Position numbers and translations under genes: made by a program
Shown: piece by piece, positions 1-64,000 of the stretch
How the letters are laid out: the number at the start of each line of letters is the position of its first letter
Numbering within the stretch: the first letter of the stretch is position 1
DNA from: an uncultured bacterium
GTDB lineage: Bacteria; UBA8481
DNA length: 64,000 nt
Direction of reading: 5' to 3'
Assembly: GCA_964499705.1 (NCBI GenBank)
Contig: CAZCME010000004.1
Span: forward strand, 62,001 to 126,000
Notes under the pieces: model-generated
The model's input: the letters and a program-made list of their open reading frames with translations, nothing else
Database searches by the model: none
Told to the model about the DNA's origin: nothing

Positions 1-4
1 CGGA

Positions 5-931
5 TCAGTCCGCTCCGAAAACCCGCATCAGCCGTTCCCGGGTCTGCGGAAACTGAAAAAACGTCGATCGTCGGCGGGAGCCCAGAGTCCAGGTCCACAT
101 TCCTCGCGGAACCGCGGCATCATGTTCGATCGAGAAAGGAAATGCGTCTCCGGGAGAAACCGGCATGGAATCGACGGGAAAGAGCGTCCGGAACCAATGC
201 TGTCCGGACCACGCTTCATCGGGTTTCTCCTCCAGGACAACGCCGGGCGAAAGCCGGGCCGACCACCAGGCAAGAACAGCGTTGCATTCGCCGGATCGAT
301 CGGCCACCAGCGTGCAGGATCCGGAAAACCGGTCGCCCGTCGCCGTCATGAGATCGATCTCCGGCAGCGAGGACCCGGGGCCGAGCAGCATCGACGGCTT
401 GAGATAATCGGGAAACGTGTAATGCTCCATGCATTCCGCCAGCGCGGAAAAATCGAAACCGTACCGCTTCTCTCGCCAGAAAGCCGCTGCCTTGGCGACC
501 GGTACCGAATTCACGAGCGCCACGCGAAGTTGGACGGCCGACGGAATAACGATTCCTTCCTGCTTCAAGAATCGGCGCGCCGATTCCATGACGGAGATGA
601 TTTTCTCGTCCAGGAGCATATTGCCGATCATTTCACAGACGATCGTATCGACGGGTTCGATGGCGGACGGATCCAGCTTCCTGATGTCGTCGTGAATGAA
701 CCGGACATTCGATCCGTTTTTCCTCGCGACGGCGCGCGCATAATCGATCATGTCGCCCGCCTCCACGGCGACCACGTCGGCGCCAAGACGCTCCGCCGCC
801 AGGGCGAGAATGCCGGTGCCCGTACCCACGTCGAGAACGCGGCTGCCGGGCCGCACGCGTTGCTTCAGCGCGGCGAGAAAGGCGTTCGTTCGCACCTCGT
901 CGCTCAGCAGGGCGGCATGATATTCAAGCAT
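5..931 (-). CDS. Protein arginine N-methyltransferase (PRMT)-like SAM-dependent methyltransferase
   Basis: HAALLSDEVRT resembles the PRMT N-terminal helix HEEMLKDEVRT; motif I VLDVGTGTG; double-E loop CEMIGNMLLDE with 9-residue spacing; THW-like loop QHWFRTLF. Confidence 0.85.
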   Translation of the reverse strand: MLEYHAALLSDEVRTNAFLAALKQRVRPGSRVLDVGTGTGILALAAERLGADVVAVEAGDMIDYARAVARKNGSNVRFIHDDIRKLDPSAIEPVDTIVCEMIGNMLLDEKIISVMESARRFLKQEGIVIPSAVQLRVALVNSVPVAKAAAFWREKRYGFDFSALAECMEHYTFPDYLKPSMLLGPGSSLPEIDLMTATGDRFSGSCTLVADRSGECNAVLAWWSARLSPGVVLEEKPDEAWSGQHWFRTLFPVDSMPVSPGDAFPFSIEHDAAVPRGMWTWTLGSRRRSTFFQFPQTRERLMRVFGAD

Positions 932-949
932 GAGGATGAAGAAAGATGA

Positions 950-1147
950 TCAGGGCATAAGCCAGGGAGGGATGTCCATCGGCGCCGAAGCGCCTCCGCA
1001 TCGCCCACTCTGGCAATTGATCGAGCTCCGCGTTCCGCTCGGCTGCTGATACGTCTCGATCCCCGTGTAGGGAAGCTTGTACCGGGTCAAATGCGGCTTG
1101 AGATAGGCCTTGCCCTTGTTCTCGTGGCAGCTCTCCGTCTTTTTCAT
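950..1147 (-). CDS. Putative RiPP precursor peptide (65 aa)
   Basis: ATG at 1147 overlaps the rSAM stop (ATGA) and has a GAGGT Shine-Dalgarno upstream; leader carries YLKPHL (YxxPxL RRE-binding motif); C-terminal part rich in S/G/C/R/P; lies between rSAM and methyltransferase. Confidence 0.8.
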   Translation of the reverse strand: MKKTESCHENKGKAYLKPHLTRYKLPYTGIETYQQPSGTRSSINCQSGRCGGASAPMDIPPWLMP

Positions 1148-2205
1148 GCGGCACCTCGGATGAAGACTCCGTTTATGATGTCGTCGCGACCGAGCCAAGC
1201 GGCGGTCACTTCGCAATGATGCGGAGCGGGGCGGTCATAATGCCCCGTCTCCTGAACAAACTGACCCATGCAACGGTAGCGGCACGAGGAAAGCATCGAG
1301 CACGATTTGCACGTGGAGATCTCCGTGCCTTTCTGCATCCGGATTTCATTCAACCTCCGCGAATTTCTCCAGACGTGCCGGAACGGAGTGTGCCGGATAT
1401 TGCCGACCGATTCGGGAACCTGCGAGCAGGGATACAAGTCCCCCAGCGGACCCACCGCGAACCTGCTCCACCCCATGTTGCACATCTCCGGATGATCCTC
1501 GTCGATGCAGGATGAAAATTCCGGGCGGCCCGTCCATTCCGTATAGCGACTCTCGCACTCCCGGATCTCGGCGGGCGTCAGGCGGTCCGCGAGAAACCCG
1601 TCGTTGCCGGAAACGAAACGGGGCGTGATGTGATACGATGGTGCGAAGATGGCGCCGGCTTCTTCGCAGAGCCTTCCCAGCTCCGTGATCGAATCGAAGT
1701 TCGTCCTCATAACCGACATCTTGACGATCGTCTTGATGCCGGCATCGACCGAAAGTTTCACCTTGGGAAACGCCCGCGCGAATGCTCCGGGCATCTTCAC
1801 GAACCGGTCATGCGATGCTCCCACTCCATGAATCGAAAAATGCAGCTCCTGGATTTCCTGCGACACGAGATATTCGATGTCCTCCTCGGAGAGGACCGTC
1901 CCGTTCTGAAATATCTCATACCGGAATCTCAAGCGGCAGGCTTCGCGGACAATCTCCCGCCAGCCGCGGTGAACAAGCGGTTCCCCGCCGCTGAACGTGA
2001 GCTGAAACGTGCCTTCATTCCGGATTTCATTCAGGATGCGGATCCACTCATCCGTCGACATCTCCCCACCCACGGGCAGACCGATGCGATAGCAGTGAAC
2101 GCATTCCAGGTTGCACTTTTCCGTGAGATGGAGATGGGCCATATGGGGAACGGCTTTCCGTTCGAGCTTGCTGAACAATTCCTCGCGCGACATTTCGACG
2201 ATCAT
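1144..2205 (-). CDS. Radical SAM/SPASM domain protein (peptide maturase-like)
   Basis: CNLECVHC (CxxxCxxC); FSGGEP; SPASM cysteines CNMG...GDLYPC...CKSC-x5-C-x3-C...HHC. Confidence 0.92.
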   Translation of the reverse strand: MIVEMSREELFSKLERKAVPHMAHLHLTEKCNLECVHCYRIGLPVGGEMSTDEWIRILNEIRNEGTFQLTFSGGEPLVHRGWREIVREACRLRFRYEIFQNGTVLSEEDIEYLVSQEIQELHFSIHGVGASHDRFVKMPGAFARAFPKVKLSVDAGIKTIVKMSVMRTNFDSITELGRLCEEAGAIFAPSYHITPRFVSGNDGFLADRLTPAEIRECESRYTEWTGRPEFSSCIDEDHPEMCNMGWSRFAVGPLGDLYPCSQVPESVGNIRHTPFRHVWRNSRRLNEIRMQKGTEISTCKSCSMLSSCRYRCMGQFVQETGHYDRPAPHHCEVTAAWLGRDDIINGVFIRGAA

Positions 2206-2498
2206 GCGGCTTCCGACCGATCGGATGGAGGAGAGGCCAGCAGGAGCTCTTCCCGCACGAGGTCGGCGAAGAGTTCATCCAGATCGGCCGCCGCCGTTTC
2301 GCGCGAAACATCGTATTCCGCCACGATCAGGTCGATCAGCTCCGATCTCGGGAGAGGTTTCTGTTCCATGGAGCGCCAGATGAAGGATCCGACCGGATCA
2401 AGCGAATAGTAAGTGGTGGTCTTGATCCGCAGAATCACGACCTCCCCGTCGATCACTCTCCAGGCGAGTTCCGGATTCAGGCTGAACAGGGGATCCAT
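2202..2498 (-). CDS. PqqD family RiPP recognition element (RRE)
   Basis: 98 aa; WRVIDGEVVIL, YYSLDPVGSFIW, EYDVSRETAAADLDELFADL; ATGA-coupled to the rSAM gene. Confidence 0.92.
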   Translation of the reverse strand: MDPLFSLNPELAWRVIDGEVVILRIKTTTYYSLDPVGSFIWRSMEQKPLPRSELIDLIVAEYDVSRETAAADLDELFADLVREELLLASPPSDRSEAA

Positions 2499-2619
2499 AA
2501 TTGAGACAATCCTAGTCCATTATCGGGCGAAAAACAAGAGGTTGAGGGGATCACGATTCGGGGGCGCGCGTAAAAGATGCGTGTGAGGAGGGCCAAGCTG
2601 GCATAAAATATCCCGGCAG

Positions 2620-2705
2620 GCCGGAGTGGCGGAATGGCAGACGCGGCGGACTCAAAATCCGTTAGGAGCAATCCTGTGTGGGTTCAACTCCCACCTCCGG
2701 CACCA
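2620..2705 (+). tRNA. tRNA-Leu (CAA)
   Basis: Acceptor stem GCCGGAG/CTCCGGC, anticodon arm GCGGA-CT-CAA-AA-TCCGT, long variable arm, GGTTCAACTCC T-loop, encoded CCA. Confidence 0.95.
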
Positions 2706-4383
2706 TCCCCATGATCGCCCGCCGAAAACTCGCATGCCCGTTCATTCCCAGCACGCTCTCGCGCTCCGACGGTCCCGACTTCGTCAGAATGATCCGGAGC
2801 ATCTCGCTCATTTCGACGGCGGGCCAGGCCGCCAAATCCGGAATACAGGCGAGGAGCAGACACAGCTCATCCGCAAGTTCGTTTCGCGGTATCCTTCCTC
2901 CCAGAGCTCCCGCGACATGCTCGCGCGCCGACAGGATCGCATCGGTCCGATCTCCCTGGTGAGCGGCGATCGACGATGTGACGATCATTCCCGCTTTGGC
3001 ATAACGGAAATTTCCGAGGACGGCCCGATTTTCCTCTCCGAGATGGAAATAAAGATTCTCCGTCGCGAACAGTTTAAGAGTGCGGGCATCCGAGCGCGAA
3101 CCGGGTCGGGATTTCAAGCGCTTCGCTTCGGCTTCGACCTTCGCCCGCATTTTCGCGCCGAACGGGCGGAAGCCGAGCTTGTGGTAGAACCAGAACGCGC
3201 CGGACTTGATCGCCTCGTCGTTTTCATGGCCGAACTGGTATTTCATGACGGAAAAGGAAAGGGCTCCGGTGTGATGGTGGATGACCCGCAGAAGCGCGGC
3301 ATAGGTCAGCGCCGCTTCGCCGTGCCGAAAGGAGTCGAAGATGTTGAACGCGATCTCGGAGGACTCGAAGAGGCAGCTGAAACAGCCGTAACCGACGGGA
3401 ATTCCATTCTTCAGCAGGAGATATCCCCACAATCCCTCAAGGATCATCCGCCGTTCAGGAAGAACTCCATACGTCACGATCTCCAGGCCGCGATCGAGCG
3501 CATAGACCATCACATCCGAGGGATTCGCATGCGAGATCGGATAGATCTCCCTTTCGCGCGCGGCGAGCGACGCGCGGGCCACGCGGATGAGAAAGAGAGC
3601 TTCCTCCCTGGTCTCCGCGGAGGGCCTGTCCAGCGGTCTCCCGATTTCCATGCGCAGATCGGCGACACCCCGCTGCAACGGCGCCTCATGATGGAATACA
3701 TGCGCCCTCTCCGCATACGCACTCGTCTTCGAAAGTCCGGGCTGGTCCAATCGAAGGACCAGAGGTAGCTCCATCGAATCAAAAAGATGATCCCGGAGGC
3801 GTGGAGACAGATTCAATTCCCTGATCCTGTCGATGAGCCAGACCAGCGTGTTCCTATTCCCCGCCGCCAGCCGCATCCAGTCCTCGGTCGAGATCTCCTC
3901 GTCCTCGAGGCCGGGTTCCTCGGCCAGACCCGAAAGCAGCGGGAGCAGCTTCTGAAGCGCTTCTGTCTCACATTCTTTCCAGTCGATTTCGACCTGCCCG
4001 GGGCAGGCGGAACGCAACCAGGCCGCCATGGGAAATTCAAAGGCATACTCGATGACCGTGCCGGCAATGCCGGAGCTCTTCATCGCGCGGGCAAGTCGCT
4101 CGTCGATCCGGTGAGGAAACGATTTCAGTTGCTGAAGGGCAAGACGGTGAATGTCCCCGTTGTCGGGAAAGGCGGCCATGTAAAGAAGCAGATCGTGATA
4201 GCGTATGAAAAGGCGCGCGCGCGACGATTGCCTGCCTGCAAACGAAGCGGCGGACAGGGCTGCCAGAAGTTCCAGCTTGAGCGCCGCGGATTCCGAGGTG
4301 CGTTCTCTCCGCAAATCCTCCAGCTTCCGGAGATGTCTTGCCGCGAGCCTGCCGATGCGCGCGACGGAGAGAGGGGGGGGCAC
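2662..4383 (-). CDS. Uncharacterised protein with a probable C-terminal GNAT-like domain
   Basis: 573-aa ORF downstream of nadA; KNGIPVGYG and AFWFYHKLGF resemble GNAT motifs; 3' end overlaps tRNA-Leu antisense. Confidence 0.65.
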   Translation of the reverse strand: MPPPLSVARIGRLAARHLRKLEDLRRERTSESAALKLELLAALSAASFAGRQSSRARLFIRYHDLLLYMAAFPDNGDIHRLALQQLKSFPHRIDERLARAMKSSGIAGTVIEYAFEFPMAAWLRSACPGQVEIDWKECETEALQKLLPLLSGLAEEPGLEDEEISTEDWMRLAAGNRNTLVWLIDRIRELNLSPRLRDHLFDSMELPLVLRLDQPGLSKTSAYAERAHVFHHEAPLQRGVADLRMEIGRPLDRPSAETREEALFLIRVARASLAAREREIYPISHANPSDVMVYALDRGLEIVTYGVLPERRMILEGLWGYLLLKNGIPVGYGCFSCLFESSEIAFNIFDSFRHGEAALTYAALLRVIHHHTGALSFSVMKYQFGHENDEAIKSGAFWFYHKLGFRPFGAKMRAKVEAEAKRLKSRPGSRSDARTLKLFATENLYFHLGEENRAVLGNFRYAKAGMIVTSSIAAHQGDRTDAILSAREHVAGALGGRIPRNELADELCLLLACIPDLAAWPAVEMSEMLRIILTKSGPSERESVLGMNGHASFRRAIMGMVPEVGVEPTQDCS

Positions 4384-4398
4384 GCGGGGACGATTAAT

Positions 4399-5385
4399 TC
4401 AGGCGGACAGCTCGAGCATCCGCAGGATGGAGCCCGAAGCCTTTTCGATGATGTCGGCGGGGAGCGTGATCTCCGGAGCCATGCGCTGGAGACTCCGCTT
4501 TGTATCCGCGAGCGTGATCATCTTCATGTACCGGCAGAGATTGCAGGATTTGTAGAATTTCTTCTCGGGCACTTCCATGAGAAGCCGGTCCGAAAGTCCG
4601 CATTCGGTCACGACGATGAACTCCGTCGCCGGAGATTCTTTCGCGTAGCGGATCATGCCGGCCGTGGAGAGAACCGCATCGGCGATCCCCAGGACATCCG
4701 TTCTGCACTCCGGATGCGCCATGATCTTCGCATCGGGAAAATTCTTCTTCACGTCGAGAATATCGGATGGTTTCATCTGATGATGAACGTAGCAGTCGCC
4801 CTCCCATGGAATGATCTTCTTGGATGTGTTCTCCTGGACATACGCCGCGAGATTTTTGTCGGGAATAAAGAGAACCGCGGAATTCGGAAGGCTGTTGACG
4901 ATCCTGACCGCGTTGCCGGAGGTGACGCATACATCGGTGACGGCTTTCACGGCGGCCGTCGTGTTGACGTACGACACGATCGCCAGATCCGGATAAGTTC
5001 GGCGGAGTTCCTCCGCGCGCGCGACGACGGCTTCCGCATCGGCGGCTTCCGCGAGGCTGCAGCCCGCGTTGAGGTTGGGGAGGATGACCTTTCTCGACGG
5101 ATTGAGAATCTTGGCCGTCTCGGCCATGAAGTGGACACCGCAGAATATGATCGCGTCGGATTCGACATCCACCGCCCTGCGGGCCAGTTCGAGCGAATCA
5201 CCCACGAAGTCCGCGACCTCGAAGATCTCGGGACGCTGGTAATTATGCGCGAGCAGAATCGCGTTGTGTTCCTTCTTGAGCGCGCGAATCGAGGCGAACT
5301 CCGCCTCCAGCTCTCGACAGGCTTCCTCGCTGTAGAGCGACTCGAGTCCGAGACGGGCGAATTTATCGTGAAGAGCTGTTGTCAT
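4399..5385 (-). CDS. nadA: Quinolinate synthase A
   Basis: LAHNYQ, GDSLELA, FCGVHFMAE, AGCSLA, YVNT, AHPEC motifs. Confidence 0.97.
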   Translation of the reverse strand: MTTALHDKFARLGLESLYSEEACRELEAEFASIRALKKEHNAILLAHNYQRPEIFEVADFVGDSLELARRAVDVESDAIIFCGVHFMAETAKILNPSRKVILPNLNAGCSLAEAADAEAVVARAEELRRTYPDLAIVSYVNTTAAVKAVTDVCVTSGNAVRIVNSLPNSAVLFIPDKNLAAYVQENTSKKIIPWEGDCYVHHQMKPSDILDVKKNFPDAKIMAHPECRTDVLGIADAVLSTAGMIRYAKESPATEFIVVTECGLSDRLLMEVPEKKFYKSCNLCRYMKMITLADTKRSLQRMAPEITLPADIIEKASGSILRMLELSA

Positions 5386-5402
5386 GGAGACGACAAATCA
5401 TA

Positions 5403-6467
5403 TCACAGGAGATCCGCGACAGCGGAAGCCATTTCCTTTGTTCCAACGGCGCTGCCGCCAGCGGAAATATCGCGAGTGCGAAGTCCGGAAGCGATGACCG
5501 CGCGCACGGCGGACTCGATGGCGTTCGCGATTTCCTCACGGCCGAAGGAATACCGGAACATCAGGGCGCCGGAGAGAATCTGCGCGATCGGATTCGCGAT
5601 TCCCTCACCCGCGATATCGGGAGCGCTGCCCCCCGACGGCTCATACATTCCGAACCTCCCGTGCTCGGTCGCGCCTTCGCCCAGCGAAGCCGACGGGAGC
5701 ATGCCGAGGGAACCCGGGATGGAGGCTGCCAGATCGGACAGAATGTCACCGAACAGGTTTTCCGTCACGATCACATCGAAGCGGGACGGATTGATGACCA
5801 GCTGCATCGCGGCGTTGTCGACGTACATATGCTCCGTCTCGACATCGGAGGGCTTCATGGCGTTCACGGTTTCACGCCAGAGCACGCTCGTGGCCAGGAC
5901 ATTCGCCTTATCCACGCTGGTCACCTTACCTCGTCGAGTCCGGGCCGACTCATAGGCCAGCTTCACGATGCGCTCGATCTGATGCTTGTCATAACGGCAT
6001 GTATCGATGGCCGTATCCTGCTTGCGAAGCTTGGGCTCGCCGAAATAGATTCCGCCGATGAGCTCGCGAATGACAACGAGATCCACTCCGGCGGCCCGCT
6101 TGAGAGGTGACTGTTCATCGAGTCCCGGATAGACGACGACAGGCCTGATATTCGCATACAATCCGTAGGCCTTGCGAAGCGGAAGAAGCGCCCCCCTTTC
6201 AGGCTGCTCGTTCGGCGGAAGATTCTCCCATTTCGGGCCGCCCACCGAACCGAAGAAGATCGCATGCGATTCGCCGCAGGCCTCCAATGTCGAGTCGGGC
6301 AGAGCCTTGCCCTGGCGATCGATCGCGGCGCCTCCGACATCAGCATGCGTCCAATCCAGCGAAGCTCCGAAGATCTTCGCCGCCTTCTGAATGACCGGCA
6401 AAGTCGCCTCCATGACTTCCGGCCCGATTCCATCTCCGGCAAGCACGGCAATCCGATACGTTGTCAT
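5403..6467 (-). CDS. leuB: 3-isopropylmalate dehydrogenase
   Basis: GDGIGPE, VGGPKW, PERGALLPLRK, NLFGDILSD, EPSGGSAPDIAG; start MTTYRI overlaps the upstream stop (ATGA). Confidence 0.97.
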   Translation of the reverse strand: MTTYRIAVLAGDGIGPEVMEATLPVIQKAAKIFGASLDWTHADVGGAAIDRQGKALPDSTLEACGESHAIFFGSVGGPKWENLPPNEQPERGALLPLRKAYGLYANIRPVVVYPGLDEQSPLKRAAGVDLVVIRELIGGIYFGEPKLRKQDTAIDTCRYDKHQIERIVKLAYESARTRRGKVTSVDKANVLATSVLWRETVNAMKPSDVETEHMYVDNAAMQLVINPSRFDVIVTENLFGDILSDLAASIPGSLGMLPSASLGEGATEHGRFGMYEPSGGSAPDIAGEGIANPIAQILSGALMFRYSFGREEIANAIESAVRAVIASGLRTRDISAGGSAVGTKEMASAVADLL

Positions 6468-7612
6468 CCCGCAATGATCCTTTCCATGACCGCCCTCCCC
6501 GCGCTCACCCGTTTCGTCCATGTGCATTCTCCGGCCCATGCGCGGCTGGCCAGGGACATTGTACTTCGGAGCGCGGAGTCGTCGAGCAGCTTCGACAGCG
6601 CGGCGGCCGTGGCGACCGCATCATCCGAAGGCACCATGATCGCATTGGAACCGCACACCGCCTCACTAACGCCCCCCGTATCCGAAGCGACCACAGGCAA
6701 GCCGGCGGCGGCGGCCTCAAGATAGGAGATTCCAAATCCCTCCACCCATCCCTTCTCCGCTATTTCGCGTCCGGTCATCACGAAAATGTCGGCAAGCCTG
6801 TATATCTCCGGAAGTTCCTCGTCGGCGACGAACCCGGTGAAGACGACCCGCTCCTGCAATCCCCGCCGCGCGACAATTTCCTTGAGATACCCTTCCCTCG
6901 AAGAATTCATCGCCCAGCCCCCCGCTATCAGATACATGAGATCGGGATAGGAATCTCTCAAGCGCGAAAGCGCATCGATCACCGTATCATGCCCCTTGCG
7001 CTCCACGAGCCCCCCGACCGTAAGAAGAACGCGCTTCCCTTCCAACCCGAATTTCTTCCGGAGCCCGTCGGAACCCGGTCCGGGAGAAAACCGGGAGACA
7101 TCGACGCCGTTGCCGATCACGTCGATACGCTCCTTCGATAATCCAAGCGCGGCCACATGGTTCTTCGTGAAAGAACTGACCGCGAAGACAGCGTCCGCTC
7201 CGCGAAAACTCTGCGTCATGAGTCCTGCATAATAAGCGGAAGAGCGGGGGCCGAGAATTTCAGCGCCGTGCGCGGAGAGAACATAGGGAATCCCGGTGCG
7301 CCCTTTCAGCCACGCCAGGGCCGGTCCCCAGCCGATCCAGGTATGCGCCATGACGATATCGGGACGGGAGTTCTTCTCGGCGCGTTTCAGGCAAGCCAGA
7401 GCGTTCCACGGATCGCGAAGGGGGCCCGGGTTCCACGAGCAGCGCATCGCATCGACGCGGGCCTTACGCCCGGCCGATGGCGCGGAATGATCCCGGGCCA
7501 GGACATCGACATCGCAACCCGCTCGATCCAGTTCAGCGGCCCAGGCCGCCGAATATTCAGCCATTCCTCCGAGCGCGGGCGGATAATCGGATGTCGCGAT
7601 CAGGATGCGCAT
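6464..7612 (-). CDS. GT4 glycosyltransferase
   Basis: MRILIATSDYPPALGG; RKGHD; EGFGISYLEAAAAGLPVV. Confidence 0.92.
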   Translation of the reverse strand: MRILIATSDYPPALGGMAEYSAAWAAELDRAGCDVDVLARDHSAPSAGRKARVDAMRCSWNPGPLRDPWNALACLKRAEKNSRPDIVMAHTWIGWGPALAWLKGRTGIPYVLSAHGAEILGPRSSAYYAGLMTQSFRGADAVFAVSSFTKNHVAALGLSKERIDVIGNGVDVSRFSPGPGSDGLRKKFGLEGKRVLLTVGGLVERKGHDTVIDALSRLRDSYPDLMYLIAGGWAMNSSREGYLKEIVARRGLQERVVFTGFVADEELPEIYRLADIFVMTGREIAEKGWVEGFGISYLEAAAAGLPVVASDTGGVSEAVCGSNAIMVPSDDAVATAAALSKLLDDSALRSTMSLASRAWAGECTWTKRVSAGRAVMERIIAG

Positions 7613-7703
7613 GGAGAATGTATAATTCCGCGCCTCCCAATCCGCAATCTGATATCGCGGCATACCTTTTGCCAAGCCGGCGATTCTCCGCGATGATTAT
7701 CCC

Positions 7704-8528
7704 GTGACCATTCACAGAGACGATCTGCTCAGGGAATATCTGCGCGTCGCGCCCCTTTCGCGCGCGCTGATACGGTCCAAGGAGATCGAGCTGATTCTCC
7801 GCAAGCGCCCCGACGGGCGCATCATCGATCTCGGCCACGGCGACGGTCATTTCGCCGCGATCCTGGCCCGCCACGGCGTCCGCCTCTTCGTAGGCATGGA
7901 TATCTCCCTGGAGGAACTCCGGCGCGCTCGAGGCCGCACCGCCACTCACCTCGTGGTGGGAGACATGCAGCGGGCTCCGTTTCGGGGCGGCGTCTTCGAC
8001 GGAGCGATCAGCAACTGCGTACTGGAGCACGTCGAGCGGATCGACGCGACCTTTCGCGAAGCGCACCGCATGATGAAGCCCGGCGGCCGGTTCATCGCCA
8101 CGGTCGTCGCCGACGGCTATGAAATTCTTCTCTTCTGGCCGCGATTTTTCGGCCGGATCGGGCTCAGGCCCGCGGCCAAAGCCTACCTCACCTACATTGA
8201 GCGCCGATTCGTCCATCAACGGTATATTCCCGCGTCCGAGTGGATTGCGGAGGCGGAGAAGGCGGGGCTCCAATGCACGCACAAGGAGCCCTATATCGGG
8301 GAAAGACGGCAGATGCTGATGGATCTCTTTCTCCCGGGCGTCGTCGTGGCGAGAATGATGCGCGCCCTGACCGGACGGGAAGTTCTTCCCGTTCCACGAT
8401 GGCCGGTCTCGTTAATCAGTGGGTGGCTCGACGATCATGGCGCGCTCGAAAAAGGAGCCAACGCGTTTCTTGTCCTGGAAAAATCCGCCGGGGGAGGCGC
8501 GGAAATCACGCCGGGGGGGAACTCCTGA
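7704..8528 (+). CDS. Class I SAM-dependent methyltransferase
   Basis: IIDLGHGDG; PFRGGVFD; SNCVLEHV; MKPGG. Confidence 0.85.
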   Translation: MTIHRDDLLREYLRVAPLSRALIRSKEIELILRKRPDGRIIDLGHGDGHFAAILARHGVRLFVGMDISLEELRRARGRTATHLVVGDMQRAPFRGGVFDGAISNCVLEHVERIDATFREAHRMMKPGGRFIATVVADGYEILLFWPRFFGRIGLRPAAKAYLTYIERRFVHQRYIPASEWIAEAEKAGLQCTHKEPYIGERRQMLMDLFLPGVVVARMMRALTGREVLPVPRWPVSLISGWLDDHGALEKGANAFLVLEKSAGGGAEITPGGNS

Positions 8529-9525
8529 CAAGGCTTTCGTAGGCCTGGACGACTCCATCCGCGTGCCGGCCCGGATCAAACCGGGCTCCATAGCCCTTCA
8601 ATTCCTCCGATGTGTGCGACGGCGAATCCAATTCCCGGATGATCGCATCCGCCCACGACCTCCGGTCATCCGGAAGCCAGGGATCGCTGAGCGGCGATAG
8701 AACTTCGATGAGCCCGCCGACGCGCCGGGCGAGAACGTTCACGCCGGACCGGAGAGCTTCCGCGGCGACGCGGCTGAAGCCTTCCACGAGCGAAGGAATA
8801 ACCACGAGATCAAGTTCGCCCACATGGTCGGCCATATTATCCACGACGCCGAGCCGTAAAACAGACGGACCGCGGGAATCCGCGAACGCGCGAATCGCAT
8901 CGCCGATCCGGCCCGAATCGTCTCCGGCGAAGACGATCTGGATATCCGACCGGCGTTCCAGCACTTCCCCCAGGACAGGCACGAGATCGAGGTGCCCCTT
9001 TTCCGGAGTCATCCGCCCGATCACTCCGATCCGACGGGAATCCGGCAGAAGCGGCAGCGGGATCGGCGCGGGGCGCGGCTCGCGAACTCCGTTGTAGATG
9101 ACGCGCACACGAGCCCGTCCGGCAAATCGCTGCGCGGTCGCGCGCGAATTTGCGATGACGAGATCCGGCAGACGCATGAGAAAAGGATCCATCTTGTCCC
9201 GCGACGCGACGCGCACGTGCCAGATAAGAGGCTTATGCGCGCGGGCCATGAACGCGGCCATAAGCCCCCTGGCTCCCGTCGCATGGACCAGTTCCGCCTC
9301 CGCCGCCAGAGGACGCAGTCGGCGCGCGGCATCCGGAAGGGCTTCCGGAATGATTCTCACGTCCAGTTTCGCATCGCGCGCGGCATCAGCGAAGTCTCCT
9401 TCTCCGGGCACAGCGACGACGGGCTGCAATCCGCGATGATCCAGCTCCCCGGCCAGCTCAAGCAAACCGAGCTCGCCGCCGCCCACGATACGGGCGAAAT
9501 TGGCTAGGAGGAGCGGTCGGACCAA
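8506..9525 (-). CDS. GT4 glycosyltransferase (start approximate)
   Basis: VGGGE; IGRMTPEKG; PSLVEGFSRVAAEA. Confidence 0.85.
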   Translation of the reverse strand: MVRPLLLANFARIVGGGELGLLELAGELDHRGLQPVVAVPGEGDFADAARDAKLDVRIIPEALPDAARRLRPLAAEAELVHATGARGLMAAFMARAHKPLIWHVRVASRDKMDPFLMRLPDLVIANSRATAQRFAGRARVRVIYNGVREPRPAPIPLPLLPDSRRIGVIGRMTPEKGHLDLVPVLGEVLERRSDIQIVFAGDDSGRIGDAIRAFADSRGPSVLRLGVVDNMADHVGELDLVVIPSLVEGFSRVAAEALRSGVNVLARRVGGLIEVLSPLSDPWLPDDRRSWADAIIRELDSPSHTSEELKGYGARFDPGRHADGVVQAYESLVRSSPPA

Positions 9526-10310
9526 GGGCGATCTGGAGGTTCCGGCGGATGCTCGCGATATTTCGCGCGCGCCTGGCGAAACGCCTCGGCATCCGCGGTA
9601 ACCTGGCGGACCTTCAGCTTCAGGAGCCAGCCGAGGCAATTGACGAGCGTGGACGACCGGAGCGACGACGTGCCGAATTTCCGATCCTCGTAGATATAAG
9701 GAACTTCGCGCACTCGAAAACCGCCGCGGATGACTCGGTAGAGCACTTCGCCGACGATGGCGGGACCGTCCGCATGAAGATCGTCGAGCCCGATCTGCTG
9801 CAGCACCTGGCGTTTGAAGACCCTGTAACCCGCGGTGCAGTCGTGAACGGGATAACCCATCAGCGTGCGCGTCAGGAGATTCGCGCCCTTGGTGATCGCG
9901 ATGCGCCCGACGCTGCGATTCACTTCGCCGCCGCCCCGCACAAGGCGGGATGCGATGACAACATCCACGTCCCGGACGGCGCGCAGGAGAATGGGAATGT
10001 ACCTGATCGGATGCGAGAAATCCGCGTCCATCTCGACCACGATGTCCGCATCCATCTCGATCGCGCGCTTGAAGCCCGCGATTCCGGCCGAGCCGCGTCC
10101 TCTTTCCGTGGTGCGCAGAAGCAGGTGCACAAAGGAAGAATGCTTCGCCATTTCCGCGACGACTTCATGCGTGCCGTCCGGAGAATTATCGTCGACGACA
10201 AGCACGTGGATTCCCAGGCCTAGCCCGATGATCTGCGGCAGAAGCAGCGTGATGTTGTCCCGCTCGTTCCATGTCGGAAACATGACGACCACTTTTTGAG
10301 GCGACGTCAC
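9504..10310 (-). CDS. GT2 polyprenol-phosphate mannose synthase-like glycosyltransferase
   Basis: PTWNE, VDDNSPDGT, MDADFSH, DCTAGYR; GTG start overlaps the upstream stop. Confidence 0.92.
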   Translation of the reverse strand: MTSPQKVVVMFPTWNERDNITLLLPQIIGLGLGIHVLVVDDNSPDGTHEVVAEMAKHSSFVHLLLRTTERGRGSAGIAGFKRAIEMDADIVVEMDADFSHPIRYIPILLRAVRDVDVVIASRLVRGGGEVNRSVGRIAITKGANLLTRTLMGYPVHDCTAGYRVFKRQVLQQIGLDDLHADGPAIVGEVLYRVIRGGFRVREVPYIYEDRKFGTSSLRSSTLVNCLGWLLKLKVRQVTADAEAFRQARAKYREHPPEPPDRPWSDRSS

Positions 10311-11398
10311 CTTGCCGGCGTTCCCACCCGTTGCATCAATCGCTCCATCACCGCCTCCGGCCTGATGTCCCTCATGCAGCCCGGCCACCGGGAACACGCT
10401 CCCTGGTAACACGGCCCTTTTCCGGACCTGATCGCCTCGCCCCGGCCGAACCATTCGATCTCGGCGGGCGTCGTCGAACAGAAGAGCCCGATCGTCGGTG
10501 TTTTCACGGCAAGCGCCACATGCATGGCCAGTGAATCGCATGTCACCACACCCGCGGATGTCGCAAGCGTTTCGGCGAAGATTCCGAGCGAGGCCGGCGG
10601 CAGCGATTGCGCTCCGGCGCGACCCGCATAATTCTCCAGCAGGTCCCGCTCGCTTTCTCCGCCGACGAATACAGGCCGGAACTCCGTCCGCCTCAAGAGC
10701 CCCGCCAGCTCGATCCAGCAGTCATCGGGCCACGCTTTCGACGGCCATCGCGGGCCCACTCCGATATTCAGGGCGATCACTCTGCCGCGAGGCGCGTTCA
10801 CGGGCGCCGAGGACAGGGATGGAATTTCGAGCTCGTACTCCTCGCCCGCATAATCGAATCCCGCCATTTCAAAAATAATCTCAGGAACCGTTTTCCTGTT
10901 CTCGCGGAATTTCAGATCGTCATCGATGCCGAGCCGGAGGGCGTAGTTCGAATTCTCGTCGAAGACCGTCAGCCGGCCGGATTTCATCCTGGCAAAACCG
11001 CGCTTGTCGTCGCTCCGGGCGAGCATGGCGATCGCCAGCGCTTCAGGCGCCTTATCGAGCGAAAAGACCGTGTCGAAGTCCTCCGTCATCGCCAGGGCCA
11101 TGGCTTCGGGGCCGAAGACCACCAGACGATCGATGTTCCGCGCGAGCGAAAGCACTTCCCTCGATGCCTTGTCGCAGATCCATGTGATGTCATCATACCC
11201 TTCGGCGCGCAGGCGCGATAGAACCGGCGTTGTGCGAAGCGCATCGCCGGGAGCCCCGAACTTGACGATGAGCGCGCGACGGCGAAGCGGGGAGAATTCA
11301 TCGCAGTCCCAGCAGACTTTCCTCTTCACGCAAGGGAACTCTCCGCGGTAATGCGCGCAGTCGAGGTTGGGCCGGCCGAAGGGAGCCTCGCTCTTCAT
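10307..11398 (-). CDS. GT9 (heptosyltransferase-like) glycosyltransferase
   Basis: GAPGDALRTTP; SKAWP; TCDSLAMHVALAVKTPTIGLF. Confidence 0.9.
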   Translation of the reverse strand: MKSEAPFGRPNLDCAHYRGEFPCVKRKVCWDCDEFSPLRRRALIVKFGAPGDALRTTPVLSRLRAEGYDDITWICDKASREVLSLARNIDRLVVFGPEAMALAMTEDFDTVFSLDKAPEALAIAMLARSDDKRGFARMKSGRLTVFDENSNYALRLGIDDDLKFRENRKTVPEIIFEMAGFDYAGEEYELEIPSLSSAPVNAPRGRVIALNIGVGPRWPSKAWPDDCWIELAGLLRRTEFRPVFVGGESERDLLENYAGRAGAQSLPPASLGIFAETLATSAGVVTCDSLAMHVALAVKTPTIGLFCSTTPAEIEWFGRGEAIRSGKGPCYQGACSRWPGCMRDIRPEAVMERLMQRVGTPAR

Positions 11399-12870
11399 GG
11401 GTTCAGGGCCGATGCACGATGAATTTCGTAGATCCTCACCTCCGGAAGGATAGCAGACGTGAAGGCCAGGGAAAAGGTGGAGGTATCCACCAGGAGCGGA
11501 TCGAGATAGCGGCTCGCCGCATGAATGCCGATGACATAATCGTCCCGAATGACATAGCGCAGGCGCGGATGGCTCCAGATCGCGGCGTCAGGTTCCGCGG
11601 GATACCCCGTAGAAACGCGGCCGGTATAATACCAGACCGCGGTCGCTTTTCTCGCCAGCACAAGATCGTCCTCGCGCGCGTGTTCGTCGATCCACTCCAC
11701 GGCTTCCATGTAGGCGGCGTCATCCCTCGGAATCGGCTCCGCCAGCGCCAGCACGCATCCCGCCAGGGACAAGGCGGCCAGAACAATCGACGCATTGATC
11801 CGGTGCCGCGGGGAGGACCAGGACAGGAGAAAATACCCGATGAGGGAGGGCAATATCGCGTATAGATAACGGTCGGCGAAGACAGGATGGATGAGAAACA
11901 GACCCGCCGAGAATAAAACATACAGCTCCTCCACGCTCCAGGACCGGCTTCTGCATCTGCGAAAGAGACCCAAGGCGATCGCCGCTCCGGCCAGAACGCT
12001 GGCGAAGACCTTGAGCGCGAAGAGAGTCGTTCGCGGAGAGATGGGGCGGAACCAGGGGGCGAAGATCACGTCCGCGAGGACGCGACCCGCGTAGCGCGTC
12101 AGGTTATACGGAACGCGCCTGGTGATCAGATCGAACAGGGAGTAAGTGCCGGCCGAGGGATCGTAGATGTTCGCCGCCATGATATGATCGCGAATGTAAT
12201 CGCTCTGATGAGACAACTGCCAAAACCACCACGGGGACATGCCCAGGGCGACCAGCAGGACGGTTCGCGCTCCAGCACGGTATTGCCGTCGAAGGAAAAA
12301 TGCCAGGACAACCGCGGCCACAAGCGCAACGCCCGAACTCCGCGTGAGCCATGCAAAAACAAGCCCGAGGGGAATCAGCGGATCAAACCTGCCGGTCGAC
12401 GTCGAGGTCGCGTCCATCGCGCGCGCGAGAACCGCATAAGCCAGAGTCACGTAAAGTGATTCCGTCAGAATCGTGGTGGAATATTCGGCAAAGAGCGGTG
12501 AAACAAGGAAGGGAAGAAGCGAGAAGTATCCGGTATCCGGATCGCGAGCCCGGGCCACGGCGGCCAGAGGAAAGACGGCCAGGAGCGCCCAGCATGCCAC
12601 CCACAGCCTTGCCACTCCGATGCTGCCTTCCGGCAGTCCGGCCACGGGATAGAGCAGCAGGGGAAACAGGGGCGGATATTGCGTTTGCACCGGATGGTCC
12701 GGCACATTGATGGCACGATATTGGCCGGCATGCAGGGAGCGAGCCAGCGCGATGTAGGATCCATCATCACCCATCACCAGATAGATGCGCCCCGCGAGAA
12801 AGGAAAAAATCACGAAGACCGCGAGGACGAAGAGGGACCTCAACGGAACCCGTCGGGATCCTTCCGTCAT
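11395..12870 (-). CDS. Polytopic GT-C fold (ArnT/PMT-like) glycosyltransferase
   Basis: GDDGSY, YPPLFP, ILTESLY, DRYLY; many TM segments; located in a glycosyltransferase operon. Confidence 0.75.
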   Translation of the reverse strand: MTEGSRRVPLRSLFVLAVFVIFSFLAGRIYLVMGDDGSYIALARSLHAGQYRAINVPDHPVQTQYPPLFPLLLYPVAGLPEGSIGVARLWVACWALLAVFPLAAVARARDPDTGYFSLLPFLVSPLFAEYSTTILTESLYVTLAYAVLARAMDATSTSTGRFDPLIPLGLVFAWLTRSSGVALVAAVVLAFFLRRQYRAGARTVLLVALGMSPWWFWQLSHQSDYIRDHIMAANIYDPSAGTYSLFDLITRRVPYNLTRYAGRVLADVIFAPWFRPISPRTTLFALKVFASVLAGAAIALGLFRRCRSRSWSVEELYVLFSAGLFLIHPVFADRYLYAILPSLIGYFLLSWSSPRHRINASIVLAALSLAGCVLALAEPIPRDDAAYMEAVEWIDEHAREDDLVLARKATAVWYYTGRVSTGYPAEPDAAIWSHPRLRYVIRDDYVIGIHAASRYLDPLLVDTSTFSLAFTSAILPEVRIYEIHRASALNP

Positions 12871-13589
12871 TTTTTCAACGTGATCAGAAAACGATTCGCG
12901 AACTGCGCCGAAAGAAAAGGCTCCAACACGCGATTCGCTCCGGGAATCCGCGACAGCAGCGGGACATGGAATTCAAAATAGCGGAGCCTTGTGCGGAATC
13001 CGGCCTCGCGCAAACGGTGAAGCGTCAACCACGGCGTGGTGAGGCCGAAGTGATCCGGATCGACGAATTTGTCCCAGGCCGGCACCGGATCGTTTCGTCG
13101 GCCCGTCCACTTCTTGACCCGTTCGCCGTTCAATTCCCACCGCACGCGATTCAGATTCGGCGTATATACGATCCCGCGTCCGCCCGCGCGAACGACGCGG
13201 AACATCTCCCGGAAGATAGGTGCCTTGATCTCGTCCGGCGTGTGCTCGATGAAATCCGCATTAATGACGACATCAAATGCTCCGTCTCGAAACGGAAGCC
13301 GGAGCGCGTCACCACAGACGCGCGGCGTCGATACCCCGGCGAATTCCATGGCGGCGCCGCGACCGGTCCGGAGCACTTCCGCATCGCGGTCGAGCCCGAC
13401 AGGGCGGCACCCGGCCCGGAACGAATGAAACGAAAAAGTACCCGTGGCGCAGCCGAGGTCGAGAACCCGCTCGCCGGGCGAAAGTGCCAGCGCCTCCATG
13501 ACGCGCCGGATACGGCTCCGCCCCCATTCCGTTTTCGGGTCGAGATAAAAATCAATGATGTGCTTCAATGGTTCGCCCATCACGGACAT
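12867..13589 (-). CDS. Class I SAM-dependent methyltransferase
   Basis: VLDLGCATG; GDALRLPF; FIEH; TAATG overlap with the ispE stop. Confidence 0.87.
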   Translation of the reverse strand: MSVMGEPLKHIIDFYLDPKTEWGRSRIRRVMEALALSPGERVLDLGCATGTFSFHSFRAGCRPVGLDRDAEVLRTGRGAAMEFAGVSTPRVCGDALRLPFRDGAFDVVINADFIEHTPDEIKAPIFREMFRVVRAGGRGIVYTPNLNRVRWELNGERVKKWTGRRNDPVPAWDKFVDPDHFGLTTPWLTLHRLREAGFRTRLRYFEFHVPLLSRIPGANRVLEPFLSAQFANRFLITLKK

Positions 13590-14440
13590 TATGCGGCCAT
13601 GCCCCTGCAGGGAAAGATGAAGCGAGCGGATCCCTGAAGCTTTTCCGTCGCATTCAGGGCTTCGTCCTCGGAGCGGTAGATGCCGATGCACGTGGGCCCC
13701 GACCCCGATTGAAAGGCAGCCACGGCTCCGGTGGTCCGGAGCAGATCGATATATTTCTCGATTTCACGATACAGGGAAGCGGTCACCGGCTGGAGGTCAT
13801 TTCGAACGGATCCGGCGATCGCATCCAGATCATTGCTCGCCAGCGCCTTGACGAGCCTGTCGGAAGAATGCTCGCGGAAAGCCCGTCCATCCCGGGCCAG
13901 TCGCGTGAAAATTTCGCGCGTCGACACTTCGAATCCCGGATTCATCAGGACGAGATGCAGGTCGGCCGCCATCGGAATGGGTTCCACGATTTCGCCGATG
14001 CCTCGCACGCGCGCCGGCTTGCCCAGGAGACAGTACGGGACATCGGCGCCGAGCTTGATCCCGATGGACGCGAGATCCGATCGTCCCTCTCCGAGCAAAC
14101 GAAGCACGGCCGCTCCGTCCGACGATCCGCCCGCCAGTCCCGCGGAAAGCGGGATGCGTTTCTCGATCGTGATCTTGAATTCAGGCCTGATCTTTCTGGC
14201 AAGGCATGCAGCTTCCGCGGCCTTCCAGGCGATGTTTTTGGAGTCGGACGACAGGTTGAGGCGATCCTGGCCCGTATGATTGATCATCTTGAGTTCCAGC
14301 TTCCTGGATGGTTCCACGACGACCGTGTCGGCGAGATCGAGCGAGATGTTCACCATCTCGAGAAGGTGATATCCGTCAGGCCGGCGACCCCGGACATTCA
14401 GGAAGAGATTGATCTTTGCATGCGCGTACGTTTTCGACAC
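13589..14440 (-). CDS. ispE: 4-diphosphocytidyl-2-C-methyl-D-erythritol kinase
   Basis: AKINLFL, GYH, IPLSAGLAGGSSDGA, LGADVP, SGSGPT. Confidence 0.96.
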   Translation of the reverse strand: MSKTYAHAKINLFLNVRGRRPDGYHLLEMVNISLDLADTVVVEPSRKLELKMINHTGQDRLNLSSDSKNIAWKAAEAACLARKIRPEFKITIEKRIPLSAGLAGGSSDGAAVLRLLGEGRSDLASIGIKLGADVPYCLLGKPARVRGIGEIVEPIPMAADLHLVLMNPGFEVSTREIFTRLARDGRAFREHSSDRLVKALASNDLDAIAGSVRNDLQPVTASLYREIEKYIDLLRTTGAVAAFQSGSGPTCIGIYRSEDEALNATEKLQGSARFIFPCRGMAA

Positions 14441-14457
14441 ACTCGTATCATAGACTG
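14441..14457. promoter_or_regulatory. Putative bidirectional -10 element for leaderless ispE and nth
   Basis: TATCAT (+, 14446-14451) and TATGAT (-, 14452-14447), each 6 nt before a start codon. Confidence 0.5.
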
Positions 14458-15138
14458 ATGGCGATCCGAGACAAACTCAAAACCGCTCATGAAAGCCGGG
14501 CGCTGTCCCATCCGAAATCGGCGCGCGCGCGCGCGATCCTGGAGCGGCTTGCGAAGGAATATCCCGACGCGGGCTGCTCCCTGGATTACCGGAATGAATT
14601 CGAATTGATCGTCGCTGTCGTCCTGTCGGCTCAATGCACGGACGCCAAGGTCAATCGAACTCTGCCGGCACTCTTCGGCAAGTATCCGACCGCGCAGCGC
14701 ATGGCGAAGGCCCACATCCCGGATGTTGAAGCCATCGTCCACCCGCTCGGCTTGTTTCGATCCAAGACGAAAAATATCATCGCGCTGGCGGGCCTGATCT
14801 CATCGGGCGTGCCTCGGACCATGGCGGAGCTTATCAAGCTTCCCGGCGTGGGACGCAAGACGGCGAACGTCGTCCTGGGAGAGATCTTCTCCACGCCGGA
14901 GGGAATCGCAGTCGACACGCACTGTCACCGGCTGGCTCGCCGACTGGGCCTCGCGGAAACGGATACTCCGGAAAAAATCGAGCGGGAACTGATGACGATC
15001 GTTCCGAAAAAGCGCTGGACCATGGTGACGCATTATTTCATCGCGCATGGCAGGAGCCTGTGCAGGGCGCGACGGCCATGCTGCTCGCGATGCTGCGTGC
15101 GCGATCTCTGTCCTTCCGCCGGGATGTTTCCGGAATGA
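14458..15138 (+). CDS. nth: Endonuclease III
   Basis: LSAQCTD; HhH LPGVGRKTANV; VDTH; C-x6-C-x2-C-x5-C Fe-S motif. Confidence 0.96.
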   Translation: MAIRDKLKTAHESRALSHPKSARARAILERLAKEYPDAGCSLDYRNEFELIVAVVLSAQCTDAKVNRTLPALFGKYPTAQRMAKAHIPDVEAIVHPLGLFRSKTKNIIALAGLISSGVPRTMAELIKLPGVGRKTANVVLGEIFSTPEGIAVDTHCHRLARRLGLAETDTPEKIERELMTIVPKKRWTMVTHYFIAHGRSLCRARRPCCSRCCVRDLCPSAGMFPE

Positions 15139-15172
15139 GATCGGCCCTCCGGAATCATCGGGCGGCATTTCC

Positions 15173-16213
15173 ATGAGCCGGGGGACGCGCCTTGCGAACC
15201 GGGTCTTCACATCCGGTTGCGCCTTCCTGACACGCGCGCTCGACAAGGCGGCGGATGGCATCATCATCCTCAACTATCATTCCGTGGGAGACCCGGCGGC
15301 GCAGGGTATTTTCCCAGGCAACGCCCTGCCCACATCGCTCTTCAGGAAAGAGATGAACTTCGTCAGGAGATACTGTCATCCGATGTCGCTGGATGAAGTG
15401 GAATTCTCCCTGCAAAGTCCGTCACCTCTTCCCCGTCGTGCTGTCGCTGTGACATTCGATGACGGCTACAAGGGCGTCATGGACGAAGCGCTGCCGATTC
15501 TGAAGAGCCTCGGTATCGTCGCCTCCGTATTTCTCCCGACGGATCTCATTGCAGAGGGCCGCGACAAGTGGGAAGACCGACTCTCGGCGGCGGTGCTCAC
15601 CACTTCGGCGACCAGCCTTTCCGTGGAGATCCCCGGTCAAGGCTTTGAGCTCTGTCCGCTGCCTGATCCGGCATCCCGCCATGCCCTGCTGAGGCGAATC
15701 TGTCTCCCCCTCTCCCGCCGCCCCTCGCCGGAAACCGAACAACGTGTCGACGAGATCGTGCGAGCATGCGCGGCTCCCCCCGCTCCGCGCTCACTGCTGT
15801 CTCCGGAGGAAGTCTCGTCCCTGGCCCGGAACGGATTCCTCCTGTTCGGTAGCCACTCCGCCGGCCACCGTCCGCTCTCCTCGCTCGATGACGATGAACT
15901 TCGCGACGATCTGCAAAGATCGATTCGCCGCGTTTCCGAATGGACGCGAAAAGAGTGCGCGCACTTCGCCTATCCGTTCGGCGGAAAGGATGAAATCGGT
16001 CCGAAGGCTCCCGAAATCCTCAGGCAATCCGGCATCACGTTAGCCCTGACGACCTGCGAGGGCACGGTTCGAAAGGGAGACGACAGGCATCTGCTTCGCC
16101 GCGTCCTCGCTCATCCGGACGATTCTTTCTCCCGTTTCACCCTGAAAGTGCTCGGCGGACACGACGCCTACATTCGAGCTCAGGCGACACTGCGATCCTG
16201 GGCGCGCTCATGA
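15173..16213 (+). CDS. Polysaccharide deacetylase (CE4/NodB) family protein
   Basis: ILNYH, VTFDDGY, GSHSAGH, FAYPFG. Confidence 0.9.
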   Translation: MSRGTRLANRVFTSGCAFLTRALDKAADGIIILNYHSVGDPAAQGIFPGNALPTSLFRKEMNFVRRYCHPMSLDEVEFSLQSPSPLPRRAVAVTFDDGYKGVMDEALPILKSLGIVASVFLPTDLIAEGRDKWEDRLSAAVLTTSATSLSVEIPGQGFELCPLPDPASRHALLRRICLPLSRRPSPETEQRVDEIVRACAAPPAPRSLLSPEEVSSLARNGFLLFGSHSAGHRPLSSLDDDELRDDLQRSIRRVSEWTRKECAHFAYPFGGKDEIGPKAPEILRQSGITLALTTCEGTVRKGDDRHLLRRVLAHPDDSFSRFTLKVLGGHDAYIRAQATLRSWARS

Positions 16214-16219
16214 CACAGA

Positions 16220-17263
16220 TCAATAAAGGTCGGAATCTCCCATAGTAAGAAGCCACTCTTCAAGGCTCAGGGCTCTCAGATCCTGGCGTCGCCTGGAAAT
16301 CCATACCAGGAGCCTTCCATGCACACCCGCAACGCGCCTGAACTCCAGACCGGAGAAGGTCCGTCTCATGAGAGCGTTCGTGGAATCCCACGAATAGATG
16401 GCGGAAGCTCCGCGACGACGCGCTTCTCTCAGAGCCGACGACAGGACGGCTTCCTCCGAACCGGCCGCGACGCTCAGGTCGATCAGATTCCATTTATCCG
16501 GATGCGATCGATCCACCGCGAAAACGACATATCCGCATTTTCTTTCGCCGCGGGTCGCTCCCAGGATCTCATAACGTCGGAGCGGATCCTCCCTGAATCG
16601 AAAATTAAGGTAGTGAGGATCGCGGACGGTCGAGATTCCCTTTTCCGGACCAAGCGTCGGGAAAATGAAATCCTGAGTGAACTCGTCGATCGGAGACAGG
16701 ATCACGTCCGATCCGGGCAGAGGATGCGCGAGCGTCCAGGCGAAATCGCCCGCCTTCGCCGCCATTCCCGCCCAGCGGCCCCATTTTCGAGCCGCGACCC
16801 GCGAGGGAAGAAGAGGACGCTTCACGACAGGCATCACTCCCAGGTCGATGCACCCCATCCGCCTGTACCAGGGAAGCGAGCGAACGTCGCCGGCCTGGAA
16901 AAAGAAGACGACGTCGAGTCCGCTCTCTTCGGCGAAGGAAAAACATTCCGCGGAGATGCGCGGAAACACTCCTCGTCCGCGGTACGCCGGAGCCACGACG
17001 AGGCAGGAGGATTGACCCGCCGGTATCCGATCGCCTCCGGTCATCATGAGATCGTGGCGCGCGATCGCCTGATGCGCGATCGTTTCGGCGCCATGGCGGG
17101 CGGTGATGCAAAGACCGGGGCCATGCGGCGAGCGATGAAAAAACCACCGATAATATTCGAGCGACATCGCGCCGAAATGCTCGTTCAGAACACGGACGCA
17201 TTCTTCCGCGTCCGTTTCGCCCGCGCGGAAGAAAGTCCACCCGGTCGAATCCGAAATGCTCAG
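16220..17263 (-). CDS. GNAT family N-acyltransferase (start uncertain)
   Basis: YYRWFF...PHG; VAPAYRGRGVF motif A; RDPHYLNFRF; C-terminal MGDSDLY. Confidence 0.8.
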   Translation of the reverse strand: MSISDSTGWTFFRAGETDAEECVRVLNEHFGAMSLEYYRWFFHRSPHGPGLCITARHGAETIAHQAIARHDLMMTGGDRIPAGQSSCLVVAPAYRGRGVFPRISAECFSFAEESGLDVVFFFQAGDVRSLPWYRRMGCIDLGVMPVVKRPLLPSRVAARKWGRWAGMAAKAGDFAWTLAHPLPGSDVILSPIDEFTQDFIFPTLGPEKGISTVRDPHYLNFRFREDPLRRYEILGATRGERKCGYVVFAVDRSHPDKWNLIDLSVAAGSEEAVLSSALREARRRGASAIYSWDSTNALMRRTFSGLEFRRVAGVHGRLLVWISRRRQDLRALSLEEWLLTMGDSDLY

Positions 17264-17988
17264 GCGGAAAATCCTCCGTCCACCGCGATGACCTGGCCCG
17301 AAATGAAGGATGCGGATTCCGATGCGAGAAACAGGACAAGGGGGATCACATCGTCGGGCACTCCGAGCCTGCCGGCGGGCGTGCGGCGTATGACCTGCTG
17401 ACGCTGCGCGGGCGTCAGTCCATGCGTCATCTCCGTATCCAGGAATCCCGGCGCCACGGAATTCACCGTGATCCCTCGATCCCCCAGCTCCCTCGCCAGA
17501 CTGCGGGTCAAGCCGTCGAGCCCGGACTTGGTGAGCGAATAGACGGAGAGCCCGCGAAATCCCGTCTTCCCCGCCACGGACGTGATCGTTATGACTCTCC
17601 CCCATTTCTCAGGAAGCATTTCCCGGACGCAGGCGCGCGTCAGCAGAATCGTTCCTCGCAGATTCGCCTCGATCATCACGGAGATATCCTCGTCCTTCTG
17701 CGTGGCCAGGACTCCGTCGCGCGCGATCGCCGCGTTATTGACGAGGATATGGACTCCGCCCCATCGTTTCCGGACGCTCTTCACGAACTCCTGCACTCCG
17801 CCCGGATCCGCGAGATCGACGGGAGCGAAATGGAAACGGGCCGAAAGAGACGCATCAGCGAGCAATCCTTCCACGAACGGCGACGATCTGCGGCTGAACG
17901 CCGCGACGCTGTAATTCGCATCCAGGAGCGCCTGGACGATCGACTGTCCGAGCCCGCGCGTGCCGCCGCTGACGATGGCAATCTTCAT
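17260..17988 (-). CDS. FabG-like SDR (3-oxoacyl-ACP reductase family)
   Basis: SGGTRGLG, NNAA, YSLTK, VAPGFLDTEM, VDGG. Confidence 0.92.
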   Translation of the reverse strand: MKIAIVSGGTRGLGQSIVQALLDANYSVAAFSRRSSPFVEGLLADASLSARFHFAPVDLADPGGVQEFVKSVRKRWGGVHILVNNAAIARDGVLATQKDEDISVMIEANLRGTILLTRACVREMLPEKWGRVITITSVAGKTGFRGLSVYSLTKSGLDGLTRSLARELGDRGITVNSVAPGFLDTEMTHGLTPAQRQQVIRRTPAGRLGVPDDVIPLVLFLASESASFISGQVIAVDGGFSA

Positions 17989-19337
17989 CGCATGGTCCGC
18001 CTTTCGATTTTTTCATTACGCCGCGCCAGCGCGCGCACAAACAGGATATCCCTGGGCATTTCATAACGGCTCAGCGATTCCCGGCAGTTCTTCCTGATGG
18101 CGGATTCGATTTCCGCGACGTCCGAATCCGGAGCGGCTTCCACCTCGACGGCCACGATCTGTCCGGTCACAGGATTGGAGCGGCCGTAGACCCGGGCCGC
18201 GAGGACGCCTCCGGACTTCAGAACGGCTTCTTCCACCCGCGCCGGATGAACCTTCACACCTCCCACGTTGATGATTTCCTCCTTCCTGCCGAGAAAATAC
18301 ACGCGGCCGTTCCGCTCTTCAACGAGATCCCCGGTCGGACGCCAGGAATCGCTCTCATCCGAGGATGGAGCTCCGAGATAACCGAGCATGGAATTGCGGG
18401 ATCGGACCATGAGCTCACCGTCGATGATCCTGAGTTCCGCGTTTCCGACGGGACGATCGAGATATTGAGCGGGAAATCCCGGCAATCCGTCCTTCACCGA
18501 AAAGCACGTGCCCAGTTCCGTGGTGGCGTAGACCTGCGAAATCGCGGCGCGCGGGAATAAGGCTCGCGCCTTTTCGAGTATACCGGATGTGACAGGTTCG
18601 CCGCCGAGCGTGATCTGCTCCAGCGGCAAAGTCGCCGCCGCGGACGGAGCGAGCCTCCCGAGAAAATTCCGCCAGAATGTGGGAGTCGCGGAGATCGCGG
18701 TGACGTCATGATCTCGCACGGCCGCCGTGATCGCATCGACGCTTCTGTCGACGGGCACGACGAGGGTCTCTCCGGTATTGAGCGCGCGCACGAGCATCTG
18801 GATGCCGGCAAAATGGTTCAGAGGATAGGCAAGTAGCCACCTGAGCCTGCGTGAAGATCGCCGCGGACCGCCGCGACCCAGAAGTCTTTCCCAGGTATGA
18901 AGGGCCGCCTTGGGAATTCCCGTAGTACCGCTCGTCAGTATGACGATGTTGCCCTTTCCCCATGGCCCGGAAGCGGGCCGCCGATCGGCGAAGAAATCCT
19001 CGGCGCGCAGAAATTCACCCGGGGGATTTTCTTCATCCGTGACCAGGGAACCGGCTCCCAGCTGCAGTCGAACATTGTGCGCCTCCGAGCAGGACCAAAG
19101 GCGCGGCAATACACAGGCTTCAACGCCCGCCGCGGAAGCGCCGGCCAGAACCGCCATGAGCCTGGCGGAGTCTCGCATGTGCACATAAAGCCGCTTCGAG
19201 CCCAGAGCGAGGATTCCCGCGGCCGCCTTCCTGGCCTCCTTGAAAAAAAACACATGGTCCGTGGCTCCCGCGGAATCGATGATCATGATGGATTGCGGCG
19301 TCGAGGCAGCCAGGCTCTCCGCCATATCCATGATCAA
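17985..19337 (-). CDS. Acyl-AMP/acyl-CoA ligase (adenylate-forming enzyme)
   Basis: LTSGTTGIPK, YATTE, TGD, GRKEEIINVGG. Confidence 0.9.
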   Translation of the reverse strand: MIMDMAESLAASTPQSIMIIDSAGATDHVFFFKEARKAAAGILALGSKRLYVHMRDSARLMAVLAGASAAGVEACVLPRLWSCSEAHNVRLQLGAGSLVTDEENPPGEFLRAEDFFADRRPASGPWGKGNIVILTSGTTGIPKAALHTWERLLGRGGPRRSSRRLRWLLAYPLNHFAGIQMLVRALNTGETLVVPVDRSVDAITAAVRDHDVTAISATPTFWRNFLGRLAPSAAATLPLEQITLGGEPVTSGILEKARALFPRAAISQVYATTELGTCFSVKDGLPGFPAQYLDRPVGNAELRIIDGELMVRSRNSMLGYLGAPSSDESDSWRPTGDLVEERNGRVYFLGRKEEIINVGGVKVHPARVEEAVLKSGGVLAARVYGRSNPVTGQIVAVEVEAAPDSDVAEIESAIRKNCRESLSRYEMPRDILFVRALARRNEKIERRTMR

Positions 19338-19591
19338 GCGATCGGTCTCTTCTCTTCCATGTAAGCAGAAAGCTCGCCGAGGGTACCGGGAAATACGCCG
19401 GCAGTGTAAGGATCGCGGCCGAATTCCCGTTCGAGAAGGACGGACAGCGTGGCCGTATCGAGAGAATCGAGCCCCAGTCCGCCCTCATGCAGCGCGACTC
19501 CCGCGTCCCATCGGTCCGAATGTTTGTCCTTATCTTCAAGAATCCGGCGTAGCAGGACAATGATCCTCTCTTGCGCATTCTCCTGGCTCAA
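19334..19591 (-). CDS. Acyl carrier protein
   Basis: 85 aa, acidic; GLDSLD phosphopantetheine site. Confidence 0.87.
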   Translation of the reverse strand: MSQENAQERIIVLLRRILEDKDKHSDRWDAGVALHEGGLGLDSLDTATLSVLLEREFGRDPYTAGVFPGTLGELSAYMEEKRPIA

Positions 19592-19737
19592 AGTCGCTCT
19601 CCCTTCGATACTCCGTAGGTCTTCCCTGCGTGCTGATGGTCCAAGTGTAATGGATCCGTCGATTCAAGAAAAGGATGCTTACCTCTTCTCCCTCCTTCCA
19701 TACCCGGTATAATTGGTATTCCGCTTCGAGAGGACAA

Positions 19738-19824
19738 GGAGGGGTGCGAGAGTGGTTGAATCGACCGGTCTTGAAAACCGGAGTGGTCGGAAGGCCACCG
19801 TGGGTTCGAATCCCACCCCCTCCG
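19738..19824 (+). tRNA. tRNA-Ser (TGA)
   Basis: GGAGGGG/CCCCTCC acceptor; CCGGT-CT-TGA-AA-ACCGG; long variable arm; GGTTCGAATCC; no encoded CCA; TATAAT at 19708-19713 upstream. Confidence 0.95.
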
Positions 19825-19847
19825 AGACGAAAGCGGCGACACGTGGA

Positions 19848-20678
19848 ATGCGGCTGAAACGCATGCGCTCGCGCCTGGGCGGCGTCTTCCACCGCACGCT
19901 CGTGGACCGGCTGATCGGGCTCTCCGCGGAAATCGCCTTCTATGAATTTTTCGCGATCCTTCCGTTCATCGTCTTCAGCGTCAACTGCATCGCGCTCCTT
20001 CCTTCGGAAGGCCTGATCATGATGTTTCTCCCGGCCATCGCGCCCGCTCCGGCCGCGGAACTTATCAAATCCTGGTACGAAGGCATCCAGGATTCCTCCG
20101 GAGTGACGCTCATGTCGATCGGCGCGCTCGTCACGCTCTGGGTCGGCTCCACGGGAATCGGCTCCTTCATCGAGGCTTTTTCGGTGATCAACCGCCGGAG
20201 AAGTCGCGCAGGCATCCTGAAGAGATATCTCGTCCGGATCGTCTTCACCATCGGCGGCGCGATCGGCCTCGTATGCGCGCTTTTTGCCTGGGTCGTCGGC
20301 CCCTGGCTTGTCGCGTCCGTGTTCGAAGACCAGGGCTACTGGGAAACGTGGGAACTCCTCTGGAATTTCATCCGCCTTCCGCTCGGCGTCTCCTTCTTCG
20401 TCCTGGGGCTCATGATCTTCTATCATTTCCTGAGTTTCTCCGGGCGGGCATTCCGCGCGAACTGGCCCGGCGCCTGCCTATCCGCTCTCGTCTTTTTCGG
20501 CGTCTCCCATCTCTTCTCCCTCTACATCCGCTACTTCGCCAATTTCAACGCCACGTATGGAAGTCTGGGCGCCATCGTTCTTCTTCTGCTCTGGCTCCAG
20601 ACGCTCAATTTCTCCGTCCTCGTGGGCGAATTCTGGAACGCGCAACTGCAGGCGGACGCCTCCAGGGCGCACGACTGA
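19848..20678 (+). CDS. YihY/virulence factor BrkB family membrane protein
   Basis: SAEIAFY..FAILPF; WPGA; YGSLGAIVLLLLWL. Confidence 0.9.
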   Translation: MRLKRMRSRLGGVFHRTLVDRLIGLSAEIAFYEFFAILPFIVFSVNCIALLPSEGLIMMFLPAIAPAPAAELIKSWYEGIQDSSGVTLMSIGALVTLWVGSTGIGSFIEAFSVINRRRSRAGILKRYLVRIVFTIGGAIGLVCALFAWVVGPWLVASVFEDQGYWETWELLWNFIRLPLGVSFFVLGLMIFYHFLSFSGRAFRANWPGACLSALVFFGVSHLFSLYIRYFANFNATYGSLGAIVLLLLWLQTLNFSVLVGEFWNAQLQADASRAHD

Positions 20679-20758
20679 AACAGGGGAAGAATTTTCCATC
20701 GGTTCGTGATAGGGTGGCGTTCATCATTCACACCTATTCGAGCAGGAGGTAGAACCGT

Positions 20759-21337
20759 ATGTTCGGGAACTCAAGGATCGGTATCGGACGAGGATTGCTC
20801 GCTGCGGGAGCACTCGGAATCATGATGTGCGGAAGCATCGGAGCACATGCGGCGGAGTCCGACCATGATGCGATGCCCCAGGCGCGCCGGAAACTGATCA
20901 TGGTCGAAGCCGAGACGAGCGACAGCGGCTGGGTCATTGCGTCGAACATTCCGGCATCGCTGAAAGTGAAGACGGGCGTAGCGAGCCGGGACACCGCGAT
21001 CCGGGTCATCGTCACCGGAGAACTGAAGGCACGCGGCATCAAGGCGACGCAGCCTCTGGTATCCGCCCTCATCAACCGCATGCTGCGTTATGAAACGCTC
21101 ATGGATCTTCAGCGGCGGGACATCATCATCCGCGGAGGCGACGTCGCCGCGGGCGAAACAAGGTGGTTGCTGAACGGTGATGCCGATCCGGCCGAGTTGA
21201 AGGCCGCACGCTTCGTGATCATGGAGGAGAAGAAGGATCGCTCATCGGTAGCCGAGGAAATTCGAAAGCAATTCCCCGAACTGGATTCGGATACGGTGGC
21301 CGTGAAAACCGGCGCCCGGACTTCGCGGGATCAGTAG
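20759..21337 (+). CDS. Hypothetical exported protein
   Basis: AGGAGG Shine-Dalgarno; signal peptide ending AHA; fills the intergenic gap. Confidence 0.65.
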   Translation: MFGNSRIGIGRGLLAAGALGIMMCGSIGAHAAESDHDAMPQARRKLIMVEAETSDSGWVIASNIPASLKVKTGVASRDTAIRVIVTGELKARGIKATQPLVSALINRMLRYETLMDLQRRDIIIRGGDVAAGETRWLLNGDADPAELKAARFVIMEEKKDRSSVAEEIRKQFPELDSDTVAVKTGARTSRDQ

Positions 21338-24300
21338 GTCTGGATCTCGATCTTTACCGGCAGCTTTTTGAATGTGATGGGACGATCCGGGTAGACGGAT
21401 CGTCCGTTGATGCGGATCGACCGGAGCGCTTCCGGAAATGGATGCTTCAGGACGAATCCGCTCCTCGGCTTCGCCGTGCCTGAGGCCTGAAAGACCACGC
21501 GGTCGGGAGCCGTCCGGTTCAGCGACCACGTGATCCTGCCACGGGCCGCGGGAAGATTTGTGACGGATACTTCCTCCGTGCCGGCCAGCCATTCCACGGG
21601 AACTCCCGCGGCCAGCTCTACGCGATCCTCCTCGTCGATCACGAAGATGGACCGGAGCGCGTTGATGAGATCGGCTCCTACCCACGTATGCGGCATGTCG
21701 CCGATGTACGATCCGGTCGACCGGTCGAAGTGGACGACCTCCGGCAGCAGGTTCCATCCCGCGGGCCTCATGCAGGGTTCGATCAGGAAATCGGCGAGCT
21801 TCACGGCATCGATCCGTCTCCCGAGACGTACCATGGCCTCGACGTTGCGAGCCTCGTAGGGCGTGAACGTGCCCCAGGGACGGCCGTCGAACCGCGGAGC
21901 GAGCTCTCGGGTATATCGGTCGTAGGTCGCCTCCAGTGCGCGTGAAAGGATCGAGTCGGCTCTGAGATGCGCCAGTTCGCCGCAGGCCGAGATGGCGATC
22001 GATGTGGAGGTCGCGTCGAAGTCACCCTTCTCCGCGCATCCTGGAATGAAGTCGACGCTCTTCAAAGCCCGCACGCGCTTGATGGAATTGTACAGGTCCG
22101 CGCGCAGTCTCTTTTCCTCCGCGCGATACCGCGCGGCGGCAGGGCGGCGGCCCAGCGCGGTCGCGAGAACGGCGGCGTCTTCCAGGCCGCGCAGAGCCCA
22201 GAAGTCGTCCCAATAGCTGTGCACGCCGGGAAAGTACCCCTCGTGGCTGTTCGATTCGGGGAGAATGCCGTAGAACTCGGATCCGACGCGATCCGGAGTG
22301 CGACGCTCCAGGATGCGCCCCAGCATGTAGGTGACGACTCTCTCGACCGCGGGCATCTTTGCGCGCACCATCTCCGCGTCGCGCGTCGCGGTCCAGAGGA
22401 CGCGCACCGCATGAATGAATTCTCCCTGGCTGTCGTATTCCTTCCAGTCGCGCGCCCACTCCGGCATCTCTCCCGTCCTGGAGCTGACGAGGAAGGGGAC
22501 GAAGCCGTCGTTCCGGACGAGAGGCGTGAACCAGTCAAGATACCGGCGGACGACATCGGGAAAGCCGAAGCGGAGATAGGTGACGGAGGAAACCGCGCCG
22601 TCGCGCATCCACGCCTTGGCGTAATTTCTCGGGCCGGGCTGCGCCGCCGCGTAGTCGGCGTTGAGGAGCATGTAGGCAAGGTTCGATTTCATGATGCTTT
22701 CGTAGGCGGGGCCCGGAGCCTTGATCCTCCACGCGCCCAGCCTCTTCATCCAGTCCGTTTTCGCGGTACTCCACACCGATTCGAAATGCGAATCCGGCCG
22801 GGCGGTTTCATGCAGCGGAGACGAATCATGCAGCGGAAATTCCAGCACGACGCTGCGAGATCCGCGCGCTGGAATCGTGATGTCATAGGCGAACGCGACT
22901 GTCAGCAGGCCGTCGGAATCACGCGCCGTGATCTTATTCGGCACCGCATGATTCATCATCCACTGGTGCGGCGAACCGTCTTCGCGCATGCCGATTCCGG
23001 CCGTGGAGGGTTGCGTGAGGGAGAGAAAAGCCGGGCGGCCGTTCACCTGGAGCATGCGGCCATCCTGGATGGACGCGGATTGCACCGGCGCAATGCCGCC
23101 GTACTGCCACGGCGGATTCAGCTGCAGAGGCCACGCGACGAGATAGAGCGTCACTTCTCTTTCGACGGCGGAGCCGTTCTCGATGCGGTATCGCACCGTG
23201 GTCGCGGAGGAGTGGGCGGGGCCATGAGAAACGGCGCTCATCGTCATGAGGATCGGATCCTTCCGGAACCGGATCGAAGGCATGGGCAGATAGCCTTCCT
23301 CCAGGGTATGCGTCCTCTGAAAACTTTCTCCGGAAAGAATCGCGGGTCCGACCTTCAAGAAGGGCATGACGCAGATCGATCCGGTTCTCGCCTCGACGGT
23401 TCCCTCCTCGCCGATCAGAGTTTCCTCCGCGTCGCCCGGAACGCCCGTGATGGTCCAGAATGTCTGCTTGCGCTCGATCCATCTCGGCAGCATGCCCATG
23501 GGGATCCGCGAATTGAGACTTTCGAAATGGCGATCGGGCGACACATCGGGGGCGCCGTCGAGAAATGAGATTTCCCTCAGGGCCACGGGTTTCATCGCGA
23601 TGACGGAGAGCCTCATGAAGCGCGCGGTCACGCTCGGGAAGAAGACTAGATCTCTCCCGCCATCCGTGCCGAGAATCCGGTCGACCTCCTTCCACTCGGA
23701 CCCGTCGCGGGACGCCTCGACGGTGTACAGGTCCGGAAGGTCATGTCCCCATTCCAGCTCCAGGCCGCCGATCGATCTCTCCGACCGGAAATTGACGATC
23801 CATCCTGCATTTCCCGCCGCCGACCTCCAGAAGGTCGTGACGTCCCCATCGAGCGCGCTTCCGGGGATGTGATCGGGCTCGGATGACGTCGCGGACGCGA
23901 CCGGCACGTGGTCCGGATCGAGCACCTCGACCTCGAAGATCGAATAACCCCATCCCGTGCCGCGCTTGACTCCCTGGATGCGGAGGAATCGCGCGACACG
24001 CGGCGCGAAGAGAACTTCATCGAGGCCGCCGTCGCCGCTGCGGACCATCCTGATGCGGATCCACTCCGCGCCGTCGTTCGAAACGAGCAGGTCGTAATCC
24101 CTGCCGTAGGCGGCCTCCCATCGGATCCGAACGCCCGCCATCCTGCGCGGCTCGCGGAAATCAAGAGTCAGTTGTTCCTCATCGTTGAACTGGCTGCCCC
24201 AACGCGTTGAGGGATTCCCGTCCACCGCGAGATCCGCGCGATAATCATCCTGATGAGAGGACGACGAGGCTGAAGGCAACGGAGCATCGGCGCGGGAGGA

Positions 24301-24354
24301 GACGGAAAGGAGGATCGGGACTACCGCGCACAGCAGGATGCGATGCATGACCAT
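21331..24354 (-). CDS. Secreted protein with two discoidin (F5/8 type C, CBM32-like) domains and a six-hairpin glycosidase-like domain
   Basis: Signal peptide; AVDGNPSTRWGS and ALDGDVTTFWRS repeats; QPGPRNYAKAWMRDG; SHEGY...HSYWDDFW; GDMPHTW. Confidence 0.82.
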   Translation of the reverse strand: MVMHRILLCAVVPILLSVSSRADAPLPSASSSSHQDDYRADLAVDGNPSTRWGSQFNDEEQLTLDFREPRRMAGVRIRWEAAYGRDYDLLVSNDGAEWIRIRMVRSGDGGLDEVLFAPRVARFLRIQGVKRGTGWGYSIFEVEVLDPDHVPVASATSSEPDHIPGSALDGDVTTFWRSAAGNAGWIVNFRSERSIGGLELEWGHDLPDLYTVEASRDGSEWKEVDRILGTDGGRDLVFFPSVTARFMRLSVIAMKPVALREISFLDGAPDVSPDRHFESLNSRIPMGMLPRWIERKQTFWTITGVPGDAEETLIGEEGTVEARTGSICVMPFLKVGPAILSGESFQRTHTLEEGYLPMPSIRFRKDPILMTMSAVSHGPAHSSATTVRYRIENGSAVEREVTLYLVAWPLQLNPPWQYGGIAPVQSASIQDGRMLQVNGRPAFLSLTQPSTAGIGMREDGSPHQWMMNHAVPNKITARDSDGLLTVAFAYDITIPARGSRSVVLEFPLHDSSPLHETARPDSHFESVWSTAKTDWMKRLGAWRIKAPGPAYESIMKSNLAYMLLNADYAAAQPGPRNYAKAWMRDGAVSSVTYLRFGFPDVVRRYLDWFTPLVRNDGFVPFLVSSRTGEMPEWARDWKEYDSQGEFIHAVRVLWTATRDAEMVRAKMPAVERVVTYMLGRILERRTPDRVGSEFYGILPESNSHEGYFPGVHSYWDDFWALRGLEDAAVLATALGRRPAAARYRAEEKRLRADLYNSIKRVRALKSVDFIPGCAEKGDFDATSTSIAISACGELAHLRADSILSRALEATYDRYTRELAPRFDGRPWGTFTPYEARNVEAMVRLGRRIDAVKLADFLIEPCMRPAGWNLLPEVVHFDRSTGSYIGDMPHTWVGADLINALRSIFVIDEEDRVELAAGVPVEWLAGTEEVSVTNLPAARGRITWSLNRTAPDRVVFQASGTAKPRSGFVLKHPFPEALRSIRINGRSVYPDRPITFKKLPVKIEIQTY

Positions 24355-24436
24355 TTCGGGAATGTAACCGCTTACTTCGATTTCCACAAGCATTTCTCTT
24401 GCCGGACCTACCTGATCATGTCAGGATGCGGCTTCC

Positions 24437-26257
24437 ATGCGGCCCCGCCTGCTGATCTCCTTCGTTCTCACCGGCTCCCTCTTCGCCTGCGCGGGACGCG
24501 CCCGACTTCCGGAGCAATCGTTGAAACCCTGGATCGTCGAAGCGGTGGCGACGTCCTCCGAGAGCCGGCACTATTCCGGCGAATTCGCGTTCGACGGCGA
24601 CAGGGAAACACGCTGGTCGTCGCAGTTCGCGGACAACCAGGTGCTGACGGCCCGGTTCGGAGCGATGTGCGGCATCCGGCAGATCGTGATCGCGTGGGAG
24701 GCGGCGTGCGCCTCGGATTACGTCGTCGAACTGTCCGAGGACCAGAAGACATGGAAACAGGCCGCGTCCCGGACGGGTTGGACGGGCGGCACGGACACGA
24801 TTGTGCTCGCGGAGCCGATGCGGGCGGGCTACATGCGGCTGAGATGTCTCAAGCGTACCACCGCCTGGGGCAACTCGATCTTCGAAATCGATCTGTTCGG
24901 CTCCCCGGAAGCGGAACCTCCAGGAAAATCGCTGCTGGGATTCGAAGCCGCTCCCTCGCCGTGGGACAAGCGATGCCGCGAGGCGCGCGACATGCTGATG
25001 AAGGCGGCGGCAAGCGATCCGAAGAAGTCCGCAGGCATGAGCGACGATCAATTTCTCGAACTCGTATCGCGGCGGGCCTTCGATTATTTCTGGTGGGAGG
25101 CCAACCCGGAGAACGGGCTGGTGCTCGACCAGGCGGAGAATTTCCGATCGAGCGAATCCCGCAAGATCGCCTCCACGGCGGCGGTCGGATTCGGACTGAC
25201 CGCGTATGCCATCGGCGCCGAGCGCGGATGGGTGACCCGGAACGAAGCGGCGGAGCGCGTGCGAAAGACGCTCTCGTTCTATCTCCACAGCGCCGCTCAC
25301 AACCACGGTTTCTATTACCACTTCCTCGACATGTTCACCGGCAATCCCGAGGAGGGCACGGAACTCTCCTCGATCGACTCCGCGCTTTTTTTCTGCGGCG
25401 TCATCACCGTCGCCCGGGAATTCTCGGACGACACGGATATCGTCCGGCTGGCCGGGTCCATTCTCGACCGGGTGGACTGGAAGTGGATGCTGAACGGCCA
25501 CCCGCATTTCCCCGCGCATGGCGCCGATCCATCCGGAAAATTCCTGAACGCGCGGTGGGGCAGCACCACGGAGGGAATGCTCTGCTATATTCTCGGGATC
25601 GGAGCCGGGAATAATCCGATGCCCCCGGAATCATGGCGCGCCTTCGACCGGCACAAGGGCAGCTACGGAGGACACGAGTTCTTCGTGGAGTACGGCGCTC
25701 AATCGATCTTTCGTTTCCAGTATCCCTGTCTCTGGTATGATTTCCGAGGCCGGCACGACGGCATCGCCGATTACTTCCAGAACGGCGTCGAAGCGACGCT
25801 GGCGATGCGCCAGTACTGCATCGACAAGGCGAAGGACTTTCCGAAATCCTACGGCCCGGACATGTGGGGCCTGGGAGCCTCCAACGGACCCGGGGACAAG
25901 TATCTCATCTACGGCTTCCCGCCGGGCGAACCGGAGGCGCCGGTCGACGGCACGGTGGTCGTGTATGCGATCGGCGGGTCGACGCCCTTCACGCCGGAAT
26001 ATTCCATCGCCGCGATGCGCCGCATCTACGACCGTCACCACGAAAGCTGGGGCAAGCACGGCTTCACGGACGCGGTCAATCCCACGCTCGACTTCGTGAC
26101 GCGCCGTACCGTCGGACTCGACCAGGGGACCCTCCTGCTGGCGATCGAAAACCACAGATCGGGCTATGTCTGGAAGCAGTTCATGAGCCATCCGATGATC
26201 GAGCGCGCGACGAAACGCATCGGCTGGAAGTCCTCGCCGCCGCGCGATGATCCCTGA
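24437..26257 (+). CDS. Lipoprotein with a discoidin domain and a glycoamylase (GH144-like, endo-beta-1,2-glucanase) domain
   Basis: Lipobox LFAC; AFDGDRETRWSS; AFDYFW..ANPENGLVLD, STAAVGFGL, HGFYYHF, ELSSIDSA, GLDQG..LLAIEN. Confidence 0.85.
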   Translation: MRPRLLISFVLTGSLFACAGRARLPEQSLKPWIVEAVATSSESRHYSGEFAFDGDRETRWSSQFADNQVLTARFGAMCGIRQIVIAWEAACASDYVVELSEDQKTWKQAASRTGWTGGTDTIVLAEPMRAGYMRLRCLKRTTAWGNSIFEIDLFGSPEAEPPGKSLLGFEAAPSPWDKRCREARDMLMKAAASDPKKSAGMSDDQFLELVSRRAFDYFWWEANPENGLVLDQAENFRSSESRKIASTAAVGFGLTAYAIGAERGWVTRNEAAERVRKTLSFYLHSAAHNHGFYYHFLDMFTGNPEEGTELSSIDSALFFCGVITVAREFSDDTDIVRLAGSILDRVDWKWMLNGHPHFPAHGADPSGKFLNARWGSTTEGMLCYILGIGAGNNPMPPESWRAFDRHKGSYGGHEFFVEYGAQSIFRFQYPCLWYDFRGRHDGIADYFQNGVEATLAMRQYCIDKAKDFPKSYGPDMWGLGASNGPGDKYLIYGFPPGEPEAPVDGTVVVYAIGGSTPFTPEYSIAAMRRIYDRHHESWGKHGFTDAVNPTLDFVTRRTVGLDQGTLLLAIENHRSGYVWKQFMSHPMIERATKRIGWKSSPPRDDP

Positions 26258-26311
26258 CCGCGAAACACAAGATATTGAGTTCGGGGATAATCCCGGGACG
26301 GCGAGCGGACG

Positions 26312-26340
26312 TTTACACACCCGGTAGAGACTGATAAAAT
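26312..26340 (+). promoter_or_regulatory. Sigma-70 promoter of tRNA-Ser(CGA)
   Basis: TTTACA-17 nt-TAAAAT with TGn extended -10. Confidence 0.7.
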
Positions 26341-26371
26341 TTATCCCGTTTCGAATCCGCGACGAATCCCA

Positions 26372-26458
26372 GGAGGGGTGCGAGAGCGGTTGAATCGGCT
26401 GGTCTCGAAAACCAGAGTCGTCGCAAGGCGATCGTGGGTTCGAATCCCACCCCCTCCG
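26372..26458 (+). tRNA. tRNA-Ser (CGA)
   Basis: GGAGGGG/CCCCTCC acceptor; CTGGT-CT-CGA-AA-ACCAG; long variable arm; GGTTCGAATCC. Confidence 0.95.
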
Positions 26459-26601
26459 CCGGATAACTCGTATCCTCCTACCCCTTGGGTATCGATAAAG
26501 AGATCAAGAATATTTCAAAAGTCTTTCGAAGTTTGGCTGATACCGGAAGATAGATTTCAATCTTGGTCAGATTAACCGATGCTCTTTGCGAAATGTTCCT
26601 C

Positions 26602-26673
26602 CGCCTCGCGCGGCGGCTGGGTCTCGCGGATTCCGACTCGCCGGAAAAGATCGAGCGGGATTTGATTCCGATC
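26602..26673 (+). pseudogene. Isolated fragment of an endonuclease III gene
   Basis: RLARRLGLADSDSPEKIERDLIPI vs resident Nth RLARRLGLAETDTPEKIERELMTI (18/24 identical; 14929-15000). Confidence 0.75.
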
Positions 26674-26698
26674 ACACGCGCATCCGTCGCATTCCTCG

Positions 26699-27718
26699 CT
26701 ACTTCAAATCATCCATCATGGCAAAGATTTCCCCCGATAGGCGCATGCCTCTGAGCGTGTTCAACGCGCGAACTTCGAGCTGCCGGACGCGTTCGCGCGT
26801 GATGCCGAGCTTCCGGCCCGTCGCCTCCAGCGTGTGCGGCTCGGATCCATTCAATCCAAAACGCATCTTGATGATCTGCCTCTCCTTTGGCTGAAGAGTC
26901 TCCAGGGCTTCCGCCAGGTTTTCTGAAATGGTCAGCGCGAGAAAAGCGGAATAGGGCGAACGGGCGAAGCGATCTTCCACCTGCTCACCGAGCGTGGATT
27001 CTTCGTCGGCGCCGGCGGGAGTATCGAGCGAGACAGTATGGGTCGATGCTTTTGCGATTTCCAGCAGCCTGGGCTCGGAAATTCCCATGGCGATCGATAC
27101 TTCGAGACTCGATGGCTCCCTGCAGAATTTCTGCGAAAGGCGGTGCGTCGTCTTGATCCAGTTTCTGATCGAATCCGACATGTTGACGGGAACTCGAACG
27201 ACGCGGCCCTGACCGGCGACGGCGCGGCGGACGGCTTGCCTCACCCACCAGGTGGCGAATGTCGAGAACCGGAACCCGCGACTGCCTTCGTACCGCTCGA
27301 CCGCGTGCATCAGTCCGAGATTGCCCTCATTGATGAGATCGAGAAAGTGCAGGCCCTGGTTGAGATATCGTTTTGCGATCGATACGACGAGCCGAAGATT
27401 CGCCTCGATAAACCGCCGCTTTGCCTCGGCGAGTTCGCTCTCCGCCGTCTCCAGACGCTTTCCGGCTCCCAAAGCGTGCGAACCGGCGACAGCCTTCACC
27501 TTCGCTCGGCACTTCTCGATGATAGCGGCCAGTTTTTTTTCTTCAGCGGCCGTCAAAAGAGGAGTTCTCGAAATCTCCAGGAGATATATCTGAATCGGTT
27601 CCATCGCGGTGTAGCGGGGTTCGCCCGGATTTCCCTCGTTTTCATCCTCGGCAGCAGCCACAGCTCCCTCGTCCACGGGATCCGCCGGCTCCATCAAATC
27701 TTCGTTATCTGTTTCCAT
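26699..27718 (-). CDS. RNA polymerase sigma-70 factor, RpoD/RpoS-like, lacking region 1.1
   Basis: YLLEISRTPLLT, ANLRLVVSIAKRY, DLINEGNLGL, FSTFATWWVRQA, TRERVRQLE. Confidence 0.93.
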   Translation of the reverse strand: METDNEDLMEPADPVDEGAVAAAEDENEGNPGEPRYTAMEPIQIYLLEISRTPLLTAAEEKKLAAIIEKCRAKVKAVAGSHALGAGKRLETAESELAEAKRRFIEANLRLVVSIAKRYLNQGLHFLDLINEGNLGLMHAVERYEGSRGFRFSTFATWWVRQAVRRAVAGQGRVVRVPVNMSDSIRNWIKTTHRLSQKFCREPSSLEVSIAMGISEPRLLEIAKASTHTVSLDTPAGADEESTLGEQVEDRFARSPYSAFLALTISENLAEALETLQPKERQIIKMRFGLNGSEPHTLEATGRKLGITRERVRQLEVRALNTLRGMRLSGEIFAMMDDLK

Positions 27719-28421
27719 GGGCAAGTTCCTCCAGATGCGACGCCAGCCTGATGACAAGTCTTTTCGTTTCCACCTTATCCTCGATTTCCGCTGAAACTTC
27801 GAGTGCCCCGCCCAGATCCGAGAGAGTTGCAAATCCGAACACGCCGCAGGTTCCTTTGATTTTGTGAGCCAGTAATTCGATCGCCTTCATATCGTCGTTC
27901 TGCTCCGCTTCTTCCATGGAGCGGCATGCCTTGTTCACATCGCTCATCATGCGCGGTATCAGATGAGGGAAACGGCACGCGATATCGCCTCGGCAATCTT
28001 TGTCAGGCGACGCACCCGTCGTTTCCGCCGAACCATAGGCCTTCCGACGTTCCCGAACCGCCACGGAAACGAGCTCCAGGAACGCGGCCGGCTCGACAGG
28101 CTTGGCGATGACGGTAACAGCTCCTCCTCGCAACGCTCGAATGCGATGGTCGTTGTCTGGCAGGGCGGTTAGAAGGAGGACCCTCGGGCAGCGTTCGATT
28201 TTTCGCAGGCGGCTGATCACCTCGAAGCCGTCCATCCCGGGCATCAGGGCATCGAGCACGATGACGTCGATGCCTCCTTCTCCAACCAGCTCAAGCGCGA
28301 CATGCCCATCTTCGATCTCGACCACGTCGTAGCCCGCTGCCCGGAGGCGAATGGAGAGAACGGAGCGGACGTTACGATCGTCATCCACCACGAGGATTCG
28401 GCCGCGACTCGCTGGATTCAT
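27705..28421 (-). CDS. Receiver plus Hpt domain protein
   Basis: ILVVDDD, LDALMPGMDG, KP; C-terminal LAHKIKGTCGVFG Hpt motif. Confidence 0.87.
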   Translation of the reverse strand: MNPASRGRILVVDDDRNVRSVLSIRLRAAGYDVVEIEDGHVALELVGEGGIDVIVLDALMPGMDGFEVISRLRKIERCPRVLLLTALPDNDHRIRALRGGAVTVIAKPVEPAAFLELVSVAVRERRKAYGSAETTGASPDKDCRGDIACRFPHLIPRMMSDVNKACRSMEEAEQNDDMKAIELLAHKIKGTCGVFGFATLSDLGGALEVSAEIEDKVETKRLVIRLASHLEELAHGNR

Positions 28422-28786
28422 GATCGAGCCAGCTGCGATGCGACCGTTCCCAGAAATTCCTTGTACGCGATCGGCTTTGCGATGTAGCCGTTGCACCCCG
28501 CGGCCAGAATCCGCTCCTCATCACCCTTCATCGCCAGCGCGGTGAGCGCGATGACCGGAATGGCGCTCGTGGATTCGTCTCTCTTCAACACCCTCGTCGC
28601 CTCGAGTCCGTCCATGCCGGGAAGTTGGATGTCCATCAGGATCAGTTGAGGTTGCTCGGCGCGCGCCAACGCCAGCCCGGCCTCCGCATTCACGGCGATG
28701 ACGAGAGTATGTCCCGCCTTCTCCAGCAGCATGACCGCCAACTTCATATTCGCCGGATTATCTTCGACGACGAGTATCTTCGCCAC
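28418..28786 (-). CDS. Single-domain response regulator (DivK-like)
   Basis: ILVVEDNPAN, MDIQLPGMDG, AMKGDEERILAAGCNGYIAKP. Confidence 0.93.
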   Translation of the reverse strand: MAKILVVEDNPANMKLAVMLLEKAGHTLVIAVNAEAGLALARAEQPQLILMDIQLPGMDGLEATRVLKRDESTSAIPVIALTALAMKGDEERILAAGCNGYIAKPIAYKEFLGTVASQLARS

Positions 28787-28787
28787 T

Positions 28788-31277
28788 TCAGGCCGTCCAC
28801 TTCCGGAGAGGCATCGCGCGCCGCACTTCGGCCATAAAGCGGACGCAATCGAATTCCGTCTTCTGCATGATCGCCATCACGAAGCCGTTAAGCCGAGCGA
28901 GATCTTCGGCAGTGATCGTTTTGGCGGTCACGACGATGATGGGAATTTTGGACGTTGCCGCACTGTCTTTCAAAGCCTCGACGACGTCGAATCCGCTCGC
29001 TTCCGGCATCATCAGATCCAGGACGATCAGATCCGGCACTTCTTTCCGCGCCATGTCGATCGCTTCGCGTCCGCCGTACGCGCGCAGAATGGTGGTGGCC
29101 AGACCCATCATGCGAACGGCGATCAGTTCCACGGCCTTCGGATCGTCATCGACCACGAGCACTTTCAGAGACTGGCTCTGCGAGAGTGGAAAAAGCCCTA
29201 GGTCGACAAGCGACTCATGCAGTTCCTGCCTTGATATCGGCTTCTGCATGACGACCGCCGCGCCAAGCGAGATGCCCTTGTTGTGATCGGCCACGATCGA
29301 GATGATGACGACAGGAATGCGCTGCAGTTCCGGCACCATTTTCAGCCGACCGAGAAATTCCCATCCGTCCATGTTGGGCAGCATGATGTCGAGGGTGATG
29401 AGCGACAACGGCTGTTGCACCGCGAGCACCAGCGCGGCCTCGGCGGATGCGGCATGCAGCACCTTGAATCCCTCTGCCTCGAGCTGCACGCGGATCAGTT
29501 CGGCGGATCGATAATCGTCCTCCACCACAAGCGCTGTGCGCGCGCCTTCCTGCGCCGCGATTCGGCGGGGGACCGGAACTTTTCTCGCCCCTTCTTCGGA
29601 CGGCCTGAACGGCAGCCAGACGGAGAAGCACGTTCCCTCGCCCACGGAACTTTCCACCGCGACCGTGCCGCCGTGCAGTTCGGCGAGCAGCTTGACCATG
29701 GCCAGTCCCAGTCCGGTGCCCTCGAATTTTCGCGCGAGGCCGCTGTCGATCTGGCTGAAAGGCTTGAAGAGTTGTTCCAGACCTTCCGGGGAGATGCCGA
29801 TGCCGCTGTCGGTGATACTGATTCTAAGAAACTCTTCGAATTCGTTTTCGGCCAATGGAAATCGACGCCCTCCCGACCATGAACCGTATGAATCGCCGAC
29901 CTCGGCGCGCGGGACGTTGCCGACACGCAGAGTCACCTGCCCGCCTTCGGGAGTGAATTTGACCGCATTGGAGAGCAGATTGTAGAGGATCTGCTTGACC
30001 TTCCTCGTGTCGGCCTGGATCGAACCCAATCCCTCGGCGGCTTCGATGACCAGTTTGATATTCCGGGCCGCTGCCTTCTCGCGGATGATGGACAGGCTGT
30101 TGACGAACATGGAGGAGACCTGCACCGGCTCCAGGTCGAGCGCCATGGCGCCGGCTTCCACCTTGGAGAGGTCCAGAATGTCGTTAATGAGCGAGAGCAG
30201 ATGCTTGCCGCTGTTGAAGATCTCGCCGATGAATCCCCGCTGTTCATCGGTCATGTCGCCCATCAATCCGTCTTTCAGGACTTCCGAGAAACCGATGATG
30301 GCGTTCAAAGGCGTTCGCAATTCATGCGACATGTTGGCGAGGAATTCGGACTTCATCCGGCTCGCTTCCTCCAGTTCGATGTTCTTCTGCTGGAGCGTCC
30401 GCTCGATGCGTTTCAGCTCCGTCATGTCGCGCGCCGCGGCAACCACGCCCTGCAGACTTCTGTCGCGGTCATGGAAAGTGGTCGCGTTATAGGAGACCAC
30501 GGTCAGCTTGCCGTCCCTGGCGCGCGCGGTGAGCTCGTAGTTGGTGATCTTGCCTTCGGCCAGAACGCGGTTGATTCCCGCCTCCGCCCTGCCCGAATCG
30601 GTGAAGTAGTTTTTGAACGGAGCGCCGATCAATTCGTCGCGCGTGCATCCGGTCAGCGCCTCCGTCTGCTTGTTGACGTCAGTGATGATGCCGCGCGGAT
30701 CGGTCGTCATGAGCGCGTCGATGTTGGATTCGATGAGCGAGCGCGTGTAGAAGTGCTGATCGCGGAGCCGTTGATCAAGCTTCTTCCGCTCCTCCTCGAC
30801 CTGCTGGCGCGCCGTGTTGTCGGTGCCGATCAGAAGGTATCCGATGATGACTTCCCCTTCGTCCCGCAGCGCCGTCACCGACACGACGGCGGGAAAGCGG
30901 CTGCCGTCCTTGCGGATGTAGGTCAGCTCGTAGATGTCCTCGATCCCGCGCGAGGCCTTGAACACCAGCGCTTCGAAGCCCGGCGCAATCGGGGTGCCGA
31001 GCTCGACGCTCAGCGCCTTGGCGCGCGCGATCACTTCCTGCGGATCGGAAATGTCGGCCGGCGTGATCTTGTTCATCACGTCGGCGGCCGCGTAGCCCAG
31101 CATGCGCTCGGCGCCGACGTTGAAGATCTGGATGACGCCCTTGGCGTCGGTGGCGATGCTCGAAAAATTCGCACTGTTGAAGATCGCGTCCTGGAGAGCT
31201 CCCGCTTTCAGGATCGTCTCTTCCGCCTGATTGCGCGCGGTGTTGTCCGCGAAGGTCAATAGATCATGGCCTGTCAT
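28788..31277 (-). CDS. PAS-PAS hybrid histidine kinase with two receiver domains
   Basis: Two PAS domains; MSHELRTPL; NLLSNAVKF; DSGIG; GTGLGL; two REC domains. Confidence 0.94.
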   Translation of the reverse strand: MTGHDLLTFADNTARNQAEETILKAGALQDAIFNSANFSSIATDAKGVIQIFNVGAERMLGYAAADVMNKITPADISDPQEVIARAKALSVELGTPIAPGFEALVFKASRGIEDIYELTYIRKDGSRFPAVVSVTALRDEGEVIIGYLLIGTDNTARQQVEEERKKLDQRLRDQHFYTRSLIESNIDALMTTDPRGIITDVNKQTEALTGCTRDELIGAPFKNYFTDSGRAEAGINRVLAEGKITNYELTARARDGKLTVVSYNATTFHDRDRSLQGVVAAARDMTELKRIERTLQQKNIELEEASRMKSEFLANMSHELRTPLNAIIGFSEVLKDGLMGDMTDEQRGFIGEIFNSGKHLLSLINDILDLSKVEAGAMALDLEPVQVSSMFVNSLSIIREKAAARNIKLVIEAAEGLGSIQADTRKVKQILYNLLSNAVKFTPEGGQVTLRVGNVPRAEVGDSYGSWSGGRRFPLAENEFEEFLRISITDSGIGISPEGLEQLFKPFSQIDSGLARKFEGTGLGLAMVKLLAELHGGTVAVESSVGEGTCFSVWLPFRPSEEGARKVPVPRRIAAQEGARTALVVEDDYRSAELIRVQLEAEGFKVLHAASAEAALVLAVQQPLSLITLDIMLPNMDGWEFLGRLKMVPELQRIPVVIISIVADHNKGISLGAAVVMQKPISRQELHESLVDLGLFPLSQSQSLKVLVVDDDPKAVELIAVRMMGLATTILRAYGGREAIDMARKEVPDLIVLDLMMPEASGFDVVEALKDSAATSKIPIIVVTAKTITAEDLARLNGFVMAIMQKTEFDCVRFMAEVRRAMPLRKWTA

Positions 31278-31356
31278 TGCGCCGTCACGTTCATTTCACT
31301 CCACCTTTCCATTCTTCTGCTTTCCCGGCGGAAACCGAGCGTGATCATTCATTCCC

Positions 31357-32655
31357 CTACCAGCGCGTGTAGAGACTGACGGATCCGCTCCGCTCGACGA
31401 AGGAATTATCGTCGTCGTCGTAGGATGCCGCGATCTTCACGCCCCAGCGCGGATGAAAATATTTCTGGATCGCCACGCCGACCCCGCTCGATTTCGTGTT
31501 CTCGACAATGGTGCTGCGGCGCCGGAATTCGCCGCCGGTTCCGAAGCCCCCGTTGACTTCGGCGTAATCATCCGCATTGCCGGCGTAATAGTACCGCGCC
31601 AGCGCTCGATGCGAGAGGCTCGTCTTCGCGGTCGACGGAATAACGAGCGTTTTCCAGCGGAGATACCAGTTGCCGAGGTATTTGCCGAGCCCCGCTCCGT
31701 ACATGTCCACGCCGTTGGCGCCGAAATTCATATGATCGTAGCTGAGCGATGGCTCCCATCCCTTTCCAACTCCCTGCCAGAGCTCGACACGATACGCGTC
31801 ATCGGGAAAAAGGATCGCGTCGGGCGAATACTGGTACCGGAGATTGGCGTAGGCGCGCGGCCAGAGATCGATGTATCCATCCAGGGCGAACGCGTCGTCG
31901 TCCCTGGCGAAACGATGCGCGTGAAGATATTCGAAGGCGAGCGAACCGATGTCGAAATGACGGCGGACGCTGGCGCTGTAGTCATACCAGTCTCCCCGAT
32001 CCGGCGCCCAGTCGCTCGCGCCATACGAAAGACTGCCCGACCATTTATATTCCTCGGGAATGAACGCGTCCTGATTCTGACGGCGTTGGTCAAGCGACGC
32101 GATATACCCGTCGATCTCCGTTCCCGATGCGCCGTGCAGGCGAGCCGCCTCGAAGTCGGCCCGCGCCGCGTCCAGATCGCCTGCCGAGCGCCAGGCTTTC
32201 GCCCGGGCGATGTACGCGCGGGGATCTTCCGGCTTGGCCGCGATCCAGCGCCCGTATGCGCCGGCCGCGTCCCGCGGCCGATCGCTCCAGAGATACATAT
32301 CCCCCAATGCGGACCATGCGTCCGCATATTCCGGTGACTTTGCCGTGACCGCCGTCAGATCCGCCTCGGACTCCTGCCATTTCCCCTGCCACGCGTACGT
32401 GCGACCGCGCGCTAGGAGCAGATCGGAATTATCCGGACGCGTCGCGAGCAGTTCCGTATAGAGCCGGATCGCCTCGTCGCGCTGTTTCGAATACGACAAA
32501 GCCCGCGCCAGCTTGAACTTCGGATCGAACTGATCCGGATGCGCGGCCATCTCCGCGCGGTATTCCATGGCAGCAGAAGTATAATCACTCCGCGCCATCG
32601 CCGAATCTCCATCCGCCATCGCGGCGATGAAGCTCCATACCAATATCAACGTCAT
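31357..32655 (-). CDS. TPR-repeat YaiO-family outer membrane beta-barrel
   Basis: N-terminal TPRs; aromatic beta strands; YLGNWYL; terminal W. Confidence 0.82.
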   Translation of the reverse strand: MTLILVWSFIAAMADGDSAMARSDYTSAAMEYRAEMAAHPDQFDPKFKLARALSYSKQRDEAIRLYTELLATRPDNSDLLLARGRTYAWQGKWQESEADLTAVTAKSPEYADAWSALGDMYLWSDRPRDAAGAYGRWIAAKPEDPRAYIARAKAWRSAGDLDAARADFEAARLHGASGTEIDGYIASLDQRRQNQDAFIPEEYKWSGSLSYGASDWAPDRGDWYDYSASVRRHFDIGSLAFEYLHAHRFARDDDAFALDGYIDLWPRAYANLRYQYSPDAILFPDDAYRVELWQGVGKGWEPSLSYDHMNFGANGVDMYGAGLGKYLGNWYLRWKTLVIPSTAKTSLSHRALARYYYAGNADDYAEVNGGFGTGGEFRRRSTIVENTKSSGVGVAIQKYFHPRWGVKIAASYDDDDNSFVERSGSVSLYTRW

Positions 32656-34133
32656 CTTGCTGCCTCCGAAATCTTCATCTTCATGCTGCGAGCTACCCGC
32701 TTTCTGTCATTTTCACGCTGGCATACTCCATCGAACCCCGTTCGATCCGCCTTCCCCCATTCCGTGACCCGAAAGAGCGAGGAGATGACACCTTTGAAGC
32801 GAAAGACCGTGATCATCTGTCGATAGCCGAAATTTTCGAAGATCGAGAAGAGCAGGAGGCGCACGAGATCGCCCGACTTCGGATATCGGCGGTAGGAAAG
32901 TTCTTCCAGCGCCACGGACGATACGGACAGCACGATCCCGTACACGATGGAGACGGCGAGGAAGGCCAGCACGTATATGACGGGAGGCGTCGCGAGAAAA
33001 ACGACGGCAAGGAATGTGATGTAACCTCCGAATTCGATGACGGGTCCCATCATCTCCAGAAAATAAAAGTAGGGAAAACCGAGGAATCCGATCTTGCCGA
33101 ATTTTGGATTGAAGAGAATGCCCCGGTGATTCGAGAGACTCTCCATGAGACCGCGCTGCCAGCGATCACGCTGCCGAGCGAGGCCGCGGATGGTCTCGGG
33201 CGCCTGCGTCCATGCGATCGGATCCGCGACGAAGCCGATCTCATAAGGAATGTCGTTCGTCCGGCAATGGCGATGAAGCCTCACGACGAGCTCCATGTCT
33301 TCTCCGACGGTGCTCGTCGAATAACCGCCCGCGTCGACGACGACGGAGCGCTTGAAGAGCCCGAACGCGCCGGAAATGACGAGCGTGACTCCGAGGACAT
33401 CCCAGCCCATCCGCCCCGAAAAGAAGGCTCGCAGATATTCGAGAACCTGGAATCCGACCAGCCACTTGCGGGGAAACCGCACCTCCGCCACACGTCCTCC
33501 GGCGATCACGGAATCGTTCGCGATGCGGATGAGACCGCCGGCGGCGATGGTGTCGGAGTTCTCCAGAAACGGCCGGACGATCCGCGTGAGCGCATCGCGC
33601 TCCAGAAGGCAGTCGGCGTCCATGGAGCAGAAGAGCGAAGTGCGGCAGAAATTGATCCCGGCGTTCAGGGAATCGGCCTTTCCGCCGTTTTCCTTATCGA
33701 CGACCCAGAGATTTTCATACCGCTCGCTCCGATAGATCCCCCTGATCTGCATCGTGGGAATATTGGCGGTGTCGGCTCGCGGAACACGGACCAGCTCAAA
33801 TGCAGCCTTCAGACGCGGAAGCATTTCATCCGTCGAACCGTCGTTGACGATCATGATTTCGTAATCCGGATACCGGAGCTCCAGGAGCGACTTGACCGTG
33901 GTGACGCAGGTGAGTTCCTCGTTGAACGCCGGAGCGATGACCGTGATCGCTGGCGCGCCGGTCGATGTGATGAGACTTTCGATATCGAGCGCCTTCAGGC
34001 GGCGCGAATAGCGGCGCAATCCGACGAACGCGAAGATGCTCGTCGCAAGATACGTGGTGTTGAGGAGAAAGAAGTAAGCGAGCACGGCGTAATTGAAGCT
34101 ATTGAGAATCCACCAGGCCTGTTCGTTCGTCAT
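32652..34133 (-). CDS. Processive GT2 polysaccharide synthase (PgaC/IcaA-like)
   Basis: PAFNEE, NDGSTD, KENGGKADSLN, DAD, GEDME, QRDRW; TM helices. Confidence 0.92.
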   Translation of the reverse strand: MTNEQAWWILNSFNYAVLAYFFLLNTTYLATSIFAFVGLRRYSRRLKALDIESLITSTGAPAITVIAPAFNEELTCVTTVKSLLELRYPDYEIMIVNDGSTDEMLPRLKAAFELVRVPRADTANIPTMQIRGIYRSERYENLWVVDKENGGKADSLNAGINFCRTSLFCSMDADCLLERDALTRIVRPFLENSDTIAAGGLIRIANDSVIAGGRVAEVRFPRKWLVGFQVLEYLRAFFSGRMGWDVLGVTLVISGAFGLFKRSVVVDAGGYSTSTVGEDMELVVRLHRHCRTNDIPYEIGFVADPIAWTQAPETIRGLARQRDRWQRGLMESLSNHRGILFNPKFGKIGFLGFPYFYFLEMMGPVIEFGGYITFLAVVFLATPPVIYVLAFLAVSIVYGIVLSVSSVALEELSYRRYPKSGDLVRLLLFSIFENFGYRQMITVFRFKGVISSLFRVTEWGKADRTGFDGVCQRENDRKRVARSMKMKISEAAR

Positions 34134-35494
34134 CGCACCGACTCCGCCAGGACCTGGCGCGCGATATCCGAGCGGGGTTGCTCGATTTCGGCGAGAGTAC
34201 GAAGAGCGTTTTCAGCGCCGAGTTCGCGCAACGCGCGGGCCGCATGCAGGGCGACCCAGACGGAACTGTCGTCAAGGGCGTCCTGGAGGCGCTGGACGTC
34301 CTCGCCGCCGCCGACGCGTCCCAGCGCGCGGAAGGCGAATTCCCGGAGCACGAAATCCGACGAGTCGCAGAAGAGACGCGCTGTGTCGGCATGTTCCGGC
34401 CTGCCGAAGCTACGCACCAGCCGCAGGCTCGACGCGATAAGATCGCGATGAGGATGCGGTATTCCCTCGACCGCTTCCCGGACGGGTTCGACAGGCGCGG
34501 ACGATGCTGCCGCCACGCCCGGATCAAATCCCTCAAGACGCGCCTCTTCCATCTCTTTTTCCGAGGAGCGTGCCGATTCGGCGGAACGCCTCCGCTTCTC
34601 CCGATCGGTCAGCGTCTCGGATTCCTTCTCTTCTGCAAGGACCGTGGCGGCGAGGTCCGCGGACGAAAGGTCGTTCAGCATGCGGAGCGACTCGGCGGCG
34701 ACGGCGCGCACCTGCGAATCATTGGAACGCTCGGCGTAAGCTTTGCGCAGGAGCGGCGCCGCCTTCGGGCCGATCGTCGAGAGCATCGACGCGAGAAACT
34801 TCGGACTCCATTGATGGAATCGGTACAGGCGCAGGATGACCGGCTCGACATATTCCGGGTGCTCCTTCTTCGAAAGCGTCCGCGCCGCGATCATGGCCAC
34901 GAGCGGCGACTCGTCATCGAGCGCGTTCAGGATCTCGACGGAGTAGCGGGAAAAAGCGAGCACGCCGAGCGTCTGAACAGCTCGCGCTCGCTGGGCCGCG
35001 GACTTCATGTGAAGGTGAGCGGCGACGTCGGGAAGAAAGGGGCGCGCCAGTTCGGAAATCTTTTCCAGTTCCTCGCCCTGAAAGCGCATCGTGAATCGCG
35101 TGAGAAAATCGACGAAGTACAGCCTGTCCTCCCCGCGCACATGATCTCCAACGGAGACGGGCAACTGCTCGCCGTTCAACACCGAGACGACGTAGGGCTC
35201 CCATTCCGCCTCCATCCTGATCCAGCGCGCCGCCATCGCGTTGTTGCGGCGCCGGTATGTGACGGCCAGGCCGCAGAAGACGCACGACATGATGAAAAGA
35301 ACCGCGATCGAAGCGATGAGGAAGAGGAGAAACGGATGAGAAAGCGCCACGTTGTACAGGAAATCCGGCTCGGTGAACGACCTGCGGATGGCCGCGGCGT
35401 AGGCGTCCTTCTGGCCCGCGAAAGTCGCGGACGCGGGGGATACGAGCGTGGCCGCAATCGCGCCGCCGAGGAGAATTCGTGCGAAGACCTTCAT
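34130..35494 (-). CDS. Membrane-anchored HEAT repeat protein
   Basis: Signal peptide plus TM helix; repeated LDDESPLVAMIAARTL and LDDSSVWVALHAARAL. Confidence 0.85.
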   Translation of the reverse strand: MKVFARILLGGAIAATLVSPASATFAGQKDAYAAAIRRSFTEPDFLYNVALSHPFLLFLIASIAVLFIMSCVFCGLAVTYRRRNNAMAARWIRMEAEWEPYVVSVLNGEQLPVSVGDHVRGEDRLYFVDFLTRFTMRFQGEELEKISELARPFLPDVAAHLHMKSAAQRARAVQTLGVLAFSRYSVEILNALDDESPLVAMIAARTLSKKEHPEYVEPVILRLYRFHQWSPKFLASMLSTIGPKAAPLLRKAYAERSNDSQVRAVAAESLRMLNDLSSADLAATVLAEEKESETLTDREKRRRSAESARSSEKEMEEARLEGFDPGVAAASSAPVEPVREAVEGIPHPHRDLIASSLRLVRSFGRPEHADTARLFCDSSDFVLREFAFRALGRVGGGEDVQRLQDALDDSSVWVALHAARALRELGAENALRTLAEIEQPRSDIARQVLAESVR

Positions 35495-35548
35495 GAATGC
35501 ACTTCCTTTCAAAAAATCAGCGGCCGAGCGGGCCGGAGCGAGATTTGC

Positions 35549-36982
35549 TTATTTCAACAGACGATGAATGCGAGCCAGGAGTTCGAAGAGCGAGAAGGGC
35601 TTCACGATGTAGTCGTCCGCTCCCAGCTCGATCCCCTTGACGATATCCCTCTCACTTCCCATTGCGGTGAGCATGACGATGGGAATGTGCCGCAGGATCG
35701 GAAGCGCGCGGAGGCGACCCAGGATCTCGAAGCCGTCCATCCCGGGCATCTTGACATCCATAAGAATCATCGAGATCGTGGGATCGAGGGCCGCAGTCAG
35801 AATTTCGACGCTGGAATCGACCTGGATCACTTCGAAGCCAACTCGCTCCAGTCGATGCTTGATGACCGCCACGACGAGCTCATCGTCGTCCCCGATCAGA
35901 ATCTTCTTCCGGGTTGCCGGAGCGTGATCGTCCGACAGAACGATGCGATTGCGCCCGGCTGCCTTCGCGATGTAGAGATACCGATCCGCCTCGGAGATGG
36001 TCTCTTCCACTGAAGCGAATTCCGTCCAGAGCGCGATCCCGGCCGAAAAAGTGACCGTAATCTTTTCGCCGCCGGGTATGGATATCGGAGTCGCACGCAT
36101 GGCTTCGAGCGCCTTGGTCATGGCAAGATTTGCGTCCTTCACATCTGTATTGGGAAAGAAGACGACGAATTCCTCTCCGCCCCATCGCGCGACATAATCG
36201 GAGACGCGGAAAGTTTCCGCGAGAAGATTCGCAGCCGCATGAAGCACAGCGTCGCCCGCGGGATGACCGTGCCGGTCGTTGACATGCTTGAAGTGATCGA
36301 GGTCGATGATGCCGAGAGAGAGAGCCTGCTTGTTCCGGACCGAAAGAGCGGCCGCCTTGTCGAAGGCTTCATGAAACGCGGCGCGGTTGGGAAGGCCTGT
36401 CAGCGAATCCCGTCTCATGTCGCGCATCATCCGGCCATTGCGAGCGAGCTTGGAAGCGACGGCGGCGGCAATCACAGATGAATCCCAGGGCTTCTCGAAG
36501 AATTCGTCCGCTCCACGCGCAAAACAATCCGTCTTGATCTTGTTGCCCTGGATTGCGGAGAGAACGAATATGGGAAGCCCGGCGGTGCGCACATTTTTCC
36601 GGAGGCGCACCAGCAGATCCCGCCCATCCACATCCGGAAGGAGCAGGTCAAGGAAGACAAGGGAGATATCTTCGCTCAGGAGGATCGCATCCGCCTCGGC
36701 CGCTGTAGTCGCGCCGTGAATGATCCGATCCGGGGATTCGAGAAGCTCGCGGAGCAATTCCAGAACGACGGGATCGTCGTCCACGACGAGCACGCCGTAT
36801 TTTGCCTGCTCCATCCGCCCCGATTCCTCGCTCTTCCATTGAGGATCATCCGAAGCGGGAAGGGAAGCGAAAGCCCGGCGCGCATCAGCGACGCCGTCCA
36901 CTCGAATCTCCTTGGCATTCGGAACCAGAGTCCTGGTTCCGAGGTCGTACGCGAGTTCTTCGCTCATGAGGATGACTTCCAT
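35549..36982 (-). CDS. REC-GGDEF-REC diguanylate cyclase
   Basis: DSLTGLPNR, DLDHFKHVND, I-site RVSD, RWGGEEF; flanking receiver domains. Confidence 0.93.
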   Translation of the reverse strand: MEVILMSEELAYDLGTRTLVPNAKEIRVDGVADARRAFASLPASDDPQWKSEESGRMEQAKYGVLVVDDDPVVLELLRELLESPDRIIHGATTAAEADAILLSEDISLVFLDLLLPDVDGRDLLVRLRKNVRTAGLPIFVLSAIQGNKIKTDCFARGADEFFEKPWDSSVIAAAVASKLARNGRMMRDMRRDSLTGLPNRAAFHEAFDKAAALSVRNKQALSLGIIDLDHFKHVNDRHGHPAGDAVLHAAANLLAETFRVSDYVARWGGEEFVVFFPNTDVKDANLAMTKALEAMRATPISIPGGEKITVTFSAGIALWTEFASVEETISEADRYLYIAKAAGRNRIVLSDDHAPATRKKILIGDDDELVVAVIKHRLERVGFEVIQVDSSVEILTAALDPTISMILMDVKMPGMDGFEILGRLRALPILRHIPIVMLTAMGSERDIVKGIELGADDYIVKPFSLFELLARIHRLLK

Positions 36983-37052
36983 TTCTTCAGATTTTCGATA
37001 TCAATGCGCATAATCAAGCAATAGTGATCATAGTTCGTCGGCATGAGAGGAA

Positions 37053-37073
37053 GATATGGGGTGCTACCCCCAC
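37053..37073. promoter_or_regulatory. Putative transcription factor site, copy 1
   Basis: GATATGGGG-TGCTA-CCCCCAC upstream of the DGC gene. Confidence 0.5.
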
Positions 37074-37207
37074 GAATGCGCGGAGGAGGATCGATATCGC
37101 TCCACACAGTCGAGGAAGGAATCATGAGAAGGATCGCCGCGATACCGACGAGCGCGGCAATAAGGCCCCTGCCGCTTTCGAAACGGCAGGGGCGTGAGGG
37201 TTGATGA

Positions 37208-37540
37208 TTAGAAACGTGAACGGAGAGCATCCGAAATCTGATTCACACTGGCGCGGTCGTTGCCGTGAACCTGAATATCGGTGCGGTTCTTGTCCATACG
37301 GAGACAGACTTGAACCTCTTGACCTGATGCCGAAGTCATTTCTACGTGATACGCCGTGGCATACCGGACGTCCATCTTGACGGTGAAATTCTTCCCCTGA
37401 GCGACCGAGAGAACCGCCGTATGCACCTTGTCGAGTCGTGCCGCGATCACCGAGCCGATGGCGTTATCGCTCTCCGCGATGGCCGCTGACATACCGCTGA
37501 AAACGACGCCGATGAGCACCGCTAAAAATATTTTCTTCAT
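37208..37540 (-). CDS. Small exported protein (possibly DUF3568-like)
   Basis: GGAGG Shine-Dalgarno; signal peptide MKKIFLAVLIG...AIA. Confidence 0.72.
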   Translation of the reverse strand: MKKIFLAVLIGVVFSGMSAAIAESDNAIGSVIAARLDKVHTAVLSVAQGKNFTVKMDVRYATAYHVEMTSASGQEVQVCLRMDKNRTDIQVHGNDRASVNQISDALRSRF

Positions 37541-37637
37541 GATTGAATCCTCCCTGTAATTCCTGATCGCCGGTCGCAGACGCTGATTTGCACCGCTCCG
37601 GTTTCAAGTGAAGCATAGCGGAGCGGCGGACGGCCAC

Positions 37638-37658
37638 GATATGGGGTGCAACCCTATT
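37638..37658. promoter_or_regulatory. Putative transcription factor site, copy 2
   Basis: GATATGGGG-TGCAA-CCCTATT. Confidence 0.5.
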
Positions 37659-37798
37659 GAGACCGTTCCAGACCGGGTCGACATCCGGATTTCCCGGCAT
37701 AACTCTGCCCGCTTCGGCGCATGTTTACGCGCTCGCAGAGAGCGGTGATTTCCTCAGGGGTATCACTTGAAGAACGCGGGGGGCGCCGGCGAAACGCA

Positions 37799-39094
37799 TC
37801 ACAGCTGATACTGAAACCGGATAGCGGCGATATCCTCGTGATCGATGCCCCGTCCGGAAACAGTGATAGCTCGATTGAAGTCATAGTGCGTGTAGTCGGC
37901 GCCGATCATGATGTGACGGTTGGGCCACCAATGAAGGCCACCGGAGTATCCATCAAGTTCGCTCGCGCCCGTAGCGAAGCCGCCGCTGATTAATCGCTCG
38001 TCGGCGATGAAAGTTTCCCATCGGCCAACAGCTTCCCAGGCGCCCCACTCGCCTTTGGAGAAATCGAAGTTTTCGCGAGGCTTGATCGCTCCGCTGCGAG
38101 GCTTGTCCTCACCGGTCAGAACATAGCTCGCCGCCACATATCCGCTGTGGACATCGAGATCCGTCCTGATCCCCGCGCGAAAAATATCGTCGTAGGAGGC
38201 TCCCAAATATTCGCCCTGAAGAGAAAATGACCCGCGAAGAAACTGAGCCTCTCCTCCATAGCGGAGGCGGCGACCGGCATGTGTCGTGCCGGCAGCCCAG
38301 GTCCAGTACGATGTGCCGTACGAGGTGCGGAAGGTTTCGCCCGAGGCTCCCCACGCATCATCCTGATTGCCGATCGTTGCCGAACCGCCGACATACAGAA
38401 CCGATTTGCCGGCGGTGCCGATCCGCGCGACAAGGCGCGATGCGATGTCAAAATCGTCGTTGTTGTCGTCTTGAGCGGCAGCTCGCGGCGAGCCTGTCGA
38501 GAAGCGGCCGTTGAATCCTCCGACTGCATATTCGAGCGAACCACCGGCGATCTGTCCGAAAACCATCGCGCCGATATCTTCCGCCGGCCAGAGATTTGTC
38601 ACCGCAACAGACCTCTCGAGCAATGGCGTAAAGAGCGAGGACTGTGAACCTTCGAGCGAGAACGGCGTACCGAACTGGCCAACGCGCAATCGGAACGCGG
38701 GGTAACGCGTGTAGTCGAGCCATCCTTCGACGAGTCGGCTCTGCGCGGAAGAAGCAAAGTCCCCCTGCAGCCGATAGCCGAAGAAATTTTCAAGAACGCC
38801 GCGAATGTCGATTCTGGCGCGCCGAATGAGCGCTCTGTCGGACGCCGGATGGCCGTTTTGATAGAAGCGGCCGTCCATCTGCACCATGCCTCCAATTTTG
38901 AGCAAGTCATCGTGGCCGCGAAGGACATATCCCTCATCGTAAAGCGTGACGAGCCTCTTTTCTTCCGGCGTCTGGTTCTCGGGTTTCAGACGCAGCTCTT
39001 CGAGCACGGCTCGGACGACGGACGGCGTGTCGGTTTCGGCGCGCACGGGAAGAACCGCAATGATTAATACGAGGGGGAGCGTAAAGATGCGCAT
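37799..39094 (-). CDS. OprO/OprP-family porin
   Basis: IGGMVQMDGRF, IRRARI, VGQFGTPFSLE, YVLTGE, C-terminal RFQYQL. Confidence 0.87.
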   Translation of the reverse strand: MRIFTLPLVLIIAVLPVRAETDTPSVVRAVLEELRLKPENQTPEEKRLVTLYDEGYVLRGHDDLLKIGGMVQMDGRFYQNGHPASDRALIRRARIDIRGVLENFFGYRLQGDFASSAQSRLVEGWLDYTRYPAFRLRVGQFGTPFSLEGSQSSLFTPLLERSVAVTNLWPAEDIGAMVFGQIAGGSLEYAVGGFNGRFSTGSPRAAAQDDNNDDFDIASRLVARIGTAGKSVLYVGGSATIGNQDDAWGASGETFRTSYGTSYWTWAAGTTHAGRRLRYGGEAQFLRGSFSLQGEYLGASYDDIFRAGIRTDLDVHSGYVAASYVLTGEDKPRSGAIKPRENFDFSKGEWGAWEAVGRWETFIADERLISGGFATGASELDGYSGGLHWWPNRHIMIGADYTHYDFNRAITVSGRGIDHEDIAAIRFQYQL

Positions 39095-39098
39095 GAAG

Positions 39099-39479
39099 TC
39101 AATGACTGCCGAAGAAATGGAGGATCGGCTCCCATACCGGAGGCCAGAGCAATGTTGTTGCGATTCCGATTCCAATAAGAAAAACGGTGGCGAGGGTGGC
39201 CGGGCGGATGTCGCGGTTTCTGAGCAGAAAGTGAAGGACGATCCACGAGATGAGCCACGCCGCCAGTGCGAATGTCTCTTTTCCTGAATACGGGCCTATC
39301 CCCTGCGCTCCCGGGATCCATGCTTTTCCAAAACCGTGGATGGTTGTCTTCCAGGCTTCCGACATCTCCGCGGCGAGATGCGCCTTTGCAAGAGCCATCA
39401 TCCCTATGGCGACGCTCCACGCGGCCGCCGCAGCTCGTCCGAGAACAATATGTTTATTCGCCAGATGCGTTGCGATCAT
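39099..39479 (-). CDS. Hypothetical membrane protein
   Basis: GGAGG Shine-Dalgarno; three hydrophobic segments; GIGPYSGKE. Confidence 0.72.
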   Translation of the reverse strand: MIATHLANKHIVLGRAAAAAWSVAIGMMALAKAHLAAEMSEAWKTTIHGFGKAWIPGAQGIGPYSGKETFALAAWLISWIVLHFLLRNRDIRPATLATVFLIGIGIATTLLWPPVWEPILHFFGSH

Positions 39480-39501
39480 GGAAGCCTCCTCCCTGTCGTA
39501 T

Positions 39502-40104
39502 TCATACGGATTTCAATTTCGTGACGGCGGCGCCGAGCCCGAAGGCGACGGCAAAGTAGAAGAATGCAAGAACCAGCGCGGCGGCGGTGAATCGCCGAAG
39601 CCCCTTTGAGGCTAGCAGGTCGTCGCGATAGCTGAAGATGAGGTAGGCGATGAGAACGGTGAGCGGGAGCACGAAGAGCGCCGAGAATTCCTTGAACTCG
39701 AACCAGACCTTGTGAATCTCGGGAGAGTTCGCCAGGAAATAGGAGCGAGGAGAATCAGGAACATTGGCGCGATAGGGAATATAGATCCAGTTTCCCGAAA
39801 TCGTTGTCGCGAGCGCGGCAACGACGTAAGCCACGCTTCCGGCTTTCAATTCCGTCAGTGACGGGTGTCCTCCGAACCAAAGCCTGTATGCCTGATAGAG
39901 ACCGACGGTGGCCGCGACCATGAGGAGACTGGCCGAAACGCCGTGGATGAGTCCCCGGTATGCGTATCCACCGCCGAACAGTGCCAGGAAAGGCGCGCTC
40001 ATCATCAGCGTAATCGCCGCCACGAGCGCCATGATTCCAAGCGAAACAACAATGGCCGTTCTGGGATCCTCACGCAATTCTGAATTCATACTGCATCCTC
40101 CCAT
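39502..40104 (-). CDS. Hypothetical polytopic membrane protein
   Basis: About five TM segments; IHG, GNWIYIPYRA, HKVWFEFKEF. Confidence 0.75.
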   Translation of the reverse strand: MGGCSMNSELREDPRTAIVVSLGIMALVAAITLMMSAPFLALFGGGYAYRGLIHGVSASLLMVAATVGLYQAYRLWFGGHPSLTELKAGSVAYVVAALATTISGNWIYIPYRANVPDSPRSYFLANSPEIHKVWFEFKEFSALFVLPLTVLIAYLIFSYRDDLLASKGLRRFTAAALVLAFFYFAVAFGLGAAVTKLKSV

Positions 40105-40153
40105 GTTACATTTTCAATATTGTTGAGATTCTACACTCAGAGGAGTGACCATG

Positions 40154-40174
40154 CTGTGGGGCTAAACCCTACAG
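40154..40174. promoter_or_regulatory. Putative transcription factor site, copy 3
   Basis: CTGTGGGG-CTAAA-CCCTACAG near-perfect palindrome. Confidence 0.5.
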
Positions 40175-40223
40175 GCGAATTTCCTGACAGGGTTTCAGCA
40201 TAAACCATCAAATCCGTTCTCAA

Positions 40224-40715
40224 CTATTTCACGCTGATCATGCCGAGCGCGGGAGCGAAAGCGATCGTGCGGGAGGTGCGGCCGGGAACCCAGATGACCA
40301 AATCATTCGAAGTCTCGGTCAGCGGCACACCCACCGCGGAATGCGGACGCGCATTTCTCGGGAAGATGATCTGCGAGCCGTTGGGAGCGAACTCGCTGGA
40401 AGGCGCCCACGCCACGTTGCCGGGGAATTTTCGCGTTACATTCAAAGGACTTTTCGTATCGTTATCGTCGAGGCAGTGATATCCCGTTGCCAGACGCGTC
40501 AGCCGCGTCGTGTGGCGGGAAACCCGGGCGGTGGATTGAAGCCTTTCGATGTCAATGACGAGTTGCGATGAAGCCCGCGTCATCGAGCTTTGTGCGGCAT
40601 AGGCGCTTGCCGACATCACCATGACGCCGAGGACGATCACCGTAATGATCGTCACCATGAGAAGCTCGACGAGGGAGAAGCCACTCTCGCTCGCCAGAAG
40701 AATCGATCTTCTCAT
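40224..40715 (-). CDS. Minor pilin/pseudopilin (FimT/GspH-like)
   Basis: Class III signal G|FSLVELLMV; ATGA overlap at 40712-40715. Confidence 0.85.
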   Translation of the reverse strand: MRRSILLASESGFSLVELLMVTIITVIVLGVMVMSASAYAAQSSMTRASSQLVIDIERLQSTARVSRHTTRLTRLATGYHCLDDNDTKSPLNVTRKFPGNVAWAPSSEFAPNGSQIIFPRNARPHSAVGVPLTETSNDLVIWVPGRTSRTIAFAPALGMISVK

Positions 40716-42115
40716 ATCATCTTCCGAAACGTTCCCGGAAAGAGAACGAGGCCGTATCCTTCCATGCCCATGAGCGGCAGGAACTGGCGCATGGAGTTCC
40801 ATCCGACGTAACCCCGCACGCTCAACTTTTTTCCGCACCCCAATCCGCCGCGGAGCCGGAGCAGGGAATTGCGCGCCTTGATTTCGCCGTTGCACCAGAT
40901 GTAGCCGTTGATGTGGGATTGAAACTTGTCAGTCATATTGCCATTGGAGACGCCCACTCCGAAATTCGGATCCGGGGTTCCCGGCGGATTGAAATTCTGG
41001 AGCGGCGTCAGCACCTCGCTCAATTGTTCGTTGTACGGATACGGAGTTCCCGGCGGATTGAAGTTGATGGGTTTCATGGCCTCGTTCAGCTCGTTCTTCC
41101 CGTTGAATTCGATCTTGGGCTTGTCACCCATCACGAGAAGCACCAACTGCACCGGCGAGGCGGCCTCCATCAGGATCCCGCCTTTGAAGGAAACTTTTCG
41201 GTCCTTGGCTTTTGCATACACGAGCGTTCCGACGATGCGACAGTTGTTGATCGTCACATCTCCTGTTGCCGGGCTGATGATATAGACGCCGAACGGATTG
41301 GCGGCGCCAAATGGATTCGATGTCGGGGAGAAGAGCATGTTCTTATATTCGCTCTGATACGGAATCACGGTGCCGACGGCCATGTACCATGACGAGTCAC
41401 CGGACGGAACCTGGATCTCATCCACGCCGGCAAGGCTTTCCCCAAGGACTTTTGCCGTAATGGCGCCGGACGCGTATCCGTCGCCGTTGAACGTCTTGTT
41501 GCCCTTGATATTTCTATTCGCGAAGGCTGAGCCGTGCGAGAGCGTATACGCGTCGACGGAAATATCTTCGGCGGAAAAAAGAACGTGCTTCGTCGCTTCC
41601 GCGGGCGCGGGGGAAACAATCTCCGTAAATGAATAGACGGCTCGACCGGCGACGCCCGTGCAGGAGAGCACAGCGGTCTCCCATGAGCGATCCGTAAAAT
41701 TACCGCCAGGATCCTTCAGGTTGGTCGAAAGTATGCCGTAACCGATCGGCGAATCCGAGATGTTGTAGGCTCCCGCCTGCGCGCGCGCCCGCCAGCTCCC
41801 GCTTCCCGATGCTTCATCATCGGCTCTGGCCCGGCGCAGGATCATCTCCCGAGCGGCCAGAGCGTACCGACGAGCGGAATCTTCGTCCTTCCTGTCGGTC
41901 TGAACGATGTTGCCCGAGACCACGCTCGTCGACATGGAGACCGCCAGAGCCGAGAAGACCAGCATCATGAAGCAGAGCATGACGAGGATGTAGCCGGACG
42001 AGGAAGAATCCGAAATCTGAAATCTGAAATCTGAAATCTGAAATGTTGGCGGATTGCCGCGCTCGGATTTGAGATTTGAGATTTTAGATATGAGATTTAA
42101 TATTTTAACGCACAT
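40712..42115 (-). CDS. PilX/GspK-like minor pilin
   Basis: G|YILVMLCFMML hydrophobic N-terminus lacking E5; ARRYALAA helix; beta-rich C-terminus. Confidence 0.75.
   Translation of the reverse strand: MCVKILNLISKISNLKSERGNPPTFQISDFRFQISDSSSSGYILVMLCFMMLVFSALAVSMSTSVVSGNIVQTDRKDEDSARRYALAAREMILRRARADDEASGSGSWRARAQAGAYNISDSPIGYGILSTNLKDPGGNFTDRSWETAVLSCTGVAGRAVYSFTEIVSPAPAEATKHVLFSAEDISVDAYTLSHGSAFANRNIKGNKTFNGDGYASGAITAKVLGESLAGVDEIQVPSGDSSWYMAVGTVIPYQSEYKNMLFSPTSNPFGAANPFGVYIISPATGDVTINNCRIVGTLVYAKAKDRKVSFKGGILMEAASPVQLVLLVMGDKPKIEFNGKNELNEAMKPINFNPPGTPYPYNEQLSEVLTPLQNFNPPGTPDPNFGVGVSNGNMTDKFQSHINGYIWCNGEIKARNSLLRLRGGLGCGKKLSVRGYVGWNSMRQFLPLMGMEGYGLVLFPGTFRKMI
42007..42106. repeat. 7-nt tandem repeats in inverted arrangement
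   Basis: (GAAATCT)x4 at 42012-42039, then degenerate (AGATTTN)n at about 42065-42106. Confidence 0.9.
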
Positions 42116-45100
42116 ACGCGCTCGCCTCCCCGCCGGCGTAGTGGAGCTGTTTCCCGTCGTAACTCACCACAATGTCGTACAATAGTCCCGAAGCGAGCCG
42201 GTCCTGGCGGAGAATACGGCCGTTCAGGGGGAGCGGCATATCGGCCCATATGTTGAATTTCACGTCCGATTTTGAGATCTCGGTTCCGTTGTAGCCGTAG
42301 CGAAGCTTCCACGCATCTTCGGCGCCGGCAACCCCGTACGTCGGATCGTTTTCTTCGAGTCTCGCCGCGGGCGCTCCGTAATTCACAGGCAGGAATGTGG
42401 CAATATCAGCCGTGACGTTGCCGATAATACCGTCCGGGTCCGGTATGATCCGGAACATATAGGTTTTGTCGACCTCCAGTGTCTCCTCAGGAAAGCTGAA
42501 GACATATTCCTCGAATTCGTCCGTCAGATCGAATACCGCCAGCCGATCCGACAATGTGATGATGTGCGTATGGTCGACATGGTCCCATTCCAATTGCACG
42601 GCTATCCCCGAGGAGAATGTCGCGGTGTTGGTGCAGACGAAGTCGTCGAAATTGACTTGCGTCGTTCCGGCGGAAAAACCGATGGAGCCGGATGCAATGT
42701 CATTTCCGACGGGCATGGAAATAATCTTCCGCAGTCCCGATCCGGTATCCACCCTGACCATGACGCTGTCATACGACTCCATCCGAACTTCGATCGGGAC
42801 GATATCTTTCGTGGCGAAAGCGTCCACGGACTCCGCGAGCAATCGCTCGCTCCCTCCTCCGATCCTGCGGACGAGCCGCAGATCCACGTCGTCCTTCGAG
42901 GAAGCCAACCGTAGAACGATGTAGTCGCTGTCGGACCGATACCGCACCATGATGTCCGCTTCGCCCGTGCGCGACTTGACCTTGATGTCGTCGTAGTGCG
43001 CATGACAAAGTCCCGCGGCAAATCCGAACGAACCTCGCGTTATGCCTCCATCGAACTTTGCCGTCAGTGTGCTGTCCGGACCTTGCAGGCTCAGCCGGTC
43101 GGCGTCCATCGTGATGGTCAACTTCTGCGCCGCGTTCACGGGTGTCACCATGGCCGCTCCGCCCATGGCGGTCACCACGCCCGAGATCACCTGTTCCGCC
43201 TGGGCGACAACCAAACCCGAGGGAGGATCTGGCGAGATTCGAACCCGGTAATAATTTGCCGAGTCCTCGAATCGGGCCACGACATACGTGTATCCCAGCG
43301 GCGTTCCAGGATATCCCTCGTGGTACGCGGCAACTCTGTCGTACGAGATTGTTTTTGATGGATCCATGCCGTCGAATCCGGCCGTGTTGGAAATAACATC
43401 GTCGGGATAGACATTCGTCCACGTCTTGACGAGCACGCCGTTGCGATACACACGCAGTGTCCGATCGTCCATCTCGAATCGAAATCGCTCCGTCGTATTG
43501 TTCTCGTGCATCGCGTCGAAACTGCTGCTTGTGGAAACTCCGCTTCCGTCTCCCCAGGCGGCAACGAGCTGCAGCTTGTTGCCGCTCTTTTCCTCGAGGC
43601 GCACCATCCGGACTCCCCTGTTATATCGAGCTCCGTTTCCCGTATCGGGATGAAAACCCGGAGACGCAAGAATGACAAGGACCTGAGCGGATGCGGTGGC
43701 GGTGCGCCGGATATCCAGTTCCACGGCGAAGGTGTCCGCGGACGCCGAGTTCCACGAGGGATAATTAAAGTACAATGGCGATGAAGTGGCGCTGACTCCG
43801 TTTCCCTGGTAACCGAGATATTGTATGCCGCCGGTCTTCGTGATATCGAAGTACGTCTTCCCCGCGAACTCCGTAAACCAGCCCGGATCGTCCGGCAGAT
43901 CGATACCTCCGGCGTCGTCGTCCTCGAAGTTGTCGGAGAAGACGGTGTTGGCTTCGAAAGTGCCTCCGATGCCCGGAGGAGACCTCCGGATATTCACGCT
44001 CATGGTGTCGATATTCCACAGGCCCGGCGCGGATCCCTTGGAGGCCATCATACCGAAATAGTTCGACGGCGCCGGCAGGATCGCGGTGAACCCGCCGAGC
44101 TTGAATCGAGGAACGCTGGCACTGAACGAAAGCTGGTAGATCTTCAAAACTCCCTGATACAAAACGAAGCGGATACGTCCGCTGTCGATATCCGCCTTCC
44201 AGCCGAGAATGTCCATGTCCGCGCCCACTGAAATGAGCGGTGAACCCGCACCGTTCCCGAGCCATGCGTGAAACCTGAGTTTATTGCCCGTCGTGACGTG
44301 ATCGAGGCTCACAACGATCGCGCCCGGTGGGCTCTGGCCTGCGCTTCGATTCGCGTAGAGCGTGTCCGGCGAAAAGAGAACGAAGAAGATGGAGTCGGCT
44401 CCCGTTGCGCAGAAGAGATTGAAGCTGACATCGACTGTGTCCGACCAATACGCAGTGTCCCTGTAATGAAGCCATGACCCGTTGCCGGCGCGCGTGTCGT
44501 CTCCGAGTGCTCGTCCGTCATCCGCAAGCGACGCTTCGACCTTGAAGTCCGGATTCGGCCCGCTCACCCACGCGGCCGGACGATTATCAAGAAGCTCGAA
44601 GTCAAATCCCGCGGCGTATGAGTCCATCATCGCATTCGCGCGCGAATCCGGGAACGGGCCGGACGGCGCGAGCGGCATCCAGAGATCGAAATCGGCCGTG
44701 ATGTCTCCCCATGCGGATGCGGGCGAATCCGCGGGAAAGAGAAAATGGAGCCCGTCATCCAGCAGATTCGTGACGATCGCCATGTTCATGGGCGCGTCAT
44801 CGGGCGGATCCGACCTCAGAAAATATCCCGCTCCCGGCACGGGACTCTCGATCCATTCCGAAAAGTCGGCGGTCAGCCCGTCATCGAGGAGAGTCGCGGC
44901 ACTGAACTCGTATGCGTAGAGATTCATCCGCGCAATAAACGCTCGAAAGCGATCCGTCGCGACGCGGAGGAGATGATCGACCGGATCAGAGAGGAGCGCG
45001 CGAAGAGCCGTCGGATAGGCGACAGAACTCCCGAAACCGTCGTCTCCGGTATTCGACGCGTCCCACAGGCCGGTCTGCGCGCCCGTATCCGTCCACAGCG

Positions 45101-45923
45101 ACAGATCGACAAACGTGTCAATGAAGTCTCCCGTGGTCGTGGCTCTCCTGAGAAAAAGGGAGACATCGCTGATTTCGTCGGTGTCCTCGGGAGCATTCCA
45201 CGTGAAGACGACGTCGCCGCCGGAAAACGGCCCCGTCTCCGATGTGCCGCCCGAGCCGCCGCGCGTGGCCAGCGCGTAACCGTCCGCGGCAAGCGTGACG
45301 ACGCCAGTGCCGGAGTCGGCGCCCGGAGACGTTGCAAGTGCTCCGGCATAATCGGGCCTGTCCTGATCGAAGACGAAAATCGGGAGGAGCGAATATATCA
45401 GGAGCGGCTGAGATTCATTTTTGAGCCTGTAAGCGCTGCGCGTGGCGGAGACGAAATTCACGTGGAAGCTGTCGACGTGATCGAGAACGGTAATCGTATC
45501 CGCTCCGTTCTCGGATCGCTGGATCGGATCTCCCGGAGTTCCCGACCAGTAATAACGAACGGTCCTCGTGACGAGAGTATCCGATCCGAGAATCACATCG
45601 AACGAGACTTCGTTGCCCGAGCTCTTGTCCTGCATCCCCAGGGAATTGATCACGTCCTCGTTCAGGCAATCGAGCCCGAGTTGAGTGGAACGCCCGGCCA
45701 GCGTTCGCACGTCGTATTGCCGCCACGTGTTGAGAGCCACTCGGCCGAGCGCCGCCGCCGCGACGCTCATGATCGCCGCCAGCGTCACCGCCAGCAGAAG
45801 CTCCACGAGAGTCATGCCCGCCGCTTGCGCGGAAATCCGAGCATGAAGGATTCTGATTTCGGATTTAGGATTTAGGATTTCCGGCAAAGCCGGCCGTATT
45901 TCCCCATATTCAGGGGCCGGCAT
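42105..45923 (-). CDS. Giant PilW/GspJ-like minor pilin (1272 aa) with beta-rich, lectin-like C-terminal domains
   Basis: G|MTLVELLLAV; VRYYW..IQRSE; FSDNFEDD; RGSFGF..HYDDIKV and SGSIGF..NFDDF ConA/LamG-like motifs. Confidence 0.8.
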   Translation of the reverse strand: MPAPEYGEIRPALPEILNPKSEIRILHARISAQAAGMTLVELLLAVTLAAIMSVAAAALGRVALNTWRQYDVRTLAGRSTQLGLDCLNEDVINSLGMQDKSSGNEVSFDVILGSDTLVTRTVRYYWSGTPGDPIQRSENGADTITVLDHVDSFHVNFVSATRSAYRLKNESQPLLIYSLLPIFVFDQDRPDYAGALATSPGADSGTGVVTLAADGYALATRGGSGGTSETGPFSGGDVVFTWNAPEDTDEISDVSLFLRRATTTGDFIDTFVDLSLWTDTGAQTGLWDASNTGDDGFGSSVAYPTALRALLSDPVDHLLRVATDRFRAFIARMNLYAYEFSAATLLDDGLTADFSEWIESPVPGAGYFLRSDPPDDAPMNMAIVTNLLDDGLHFLFPADSPASAWGDITADFDLWMPLAPSGPFPDSRANAMMDSYAAGFDFELLDNRPAAWVSGPNPDFKVEASLADDGRALGDDTRAGNGSWLHYRDTAYWSDTVDVSFNLFCATGADSIFFVLFSPDTLYANRSAGQSPPGAIVVSLDHVTTGNKLRFHAWLGNGAGSPLISVGADMDILGWKADIDSGRIRFVLYQGVLKIYQLSFSASVPRFKLGGFTAILPAPSNYFGMMASKGSAPGLWNIDTMSVNIRRSPPGIGGTFEANTVFSDNFEDDDAGGIDLPDDPGWFTEFAGKTYFDITKTGGIQYLGYQGNGVSATSSPLYFNYPSWNSASADTFAVELDIRRTATASAQVLVILASPGFHPDTGNGARYNRGVRMVRLEEKSGNKLQLVAAWGDGSGVSTSSSFDAMHENNTTERFRFEMDDRTLRVYRNGVLVKTWTNVYPDDVISNTAGFDGMDPSKTISYDRVAAYHEGYPGTPLGYTYVVARFEDSANYYRVRISPDPPSGLVVAQAEQVISGVVTAMGGAAMVTPVNAAQKLTITMDADRLSLQGPDSTLTAKFDGGITRGSFGFAAGLCHAHYDDIKVKSRTGEADIMVRYRSDSDYIVLRLASSKDDVDLRLVRRIGGGSERLLAESVDAFATKDIVPIEVRMESYDSVMVRVDTGSGLRKIISMPVGNDIASGSIGFSAGTTQVNFDDFVCTNTATFSSGIAVQLEWDHVDHTHIITLSDRLAVFDLTDEFEEYVFSFPEETLEVDKTYMFRIIPDPDGIIGNVTADIATFLPVNYGAPAARLEENDPTYGVAGAEDAWKLRYGYNGTEISKSDVKFNIWADMPLPLNGRILRQDRLASGLLYDIVVSYDGKQLHYAGGEASAYVR
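45848..45882. repeat. 7-nt tandem repeat tract
   Basis: GATTTCG GATTTAG GATTTAG GATTTCC. Confidence 0.8.
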
Positions 45924-46581
45924 TGATCTTGACTCCCATCGCCACCAGGATCGTCTCTCCTCTGCAGAGAACCGAGACTTGGATCAGCTTGGCGCCGGTC
46001 GCGGCATTCCACGCGATCGGTTTCCTCAGATCGCTCATCGAGACGGATTCGACCTTTCCACGAACGAGGAAATTCCGATAGTTTCCCGGGAGAGGATTTC
46101 CCCATTCGTCGTCAATGACGGGCCCCCATGTGAATCCGTGATAATCATCCACGTCATCCCACTCCCGCCGCGTCAGAATTCCGTCTCCTTCACCAAGCGA
46201 CGGCTCGTCCTTATTCCCGTCGTTGTCCGAGAAACTGTCAGGGGCGATATCGGACATATTGAGATAATCGGTATCCAGCGTATCGCGAGGCGTCCGGTCG
46301 AAACCGAGATCGTCGGAGTCTCCGTTGGTTCCCCGCGCAATGCCTGCGCTATAAACCGAGGAGTATTTTTTTGCCATGATCTCGGCGAGGAGGTAATTTC
46401 CGAGATACTCCGCCTCCACCCGATCTTCGCGATGCACGCCTTGCGCCGTCACGTTCAGGATGGCGACGAGAATCGCCAGCAGGCCAACCTGAAGAATGAC
46501 CATGCCGGCAAGGACCTCCGCCAGCAACAATCCCTCACGTCCGGACGGCCGATGGGGCGCCGATCCCCGACGCATCATCAT
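45910..46581 (-). CDS. PilV/GspI-like minor pilin
   Basis: G|LLLAEVLAGMV; LLAEIMAK; DDVDDYHG; ATGA overlap with the upstream stop. Confidence 0.8.
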   Translation of the reverse strand: MMMRRGSAPHRPSGREGLLLAEVLAGMVILQVGLLAILVAILNVTAQGVHREDRVEAEYLGNYLLAEIMAKKYSSVYSAGIARGTNGDSDDLGFDRTPRDTLDTDYLNMSDIAPDSFSDNDGNKDEPSLGEGDGILTRREWDDVDDYHGFTWGPVIDDEWGNPLPGNYRNFLVRGKVESVSMSDLRKPIAWNAATGAKLIQVSVLCRGETILVAMGVKINAGP

Positions 46582-48581
46582 GGAACCCTGATCGCATGCG
46601 CGTCCGCGTAGGACGCCAGCAGGTCCCGGACTTTGCCCACGTCCCGGATCACCCGAAACTGGACGCTCTGCGCCGACCCGACGATCTGCTCTCGAATATC
46701 GCCGGTCGCGACAATGACGAGAAACCCATCCAGAGCGCGGCACTTGGAATTGATCTGCTGCAGTGACCACAGGACGGCCTCCATCATGAAGCCGACTCCG
46801 GTCAGATCGATGATGACGTGCTTGCGGCGTGGATTCATCCACTCCAGAACCTGCGACAGCAGGAGCCGGCCCGTCAGAGGCGCCAGCGTTCCGGTCAGGG
46901 AAAACCAGAGCGAGCATCCCTCGTCGCGGCATTGGACTTCGCAGAGATCGTTCCGTTCATCGATCACAGCGCCGATGAAGATCTCCACTAGTCTGCCGCT
47001 GAATTGCGTTCCCACGCATCGCCGCAGTTCTGCGGCGGCCGCCGCCGGCGCGATCATTTCCCGATAGGGCCTGTTCGTCGTCATGGCGTCGTAGGCGTCG
47101 GCGATCGAGACGATCTGGGCGGAAATCGGAATATCGTTTCCGCTCAGTCCGTCGGGATATCCGCCGCCATCCCAGCGCTCATGATGATGCCGCACGATAT
47201 GATAGGCGCCGCGGAGCAGATGCGCGCTCGTGATGATCTCCGCGCCGATCACCGTGTGCCTCTTCATGGCCTCGTACTCGTCTGGCAGGAGCGGTCCTGA
47301 TTTGAGAAGGACGGAATCGATCACGGCGATCTTTCCGATGTCGTGCAGAATCGCTCCGAGCCTGATGTCCTCGATGATCTCCCCTTCCAGGCCCGCGGCG
47401 CGGGCCAGAGCGACAGCATAGGCCATGACATTCTGCGTGTGCATCCCCGTGTAGGTATCCCTCATCTCGACGACATTTGCGAGCGTCGAGAGAATTTCGA
47501 GGTAAGCTTCCTGGGCGTCACCCGAGGATCTTGCCTGAAGAATCGCCAGCGACACGAGGTCCGCGAACGTTTCGAGCGTCGCGATCGTTTCCGCGAGGAT
47601 GTGCTCCTCCTCCCGGTCGCAGACCACGATGACGCCGATCGTCTGCTGATGCGCGCGGAGAGGGATGCAGGCGTATGGCCCGGACTCCCAGGAATCGGCG
47701 ACAGCCATATCATCATCGCGTTGGGCCGCGTCCCTGTTTTCCATGATGAAGAACTGACTCTCGCCGCGCGATACCGAACGCGCGATCGTAGACTCTGGCG
47801 TAGAACCGGCGTTATCGGCGATCATGTAATCCTGCGCGACGATGTTGAATTCCGCGAACCCGTCGGAGGCGATGCCCTGCAAGCGCGTGCCGGAGTGATT
47901 CACGAGAAAAACGGCGACGCCAGACAGGTGGAATTGTTCCCGGATTTCGCGGCAGACCGAGATCGCCTGCTGTTCGTATCCGCTCACCGCAAGAACGTTC
48001 CGGCTCATGCGCAGCCCGAGATGAACCCGGGAGATCTCCTTGATAAGCCTGTCGTCGGTCGCCTGGAGCGACTTGTTCAAGCTCGTGAGCGTCGTCCGCT
48101 CCTTGTCGCGAAGAAGGACGAGGCGGGCGAGATCGCCGAAGAGGCGAAGGTTATCGAGATCGGATTCCGTGAACGCATTCTTCTGATCGGAATACACGGT
48201 CAAGGAGCCCTTCGCGGATCCGAGAGCCAGTGGGACGGAGATCGACGAGGCTTTTCTGTTCCCGGACATTCTTTTCCCCACGCGCGCCGGATCCCATGGC
48301 GCCGACCATGCGATTTCTGGGATGAGGACGCCATCGCCGTTCGCCAGCGAAATAGTTCCACCGCGCGCGCCCGTCATGATCGAGGCTTCCTCGATCACCC
48401 GTTCCGCAAGAGCCGAGGAATTCACATCGGAGAGAATTCCCGACACCACTTCGAGAATCCTCGTGACATCCGATCGTCCCGATCCTCCTGATCCGCTCAT
48501 CTCGTCATCGCACGTTATGTGAAGGGGCAAGCTTTCCGGGGCGGAAAGACATATTTCCCCGCGATCGAAGTTATTGCGCAT
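46578..48581 (-). CDS. GAF-GAF-HD-GYP phosphodiesterase with C-terminal STAS domain (start approximate)
   Basis: RDTYTGMH, LHDIGK, HHERWDGGGYP, DAYDAMTTNRPYR; IIDLTGVGFM. Confidence 0.9.
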   Translation of the reverse strand: MRNNFDRGEICLSAPESLPLHITCDDEMSGSGGSGRSDVTRILEVVSGILSDVNSSALAERVIEEASIMTGARGGTISLANGDGVLIPEIAWSAPWDPARVGKRMSGNRKASSISVPLALGSAKGSLTVYSDQKNAFTESDLDNLRLFGDLARLVLLRDKERTTLTSLNKSLQATDDRLIKEISRVHLGLRMSRNVLAVSGYEQQAISVCREIREQFHLSGVAVFLVNHSGTRLQGIASDGFAEFNIVAQDYMIADNAGSTPESTIARSVSRGESQFFIMENRDAAQRDDDMAVADSWESGPYACIPLRAHQQTIGVIVVCDREEEHILAETIATLETFADLVSLAILQARSSGDAQEAYLEILSTLANVVEMRDTYTGMHTQNVMAYAVALARAAGLEGEIIEDIRLGAILHDIGKIAVIDSVLLKSGPLLPDEYEAMKRHTVIGAEIITSAHLLRGAYHIVRHHHERWDGGGYPDGLSGNDIPISAQIVSIADAYDAMTTNRPYREMIAPAAAAAELRRCVGTQFSGRLVEIFIGAVIDERNDLCEVQCRDEGCSLWFSLTGTLAPLTGRLLLSQVLEWMNPRRKHVIIDLTGVGFMMEAVLWSLQQINSKCRALDGFLVIVATGDIREQIVGSAQSVQFRVIRDVGKVRDLLASYADAHAIRVP

Positions 48582-49998
48582 CGAGCGGCCGCGATTCTGC
48601 CTCTGTTTCGTACAACGCTGCGAATGTCCGCGGACCGGCGGCGCCATATTCCGGAATTCGCTGATCTCTTTGATAAGCCATGAGCGCGCTCTGCGTCGCC
48701 CGCCCGAATTTATCCGTTGGCGATTCCTTGAAATATCCCAGCTCCGCAAGCCGCAACTGCAACCGCGTCACATCCGGCCCGCGCATGTTCCCTTCCAGGC
48801 GCCTGACGCGAACCGTCGATACTTCCGGCGCCGCAAGAACGATTGGCAACGCGGGGTTTTCCGGCTCCGGTTGAAGAGGCTCTTCGAGTACGGCGATCGG
48901 CTCAACCGCCATCTCCCCGACAAAAGTGTCCGCGGCGCCATCGGAAACGGGTTCCGCAGCGACCAGTGCCACCTCGGCCGCGGCCGGCAGCACGGGCACG
49001 GCGGAAGCAAGCCCGGGAGGCACGACATACTGTCGCGCCGCAAAACCTGTGAGGGCCACGAAGAGAATCCACGCGATCGCGGTGCTGTATTTTCGCTCTC
49101 GCGTTCGCCTGTCGTACGGCAGCGCCATGGCTTTGGCGGCGAGGACGATATCCTTCGTGCTGATTTCACGGCGGTGATTCGTCAGGCAGATTTGAAGCGC
49201 ATTGCCCGCCACGATATTGATGCGCCGCGGAAGACCGCTCGAAGCGCGATGCAGGCATGCGACCGCTTTGTTCGACAGCGTGACGGGCTGCACCGGACGG
49301 CTCGCCACGAGGCGATGCCGGACATAGGCTTCGGTTTCCGCAAGCGTCAGCGGATTCAGATGATACTGCGCTCCGATGCGCGAAGCGAACGCCTGCAGCT
49401 CGGGCCGAAGCAACCTTTCCCGCAACTGATCCTGGCCGAAAAGCAGAAACCTGACGCCTTTTCCCGCTTCGGATTTCAGATTCGACAGCATCCGTACAAG
49501 TTCCAGCGTCTCGTCCGACAGATGCTGCGCCTCGTCGATGATGATGACGGTCTTCCGGCCCGCGCCGTGATTCGCATCGAGCCGGTCGCCGATCGCTCTC
49601 AGGAGCTGCCTGCGTTCCAACTCCGGCCGACCGGATTCCCGATTTTCCGGCATTCCGAGGTCGCCGGCGATTTCCAGGAGAAGTTCGTCGGGCTTCAGGC
49701 AGGTGTTCATGATCATTGCGACTTCGAAATCGGGCGGAAGGTCCGCGATGACACGATGCAGAAGCGTGGTCTTGCCGGAGCCGACCTCGCCCGTGACCAC
49801 GCCGAATCCCGTGTCGGAAAGGATCGTATTCAGCAGACCTTTTCTCACATCGTCGAAATGGGGATGCGCGAAGATCATCCGGGAGTCGGGCGCGATGCCG
49901 AACGGAGGAATCGCGAATGAAACCTCCGCATCGATCTTCGTTCCCTGCTGCACCTGGTGAAGGGGCGATTCGTCGCCCAATTCCGCGCGCGTCGTCAT
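48571..49998 (-). CDS. ExeA/GspA (MshM-like) AAA ATPase with a C-terminal peptidoglycan-binding domain
   Basis: GEVGSGKTT, IIDEAQHL, SGLPRRIN; GPDVTRLQLRLAELGY...GPRT. Confidence 0.9.
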   Translation of the reverse strand: MTTRAELGDESPLHQVQQGTKIDAEVSFAIPPFGIAPDSRMIFAHPHFDDVRKGLLNTILSDTGFGVVTGEVGSGKTTLLHRVIADLPPDFEVAMIMNTCLKPDELLLEIAGDLGMPENRESGRPELERRQLLRAIGDRLDANHGAGRKTVIIIDEAQHLSDETLELVRMLSNLKSEAGKGVRFLLFGQDQLRERLLRPELQAFASRIGAQYHLNPLTLAETEAYVRHRLVASRPVQPVTLSNKAVACLHRASSGLPRRINIVAGNALQICLTNHRREISTKDIVLAAKAMALPYDRRTRERKYSTAIAWILFVALTGFAARQYVVPPGLASAVPVLPAAAEVALVAAEPVSDGAADTFVGEMAVEPIAVLEEPLQPEPENPALPIVLAAPEVSTVRVRRLEGNMRGPDVTRLQLRLAELGYFKESPTDKFGRATQSALMAYQRDQRIPEYGAAGPRTFAALYETEAESRPLDAQ

Positions 49999-51305
49999 AT
50001 ATTCCGCGGACAGGCTAGCCTGTCCTCTGCTTCCGCGATGGACTCGCGACCGATGATCAGAAGCGCGAGATCGTCAGCCGCCGGCCGGCCTTCATGCAAT
50101 CCCCGGATCGTCGCCCTGATTTTCGGAATAGCGACGCGAAGAGAATTTTTCCTGAGGTGAACATCCAATATTTCATAAAGCCCGGCCTCATCGAGCATCT
50201 GACCGGCGGCGTCGGTCACTTCGAACGCGCCGTCCGAGAAAGCGCAGAAACAATCCTCCGGCCCGAGTTCCGTATCACGATCCGCATATTCGCTCCGGTC
50301 AAAAAGCCCCAGCATCGGCGAGTCCTCTTCGAATGTCGTCCATTGCCCATCGAGCCGGACGCGCGGAAACGGATGTCCCGCGCTCGACCAGCAAAGCCTC
50401 CTGAATCCGACGGAATCGAATCCGATCACGATCGCCGTCACCAGAAAATGCCGCGGCATCCAGTTCCGCCACCGCTCGTTCACCATGCGAAGCAATTCCG
50501 AGGGACCGCTCGCGCGCGGAGCCAGGCTCAGGAATGTCGCCCGCAACAGGCTCGATACGGCCCCGGCCGTGATGCCCTTGCCGCACACATCGGCGATGAC
50601 ATACCCGATGCCGCCACTCGAGAATTCGATTTCTTCCAGTACGTCTCCGCCCAGGCAATACACTTCTTCCAGATGTCCCCATGCTCTCCATCCCGCTGGC
50701 GCTTTGAACTCCACGCCCTTGATGAACGGATCGCGCCGCTGTCTCGTCAACTCGTCTCCGAGCCTCGCCACCGCCGCGCTTCCCCCGATCCTTTCCTCCA
50801 GATCCCGCAGGCGGGCTCGCTCGATCGGAGTCCGGATCACACGATTGATCCGCGTGACGACATCGTTCAGAGCAAACGGCTTGGGAATGTAATCTTCGAT
50901 GTGCTTCATCGTCTCCTTCATGTGCGAGGCGATTCCGGATCGCGCGGTCAGGAGAATCACAGGAACGGAAGGAGGCTGTTGAGCATTATGCTTGATGAAT
51001 TCGGATCCCATGCCGTCAGGTAGTTCCCAATCGAGGAGGACGACAGCAAAGCGATGTTCCGCCAGCCGCTCGCGCGCCTCCTGAACGCTCCTGGCCACGC
51101 TCACCCGGAAGTAAGTTTCCAGACCGATGGTGAGGACTTCGACGATCAAGGGATCGTCGTCGACGAGCAGAATGCGGGGAGTCAGCTGGGTCGGAGATCC
51201 TGAATCCCAGGCGCGCCTGTCCGCAATTCGAGATTCTGATGTTGGATCGTTGAAGTTGGAATTGTTGATTTCGAATATAGGATTTAGGTTTTCGGATTTT
51301 AACAT
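49995..51305 (-). CDS. Receiver plus PP2C (SpoIIE/RsbU-like) phosphatase
   Basis: LLVDDD, LDWELPDG; GGD, ADVCGKG, SAGHP, FSDG, DDLA. Confidence 0.9.
   Translation of the reverse strand: MLKSENLNPIFEINNSNFNDPTSESRIADRRAWDSGSPTQLTPRILLVDDDPLIVEVLTIGLETYFRVSVARSVQEARERLAEHRFAVVLLDWELPDGMGSEFIKHNAQQPPSVPVILLTARSGIASHMKETMKHIEDYIPKPFALNDVVTRINRVIRTPIERARLRDLEERIGGSAAVARLGDELTRQRRDPFIKGVEFKAPAGWRAWGHLEEVYCLGGDVLEEIEFSSGGIGYVIADVCGKGITAGAVSSLLRATFLSLAPRASGPSELLRMVNERWRNWMPRHFLVTAIVIGFDSVGFRRLCWSSAGHPFPRVRLDGQWTTFEEDSPMLGLFDRSEYADRDTELGPEDCFCAFSDGAFEVTDAAGQMLDEAGLYEILDVHLRKNSLRVAIPKIRATIRGLHEGRPAADDLALLIIGRESIAEAEDRLACPRNI
51224..51300. repeat. Degenerate 7-nt repeat tract
   Basis: AT-rich heptamer-periodic tract such as GATTTCG AATATAG GATTTAG GTTTTCG GATTTTA. 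Confidence 0.65.
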
Positions 51306-53227
51306 ATATCCGCCACCCAGAAGTCGATCGACTGGGGATAGCTCGCCTGCATTCTCCGCAGATCGTCCGCGGGAAGTTCCCAGATCCTGTCAGCGTCGAT
51401 TCCGAAACCCGGAGCAAGAAACCTCGACGTTCTGTTTGCATAGTACGCGGTTTTCCGCAAAGTCCGAGGAGGACAATCCACGCTGAAGGAACCGATGGGG
51501 GCCGTCTTTCTTTCAGCTCCATGAAGCGGCAGCCCGCGAACAAAGCCGATGTTGGGCCCGTCGCCCGAGTACAGAATCCAACCCGATTGCGGTATGAACC
51601 GCGCGAATGCGATATAGAACGGATCGACGAATGTGACGAGCTTCCGCGCGTGTTCGGCGATCCCGCACGCGATCGCATCGATATCATCCGGACAATCCTC
51701 GATCGCCAGCGCGGCAAGACCCGCGACATGAGAGGCCGCGATGACCGATGAGATGCCGGTCTTGACGCCGCGGCCCAGGACGACGAGACAGGAACCGTTC
51801 TCCGCGTGCGCTTCCATGCGGAAGAAGGAACCGAGCGAGAGAGGTCCCCAGCGCATCCATCCGGCCAGACGTGGAGCCGCAGCGGCCGCGCTCCACGGAT
51901 CGACACTACCGGTCGGAGGCAGCGAAGCCCGATGAGAACCGAGGAAAAATGTATTCAGATCCTGAAGTTCGTCGATCTGGTCCGCGATATTCTGCGCCAA
52001 TAGTTCGGGCTCGAATCGCCGCCCGAGCGCTCTCAGCAACGACAAGCTCCCGGGCGCCCCGCGATGCCTGTCCAGAACGTGACGGATTCGGAATGCCAGC
52101 TCGTTCGTGTCCATCGGGATGGGACAGAAATCGTCGATATCTTCCTGCTGCGCGACGAACCGCGTCTCGAAATCGGAGCCGCGGCCGGTCAGGATCAGGG
52201 GGATCGTGACCCAGGCCGGATCCGATCGGATCGACCAGAACAGATCGTCTCCCTCCTCGAACGGCAGATCCATCGAAAGGATCACGAGGTCGGGCCGGTG
52301 GCGCTGCATTTCATTCTGAACGGCAAGAATATCGCGGGCGATCCTGAGATCGATCTTCATGCCGTCGATCGCCTTCCGGACTTGCCGGGTGAAGAGAGGA
52401 TCGCGCTCGACAAGAAGCACGCGCGAACGGTCCGATGATTTCGCCTCGCCCCACGCCAGTCGATCCAGGATCCCGCAGCTTGTGAGCGACCGACGGATGT
52501 TGTCGCGGATTCCGGTCACTTCGAGAACCGAGCCTTGTGATTTCAGACGGTCGGCAAGAGCCAGAATTTCCTGAATGCCGGCAGCATCGATGGAGGAAAG
52601 GCCCGAGAGATCGATCTTGACGCGCATGGATACGAGCTCGTCGATGTCGATCTTCCAGACACGATCCGCGTCGAGAGAACCGTAGAGAAAGAGCTCGCAT
52701 CCTTCCGCGGTCTCGCGCCTCAACACATGAAATGTCTCCTGGGTCGCGTGACGTTCGCGTCGCCGGCCCAGAAAACGGATCATCCGGAAGGAATTTTCTT
52801 CCGGACGGATGCGCATCTCCACGCGGTCCATGACCTGCGCGATGAGCCTGAGACCGAGGCCGCCGGAGCGCACGTCATCGGGATCGCGGGAGATGAACCT
52901 GTCGGTTTCCGGAGGGCGCCCTCCGTCGACGATGCAGATTTCCAGAGCCATTCCCGGCGCGCCGTTGGCGCCCATGCCGTCGGCCAGGAAGATTCGGGCT
53001 TTCAGGGTGATCGGCGTGGAATCTCCTTCAGCGAGAGCATGATCCATCACGTTGGCTATGGCCTCCGTCAACGCGAGGCGAATGTCGTGCATCTCGTCAT
53101 CCAGTTCGTGTCCATCGACAACCCGATTCACGAGCGGTTTCAAGGAAGCCGCGGCCGACTTTCCGGTTGTTGCCGACGGTGTCAGCACAAGCGTCACGGG
53201 ATCCGGCTCCAGGAGGACGGTATTCAC
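51299..53227 (-). CDS. RsbW-like Ser kinase-STAS-pseudoreceiver-degenerate PP2C fusion
   Basis: LALTEAIANVMDHA, DGG, GGLGL; IDLSGLSSIDAAGI; VLLVERD..LVILSMDLP; decayed PP2C-like tail. Confidence 0.82.
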   Translation of the reverse strand: MNTVLLEPDPVTLVLTPSATTGKSAAASLKPLVNRVVDGHELDDEMHDIRLALTEAIANVMDHALAEGDSTPITLKARIFLADGMGANGAPGMALEICIVDGGRPPETDRFISRDPDDVRSGGLGLRLIAQVMDRVEMRIRPEENSFRMIRFLGRRRERHATQETFHVLRRETAEGCELFLYGSLDADRVWKIDIDELVSMRVKIDLSGLSSIDAAGIQEILALADRLKSQGSVLEVTGIRDNIRRSLTSCGILDRLAWGEAKSSDRSRVLLVERDPLFTRQVRKAIDGMKIDLRIARDILAVQNEMQRHRPDLVILSMDLPFEEGDDLFWSIRSDPAWVTIPLILTGRGSDFETRFVAQQEDIDDFCPIPMDTNELAFRIRHVLDRHRGAPGSLSLLRALGRRFEPELLAQNIADQIDELQDLNTFFLGSHRASLPPTGSVDPWSAAAAAPRLAGWMRWGPLSLGSFFRMEAHAENGSCLVVLGRGVKTGISSVIAASHVAGLAALAIEDCPDDIDAIACGIAEHARKLVTFVDPFYIAFARFIPQSGWILYSGDGPNIGFVRGLPLHGAERKTAPIGSFSVDCPPRTLRKTAYYANRTSRFLAPGFGIDADRIWELPADDLRRMQASYPQSIDFWVADIC

Positions 53228-53643
53228 AGATCGTTCGCGATCAAGTCCGTGCGATCATGGTAATGTTGCGCCTTGACGCCGTAGGATGCTTCCGCGGCAG
53301 TTACATCCGGACACTGCTCGATGTATTTATCCAACCGAGTGACTTTCAGAATCCGCAGGATGCGCGCGCCGGCGCCCGCGAACACGACCTTTCCCCCCAG
53401 CTTGGTCGCGGCGTCCTGGAGATCGACCATCATGGACAGGCCGGTCGAATCGATGAACTCGAGGCTCGACAGATCCATGATGATCCTGGCATGCCCCTCA
53501 TCGATCTTCTTTTTGACATCGGTCAGCATCTTCTTCGAGACGTTGACGTCGATCTCCTTGAAGGGATGGACAATCAGCAGATCCCCCTTCAGTTCCATCG
53601 TGACGGAGTTGCCCGTTTTTTCGGATTCCATATTCTCCCTCAT
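53224..53643 (-). CDS. STAS anti-sigma factor antagonist
   Basis: MDLSSLEFIDSTGL; ILKVTRLD. Confidence 0.92.
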   Translation of the reverse strand: MRENMESEKTGNSVTMELKGDLLIVHPFKEIDVNVSKKMLTDVKKKIDEGHARIIMDLSSLEFIDSTGLSMMVDLQDAATKLGGKVVFAGAGARILRILKVTRLDKYIEQCPDVTAAEASYGVKAQHYHDRTDLIANDL

Positions 53644-55844
53644 GGCGTTGCGCCAACTGGCACGGCGGATTCACGGCGCCGGGCGGCCGAATTTCCATCA
53701 TTTCCATCAAGATCCGACTGCGCAGACGGATCCGTATTTTTTTCAGGGCCGGTGAAACGCCGGAGGCGATCCATCCAGCGGGCATCTTCATCCCTGAATT
53801 CCTGTATCCATCGTCCAGTCGGCGCTTCATCCGGCCCCTCGATGACTGTTTCCAGGGTAGGCATTCCGCTGTCGCCGACGATGTAGGGAGTGATGAAGAC
53901 CATGAGATTTCGCCGGCCGGACGCCTTGTTGCGGGAACGGAAAAGCTTCCCGATGAAAGGAAGATTTCCGAGAAACGGAACCTGCTCGGTCGCATCCGTC
54001 GAATTCTGCGAATACAATCCGCCGATCACCGCGGTGCGGCCGTCCTCGATCATGATCCTCGTGGTCGCTTCGCTCGTGTTGATCCGCGGAATGCCGTTGA
54101 TCTCGCTGGGAGACGCGCTGGAATTCTCCGGGTGGACGTTCAGCATCACCCTGTTGCCCGGAAGGACGACGGGCGTCACCTTCAACACGATGCCGACATC
54201 GATGAACGTGACATTTTCGGAGACGACGCCATTCGACGTCGTCGTGGTGCGGATCGGTTCCTTCGTTCCCACAATGATGACGGCATCCTCGCGGTCCATG
54301 ACCATGATCTCCGGCGCGGAAAGCAAGATGGAATTTCCATGCGCCTGCAGAAAATTGAATGTCGCGGAGATGGAAGTGACGTTCAGGGTGCCGGGGATGA
54401 TGCCGTCACCAAGTACAGGACCGTTGCCGAACGGCTCATCGGGCCGCAGCGGCAGCTTGCTGATCTGGCTGACTCCGGAGACGGAGGCGGTGAGGCTGTT
54501 GGACCAGTCCACGCCGATGATGTCGCCCGCGTTGACGGATGTCTCGATGATCCTCGCCTTCAGCAAGATCTGCGGTGTCGGCTTGTCCAGCGTCTGAATG
54601 AGCCGGAGTGTTCTGGCCAAAGTCGTCCGATCGGGTGCGCGGAGAAGGACGGAATGAGACCGCGGATCGGCGATCACAGTGATCTTGTCATCCGCGAGCA
54701 TGGCCTGCAGAAGCGTCACGACATCCTTCGGATCCGCGTAACGGAGCGGAACATTGGAGAGAAACGGACGGCCTTCGCCGTCCAATGGCCTCTGGCTTTC
54801 CCTCCTCGAGATCTCTGCCGCCATGGCGCGGATCGTCTCCGCTTCGCCCGGCTGAGAAGCCGTGTACAGGATCGCATGACTCTGCTGGTCGTACAGCAGA
54901 AGAGAAGGCTCGGCGACGTAACTTTTTAAAAGAGTCACCAGAGCCTCGCCATTGGCGTCGCCCACCGGAATGACGACGCGCGTCGTAGGTATGAACTTGT
55001 CGGGAACGACCCGGATCAGATTGCCGTCGATCAGCCACCCGAATCCGGAACCCTTGAGGAGCGCATTCAGGGCATCGGAAACCGTAACGTCGTCGAGCCG
55101 AACGGTGGTGGTCACCTTGAGATTCGGATCGATGACAAGGTTCATGCTCGACTGCTCAGCAATCGCATGAAGAATCTCCGTAAGATCCGTGTTCGTGAAC
55201 CTCAGAGATATCCGACTCGTCGGCGATCGGGAGTCCGCGTCGCCGGCGAGCTGCGCGGCGATCGATGCGGGCGCGGGAAGATGACGGAGCGAACTCGATA
55301 CGGTCACGACAAGCTCCGACATGCCGGAGGCAATCCTGATGTCGGGTCGCCGCATGCCGGTTCCGCTCTCCGTCGCAACAGGAACCGATGCCATCCGGAT
55401 CGTCACGCGCGCCATCGGAGGCTCCACAAGCAACTGGCTGGTTCTCACCGAATACACGGGCCATCCTCTCCATGCGCGATTGTTCCGCGCTAATGTATCG
55501 CCGGCATCGCTTTCGAAGACGGGTTCGGAGCCATAGGCGATGTCCGCCGCGTACATCGGATCGTCGAAGGACATGGTGGCGGGATCGAGACTCATGACAC
55601 GCGCCAGCGTCACCCCGGGAAGATCCATGATGAAGTATTCTCCGGAGGGACGCGTGACCCAGAACGTTTCATAAGTCAGCTCGCCCATGCCGATCAATCG
55701 CAGCTCGACCCGATCCTCCGTAACATGCATACGGATATCGTTGAGCCTCGCGCCGGCGGGTACCGGTTCGCCTTCGGCCCCCACCTGCCCGGCCATCGCA
55801 TAAGCGGCCAGCAGCAAGCCGCAGGCAAGTAGTGTCGTCTTCAT
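53640..55844 (-). CDS. pilQ: Secretin (PilQ-like)
   Basis: Signal peptide; ISLRFTNTDL; LDKPTPQILLKARIIE; VGIVLKVTP; VPFLGNLPFIGKLF; FITP. Confidence 0.88.
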   Translation of the reverse strand: MKTTLLACGLLLAAYAMAGQVGAEGEPVPAGARLNDIRMHVTEDRVELRLIGMGELTYETFWVTRPSGEYFIMDLPGVTLARVMSLDPATMSFDDPMYAADIAYGSEPVFESDAGDTLARNNRAWRGWPVYSVRTSQLLVEPPMARVTIRMASVPVATESGTGMRRPDIRIASGMSELVVTVSSSLRHLPAPASIAAQLAGDADSRSPTSRISLRFTNTDLTEILHAIAEQSSMNLVIDPNLKVTTTVRLDDVTVSDALNALLKGSGFGWLIDGNLIRVVPDKFIPTTRVVIPVGDANGEALVTLLKSYVAEPSLLLYDQQSHAILYTASQPGEAETIRAMAAEISRRESQRPLDGEGRPFLSNVPLRYADPKDVVTLLQAMLADDKITVIADPRSHSVLLRAPDRTTLARTLRLIQTLDKPTPQILLKARIIETSVNAGDIIGVDWSNSLTASVSGVSQISKLPLRPDEPFGNGPVLGDGIIPGTLNVTSISATFNFLQAHGNSILLSAPEIMVMDREDAVIIVGTKEPIRTTTTSNGVVSENVTFIDVGIVLKVTPVVLPGNRVMLNVHPENSSASPSEINGIPRINTSEATTRIMIEDGRTAVIGGLYSQNSTDATEQVPFLGNLPFIGKLFRSRNKASGRRNLMVFITPYIVGDSGMPTLETVIEGPDEAPTGRWIQEFRDEDARWMDRLRRFTGPEKNTDPSAQSDLDGNDGNSAARRRESAVPVGATP

Positions 55845-56503
55845 CCGTTTCGTCTCCCGTCTTTCACATTGATCCGGCGTGTCGCGCCGGATCGATGCAT
55901 GAGAACTGCTCCATGCTGATCCGCGCGGGCGAGCCTTACGTCGGTCGTGATCCACTCGCCTTCCCGGATCACGCATCCATTGATCACCGCTGCCCATCGT
56001 TCTTGCGCGTCGCGCAGCATTCCGGAGAGCTTGATATCGGGCCAGGTCACCTCGATCGGCGCCGCCTCTTCGGGAGAAATCGCATCCAGGATCGGCGCCA
56101 CGAGCTCGATCGTCGAAACAATATGATCCGCCAGTTGAAGTGCGGATTCTCGCACAGGAATGTGCGCTCTTTTCCTCGGAGCACGTACCGGCTCGGCATG
56201 CTCTTCCCCAGGAAGGCCGCCCGGCATCTGAAACGGATCGCGCTCGATGACCTGCACTTCGAACTCGTCCGAATCCGGTTCGTCGTTATTGTCGAAATCG
56301 CTCGCCACGAATGCCCTGATCGGCGCGGCCGAAGCGGTGGAGGAAACTTCCTGCCCGCAAGCGGAAGTGAGGACGAGGAAAAGCGCAAAGATACAGAAGG
56401 CAGAAATCTTAAATCGTAAATCGGGAATTCGAGTATGCCATTTAAGATTTAAGATTTGAGATTTTAGATTTAAGATTTCTGATTTGATTCTGCTCTTCAT
56501 CAT
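55841..56503 (-). CDS. PilP-position protein
   Basis: Between pilO and the secretin; LTSAC lipobox-like; RDPF; LSGML..AVING. Confidence 0.65.
   Translation of the reverse strand: MMKSRIKSEILNLKSQILNLKWHTRIPDLRFKISAFCIFALFLVLTSACGQEVSSTASAAPIRAFVASDFDNNDEPDSDEFEVQVIERDPFQMPGGLPGEEHAEPVRAPRKRAHIPVRESALQLADHIVSTIELVAPILDAISPEEAAPIEVTWPDIKLSGMLRDAQERWAAVINGCVIREGEWITTDVRLARADQHGAVLMHRSGATRRINVKDGRRNG
56403..56490. repeat. 7-nt tandem repeats in inverted arrangement
   Basis: AAATCTT AAATCGT AAATCGG ... TTTAAGA TTTAAGA TTTGAGA TTTTAGA TTTAAGA TTTCTGA. Confidence 0.85.
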
Positions 56504-57078
56504 AGCGCCGCATCCCGGTCGTGATCGCCGCGGTAATACGTCCGGATGTCGATTCTGCCGCGCAGGACGGGCGAGCCGGGAATGTCGGTCGTCACCAGAA
56601 TATTGTCGACGACAAAAATCCTGAGGCGGGCATTTTCCAGTCGGGTCAGGAATTCCACGAGGCCGGTATACGGACCGGTGAAATCCACCTGCAGCGGGAT
56701 CGAGATATAGTCCGCGTCGCGGATTCTCGCTCCCGACAATGTCAGCCGCTCCACGTTGATGCCCGCCTGATCTCCGATTGCGTAAATATAGGAGACGACT
56801 TCTTCGAATCGCTCCTCGTCGGGAAGCCTTCGGGCCTGGAGCTTGATCTCCCGTTCCAGTTGCGCCACTTCATCCCTGATGTGTTCCAACGCCCGCGAAT
56901 CCGCGCCCGCCGTTTCAGCCTGGATGCCCTGAGATCCCAGGGCGACTTCGATTGCCACGATCTCGGCGGCCGTCGGCGCGTACACCTGCAGATAGAGAAA
57001 CGCGATGGTCACCACCACGAGGCATATTGAAAGGAGAACTTCCTTGCGCTTGAATGTGGCCAGCGTGATGGTCGTCAA
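56500..57078 (-). CDS. pilO: Type IV pilus assembly protein PilO-like
   Basis: TM plus coiled coil; RLPDE; IPLQVDFTGPYTGLVEFL; TTGA overlap. Confidence 0.8.
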   Translation of the reverse strand: MTTITLATFKRKEVLLSICLVVVTIAFLYLQVYAPTAAEIVAIEVALGSQGIQAETAGADSRALEHIRDEVAQLEREIKLQARRLPDEERFEEVVSYIYAIGDQAGINVERLTLSGARIRDADYISIPLQVDFTGPYTGLVEFLTRLENARLRIFVVDNILVTTDIPGSPVLRGRIDIRTYYRGDHDRDAAL

Positions 57079-57695
57079 AAGAGCAACCTCCCCACGAGCG
57101 TGTACGAGGCGGGACGACCCATGCCGAGCGTCTCGGTCACGACGGGCGTGACGTTGTCGAAATGCGAACTCTTCGACAACTCCTCGATGAATCGGGAGAC
57201 GCTCTGCGCGCCGGCACCGCCGCCTTGAATTCGAATCTCGCCAAAATCGTGAAGAACGTCTTCGGCCGGAACCGCATTCGTCCCGATGCCCGATGGCGGC
57301 GCGGCATCGCCGGCGGACTTCCGGTCCTGCGGCGAGAAAGCCAGGGACTGGATCCAGATGTCGCTCGGCACGATGGTCGAAAGTTCGAAGAGAATTTTTC
57401 CCCACCGCGGCGAGTCCATGGCGTTCAACAGGATCGCGGCGCGCGCCTTCAGCTCCGCCTGCTTCGTCTTTTCCGACTCGATTCTCTTCGTCATTTCCTG
57501 ATTCGCAGCCATCGTCTCCATCATCTGCGCCTGCTCGGCCCGAAGATTCGCGAGCTGAATTTTCTGAATTCCCAGCAACCCGGCGACGAGCGCCACCAGG
57601 ACGCAGGCGGCCATGACCGCGCGACGAACAAAGACAGCGTGACGGCGACGGATCAGGATTTCCGGCGGAATGAGATTGACCGGCTGCATGTTCAT
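57075..57695 (-). CDS. pilN: Type IV pilus assembly protein PilN
   Basis: VNLIP motif, TM, coiled coil, VPSDIWI. Confidence 0.88.
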   Translation of the reverse strand: MNMQPVNLIPPEILIRRRHAVFVRRAVMAACVLVALVAGLLGIQKIQLANLRAEQAQMMETMAANQEMTKRIESEKTKQAELKARAAILLNAMDSPRWGKILFELSTIVPSDIWIQSLAFSPQDRKSAGDAAPPSGIGTNAVPAEDVLHDFGEIRIQGGGAGAQSVSRFIEELSKSSHFDNVTPVVTETLGMGRPASYTLVGRLLF

Positions 57696-58603
57696 GAACG
57701 GAGGACCCTCATCGCTAGTCCCGCGGCCACAACGTAGGCGGAAGTCCCGGCCCGATCCGTTTCGGGATATTCATTGGGGGATGCTCCCAGCCGCACAAAT
57801 GGATTCTCGTCTTCCATGGCGAGCTCCAGCGCCGGCGCCAGGGATTCGCGAAGCGAACCGCCCGCCATGAAGGAAGAAAGCAGGATCGCCTGATCTATGA
57901 CGATCTGGTGATGCTTCGTGGAGAAGAAATCGTAGGACTGCATCACCTCGGAGACGATTTGCTCGCGCGCGGCCTGCGACCGGGCGCCGCTCTCGCCGAT
58001 CAGGGAGGTATCCTGGTGCACATCGCGCCAGAAGATGATCCTGCCGTCGGCGGTGACGCCCACGGAGATGACGTTTTCGTGCAACTGGACCCAGAATCGG
58101 CCCGCGGCGGGCTTTTCCATGATGTCCGCGTATCGAAGGAGCGCGAACGCGGCCGGCTCCACGGCCCGCACCTCGCCGCCGCCGGCGCCGATCGTCTCGA
58201 TCGCCGCCACGATTCCGTCGCGATCCGCCGATACCGCCAGGACGCGGACCTTGCTGATACCGTCCTGCTCGAAGTCCTCGATCACGGAGCAGTCAAAGAG
58301 CGAGTTGTCGATCGAGCAATTCATCTGCGACGCGAGTTCCGATCCGGCGACGCCGAGGAGGTCGGCTCGTTCGAGGCGGGGCAGAACGAGATGACGGAGC
58401 ACGACACCCTTGCCTCCGACTCCGAGAACCACATCCATCTTTTTGCCGTTGCGGCCGGAGAAAAACGTCGCCAGATCCCGGCTGATCTCCGCCGGCGGGC
58501 GATTGATTGTGGGAATGCGGAAGCTGCCGGCGATGTGACCGTCCGATTCCATGAGGACCGTACGCCATTCGCTTGTCGAGATATCGATGCCGGCTGTCAT
58601 CAT
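57692..58603 (-). CDS. pilM: Type IV pilus assembly protein PilM-like
   Basis: GIDIS, VEPAAFAL, NPF, AAGLAMR; position in the operon. Confidence 0.82.
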   Translation of the reverse strand: MMTAGIDISTSEWRTVLMESDGHIAGSFRIPTINRPPAEISRDLATFFSGRNGKKMDVVLGVGGKGVVLRHLVLPRLERADLLGVAGSELASQMNCSIDNSLFDCSVIEDFEQDGISKVRVLAVSADRDGIVAAIETIGAGGGEVRAVEPAAFALLRYADIMEKPAAGRFWVQLHENVISVGVTADGRIIFWRDVHQDTSLIGESGARSQAAREQIVSEVMQSYDFFSTKHHQIVIDQAILLSSFMAGGSLRESLAPALELAMEDENPFVRLGASPNEYPETDRAGTSAYVVAAGLAMRVLRS

Positions 58604-59802
58604 CGGCCGAACGCCTCCGAGAGGCTGAAGATCGGCAGGAGCATGGCGATGACCACGGTTCCGACGATGACCGAAAGCGCGAGAATCATGGCTGGCTCGA
58701 GTAGCGACGAGAGTCTCTCCAGCAGAATATCGACCTGCTGATCGTAATAGGTCGCCAGCCGGGAAAGGACGCTGGAGAGTTGCCCTGTCTTCTCGCCCAC
58801 CGAGAGCATCTGAATGAGAAGATCCGGGAAGACCCGCGTCTGATCGAACGCCGCGGAAAGCGATTGTCCCTTTTCAAGTTCTTCGACCGCGCGCGCGACG
58901 CCGGATCTCAGCATCGGAGACCGCAGCGTCTCGGAAGTCACCTTCAGCGCGCGCACCACCGGAACGCCGCCTTCGTCCAGAAGAGAGATGCCGCGGCAGA
59001 AGCGCGCCATCTCCACGGGCAGCAGAATCCTGCCGACGAAGGGGATTTTCCAAAATATTGTCTGAATCCGGTCCTCTATGCCGGGGCGATTCAAGAGCCT
59101 CTGCACCAGGAAATACGCGATCGCGATCAGGGAAAGGACGGCCCACCACCAGGCTTGCGCGGCGCGGGAGATCCCGAGAATCGCGCGCGTGAGAAAGGGG
59201 AGCTGCGCATGAAGTTCCGTGAAGACATTTTCGAACTGCGGCAGCACGAACGCGGTCATGATGGCGAGAACGACGGCGGCCACCCCCATCATGACGGCGG
59301 GGTAGATGCAGGTCGAGACGAGCTTGCGGCGGACGACCATTTCCGAATCCATGTGGTCGGCCAGACGATCGAGAGTCCGGCCGAGAATTCCCGCCGTCTC
59401 CCCGGTTTTCACCATGGAGATATAAAACGGGAAGAACGTCGCGGGTCGCCGGGCGAGCGTTTCGGAAAACGACGTGCCCGCTTCCACATCGGCGATCACC
59501 TCGCCGATCAGCGACTTCAAGTCGTTGGAGACCGGTTGGCGGCCGACGGCCTCGAGGGAACCGCGCAGCGTCAGACCGGCCTCCAGCATCAGGGAGAGTT
59601 GCCGGGTAAAAATCGTCAGCTCCGTGATCGAAACCCGCTTGGCGCGGAAGACGGATGTCGAAATCGCTTTTTCCTTCAGAGAAATGATGTGCGAATGAAC
59701 GAGTCGCAGCCGCGCGCGCGCATCGGTGTACGACGCCGCTTCGATCCGGCCCTCGACGGGAACTCCGGCCGGACCCAGCACTCGGTACGCGTAATCTCTC
59801 AC
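58600..59802 (-). CDS. pilC: Platform protein PilC/GspF
   Basis: FTRQLSLMLEAG, GETAG, IYP, VGEKTGQL, LLEP; GTGA overlap. Confidence 0.92.
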   Translation of the reverse strand: MRDYAYRVLGPAGVPVEGRIEAASYTDARARLRLVHSHIISLKEKAISTSVFRAKRVSITELTIFTRQLSLMLEAGLTLRGSLEAVGRQPVSNDLKSLIGEVIADVEAGTSFSETLARRPATFFPFYISMVKTGETAGILGRTLDRLADHMDSEMVVRRKLVSTCIYPAVMMGVAAVVLAIMTAFVLPQFENVFTELHAQLPFLTRAILGISRAAQAWWWAVLSLIAIAYFLVQRLLNRPGIEDRIQTIFWKIPFVGRILLPVEMARFCRGISLLDEGGVPVVRALKVTSETLRSPMLRSGVARAVEELEKGQSLSAAFDQTRVFPDLLIQMLSVGEKTGQLSSVLSRLATYYDQQVDILLERLSSLLEPAMILALSVIVGTVVIAMLLPIFSLSEAFGR

Positions 59803-60854
59803 GACCCGAACACCTTCATCTTCACTTGCTCCTTGTCGCGCGCGAAACCGAGCGCGGTGTCGGTCGAGATGACGCCCTCCCGATGCAGGCGGACGATCGA
59901 CTGGTCGAATGTCACCATGCCCTGCTGCGAACCCGTTTCGACCTGGGACAGGATCTTCGCCGTCTGGCCCTCGCGAATCAGGTTTCGGATCGCCGTCGTC
60001 GAGGAAAGAACCTCGCATGCGACGGCACGTCCGCCGCCCTGCCGCGGGAGGAGCATCTGCGAGCACATGCCGAGAAGAGACTCCGAAAGCTGGCACCGGA
60101 CCTGGCTCTGCTGGGCCGACGGGAAGATGTCGACGATGCGGTCGACCGTGGACACGGCGTCGAGCGTGTGCAGCGTCGCCAGCACAAGATGACCGGTTTC
60201 TGCCGCCGTGACCGCCACCGCGATCGTTTCGAAGTCGCGCATCTCGCCGACGAGAATCACGTCCGGATCCTGGCGCAGCGCGTACTTGAGGCCCGTGAGA
60301 AAGCTGGCGGTATCGATTCCCACCTCGCGCTGCTCCACGATTCCCTTGCGATGGCCATGCATGAATTCGATCGGATCCTCGATCGTGATGATGTGAAGTT
60401 CCTTGACCTTATTGAGGTGATCGAGAAGCGCGGCGAGCGTCGTGGACTTGCCCGCGCCTGTCGCGCCGGTCACGAGGAAAAGGCCTCGATCGCGCTCGAT
60501 CATGTCCTGCACCGCCTGCGGAACGCCCAGCGTCCGGAAGTCGGGAATCTGGTATGGAACGACGCGGATCGCCAGAGCCAGGCTCGATCTCTGGTAGTGA
60601 AAGTTCAGTCGGAATCGCGCCACGCCGGAAAGGTTGTAGGAGGAATCGCAGTCACGCTTCTTCACGACCTCGTCCACTTTTTCCGCGGTGATCATCTCCT
60701 TCATGAAGGATTCGATATCATGCGACGAGAGGCTCGGCAGATCCGTTCTCGCGATCTTGCCGTCGATCCGGAGAATCGGCGGAATCCCGGCCACGAGATG
60801 CAGGTCGGACGCCGACCGGTCCACCGCCATCCTCAATAGATCGTCGATCTTCAT
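59799..60854 (-). CDS. pilT: Pilus retraction ATPase PilT
   Basis: ASDLHL, TGATGAGKSTT, IEDPIEF, LRQDPD, AETGHLV, AIRNLIRE. Confidence 0.95.
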   Translation of the reverse strand: MKIDDLLRMAVDRSASDLHLVAGIPPILRIDGKIARTDLPSLSSHDIESFMKEMITAEKVDEVVKKRDCDSSYNLSGVARFRLNFHYQRSSLALAIRVVPYQIPDFRTLGVPQAVQDMIERDRGLFLVTGATGAGKSTTLAALLDHLNKVKELHIITIEDPIEFMHGHRKGIVEQREVGIDTASFLTGLKYALRQDPDVILVGEMRDFETIAVAVTAAETGHLVLATLHTLDAVSTVDRIVDIFPSAQQSQVRCQLSESLLGMCSQMLLPRQGGGRAVACEVLSSTTAIRNLIREGQTAKILSQVETGSQQGMVTFDQSIVRLHREGVISTDTALGFARDKEQVKMKVFGS

Positions 60855-62599
60855 CTGTGATCCTGGCTGACGCGCAGCACTTCCTCGATCGTCGTCTCCC
60901 CCGCGAGAATCTTCTCGATGCCGGTCTGCCGGAGGCTGCGCATTCCCGCGGCGCATCCGGCTCGACGCAGGTCATGCGCCGACGCGCCCGCGATGATGAG
61001 TTCCTGGAGCTTCTCGTCGACGGTCATGACCTCGAAGAGCCCGATGCGGCCCTCATAGCCCGTTTCGCCGCATTGCTTGCATCCGCGGCCGCGTGAAACT
61101 TTCGAATCGATCGGAATTTCCAGGCGATCCGCCAGCACGCGCGTCACGGTCTCTGACTGTCTGCAGTTTTCGCAGATCTTCCGGATAAGCCGTTGCGCGA
61201 CGATGCCCGTCAGGGACGAGGCCACGAGAAAAGGCTCTACGCCCATCTGCACGAGCCTTGTAACGGTGAGGGGCGCATCGTTCGTGTGAAGCGTCGAGAG
61301 GACGAAGTGACCCGTCAGAGCCGCCTGGATCGCGATCTCGGCGGTCTCCTTGTCGCGGATCTCGCCGACCATCACGATGTCGGGGTCCTGGCGGAGAATC
61401 GATTTCAAGATGCTGGCGAACGTCAGGCCCGCTTTCGAGAGCACCTGGACCTGGTTGACGCGCTCGATGTGATACTCGACCGGATCCTCCACCGTGACGA
61501 TATTCACTTCCTCGCTGTTGAGATGCTGAAGGCATGAATAGAGCGTCGTCGTCTTGCCCGACCCCGTGGGGCCGGTCACGAGAAGAATACCGTTCGGCGC
61601 GGCGAGGATCGACTTGAGCCTCTCCACATCGCGGCTTTCGAGCCCGAGGTCGTCGAGCCCCAGGCGCGTCGCGCGAAGGTCGAGCACGCGGATCACGGCC
61701 TTCTCGCCGAAAACCGTCGGCAGCACCGAAACGCGGAGATCGACGTTGTGTCCCTGGACCTTGATGCGCACGCGGCCATCCTGAGGAATTCTCCGCTCCG
61801 CGATGTCCAGTCCCGCGATCAGCTTGATCCGCGAAACAAGGGGCGCGTGGAAACTGATCGGAGGCCCCTTGATGACGCGCAGAATCCCGTCCACGCGAAA
61901 GCGGATATGCAGGACGCGCTCGTCGGGCTCGACGTGAATGTCGGACGCTCGATCGCGGATCGCCTGGCTGAAGATGGAATTGAGGAGCCGGATGATCGGC
62001 GCCTCCTCGGCGGCCGACTCCATCTGAGTGACATCCACGATGCCGGAGTCTTTCGTATCCTCCGCCACCTCGACGTCCTCCTCCATCTCCTCCACGACGC
62101 TGTTCATCGAGGCGCCGTAGTGACGCCGCAGGGCATTTTCCAGCTCGGTCGCGGTCGTGACCACGAGGTCCAGTTTCAACCCCGTCAGTTCGCGGATCGC
62201 ATCCATCGCGAAAACATCGAGCGGATCGGACATGGCGACGACGAGGCGTTCCTTGACGCGAAAGAGCGGTATGACGCGATGGCGGAGCGCGAGGTCGACG
62301 GGGATCATCCGCAGCGTTTCCGGATCCATGATGTACTGGTCCATGTTTTCGTAAGGAAGATTGAGATGATTCGCGAGCGCTTCGGCAATCGCATTTTCCG
62401 TGGTGAAGCCCTTCTCGATCATGATCCGGCCGACGCGAACGCCCGGAGTATCGAGCTGAGATTCGAGCGCGGCGATGAGCTGTTCCTCCGTGATGACTTC
62501 CTGCGCGATGAGAATTTCACCGATGCGCTTTCGCGTGCGGCGTTCCATCGCGGCTCTGGCCACGGGAGCCGCGGGAGCCGCGGTAATCATCGCGGTCAC
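60851..62599 (-). CDS. pilB: Extension ATPase PilB/GspE with MshEN domain
   Basis: RIGEIL..QL..AL..Q; ASDIH; GPTGSGKTT; RQDPD; CxxC...CxxC. Confidence 0.93.
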   Translation of the reverse strand: MTAMITAAPAAPVARAAMERRTRKRIGEILIAQEVITEEQLIAALESQLDTPGVRVGRIMIEKGFTTENAIAEALANHLNLPYENMDQYIMDPETLRMIPVDLALRHRVIPLFRVKERLVVAMSDPLDVFAMDAIRELTGLKLDLVVTTATELENALRRHYGASMNSVVEEMEEDVEVAEDTKDSGIVDVTQMESAAEEAPIIRLLNSIFSQAIRDRASDIHVEPDERVLHIRFRVDGILRVIKGPPISFHAPLVSRIKLIAGLDIAERRIPQDGRVRIKVQGHNVDLRVSVLPTVFGEKAVIRVLDLRATRLGLDDLGLESRDVERLKSILAAPNGILLVTGPTGSGKTTTLYSCLQHLNSEEVNIVTVEDPVEYHIERVNQVQVLSKAGLTFASILKSILRQDPDIVMVGEIRDKETAEIAIQAALTGHFVLSTLHTNDAPLTVTRLVQMGVEPFLVASSLTGIVAQRLIRKICENCRQSETVTRVLADRLEIPIDSKVSRGRGCKQCGETGYEGRIGLFEVMTVDEKLQELIIAGASAHDLRRAGCAAGMRSLRQTGIEKILAGETTIEEVLRVSQDHR

Positions 62600-63879
62600 G
62601 CGGACAGCACGAGAGCGGCGGGACGCGACATCCGCATGGCGCCGTCGCAGGATGCCGCATCCCTCGATGAGATCGTCACGCGGTTGCGCCCCTCCTGCTT
62701 CGACTCGTAAAGCGCCTCGTCGCTCCGCTTGATGAGTGCGCTCTTGTCATCGCCCCTGGCGCCCGCCGCCACGCCGATCGAAAGAGTGATTCGATGAACC
62801 TGGTTTTCGTACTCGAGAGGTGTGGATTCGACTCGAGCGCGGAGCAGTTCCGCCAGCGCGGCGCCCTCGGGCTCGCTCAGGCCCGGCAGAACAACGACGA
62901 ACTCCTCGCCGCCGTATCGGGCCAGGAGCGCCATGTCGGGAATTTTCCCGGCATGTTCCTGGACAACTTGCGCGGCCACTTCCGCGACTTTGCGGAGCAC
63001 GGCGTCGCCGGTCTGATGCCCGTGCGTGTCGTTGAATTTCTTGAAGTGATCAATGTCGGCCAGCAGCAGCGTAACGATAGGAGCCTCGACAAGCGCACGA
63101 GTGAGATAATCCTGGAAGTACCTGTGATTATAGAGGCCCGTCAATCCGTCTCGCACAGCCTGCTCTCTGATGCGCCGCACAAACGCGGCGTTCTCGAGCG
63201 CAATCCCGCCCAGGTCGCCGAGGATCGAAAAGATCGCGCTCGCCTGGCGCACATCAGCGCGCTTGGGTTCCGAAAGAATCAGCATGCCGAAAAACTGGTC
63301 GCCGTGAATGATCGGCTGGATGTACGCGGCTTCCAGAGTATCCTGCGATGCCAGCGGAGTGTAAGCGCCGCCGTCGCGCGGCCGTATCCGGACATAAATC
63401 CTGCGCTCGCGAATCACGGTCTCGAAAGGATGCGGACGCTTTTTGATCGCCGAAGTCATTTCCGCCACGGTCCATCCACGAGGAGGCACGCCGATGACGA
63501 GAGTGTCGCCGGATCCATCCTGACTCATCTCGAGAAACGCAGAGCGTTCGACGTCGAGAATCGCCACGGCATGATCGTGAATGATCGCGAATATTTCATG
63601 CTCATCCGCCGAAGCGCCGAGCTTGCGGGCGAAATCCTTGAGCTGAACAAGTTGCGACGAGATCCGGTTCATCTCCTGCTTGCTCTTCGCCTGATCCGTC
63701 TCCACGGTTACGTTCCTGTCCTGCACCACTTTTTCATACCGGAGATTCTGCTCGCGATATCCCGCGATCTTGCGCGTCATCTCCGATCGCTGAACAAGAA
63801 GCCGGACCGTGGCGAACACGAACGGGACCAAGAGGACCGGGGCGAGATAAAACGCGACAGATGCGTCGGTCGGAATCAT
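62596..63879 (-). CDS. TM-GAF-GGDEF diguanylate cyclase
   Basis: DGLTGLYN, DIDHFKKFND, RYGGEEF, GRNRV; no RxxD I-site. Confidence 0.92.
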   Translation of the reverse strand: MIPTDASVAFYLAPVLLVPFVFATVRLLVQRSEMTRKIAGYREQNLRYEKVVQDRNVTVETDQAKSKQEMNRISSQLVQLKDFARKLGASADEHEIFAIIHDHAVAILDVERSAFLEMSQDGSGDTLVIGVPPRGWTVAEMTSAIKKRPHPFETVIRERRIYVRIRPRDGGAYTPLASQDTLEAAYIQPIIHGDQFFGMLILSEPKRADVRQASAIFSILGDLGGIALENAAFVRRIREQAVRDGLTGLYNHRYFQDYLTRALVEAPIVTLLLADIDHFKKFNDTHGHQTGDAVLRKVAEVAAQVVQEHAGKIPDMALLARYGGEEFVVVLPGLSEPEGAALAELLRARVESTPLEYENQVHRITLSIGVAAGARGDDKSALIKRSDEALYESKQEGRNRVTISSRDAASCDGAMRMSRPAALVLSA

Positions 63880-64000
63880 GACGGGATCAACTGTCCATTA
63901 CGCGCGATGGATAGGATCTCGCCCGGATTGACGGTGATCGGCTGCGAGGCGCCCGATACTCGAACACGGCCGGAAACCACAGCGATCCGGATCGCGGTCT
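63876..64000 (-). CDS. 3' end of a probable FecR-domain protein (partial)
   Basis: Manual translation TAIRIAVVSGRVRVSGASQPITVNPGEILSIARNGQLIPS*; stop overlaps the DGC start (ATGA). Confidence 0.55.
   Translation of the reverse strand, partial: TAIRIAVVSGRVRVSGASQPITVNPGEILSIARNGQLIPS

Follow-up and report, generated by a model that had tools for sequence, protein, structure and literature searches.

Gene organization at the left end of the window

The window, a stretch of 64,000 nucleotides, carries at its left end four co-oriented genes on the minus strand, encoding a stand-alone PqqD-family protein, a radical SAM (rSAM)/SPASM enzyme, a small peptide and a methyltransferase (Table 1). All four ORFs lie where the original prediction had placed them. 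The plus strand reads tcat at both 2202-2205 and 1144-1147; the coding strand accordingly has ATGA there, and at each of these junctions the start codon overlaps the stop codon of the preceding gene. An 18-nt gap (932-949) separates the peptide's stop codon (950-952) from the methyltransferase's start codon (929-931). Scanning for promoters and terminators returned sites no more commonly than in shuffled sequence.

Table 1. Positions in the window of the four genes and of features within them.
Feature	Position	Strand	Basis or remark
Stand-alone PqqD-family RRE (lasso B1 type), 98 aa	2202..2498	-	Pfam PqqD PF05402; stop overlaps rSAM start (ATGA)
Radical SAM/SPASM enzyme, 353 aa, without fused RRE	1144..2205	-	Pfam; stop overlaps precursor start (ATGA)
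CxxxCxxC radical-SAM cluster motif (C31, C35, C38)	2092..2115	-	Ortholog alignment
SPASM region, eight invariant Cys (C233, C242, C260, C299, C302, C308, C312, C331)	1213..1509	-	Ortholog alignment
Type-1 precursor peptide, 65 aa + stop	950..1147	-	ORF
Leader recognition motif Y15-x-x-P18-x-L20 (Y15-L-K-P18-H-L20)	1088..1105	-	Precursor alignment
Predicted leader, residues 1-31	1055..1147	-	Tyr(-17)/Pro(-14)/Leu(-12) rule
Predicted core, residues 32-65	953..1054	-	Same cleavage rule
Invariant Cys pair C45...C50	998..1015	-	Precursor alignments; codons verified on DNA
PRMT-fold SAM-dependent methyltransferase, 308 aa	5..931	-	Pfam, PDB alignment, structural neighbours
Methyltransferase double-E loop (E100...E109)	605..634	-	Alignment to 6cu3

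The PqqD protein scores 64.1 bits against its Pfam family (cut-off 23.4) and 47.2 bits, under the cut-off of 80, against the lasso_PqqD_Bac model. When a profile of six orthologs was compared with the PDB, all four matches were lasso B1 proteins (TbiB1, 5v1u, E 1.3e-16). The peptide belongs to no Pfam or NCBIfam family; it has 11 homologs in a set of 5.8 billion proteins, and a set of 1.84 billion representatives yielded 18 matches, 15 of which are small peptides. Nine residues are invariant among 13 precursor homologs, and all 13 carry the leader motif [YW]xxPx[LIVM], in agreement with the [Y/W]xxPx[L/V/I/F/A] motif that discrete lasso RREs bind according to PMC13381572. A structural model of the RRE with the leader, a check proposed along with the original prediction, lent weak support to this pairing, scoring 0.47 against 0.01 for the best of three controls. 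In a benchmark of the procedure, 58 of 80 solved complexes and two of 110 mismatched pairs reached the mark; at scores of 0.60 or less it was reached by only seven of the 80 complexes and by both passing mismatches. At least 90% of the contacts agreed between runs, with a partner pLDDT of 50-52. The pass may reflect only a likeness to complexes that have already been solved. Taken with the rSAM/SPASM enzyme and a genuine PRMT-fold methyltransferase (see below), the stand-alone RRE and the conserved precursor with its lasso-type motif bear out the assignment of the locus to a RiPP-type system.

A leader protease and a kinase beyond the window

The cluster had been expected to continue left of position 1, and it does. 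A B2 leader protease gene and an HprK/PEPCK-fold kinase gene lie there, convergent to the four-gene set, with the facing stop codons 5 nt apart. The view that the locus has no peptidase had to be abandoned, since this lasso-type protease sits just outside the window; that it has no transporter holds for the module after the leftward extension as well. The B2 protein scores 52.7 bits against NF033537 (cut-off 33), a model matched by four of four orthologs, and its catalytic Cys-His-Asp residues (C71, H105 and D117) are invariant in the ortholog alignment; its profile found no sequence match in the PDB. The kinase has a Walker A motif and a GDD motif, both invariant in orthologs, and its predicted structure (pLDDT 86.6) matches PEP carboxykinases (E 2e-8). 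Its scores against HprK models are weak (20-28 bits against NCBIfam cut-offs of 125-240; 20.5 against 33.3 in Pfam). The presence of these two genes beside the four-gene set points to a lasso machinery in which the cyclase has been replaced, rather than to a free-standing rSAM cluster.

An rSAM ortholog is found in all five species genomes examined of the small uncultured phylum, and the entire six-gene module in the four whose contigs reach far enough, the window's own genome (G000) included; the six genes are syntenic in the other three (G002, G003 and G004). The fifth genome (G001) and a metagenome contig (L017) show all the genes for which the length of the contig leaves room, and a further contig (L120) has B2 and the kinase at its end. 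Besides the window's own genome, four species genomes and a single metagenome contig repeat the order of the four genes, at protein identities of 40-73%. Only 12 rSAM orthologs (59-83% identity) were found among 5.8 billion proteins, the next matches being at most 32% identical. With the rSAM sequence alone as query, the genome collection yielded only two distant relatives (24% identity), and of six loci returned by a metagenome scan with the rSAM alignment one was a new orthologous locus (L017). Orthologs of the kinase were likewise recovered by alignment scan in records of the same group only (four loci). For nine of the 12 rSAM orthologs from metagenomes, a contig equal in length to that of a peptide homolog suggests, indirectly, that the two genes lie on one and the same contig. 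With its recurrent order and conserved precursor, the four-gene arrangement is, on sequence grounds, more than a chance association.

In the window's genome, the flanks of the locus (12 kb leftward, 6 kb rightward) contain no Asn-synthase-like lasso cyclase, and there is none in the other three complete loci, in which all module genes are accounted for. Closure of the lasso macrolactam ring needs Asp or Glu at core position 7, 8 or 9; none of the 13 predicted cores has either residue at positions 7-9, a count that depends on the predicted cleavage site. Both results weigh against an ordinary lasso cluster with its cyclase encoded elsewhere in the genome. B1, B2, kinase and YxxPxL leader are all of lasso type, and the window's genome does contain eight matches to the Asn-synthase family (PF00733); every one is on another contig, however, and none adjoins the genome's other PqqD or transglutaminase-core matches. 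The rSAM gene is moreover translationally coupled to the precursor gene and to that of the RRE. We take a cyclase working from another locus to be highly improbable and already disfavoured.

We consider it probable that the six genes form a RiPP-type module descended from phosphorylated-lasso machinery, with the rSAM/SPASM enzyme in the place of the cyclase; its chemistry and the role of its product are predictions. The phosphorylated lasso clusters (paeninodin type; bsf of Bradymonas sediminis) share with it the B1 RRE, B2, an HprK-like kinase and the YxxPxL leader. Unlike them, the module has no cyclase, nucleotidyltransferase, ABC exporter or ring Asp/Glu, and it has the rSAM/SPASM and PRMT-fold enzymes. 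The experimentally studied bsf system comprises kinase, B1 and B2, with Ile at position -2 of BsfA (PMC10368454), where the module's precursors have Ile or Val; B1 is described as also aiding the kinase in such systems (PMC10368454; PMC8498205). If the proposed descent is true, the lasso proteins for leader recognition and leader removal constitute a portable unit that evolution has joined to radical-SAM chemistry. The literature searched contained no description of the module, and to that extent its combination of rSAM and PRMT-type enzymes is uncharacterised, as originally claimed; supplements of the RRE-Finder and Bsf papers, which lay outside the search, could list related clusters. The theme has more company than the claim implied, in view of PRMT-folds in lasso clusters (see below) and of the approximately 300 lasso-model RREs that adjoin rSAM enzymes according to RRE-Finder (PMC7470986).

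The four complete loci encode neither an exporter nor an immunity gene. Their neighbours are housekeeping genes (TrmB, SecDF, tRNA-Leu, NadA, LeuB), and no additional gene is conserved beside the six. With no exporter encoded, the product may act in the cell or exit by a general route; these features, together with conservation throughout the phylum, are more in keeping with a role inside the cell than with an antibiotic that is secreted. If this is true, a whole uncultured phylum keeps a modified peptide without an export gene, suggesting a physiological role and not one in warfare.

The radical-SAM enzyme and the predicted core

The rSAM enzyme scores 64.1 bits against Radical_SAM and 43.4 bits against SPASM in Pfam. 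Across 13 orthologs, one of them represented by a fragment, its CxxxCxxC motif is almost unchanged and the eight Cys residues of the SPASM region are invariant, with the spacing CX2CX5CX3C at residues 299-312 and G-x4-C at 255-260, as read from the sequence. In NCBIfam all models stay under their cut-offs, with AhbD (126 bits), ScmE (111) and MftC (94) scoring highest. The MftC model matches residues 24-328 with 93.7 bits against a cut-off of 265, and the PqqE model gives 92 bits against 381. Scores for heme, PQQ, mycofactocin and sactipeptide models are about equal (91-126 bits) and all far under their cut-offs, so that the chemistry is not fixed by similarity. Among PDB entries the rSAM profile is closest to SkfB (6efn, E 1.4e-30), followed by CteB (E 7e-17) and then PqqE and SuiB; the epimerase YydG is among the weak matches (E ~8e-6). 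SkfB and CteB, sactipeptide and ranthipeptide maturases, are thus the closest solved relatives, and Cys-bearing cores are common to their systems and the present one. These two enzymes carry a fused N-terminal RRE, whereas the module has a separate, lasso-type RRE, and thioether formation is here only predicted.

To locate the leader cleavage site we relied on the spacing Tyr(-17)/Pro(-14)/Leu(-12) given in PMC10368454, a prediction by rule only, which puts Ile or Val at position -2 in 13 of 13 precursors. An alignment of 21 precursors shows no variation at Y33, C45, C50, P60 and W62 of the predicted core, the last two forming a P-x-W tail, and Ser or Thr is present at core position 6 in all 13 homologs. 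An anSME-type Cys-x-Pro-x-Arg motif was considered and rejected, as it is missing from the cores.

Through its B1-type PqqD protein the module would bind the leader motif [Y/W]xxPx[L/I/V] and hand the peptide to the translationally coupled, RRE-less rSAM/SPASM enzyme. The latter would install at least one crosslink in the 34-37-aa core; thioethers from the two invariant Cys residues seem likeliest, and crosslinking through the invariant Tyr or Trp is an alternative. The HprK/PEPCK-fold kinase may phosphorylate a hydroxyl residue, for which the conserved Ser/Thr-Gly at core positions 6-7 is the candidate, and the B2 Cys-His-Asp protease would cut the leader off after the Ile/Val(-2) site. The module's parts are small and soluble-looking, making the pathway directly testable by co-expression and mass spectrometry.

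It is conceivable that the product is instead a housekeeping molecule, for instance a peptide-derived cofactor, of the kind that PQQ and mycofactocin represent, and that it is kept in the cell, with rSAM and PqqD modifying a conserved aromatic residue or Cys. PqqD/PqqE and MftB/MftC likewise pair a stand-alone PqqD-family RRE with an RRE-less rSAM/SPASM enzyme and a small co-encoded precursor, and the module's discrete proteins and overlapping genes resemble them. The invariant Tyr and Trp, the rSAM ortholog in five of five genomes of the phylum, the four complete loci with housekeeping neighbours and neither exporter nor immunity gene, and a second precursor gene in the pdxA-ksgA operon (see below) would also suit such a product. 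Yet the MftC and PqqE scores fall far under the cut-offs, and no PqqB/C-like or MftD/E/F-like gene, nor any other downstream cofactor-processing enzyme, was recognised in the module. Its lasso-type leader, B2 and kinase, all foreign to the PQQ and mycofactocin systems as is the PRMT, and the long core of 34-37 aa, conserved and bearing a Cys pair, are features of a peptide product, and we regard a cofactor as rather unlikely. The SynChlorMet cassette (ScmC/ScmD/ScmE/ScmF) also combines HprK-like, PqqD-like and rSAM/SPASM proteins; the module's three proteins match it weakly, with scores far under the cut-offs (ScmC 25.1 against 125, ScmD 20.4 against 100 and ScmE 110.9 against 400 bits), and the literature search turned up no publication on this cassette.

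A crosslinked product is itself a matter of inference. The rSAM enzyme could carry out chemistry that makes no crosslink, such as epimerisation or Cys/Ser oxidation, and the Cys pair could form a disulfide; the peptide, phosphorylated and methylated, would then be in essence linear. The linear polyphosphorylated peptides (LPPs; Popov et al., Nat Commun 2026) offer a precedent: they are described as non-lasso RiPPs with a lasso-type RRE, a Y-x-x-P leader and an HprK-like kinase, made without a cyclase as linear phosphorylated peptides (PMC13381572). The C-x4-5-C spacing would suit a small disulfide loop, and an epimerase is found among the weak PDB matches. Against this, the nearest solved relatives of the enzyme are thioether synthases and the full Cys set for two auxiliary clusters is conserved in the SPASM region, making a linear product quite unlikely. 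The LPP systems themselves feature an SpI-type leader peptidase, an NTP transferase as well as an MsbA-like exporter (PMC13381572), all three absent from the module, which uses B2, the rSAM and the PRMT-fold enzyme; the main text of that report names neither an rSAM enzyme nor a methyltransferase.

The methyltransferase and an unlinked RG-rich precursor

The methyltransferase scores 52.8 bits against PrmA and 40.5 bits against PRMT_C (cut-off 27). Its top PDB match, with residues 5-266 aligned, is 6cu3 (E 3.9e-26), and the best-scoring matches are all PRMTs; structural neighbours in the Atlas have TM scores of 0.84-0.89. The double-E loop aligns to that of 6cu3, E100 and E109 being invariant in six of six orthologs, and the position of the THW loop reads QHW in five orthologs and QSW in the sixth. 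An N-terminal helix motif, motif I, the double-E loop, the THW-like QHW and a C-terminal beta-barrel are common to this enzyme and the type I PRMTs (PRMT1/3/6/8). It differs from these in being bacterial, in its length of 308 aa and in being encoded in a peptide-maturation operon, with a ribosomal peptide precursor as its RG-rich candidate substrate.

That candidate is not the adjacent peptide. The N-methylated product originally envisaged found no support there, as only four of 13 homologs have Arg in the predicted core and the precursor as a whole is without a conserved Arg. Arg(-10) of the 'TRY' sequence was considered as methyl acceptor and rejected, the residue being Lys in three of 13 precursors. 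Peptide homologs, however, occur twice per genome in five of five genomes, the second paralog (type 2) being unlinked to the module. This paralog shares the leader motif, with the spacing shifted by one residue and Pro at position -2 in three of five, and contains an RGRGRG stretch, with at least three Arg residues in RG context in all five. Its gene sits in the pdxA-ksgA operon. The intact double-E loop and the RG-rich paralog together suggest a candidate Arg target: it is plausible, judging from the sequences, that the RGRGRG stretch is a conserved substrate of the methyltransferase. What links the two is motif logic; their genes are on different contigs. The PRMT-fold enzyme, through its guanidinium-binding double-E loop, would then methylate Arg, with the RGRGRG of the second precursor as the best candidate. 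If so, PRMT-fold arginine methylation would join the known modifications of ribosomal peptides and a bacterial PRMT homolog would gain a concrete, testable peptide substrate.

More speculatively, the whole might be a two-locus, two-precursor system in which the module processes the RGRGRG precursor besides its own, the latter being acidic or neutral. It would be the first case of a RiPP pathway using a PRMT-type enzyme, with the double-E loop intact, to methylate Arg of a Gly-Arg-rich core, and the pathway's products would be cell-internal, perhaps switched by phosphorylation and dephosphorylation, rather than antibiotics. We hold this extended reading to be possible but doubtful.

In other phyla, PRMT-fold methyltransferases were also found inside two lasso clusters of canonical make-up (L040 and L049). 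Both lack the Glu pair of the double-E loop, with Asp/Asp in its place in L040 and Tyr/Arg in L049, so that PRMT-fold enzymes in such clusters need not be arginine methyltransferases. Among the 80 loci listed, of 272 confirmed PRMT relatives, lasso-type neighbours occur at two, and the module's rSAM or peptide gene at none; the neighbours were sought by tblastn and with HMMs built from our own alignments, whose narrowness may have let remote PqqD or B2 proteins escape. As a separate observation, a mini radical-SAM protein of 175-187 aa and a protein whose predicted fold is PP2C-like are encoded beside the type-2 precursor.

Gene content, borders and conservation of the module

The original prediction placed four co-oriented genes at the left end of the window. 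All four are present on the minus strand, and inspection of the sequence confirms both ATGA overlaps as well as the 18-nt gap. They encode a PqqD protein (a B1-type RRE), an rSAM/SPASM protein, a 65-aa peptide (the type-1 precursor), whose ATG has a GAGG sequence a few bases to its 5' side, and a methyltransferase. In NCBIfam, the RRE, the rSAM protein and the methyltransferase all score below the cut-off of every model. On its right the operon is bordered by a plus-strand tRNA-Leu(CAA) gene. The end of a 573-aa ORF lies 44 nt inside this tRNA gene; no relatives of the ORF were found in the syntenic loci of other genomes.

Coordinates of the features (numbers without a prefix are window positions; C4, C10 and C32 are contigs of the source genome, G000; L-numbers are loci)
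Feature	Location	Strand	Evidence or content
PqqD	2202-2498	-	Pfam PqqD 64.1 bits
rSAM/SPASM	1144-2205	-	Pfam Radical_SAM 64.1, SPASM 43.4 bits
Type-1 precursor, 65 aa, MKKTESCHENKGKAYLKPHLTRYKLPYTGIETYQQPSGTRSSINCQSGRCGGASAPMDIPPWLMP	950-1147	-	ORF; matches nothing in NCBIfam
Methyltransferase, 308 aa	5-931	-	Pfam PrmA 52.8, PRMT_C 40.5 bits (cut-off 27)
Lasso B2 protein, 142 aa	C4:60648-61076	+	NF033537 52.7 bits (cut-off 33), Transglut_core3 50.8 bits
P-loop protein (HprK-like kinase), 308 aa	C4:61073-61999	+	Weak HprK-family matches
tRNA-Leu(CAA)	2620-2705	+	
573-aa ORF	2662-4383	-	No Pfam family
Type-2 precursor, MSNSIPHLGAKKAKSYSKPALVRYRPVETSPMEYTISSGTPNSAKCANNPPGCRGRGRGMIAPPPWG	C32:4581-4781 (inside L141, C32:4005-5397)		Profile match
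Lasso cluster, Candidatus Binatia MAG	L040:4331-11385		HprK-like kinase, 2OG oxygenase, PRMT-fold enzyme, NTP_transf_5, PqqD, Asn synthase, B2
Candidate precursor in L040	L040:10695-10901		YHSPHL, Thr(-2)
Lasso cluster, Longimicrobiales MAG	L049:1-9452		B2, Asn synthase, sulfotransferase, HprK-like kinase, ABC transporter, PRMT-fold enzyme, NTP_transf_5, PPK2
Cassette of G011 (another phylum)	L122:7337-10061		rSAM, HprK-like gene, PqqD gene
Cassette of the source genome	C10:63545-66517 (L127:6545-9517)		Two tandem rSAM/SPASM genes, divergent HprK-like gene

The suspicion that the cluster continues left of the window was borne out: the adjoining sequence (C4:50001-65000, locus L002) contains two plus-strand genes that converge on the methyltransferase gene, the facing stops being 5 nt apart. 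One of them encodes a lasso-type B2 protein, contrary to the earlier statement that no peptidase was visible. Four of four B2 orthologs match NF033537 and keep C71, H105 and D117. The product of the other gene is a P-loop protein whose matches to HprK_rel_A (28.1 bits), HprK_rel_B (25.4 bits), ScmC (25.1 bits) and Pfam Hpr_kinase_C (20.5 bits; cut-off 33.3) all fall under the cut-off. PEP carboxykinases, which belong with HPr kinase to one fold superfamily, are structural matches of its AlphaFold model (pLDDT 86.6; E 2e-8, TM about 0.55), and the aligned orthologs keep GxSGxGK[ST] and GDD. Phosphorylation of the peptide would be the task of this putative kinase, with Ser37 of the window's precursor as the predicted site. 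TrmB lies next to this pair of genes; neither an Asn-synthase-like cyclase nor a transporter was found within 12 kb on the left side of the module.

Orthologs of the rSAM protein occur in all five species genomes of the phylum examined. Among 41 related genomes they are confined to four of the same family or order (48-66% identity, E <=1e-120), and a set of 5.8 billion proteins yielded only 12 (59-83% identity), the next matches reaching at most 32%. Synteny, established by tblastn and ORF matching, extends to the entire module, with PqqD, rSAM, peptide and PRMT genes and the convergent kinase-B2 pair, in three of the other genomes (G002, G003 and G004). In G001 and on metagenome contig L017 every module gene is present up to the contig ends, while L120 carries B2 and the kinase at a contig end. 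TrmB adjoins the module in G000, G002 and G003. The other flank varies by genome, comprising tRNA-Leu and the 573-aa ORF, SecDF, a sulfatase or an O-antigen-ligase-like protein. No transporter recurs in the flanks of the compared loci.

The type-1 precursor, its predicted leader and the rSAM enzyme

A profile search of the 5.8-billion-protein set recovered 11 precursor peptides among 166 candidates. An exhaustive search of 1.84 billion representatives gave 18 matches at E <=0.001, including 15 small peptides and one 293-aa gene call ending in the peptide; two long repeat proteins and a 455-aa protein were set aside. Residues P18, Y23, Y33, Q34, C45, C50, P60, W62 and P65 are invariant in 13 close homologs, and Y33, C45, C50, P60 and W62 remain so in a 21-sequence alignment from which the near-duplicates P0044 and the L013 row, as well as P0058, P0059, P0065 and P0066, had been left out.

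All 13 type-1 precursors contain [YW]xxPx[LIVM]. The lasso leader rule sets Tyr at -17, Pro at -14 and Leu at -12 (PMC10368454); applied to the window's peptide, it predicts that the leader ends after residue 31. Cores delimited in this way are 34-37 aa long, with Ile or Val at -2 and Ser or Thr at position 6 in every homolog (13/13). In the Bsf lasso system, which includes a kinase, Ile(-2) is the variant that experiments have validated, and Ile or Val at -2 is regarded by the authors as recurrent in phosphorylated lasso peptides (PMC10368454). Asp or Glu at predicted core positions 7-9 is found in none of the 13 homologs; therefore, a lasso macrolactam cannot form in the usual way.

Searched against the PDB, the PqqD profile gave four matches, all of them lasso B1 proteins (best TbiB1, E 1.3e-16). 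A modelled complex of PqqD with the precursor scored 0.47, against 0.01 for the best of three controls, and at least 90% of the contacts are shared between its runs, with a partner pLDDT of 50-52. Of 80 solved complexes, 58 reach the mark applied to such models, as do 2 of 110 mismatches; at scores of 0.60 or less, those that pass are only 7 of the 80 solved complexes together with both passing mismatches. The model hints that PqqD may bind the precursor leader; since B1-leader complexes have already been solved, its passing may reflect likeness only.

The rSAM protein has a CxxxCxxC motif and eight Cys in the SPASM region that are invariant among orthologs. It carries no fused RRE, as the cluster motif begins at residue 31. 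SkfB is the closest match in the PDB (E 1.4e-30), followed by CteB, PqqE and SuiB. The NCBIfam models AhbD, NirJ, ScmE, GeoRSP, MftC, StsB, PqqE and SkfB all score within 91-126 bits, so similarity does not settle the chemistry of the enzyme; crosslinking is the proposed reaction. More distant relatives (27-33% identity) lie beside PqqD or HprK-like genes in four of eight loci examined. In G011, which belongs to another phylum, a related three-gene cassette consists of an rSAM gene (33% identity to that of the window), then an HprK-like gene and a PqqD gene. A further cassette in the source genome, on contig C10, is placed between a polysaccharide-export gene and argC; the highest-scoring model for it, ScmE, gives 118 bits against a cut-off of 400.

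Relation to described systems

Among described systems, phosphorylated lasso peptides and linear polyphosphorylated peptides (LPP) come closest. In the latter, a lasso RRE and a kinase have been recruited to a cyclase-less pathway; the main text describing them mentions neither an rSAM enzyme nor a methyltransferase, whereas the module has both (PMC13381572). The RRE-Finder study noted about 300 RREs of the lasso model next to rSAM enzymes, which it regarded as false lasso-peptide positives (PMC7470986). According to a 2023 review, the transglutaminase-like protease is a peculiarity of lasso peptides (PMC10885120). The module belongs to none of the lasso, LPP, PQQ, mycofactocin and SynChlorMet families, since for each of them it falls short of a defining feature that was tested. 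In the literature, supplements aside, we found no description of a system combining B1/B2 with rSAM and PRMT, nor any account of the SynChlorMet cassette or of RiPP arginine methylation.

The methyltransferase and the type-2 precursor

The best-scoring PDB matches of the methyltransferase are all PRMTs (6cu3, E 3.9e-26), L11 methyltransferase appearing in the same list only at E 9e-12. When the protein is aligned to PRMTs, E100 and E109, which are invariant in six orthologs, coincide with the double-E pair, and QHW falls on the THW loop. Methyltransferases with PRMT_C form bacterial clusters of 50-624 members in several phyla, so this phylum is not alone in having the fold. A scan of the genome collection with the methyltransferase alignment confirmed 272 relatives, 80 of which are listed (19 of these match over at least 250 residues). 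Among the 80, at least two lie inside canonical lasso clusters (L040 and L049); enzymes with the PRMT fold thus occur together with lasso machinery. These two are extended at the C-terminus by about 70 residues and have lost the Glu pair, which is replaced by Asp/Asp in L040 and by Tyr/Arg in L049. By comparison, the phylum's enzyme is the one that still resembles an arginine methyltransferase. L040 also contains a candidate precursor; in the L049 cluster the precursor was not located.

If arginine is methylated, the type-1 peptide offers little constancy, with Arg in the predicted core of only 4 of 13 homologs and at no conserved position. A 21-sequence profile search of the five genomes found exactly two precursor matches in each, the second copy lying on a different contig from the module. 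The leader motif is retained in this type-2 precursor, as are the Tyr, the PPPW tail and the Cys pair. The G000 copy contains an RGRGRG stretch, and in all five genomes the peptide has at least three Arg in RG context directly after the second Cys, the run being longer in G004 (KRGRGGGRGR). PRMTs have their classical substrate motif in Gly-Arg-rich RG/RGG repeats. Because such repeats are conserved in the type-2 paralog (5/5), it appears to be the best conserved candidate target of the methyltransferase. Among public sequences, the RG-rich type-2 precursors fall into a subgroup of their own (the metagenomic or MAG records P0060, P0061 and P0067); one cluster has five members, and one member is seen on 14 contigs.

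The type-2 flanking genes are shared by four of the five genomes. In G000-G003 the order is pdxA, ksgA, a mini radical-SAM gene, the type-2 precursor, a gene for a 194-272-aa protein, an M23 peptidase and a FapA-like gene; the context differs in G004, where tblastn found no mini radical-SAM gene. The mini radical-SAM protein measures 175-187 aa in G000, G001 and G002 (187 aa in G000); the ORF called in G003 is longer, at 234 aa. The protein carries CxxxCxxC, scores 32.9 bits against Radical_SAM in locus L129, and is 24% identical to the module's rSAM over 75 residues. The 194-272-aa protein (194 aa in G000; model pLDDT 75.6) weakly resembles PP2C-type phosphatases, RsbX (E 9e-4, TM 0.56) being its best and, at E <=0.001, its sole structural match.

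Follow-up and report, generated by a model that had tools for sequence, protein, structure and literature searches.

Directly behind a radical-SAM gene, close to the start of the window (the whole stretch of 64,000 nucleotides that was analysed, which begins at base 62001 of its contig), lies a short open reading frame on the minus strand. The locus raises the question whether this frame is a gene and, if so, what becomes of the peptide that it encodes. A preliminary description of the DNA had proposed a precursor peptide with a lasso-like leader and a core containing Cys and Arg. The frame at positions 950–1147 is a real, conserved small-peptide gene. Its product is most likely modified by the neighbouring enzymes, a set which would combine lasso-type leader-handling parts with a radical-SAM enzyme and a PRMT-like enzyme, and which comes without a lasso cyclase.

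A conserved peptide gene behind a radical-SAM gene

The gene (950–1147, minus strand, stop codon at 950–952) encodes a predicted precursor or substrate peptide of 65 amino acids, referred to as type 1, and is conserved beside orthologous radical-SAM genes. In the list of open reading frames, the frame begins at a TTG at position 1216 (88 aa), as the preliminary description had stated, and the 65-residue translation is identical to the one given there. The start at 1147 which it had preferred is well founded. A Shine-Dalgarno-like GAGGT was read from the sequence at 1153–1157 of the minus strand, five bases ahead of the ATG, and sequence inspection revealed that this ATG (1147–1145) overlaps the TGA stop codon of the radical-SAM gene (1146–1144) as ATGA on the same strand. 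P0012, an ortholog of 64 aa with 69% identity to the window peptide, also opens with MKKTE. In four related genomes an ATG is located shortly 3' of the radical-SAM gene, with a purine-rich stretch upstream in most of them. The peptide had been called hidden, but its 65-aa product is already present in a public protein collection (P0008), and the ortholog P0005 is annotated as 'hypothetical protein'.

Searches of Pfam and NCBIfam with the peptide gave no match at E ≤ 0.1. A family profile built from 25 members was run against the whole 4.67-Mb genome, where 114 candidates were scored and the matches at E ≤ 0.01 were this frame and one paralog. Four near-identical metagenome copies of the gene display 0–3 synonymous and 0–3 non-synonymous differences, numbers too small to be interpreted.

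Among 41 genomes searched, close orthologs of the radical-SAM enzyme (48–66% identity) were found in the genome of the window and in four relatives only, the next best sequence being 33% identical. The peptide used as query gave E ≤ 3e-6 in these five genomes only, and no match in the remaining 36 fell below E = 0.002. Locus scans, queried with the radical-SAM alignment, covered 185,579 species genomes as well as JGI metagenomes. The species genomes returned the four known relatives and five distant loci, and the metagenomes four further loci. In the eight loci from both scans with a radical-SAM enzyme of at least 48% identity, four of which are the same related genomes as in the 41-genome search, a peptide frame was detected directly downstream of the enzyme gene (8/8, E 4e-20 to 8e-28). 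In the five loci with distant relatives of the enzyme, no peptide match was obtained (0/5). Loss of the frame at homologous loci had been named as a result that would speak against the peptide. A homologous peptide gene follows every close ortholog of the enzyme, which supports both the conservation of the frame and the proposed coupling of a precursor-type peptide to the radical-SAM enzyme.

The peptide family is rare: a library of 5.77 billion proteins contains 12 members at E ≤ 0.01. A search of 1.84 billion cluster representatives gave 20 matches at E ≤ 0.001, sixteen of which are peptides of 56–75 aa. The other four are P0021 (293 aa) and three long proteins, P0023, P0027 and P0028 (722–1384 aa, with 7–9 matched stretches each), which were assumed to be matches to repetitive sequence. 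P0021 matches in its last ~55 residues only, is probably an over-long gene call, and was omitted from the alignment (A2). P0001–P0005, P0007, P0008 and P0013 were also omitted, being identical or near-identical to included rows. One record is labelled Candidatus Hydrogenedentota.

The cassette and its predicted enzymes

Four genes follow each other on the minus strand in the order PqqD-type protein, radical-SAM/SPASM enzyme, peptide and PRMT-fold methyltransferase, with 4-base overlaps between the first two and between the radical-SAM and peptide genes, and an 18-base gap from the peptide to the methyltransferase gene. The 12 kb of contig that precede the window carry the genes of a B2-type peptidase and of an HprK-like protein, converging on the methyltransferase gene. 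With these two genes from outside the window, the conserved cassette comprises six: PqqD-type RRE, radical-SAM/SPASM enzyme, peptide, PRMT-fold methyltransferase, B2 peptidase and HprK-like kinase. The order of the first four is kept in all four related genomes (4/4), and the two convergent genes are present in the same arrangement in all three relatives whose contigs extend far enough. The flanks consist of housekeeping genes: TrmB and sugar-metabolism genes lie beyond the B2 and kinase genes, and a tRNA-Leu(CAA) gene on the other side. Neither a transporter nor an immunity gene was found within the cassette. The tRNA-Leu(CAA) gene (2620–2705, plus strand) is located directly upstream of the operon. 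On the strand opposite to it, a 573-aa frame (2662–4383, minus strand) runs with its last 44 bases antisense into the tRNA gene. This frame was considered as a member of the cassette and rejected, as it is not syntenic in the relatives and has no Pfam or NCBIfam match.

The first gene (2202–2498, minus strand) encodes a discrete RRE protein of 98 aa from the PqqD family (Pfam PqqD, 1.5e-17), similar to the lasso B1 protein, and overlaps the start of the radical-SAM gene by 4 bases. Its top NCBIfam match is lasso_PqqD_Bac with 47 bits, below the cut-off of 80. The radical-SAM/SPASM enzyme (1144–2205, minus strand, 353 aa) was recognized by Pfam Radical_SAM (2.3e-17) and SPASM (4.4e-11). It displays a CX3CX2C motif (C31, C35, C38) and eight conserved C-terminal cysteines, and no N-terminal RRE domain was found in it. 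Among solved structures, it is closest to SkfB (5e-24) and to the radical-SAM chain of structure 5wgg (9e-13), known as CteB. No NCBIfam equivalog reaches its cut-off with this enzyme, the best being AhbD, NirJ2 and ScmE, which all score far below it, and GeoRSP. This holds for the curated maturase families of the sacti- and ranthi-type (StsB 93 bits against a cut-off of 625, SkfB 91 against 300, AlbA 75 against 850, PapB 57 against 340) as well as for PqqE (92 against 381) and MftC (94 against 265). A peptide of the PqqA or MftA type was not recognised either, the peptide itself having no NCBIfam or Pfam match. The SynChlorMet equivalogs were also missed (ScmE 111 against 400, ScmD 20 against 100, ScmC 25 against 125 bits).

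The methyltransferase (5–931, minus strand, 308 aa) matches PRMT1 structures over residues 5–266 (E 4e-26) and Pfam PRMT_C (3.5e-10). Its alignment with PRMT1 includes the SAM motif and the double-E loop, the His-Trp pair from the THW loop, and also the barrel at the C-terminus. Both glutamates of the double-E loop are invariant in the six sequences compared (window and five orthologs), while the His of HW is replaced by Ser in one ortholog.

The two remaining proteins are both encoded in the 12 kb before the window. The lasso-type B2 peptidase (142 aa, convergent to the methyltransferase) scores 52.7 bits with NF033537 lasso_biosyn_B2, above the cut-off of 33, and matches Pfam Transglut_core3 (1.9e-13). 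Its residues Cys71, His105 and Asp117 are invariant, and a whole-genome search identified it as the sole B2 protein of the genome. Its gene is overlapped by 4 bases by that of the HprK-like P-loop protein (308 aa), which carries the Walker A motif GRSGAGKST and gives weak matches to HprK_rel_A (1e-6) and ScmC (1e-5). In look-alike clusters of the protein atlas, which serve as leads only, HprK_C or ScmC Pfam domains occur in only 10–43% of members. The assignment of the P-loop protein as a kinase is weak.

Elsewhere in the same genome, a second discrete PqqD gene (G000:C8:12021-12212), an open frame of 883 aa that matches radical-SAM as well as PqqD models (G000:C11:44148-44933) and two adjacent radical-SAM/SPASM paralogs with 27–28% identity (G000:C10:63574-65600) were observed. 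These may represent further loci of peptide modification.

Predicted leader and core, and a second peptide type

The predicted leader comprises residues 1–31 (1055–1147, minus strand), with the motif Y15-x-x-P18-x-L20 at bases 1088–1105, followed by R22-Y23 and by I30 at the predicted position −2. The proposal of a lasso-like YxxPxL leader is supported by the family. The motif [YW]xxPx[LIV] is kept in all 25 tabulated members, one of which has Gln in place of Pro, and both B1 and B2 proteins are encoded in the cassette. Disappearance of the motif from homologous loci had also been named as an objection to the peptide, which its retention answers. For the numbering, the motif was set as Y(−17)/P(−14)/L(−12), the spacing of lasso leaders (PMC10368454). 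With this canonical spacing, position −2 is I30, two residues before T32. This position is occupied by Ile in 14 and by Val in 3 of the 17 type-1 peptides, a variant that has been reported for kinase-associated lasso precursors (PMC10368454). T32 had been suggested as the lasso-type Thr(−2), with a core from Q34. Its column is Thr in 2 of 17 type-1 peptides and F, E, S, M, A or Q in the rest, and I30 at −2 places the predicted start of the core at T32, so that neither suggestion is supported. In the N-terminal part of the leader, the peptides of L002/L036, L043 and L044 contain a five-residue KDWSR/KDRSR repeat, whose copy number differs among near-identical strains.

The predicted core, residues 32–65 (TYQQPSG...PPWLMP; 953–1054, minus strand), has an inferred boundary and holds Y33, C45, C50, P60 and W62. 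The initiator Met aside, these five residues are the invariant ones (25/25) in the alignment of 25 sequences, in which P18, Y23, G38 and G52 reach a conservation of 90% or more. C45, C50 and W62 had already been singled out by the preliminary description, which is in agreement with their invariance. The predicted type-1 cores share a layout in which a variable first residue (T, F, E, S, M, A or Q, as counted from the inferred cleavage site) is followed by Y-Q and an [ST]-G pair. A loop of the form CX4-7C and a stretch rich in Gly come next, and P-x-W is close to the C-terminal end.

Binding of the leader by the PqqD protein was evaluated with a complex prediction. A low score, somewhat below the middle of the scale, was obtained for PqqD and the peptide while the best of three controls scored nil; the runs agreed in at least 88% of contacts, with a partner pLDDT of at least 49. 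Of 80 solved complexes, 58 reach the mark applied, as do 2 of 110 mismatched pairs. In the lower score range, to which this result belongs, the mark was passed by 7 of the 80 solved complexes and by both of the mismatched pairs that passed. Because RRE–leader complexes have already been solved and the alignments used were built by the authors, the pass may reflect likeness to known complexes. The prediction thus lends weak support to the binding.

Several features recall a true lasso precursor, for which the cyclase would be encoded elsewhere in the genome. The B1 and B2 proteins, the kinase-like protein and the YxxPxL leader with I/V(−2) resemble kinase-type lasso clusters (PMC10368454), and six homologs of asparagine synthase are present in the genome, one of them, on contig C30, lacking the first ~100 residues of the glutaminase domain. 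No macrolactam cyclase of the Asn-synthase-like type was found within the cassette. All six homologs miss the lasso-cyclase cut-offs (the best reaching 265 bits where NF033535 requires 525, and 95 where NF033561 requires 300), five of the six pass the ordinary asparagine-synthase equivalog, and none lies on the contig of the cassette; a lasso cyclase acting in trans was rejected on these scores. The peptide argues in the same direction. The classical Thr at leader position −2 was found in none of the type-1 members (I/V in 17/17). Counted from the inferred cleavage site, the predicted cores show neither a consistently small first residue, which is variable and often bulky, nor Asp or Glu at positions 7–9, absent from every type-1 sequence. 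With no cyclase and no acidic ring acceptor, the product is not expected to be a lasso peptide, and we regard this explanation as extremely improbable. The homolog on C30 (G000:C30:20156-21280; L030:1483-3225) is a protein of 580 aa that lies below every curated cut-off, and a second Asn-synthase homolog is located 4 kb from it.

The single paralog found by the profile search defines a second peptide type. Leader and invariant residues (Y, C, C, P and W) are shared with type 1, but this paralog ends with C-x6-C-RGRGRG...APPPWG and is unlinked to the cassette. Type-2 genes were identified at G000:C32:4581-4784 (L017:4581-4784), L018:5761-5955, L019:4210-4401, L020:5920-6147 and L058:1498-1701, one per genome in five genomes. 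This small candidate phylum of GTDB is represented by five species genomes in the collection searched, and each of them contains exactly one type-1 and one type-2 peptide gene (5/5). The type-2 gene is located between ksgA and an M23 peptidase gene in four genomes, the fifth sharing the downstream genes only, and pdxA and FapA also belong to the neighbourhood. Directly upstream of the type-2 gene and downstream of ksgA, a mini radical-SAM-like protein of 177–187 aa is encoded (L017:4005-4568; orthologs in L018, L019 and L058:958-1491), with a CX3CX2C motif and a weak Radical_SAM match. A frame of ~190–260 aa with no family assignment follows the peptide gene. Most type-2 leaders are shorter by one residue, and I/V is absent from the counted −2 position, which makes common processing by one B1/B2 pair uncertain.

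The second type bears on the target of the methyltransferase. R40 and R49 of the window peptide had been pointed out, R49 for a Gly-rich context (SGRCGG) resembling PRMT substrate sites, but Arg occupies these columns in only 4 and 2 of 25 sequences, respectively, so that neither is a conserved site. Nine of the 17 predicted type-1 cores contain no Arg at all, including several encoded right beside the methyltransferase gene, and an arginine methyltransferase would find no core target there. All type-2 peptides (8/8) carry 2–5 Arg in RG repeats. Therefore, the idea of arginine methylation, in agreement with the PRMT-fold enzyme, suits the paralog better than the window peptide, whose Arg residues are not conserved. 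The main target of the methyltransferase is probably the type-2 peptide, which is encoded apart from the cassette, shares the leader and contains the RGRGRG sequence.

Proposed maturation, possible roles and related systems

It is considered likely that the peptide is the substrate of a conserved six-gene cassette of the RiPP type and is matured along the following path. The discrete PqqD protein (a B1-type RRE) would bind the leader via the [YW]xxPxL motif (Y15, P18, L20) and hand the peptide over to the radical-SAM/SPASM enzyme, in whose sequence no RRE was seen. This enzyme would then modify the core at invariant residues, where thioethers from C45 and C50 are the first outcome to expect, with a probability slightly under one half. 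Some other kind of modification is possible though less probable, and an aromatic cross-link, a carbon–carbon or carbon–oxygen bond at Y33 or W62, appears rather more doubtful. Further groups would be added by the HprK-like kinase and the PRMT-fold methyltransferase. Finally, the B2 cysteine peptidase, aided by B1, would cut off the leader after I30-E31, leaving a linear or cross-linked product of 34 residues without a lasso ring.

Two other views of the peptide were weighed against this pathway. An unmodified conserved small protein, either a metal- or redox-active peptide with two cysteines or one that serves the radical-SAM enzyme as accessory subunit or regulator, could explain the two invariant cysteines in the CX4-7C loop. 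This is very unlikely, since the leader motif fits the consensus of RRE ligands and the cassette contains a dedicated RRE and a leader peptidase; the PqqD–peptide complex prediction also speaks weakly against it. The other view concerns the role of the peptide and is compatible with the same enzymology. According to it, the peptide would act as a substrate within the cell, in a function common to the whole lineage (e.g., as source of a cofactor similar to PQQ or mycofactocin, or as a modified small protein), instead of giving rise to an exported product, and the cassette would be of housekeeping nature. Each of the five genomes, from two families, has one gene of each type, the divergence resembles that of housekeeping proteins (radical-SAM enzyme 48–66%, TrmB 50–61%, KsgA 52–63% identity), the cassette has no transporter, and the type-2 gene lies among pdxA, ksgA, the M23 peptidase gene and FapA. 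The arrangement of a discrete PqqD protein with an RRE-less SPASM enzyme in PqqD/PqqE and MftB/MftC was also counted in its favour. However, the PqqE and MftC scores are far below their cut-offs, peptides that are released typically have a dedicated leader peptidase of the lasso type, and the core is of considerable length, with a variable sequence between its invariant residues. An intracellular role of this kind is rather unlikely on balance.

An even more tentative proposal concerns both peptides at once. They would form a phylum-wide system, with the RGRGRG peptide, reminiscent of an RGG box, as the substrate that a genuine bacterial PRMT methylates. This type-2 peptide would have its own mini radical-SAM protein of ~180 residues beside ksgA, and both peptides would be matured by the lasso-type leader machinery and radical-SAM enzymes for a core cellular role (e.g., associated with RNA, the ribosome or the envelope) and not for antibiosis.

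Returning to the six-gene pathway favoured here, its parts recall several known systems. The kinase-type lasso clusters with split B1/B2, such as Bradymonas bsf (PMC10368454), share with it the discrete PqqD RRE, the transglutaminase-like B2 protein and the HprK-like kinase, and their leader motif Y(−17)xxP(−14)xL(−12) with Ile/Val(−2), as given in that publication, is also present in the window peptide. In contrast, the cassette contains no macrolactam cyclase, acidic ring acceptor, nucleotidyltransferase or transporter, and a radical-SAM/SPASM enzyme and a PRMT-fold enzyme are found instead. The paeninodin type is named both in PMC10368454 and in PMC13381572. [quoted passage not shown] The main text of that paper mentions neither radical SAM nor a methyltransferase. 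None of the SipW-like peptidase, NTP transferase and MsbA-like transporter was found among the six cassette genes, which all belong to other families; the peptidase of the cassette is of the B2 type and the leader consensus differs from that of LPP.

The maturases of sactipeptides and ranthipeptides (SkfB, 5wgg), the best solved relatives of the radical-SAM enzyme, are likewise RRE-guided radical-SAM/SPASM enzymes which act on a core bearing cysteines. Here, however, the RRE is a separate protein, the core has only two cysteines, no NCBIfam family is reached at cut-off, and the thioethers are predicted only. SynChlorMet ScmC/D/E correspond to the same protein types (PqqD, radical-SAM/SPASM and HprK-like), but the Scm models score far below their cut-offs here. 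The methyltransferase resembles eukaryote-type PRMTs (PRMT1 and relatives) over its whole length (E 4e-26), yet it is a bacterial enzyme encoded in a peptide-modification operon, and the adjoining peptide often has no Arg in its core.

Three MAGs, labelled Latescibacterota, Chromatiaceae and Deltaproteobacteria, encode distant relatives of the radical-SAM enzyme (25–29% identity) next to genes for PqqD, for P-loop kinase-like proteins or for both, with a PRMT-like gene at the deltaproteobacterial locus only. This analogous cluster (L037:2009-6351) consists of a 61-aa frame with two cysteines and a YQAPVI motif, a P-loop kinase-like protein, an S24-like peptidase, a radical-SAM/SPASM enzyme with 29% identity and a PRMT-like methyltransferase with 27% identity. 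In the MAG labelled Latescibacterota (L038:7615-10998), PqqD, radical-SAM/SPASM and P-loop kinase-like proteins and a 350-aa frame are encoded in a row, and neither a methyltransferase nor a match to the peptide family was found at this locus. The peptide family and the PRMT-fold enzyme are what sets the window cassette apart from other PqqD/radical-SAM/HprK-like cassettes.

The peptide thus appears, from its gene context, to be the substrate in a new variant of RiPP-type cassette, in which the lasso leader machinery would be combined with a radical-SAM and a PRMT-fold enzyme. In the open-access literature, to which the survey was confined, no description of the cassette or of a PRMT-fold enzyme in a RiPP pathway was found; within that literature, this would be the first PRMT-fold enzyme tied to a ribosomal peptide pathway. 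With RRE-Finder, ~300 discrete lasso-type RREs were located beside radical-SAM enzymes, where they were counted as 'false positives' of the lasso model and left uncharacterised (PMC7470986). Cyclase-less reuse of the lasso leader parts has so far been noted only in passing, and the LPPs, the first characterised relatives, use quite different enzymes. The cassette is a defined and testable addition to the poorly charted pathways which reuse the lasso leader, RRE and B2 protein without a cyclase.

The presence of both peptide types in every genome available for the lineage suggests a physiological role. As a natural pair, one with RG repeats and one mostly free of Arg, the two peptides offer a way to ask what a bacterial PRMT methylates. 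Should the tentative two-peptide reading be true, it would mean arginine methylation of a Gly-Arg-rich ribosomal peptide in bacteria, together with a new class of RiPPs.
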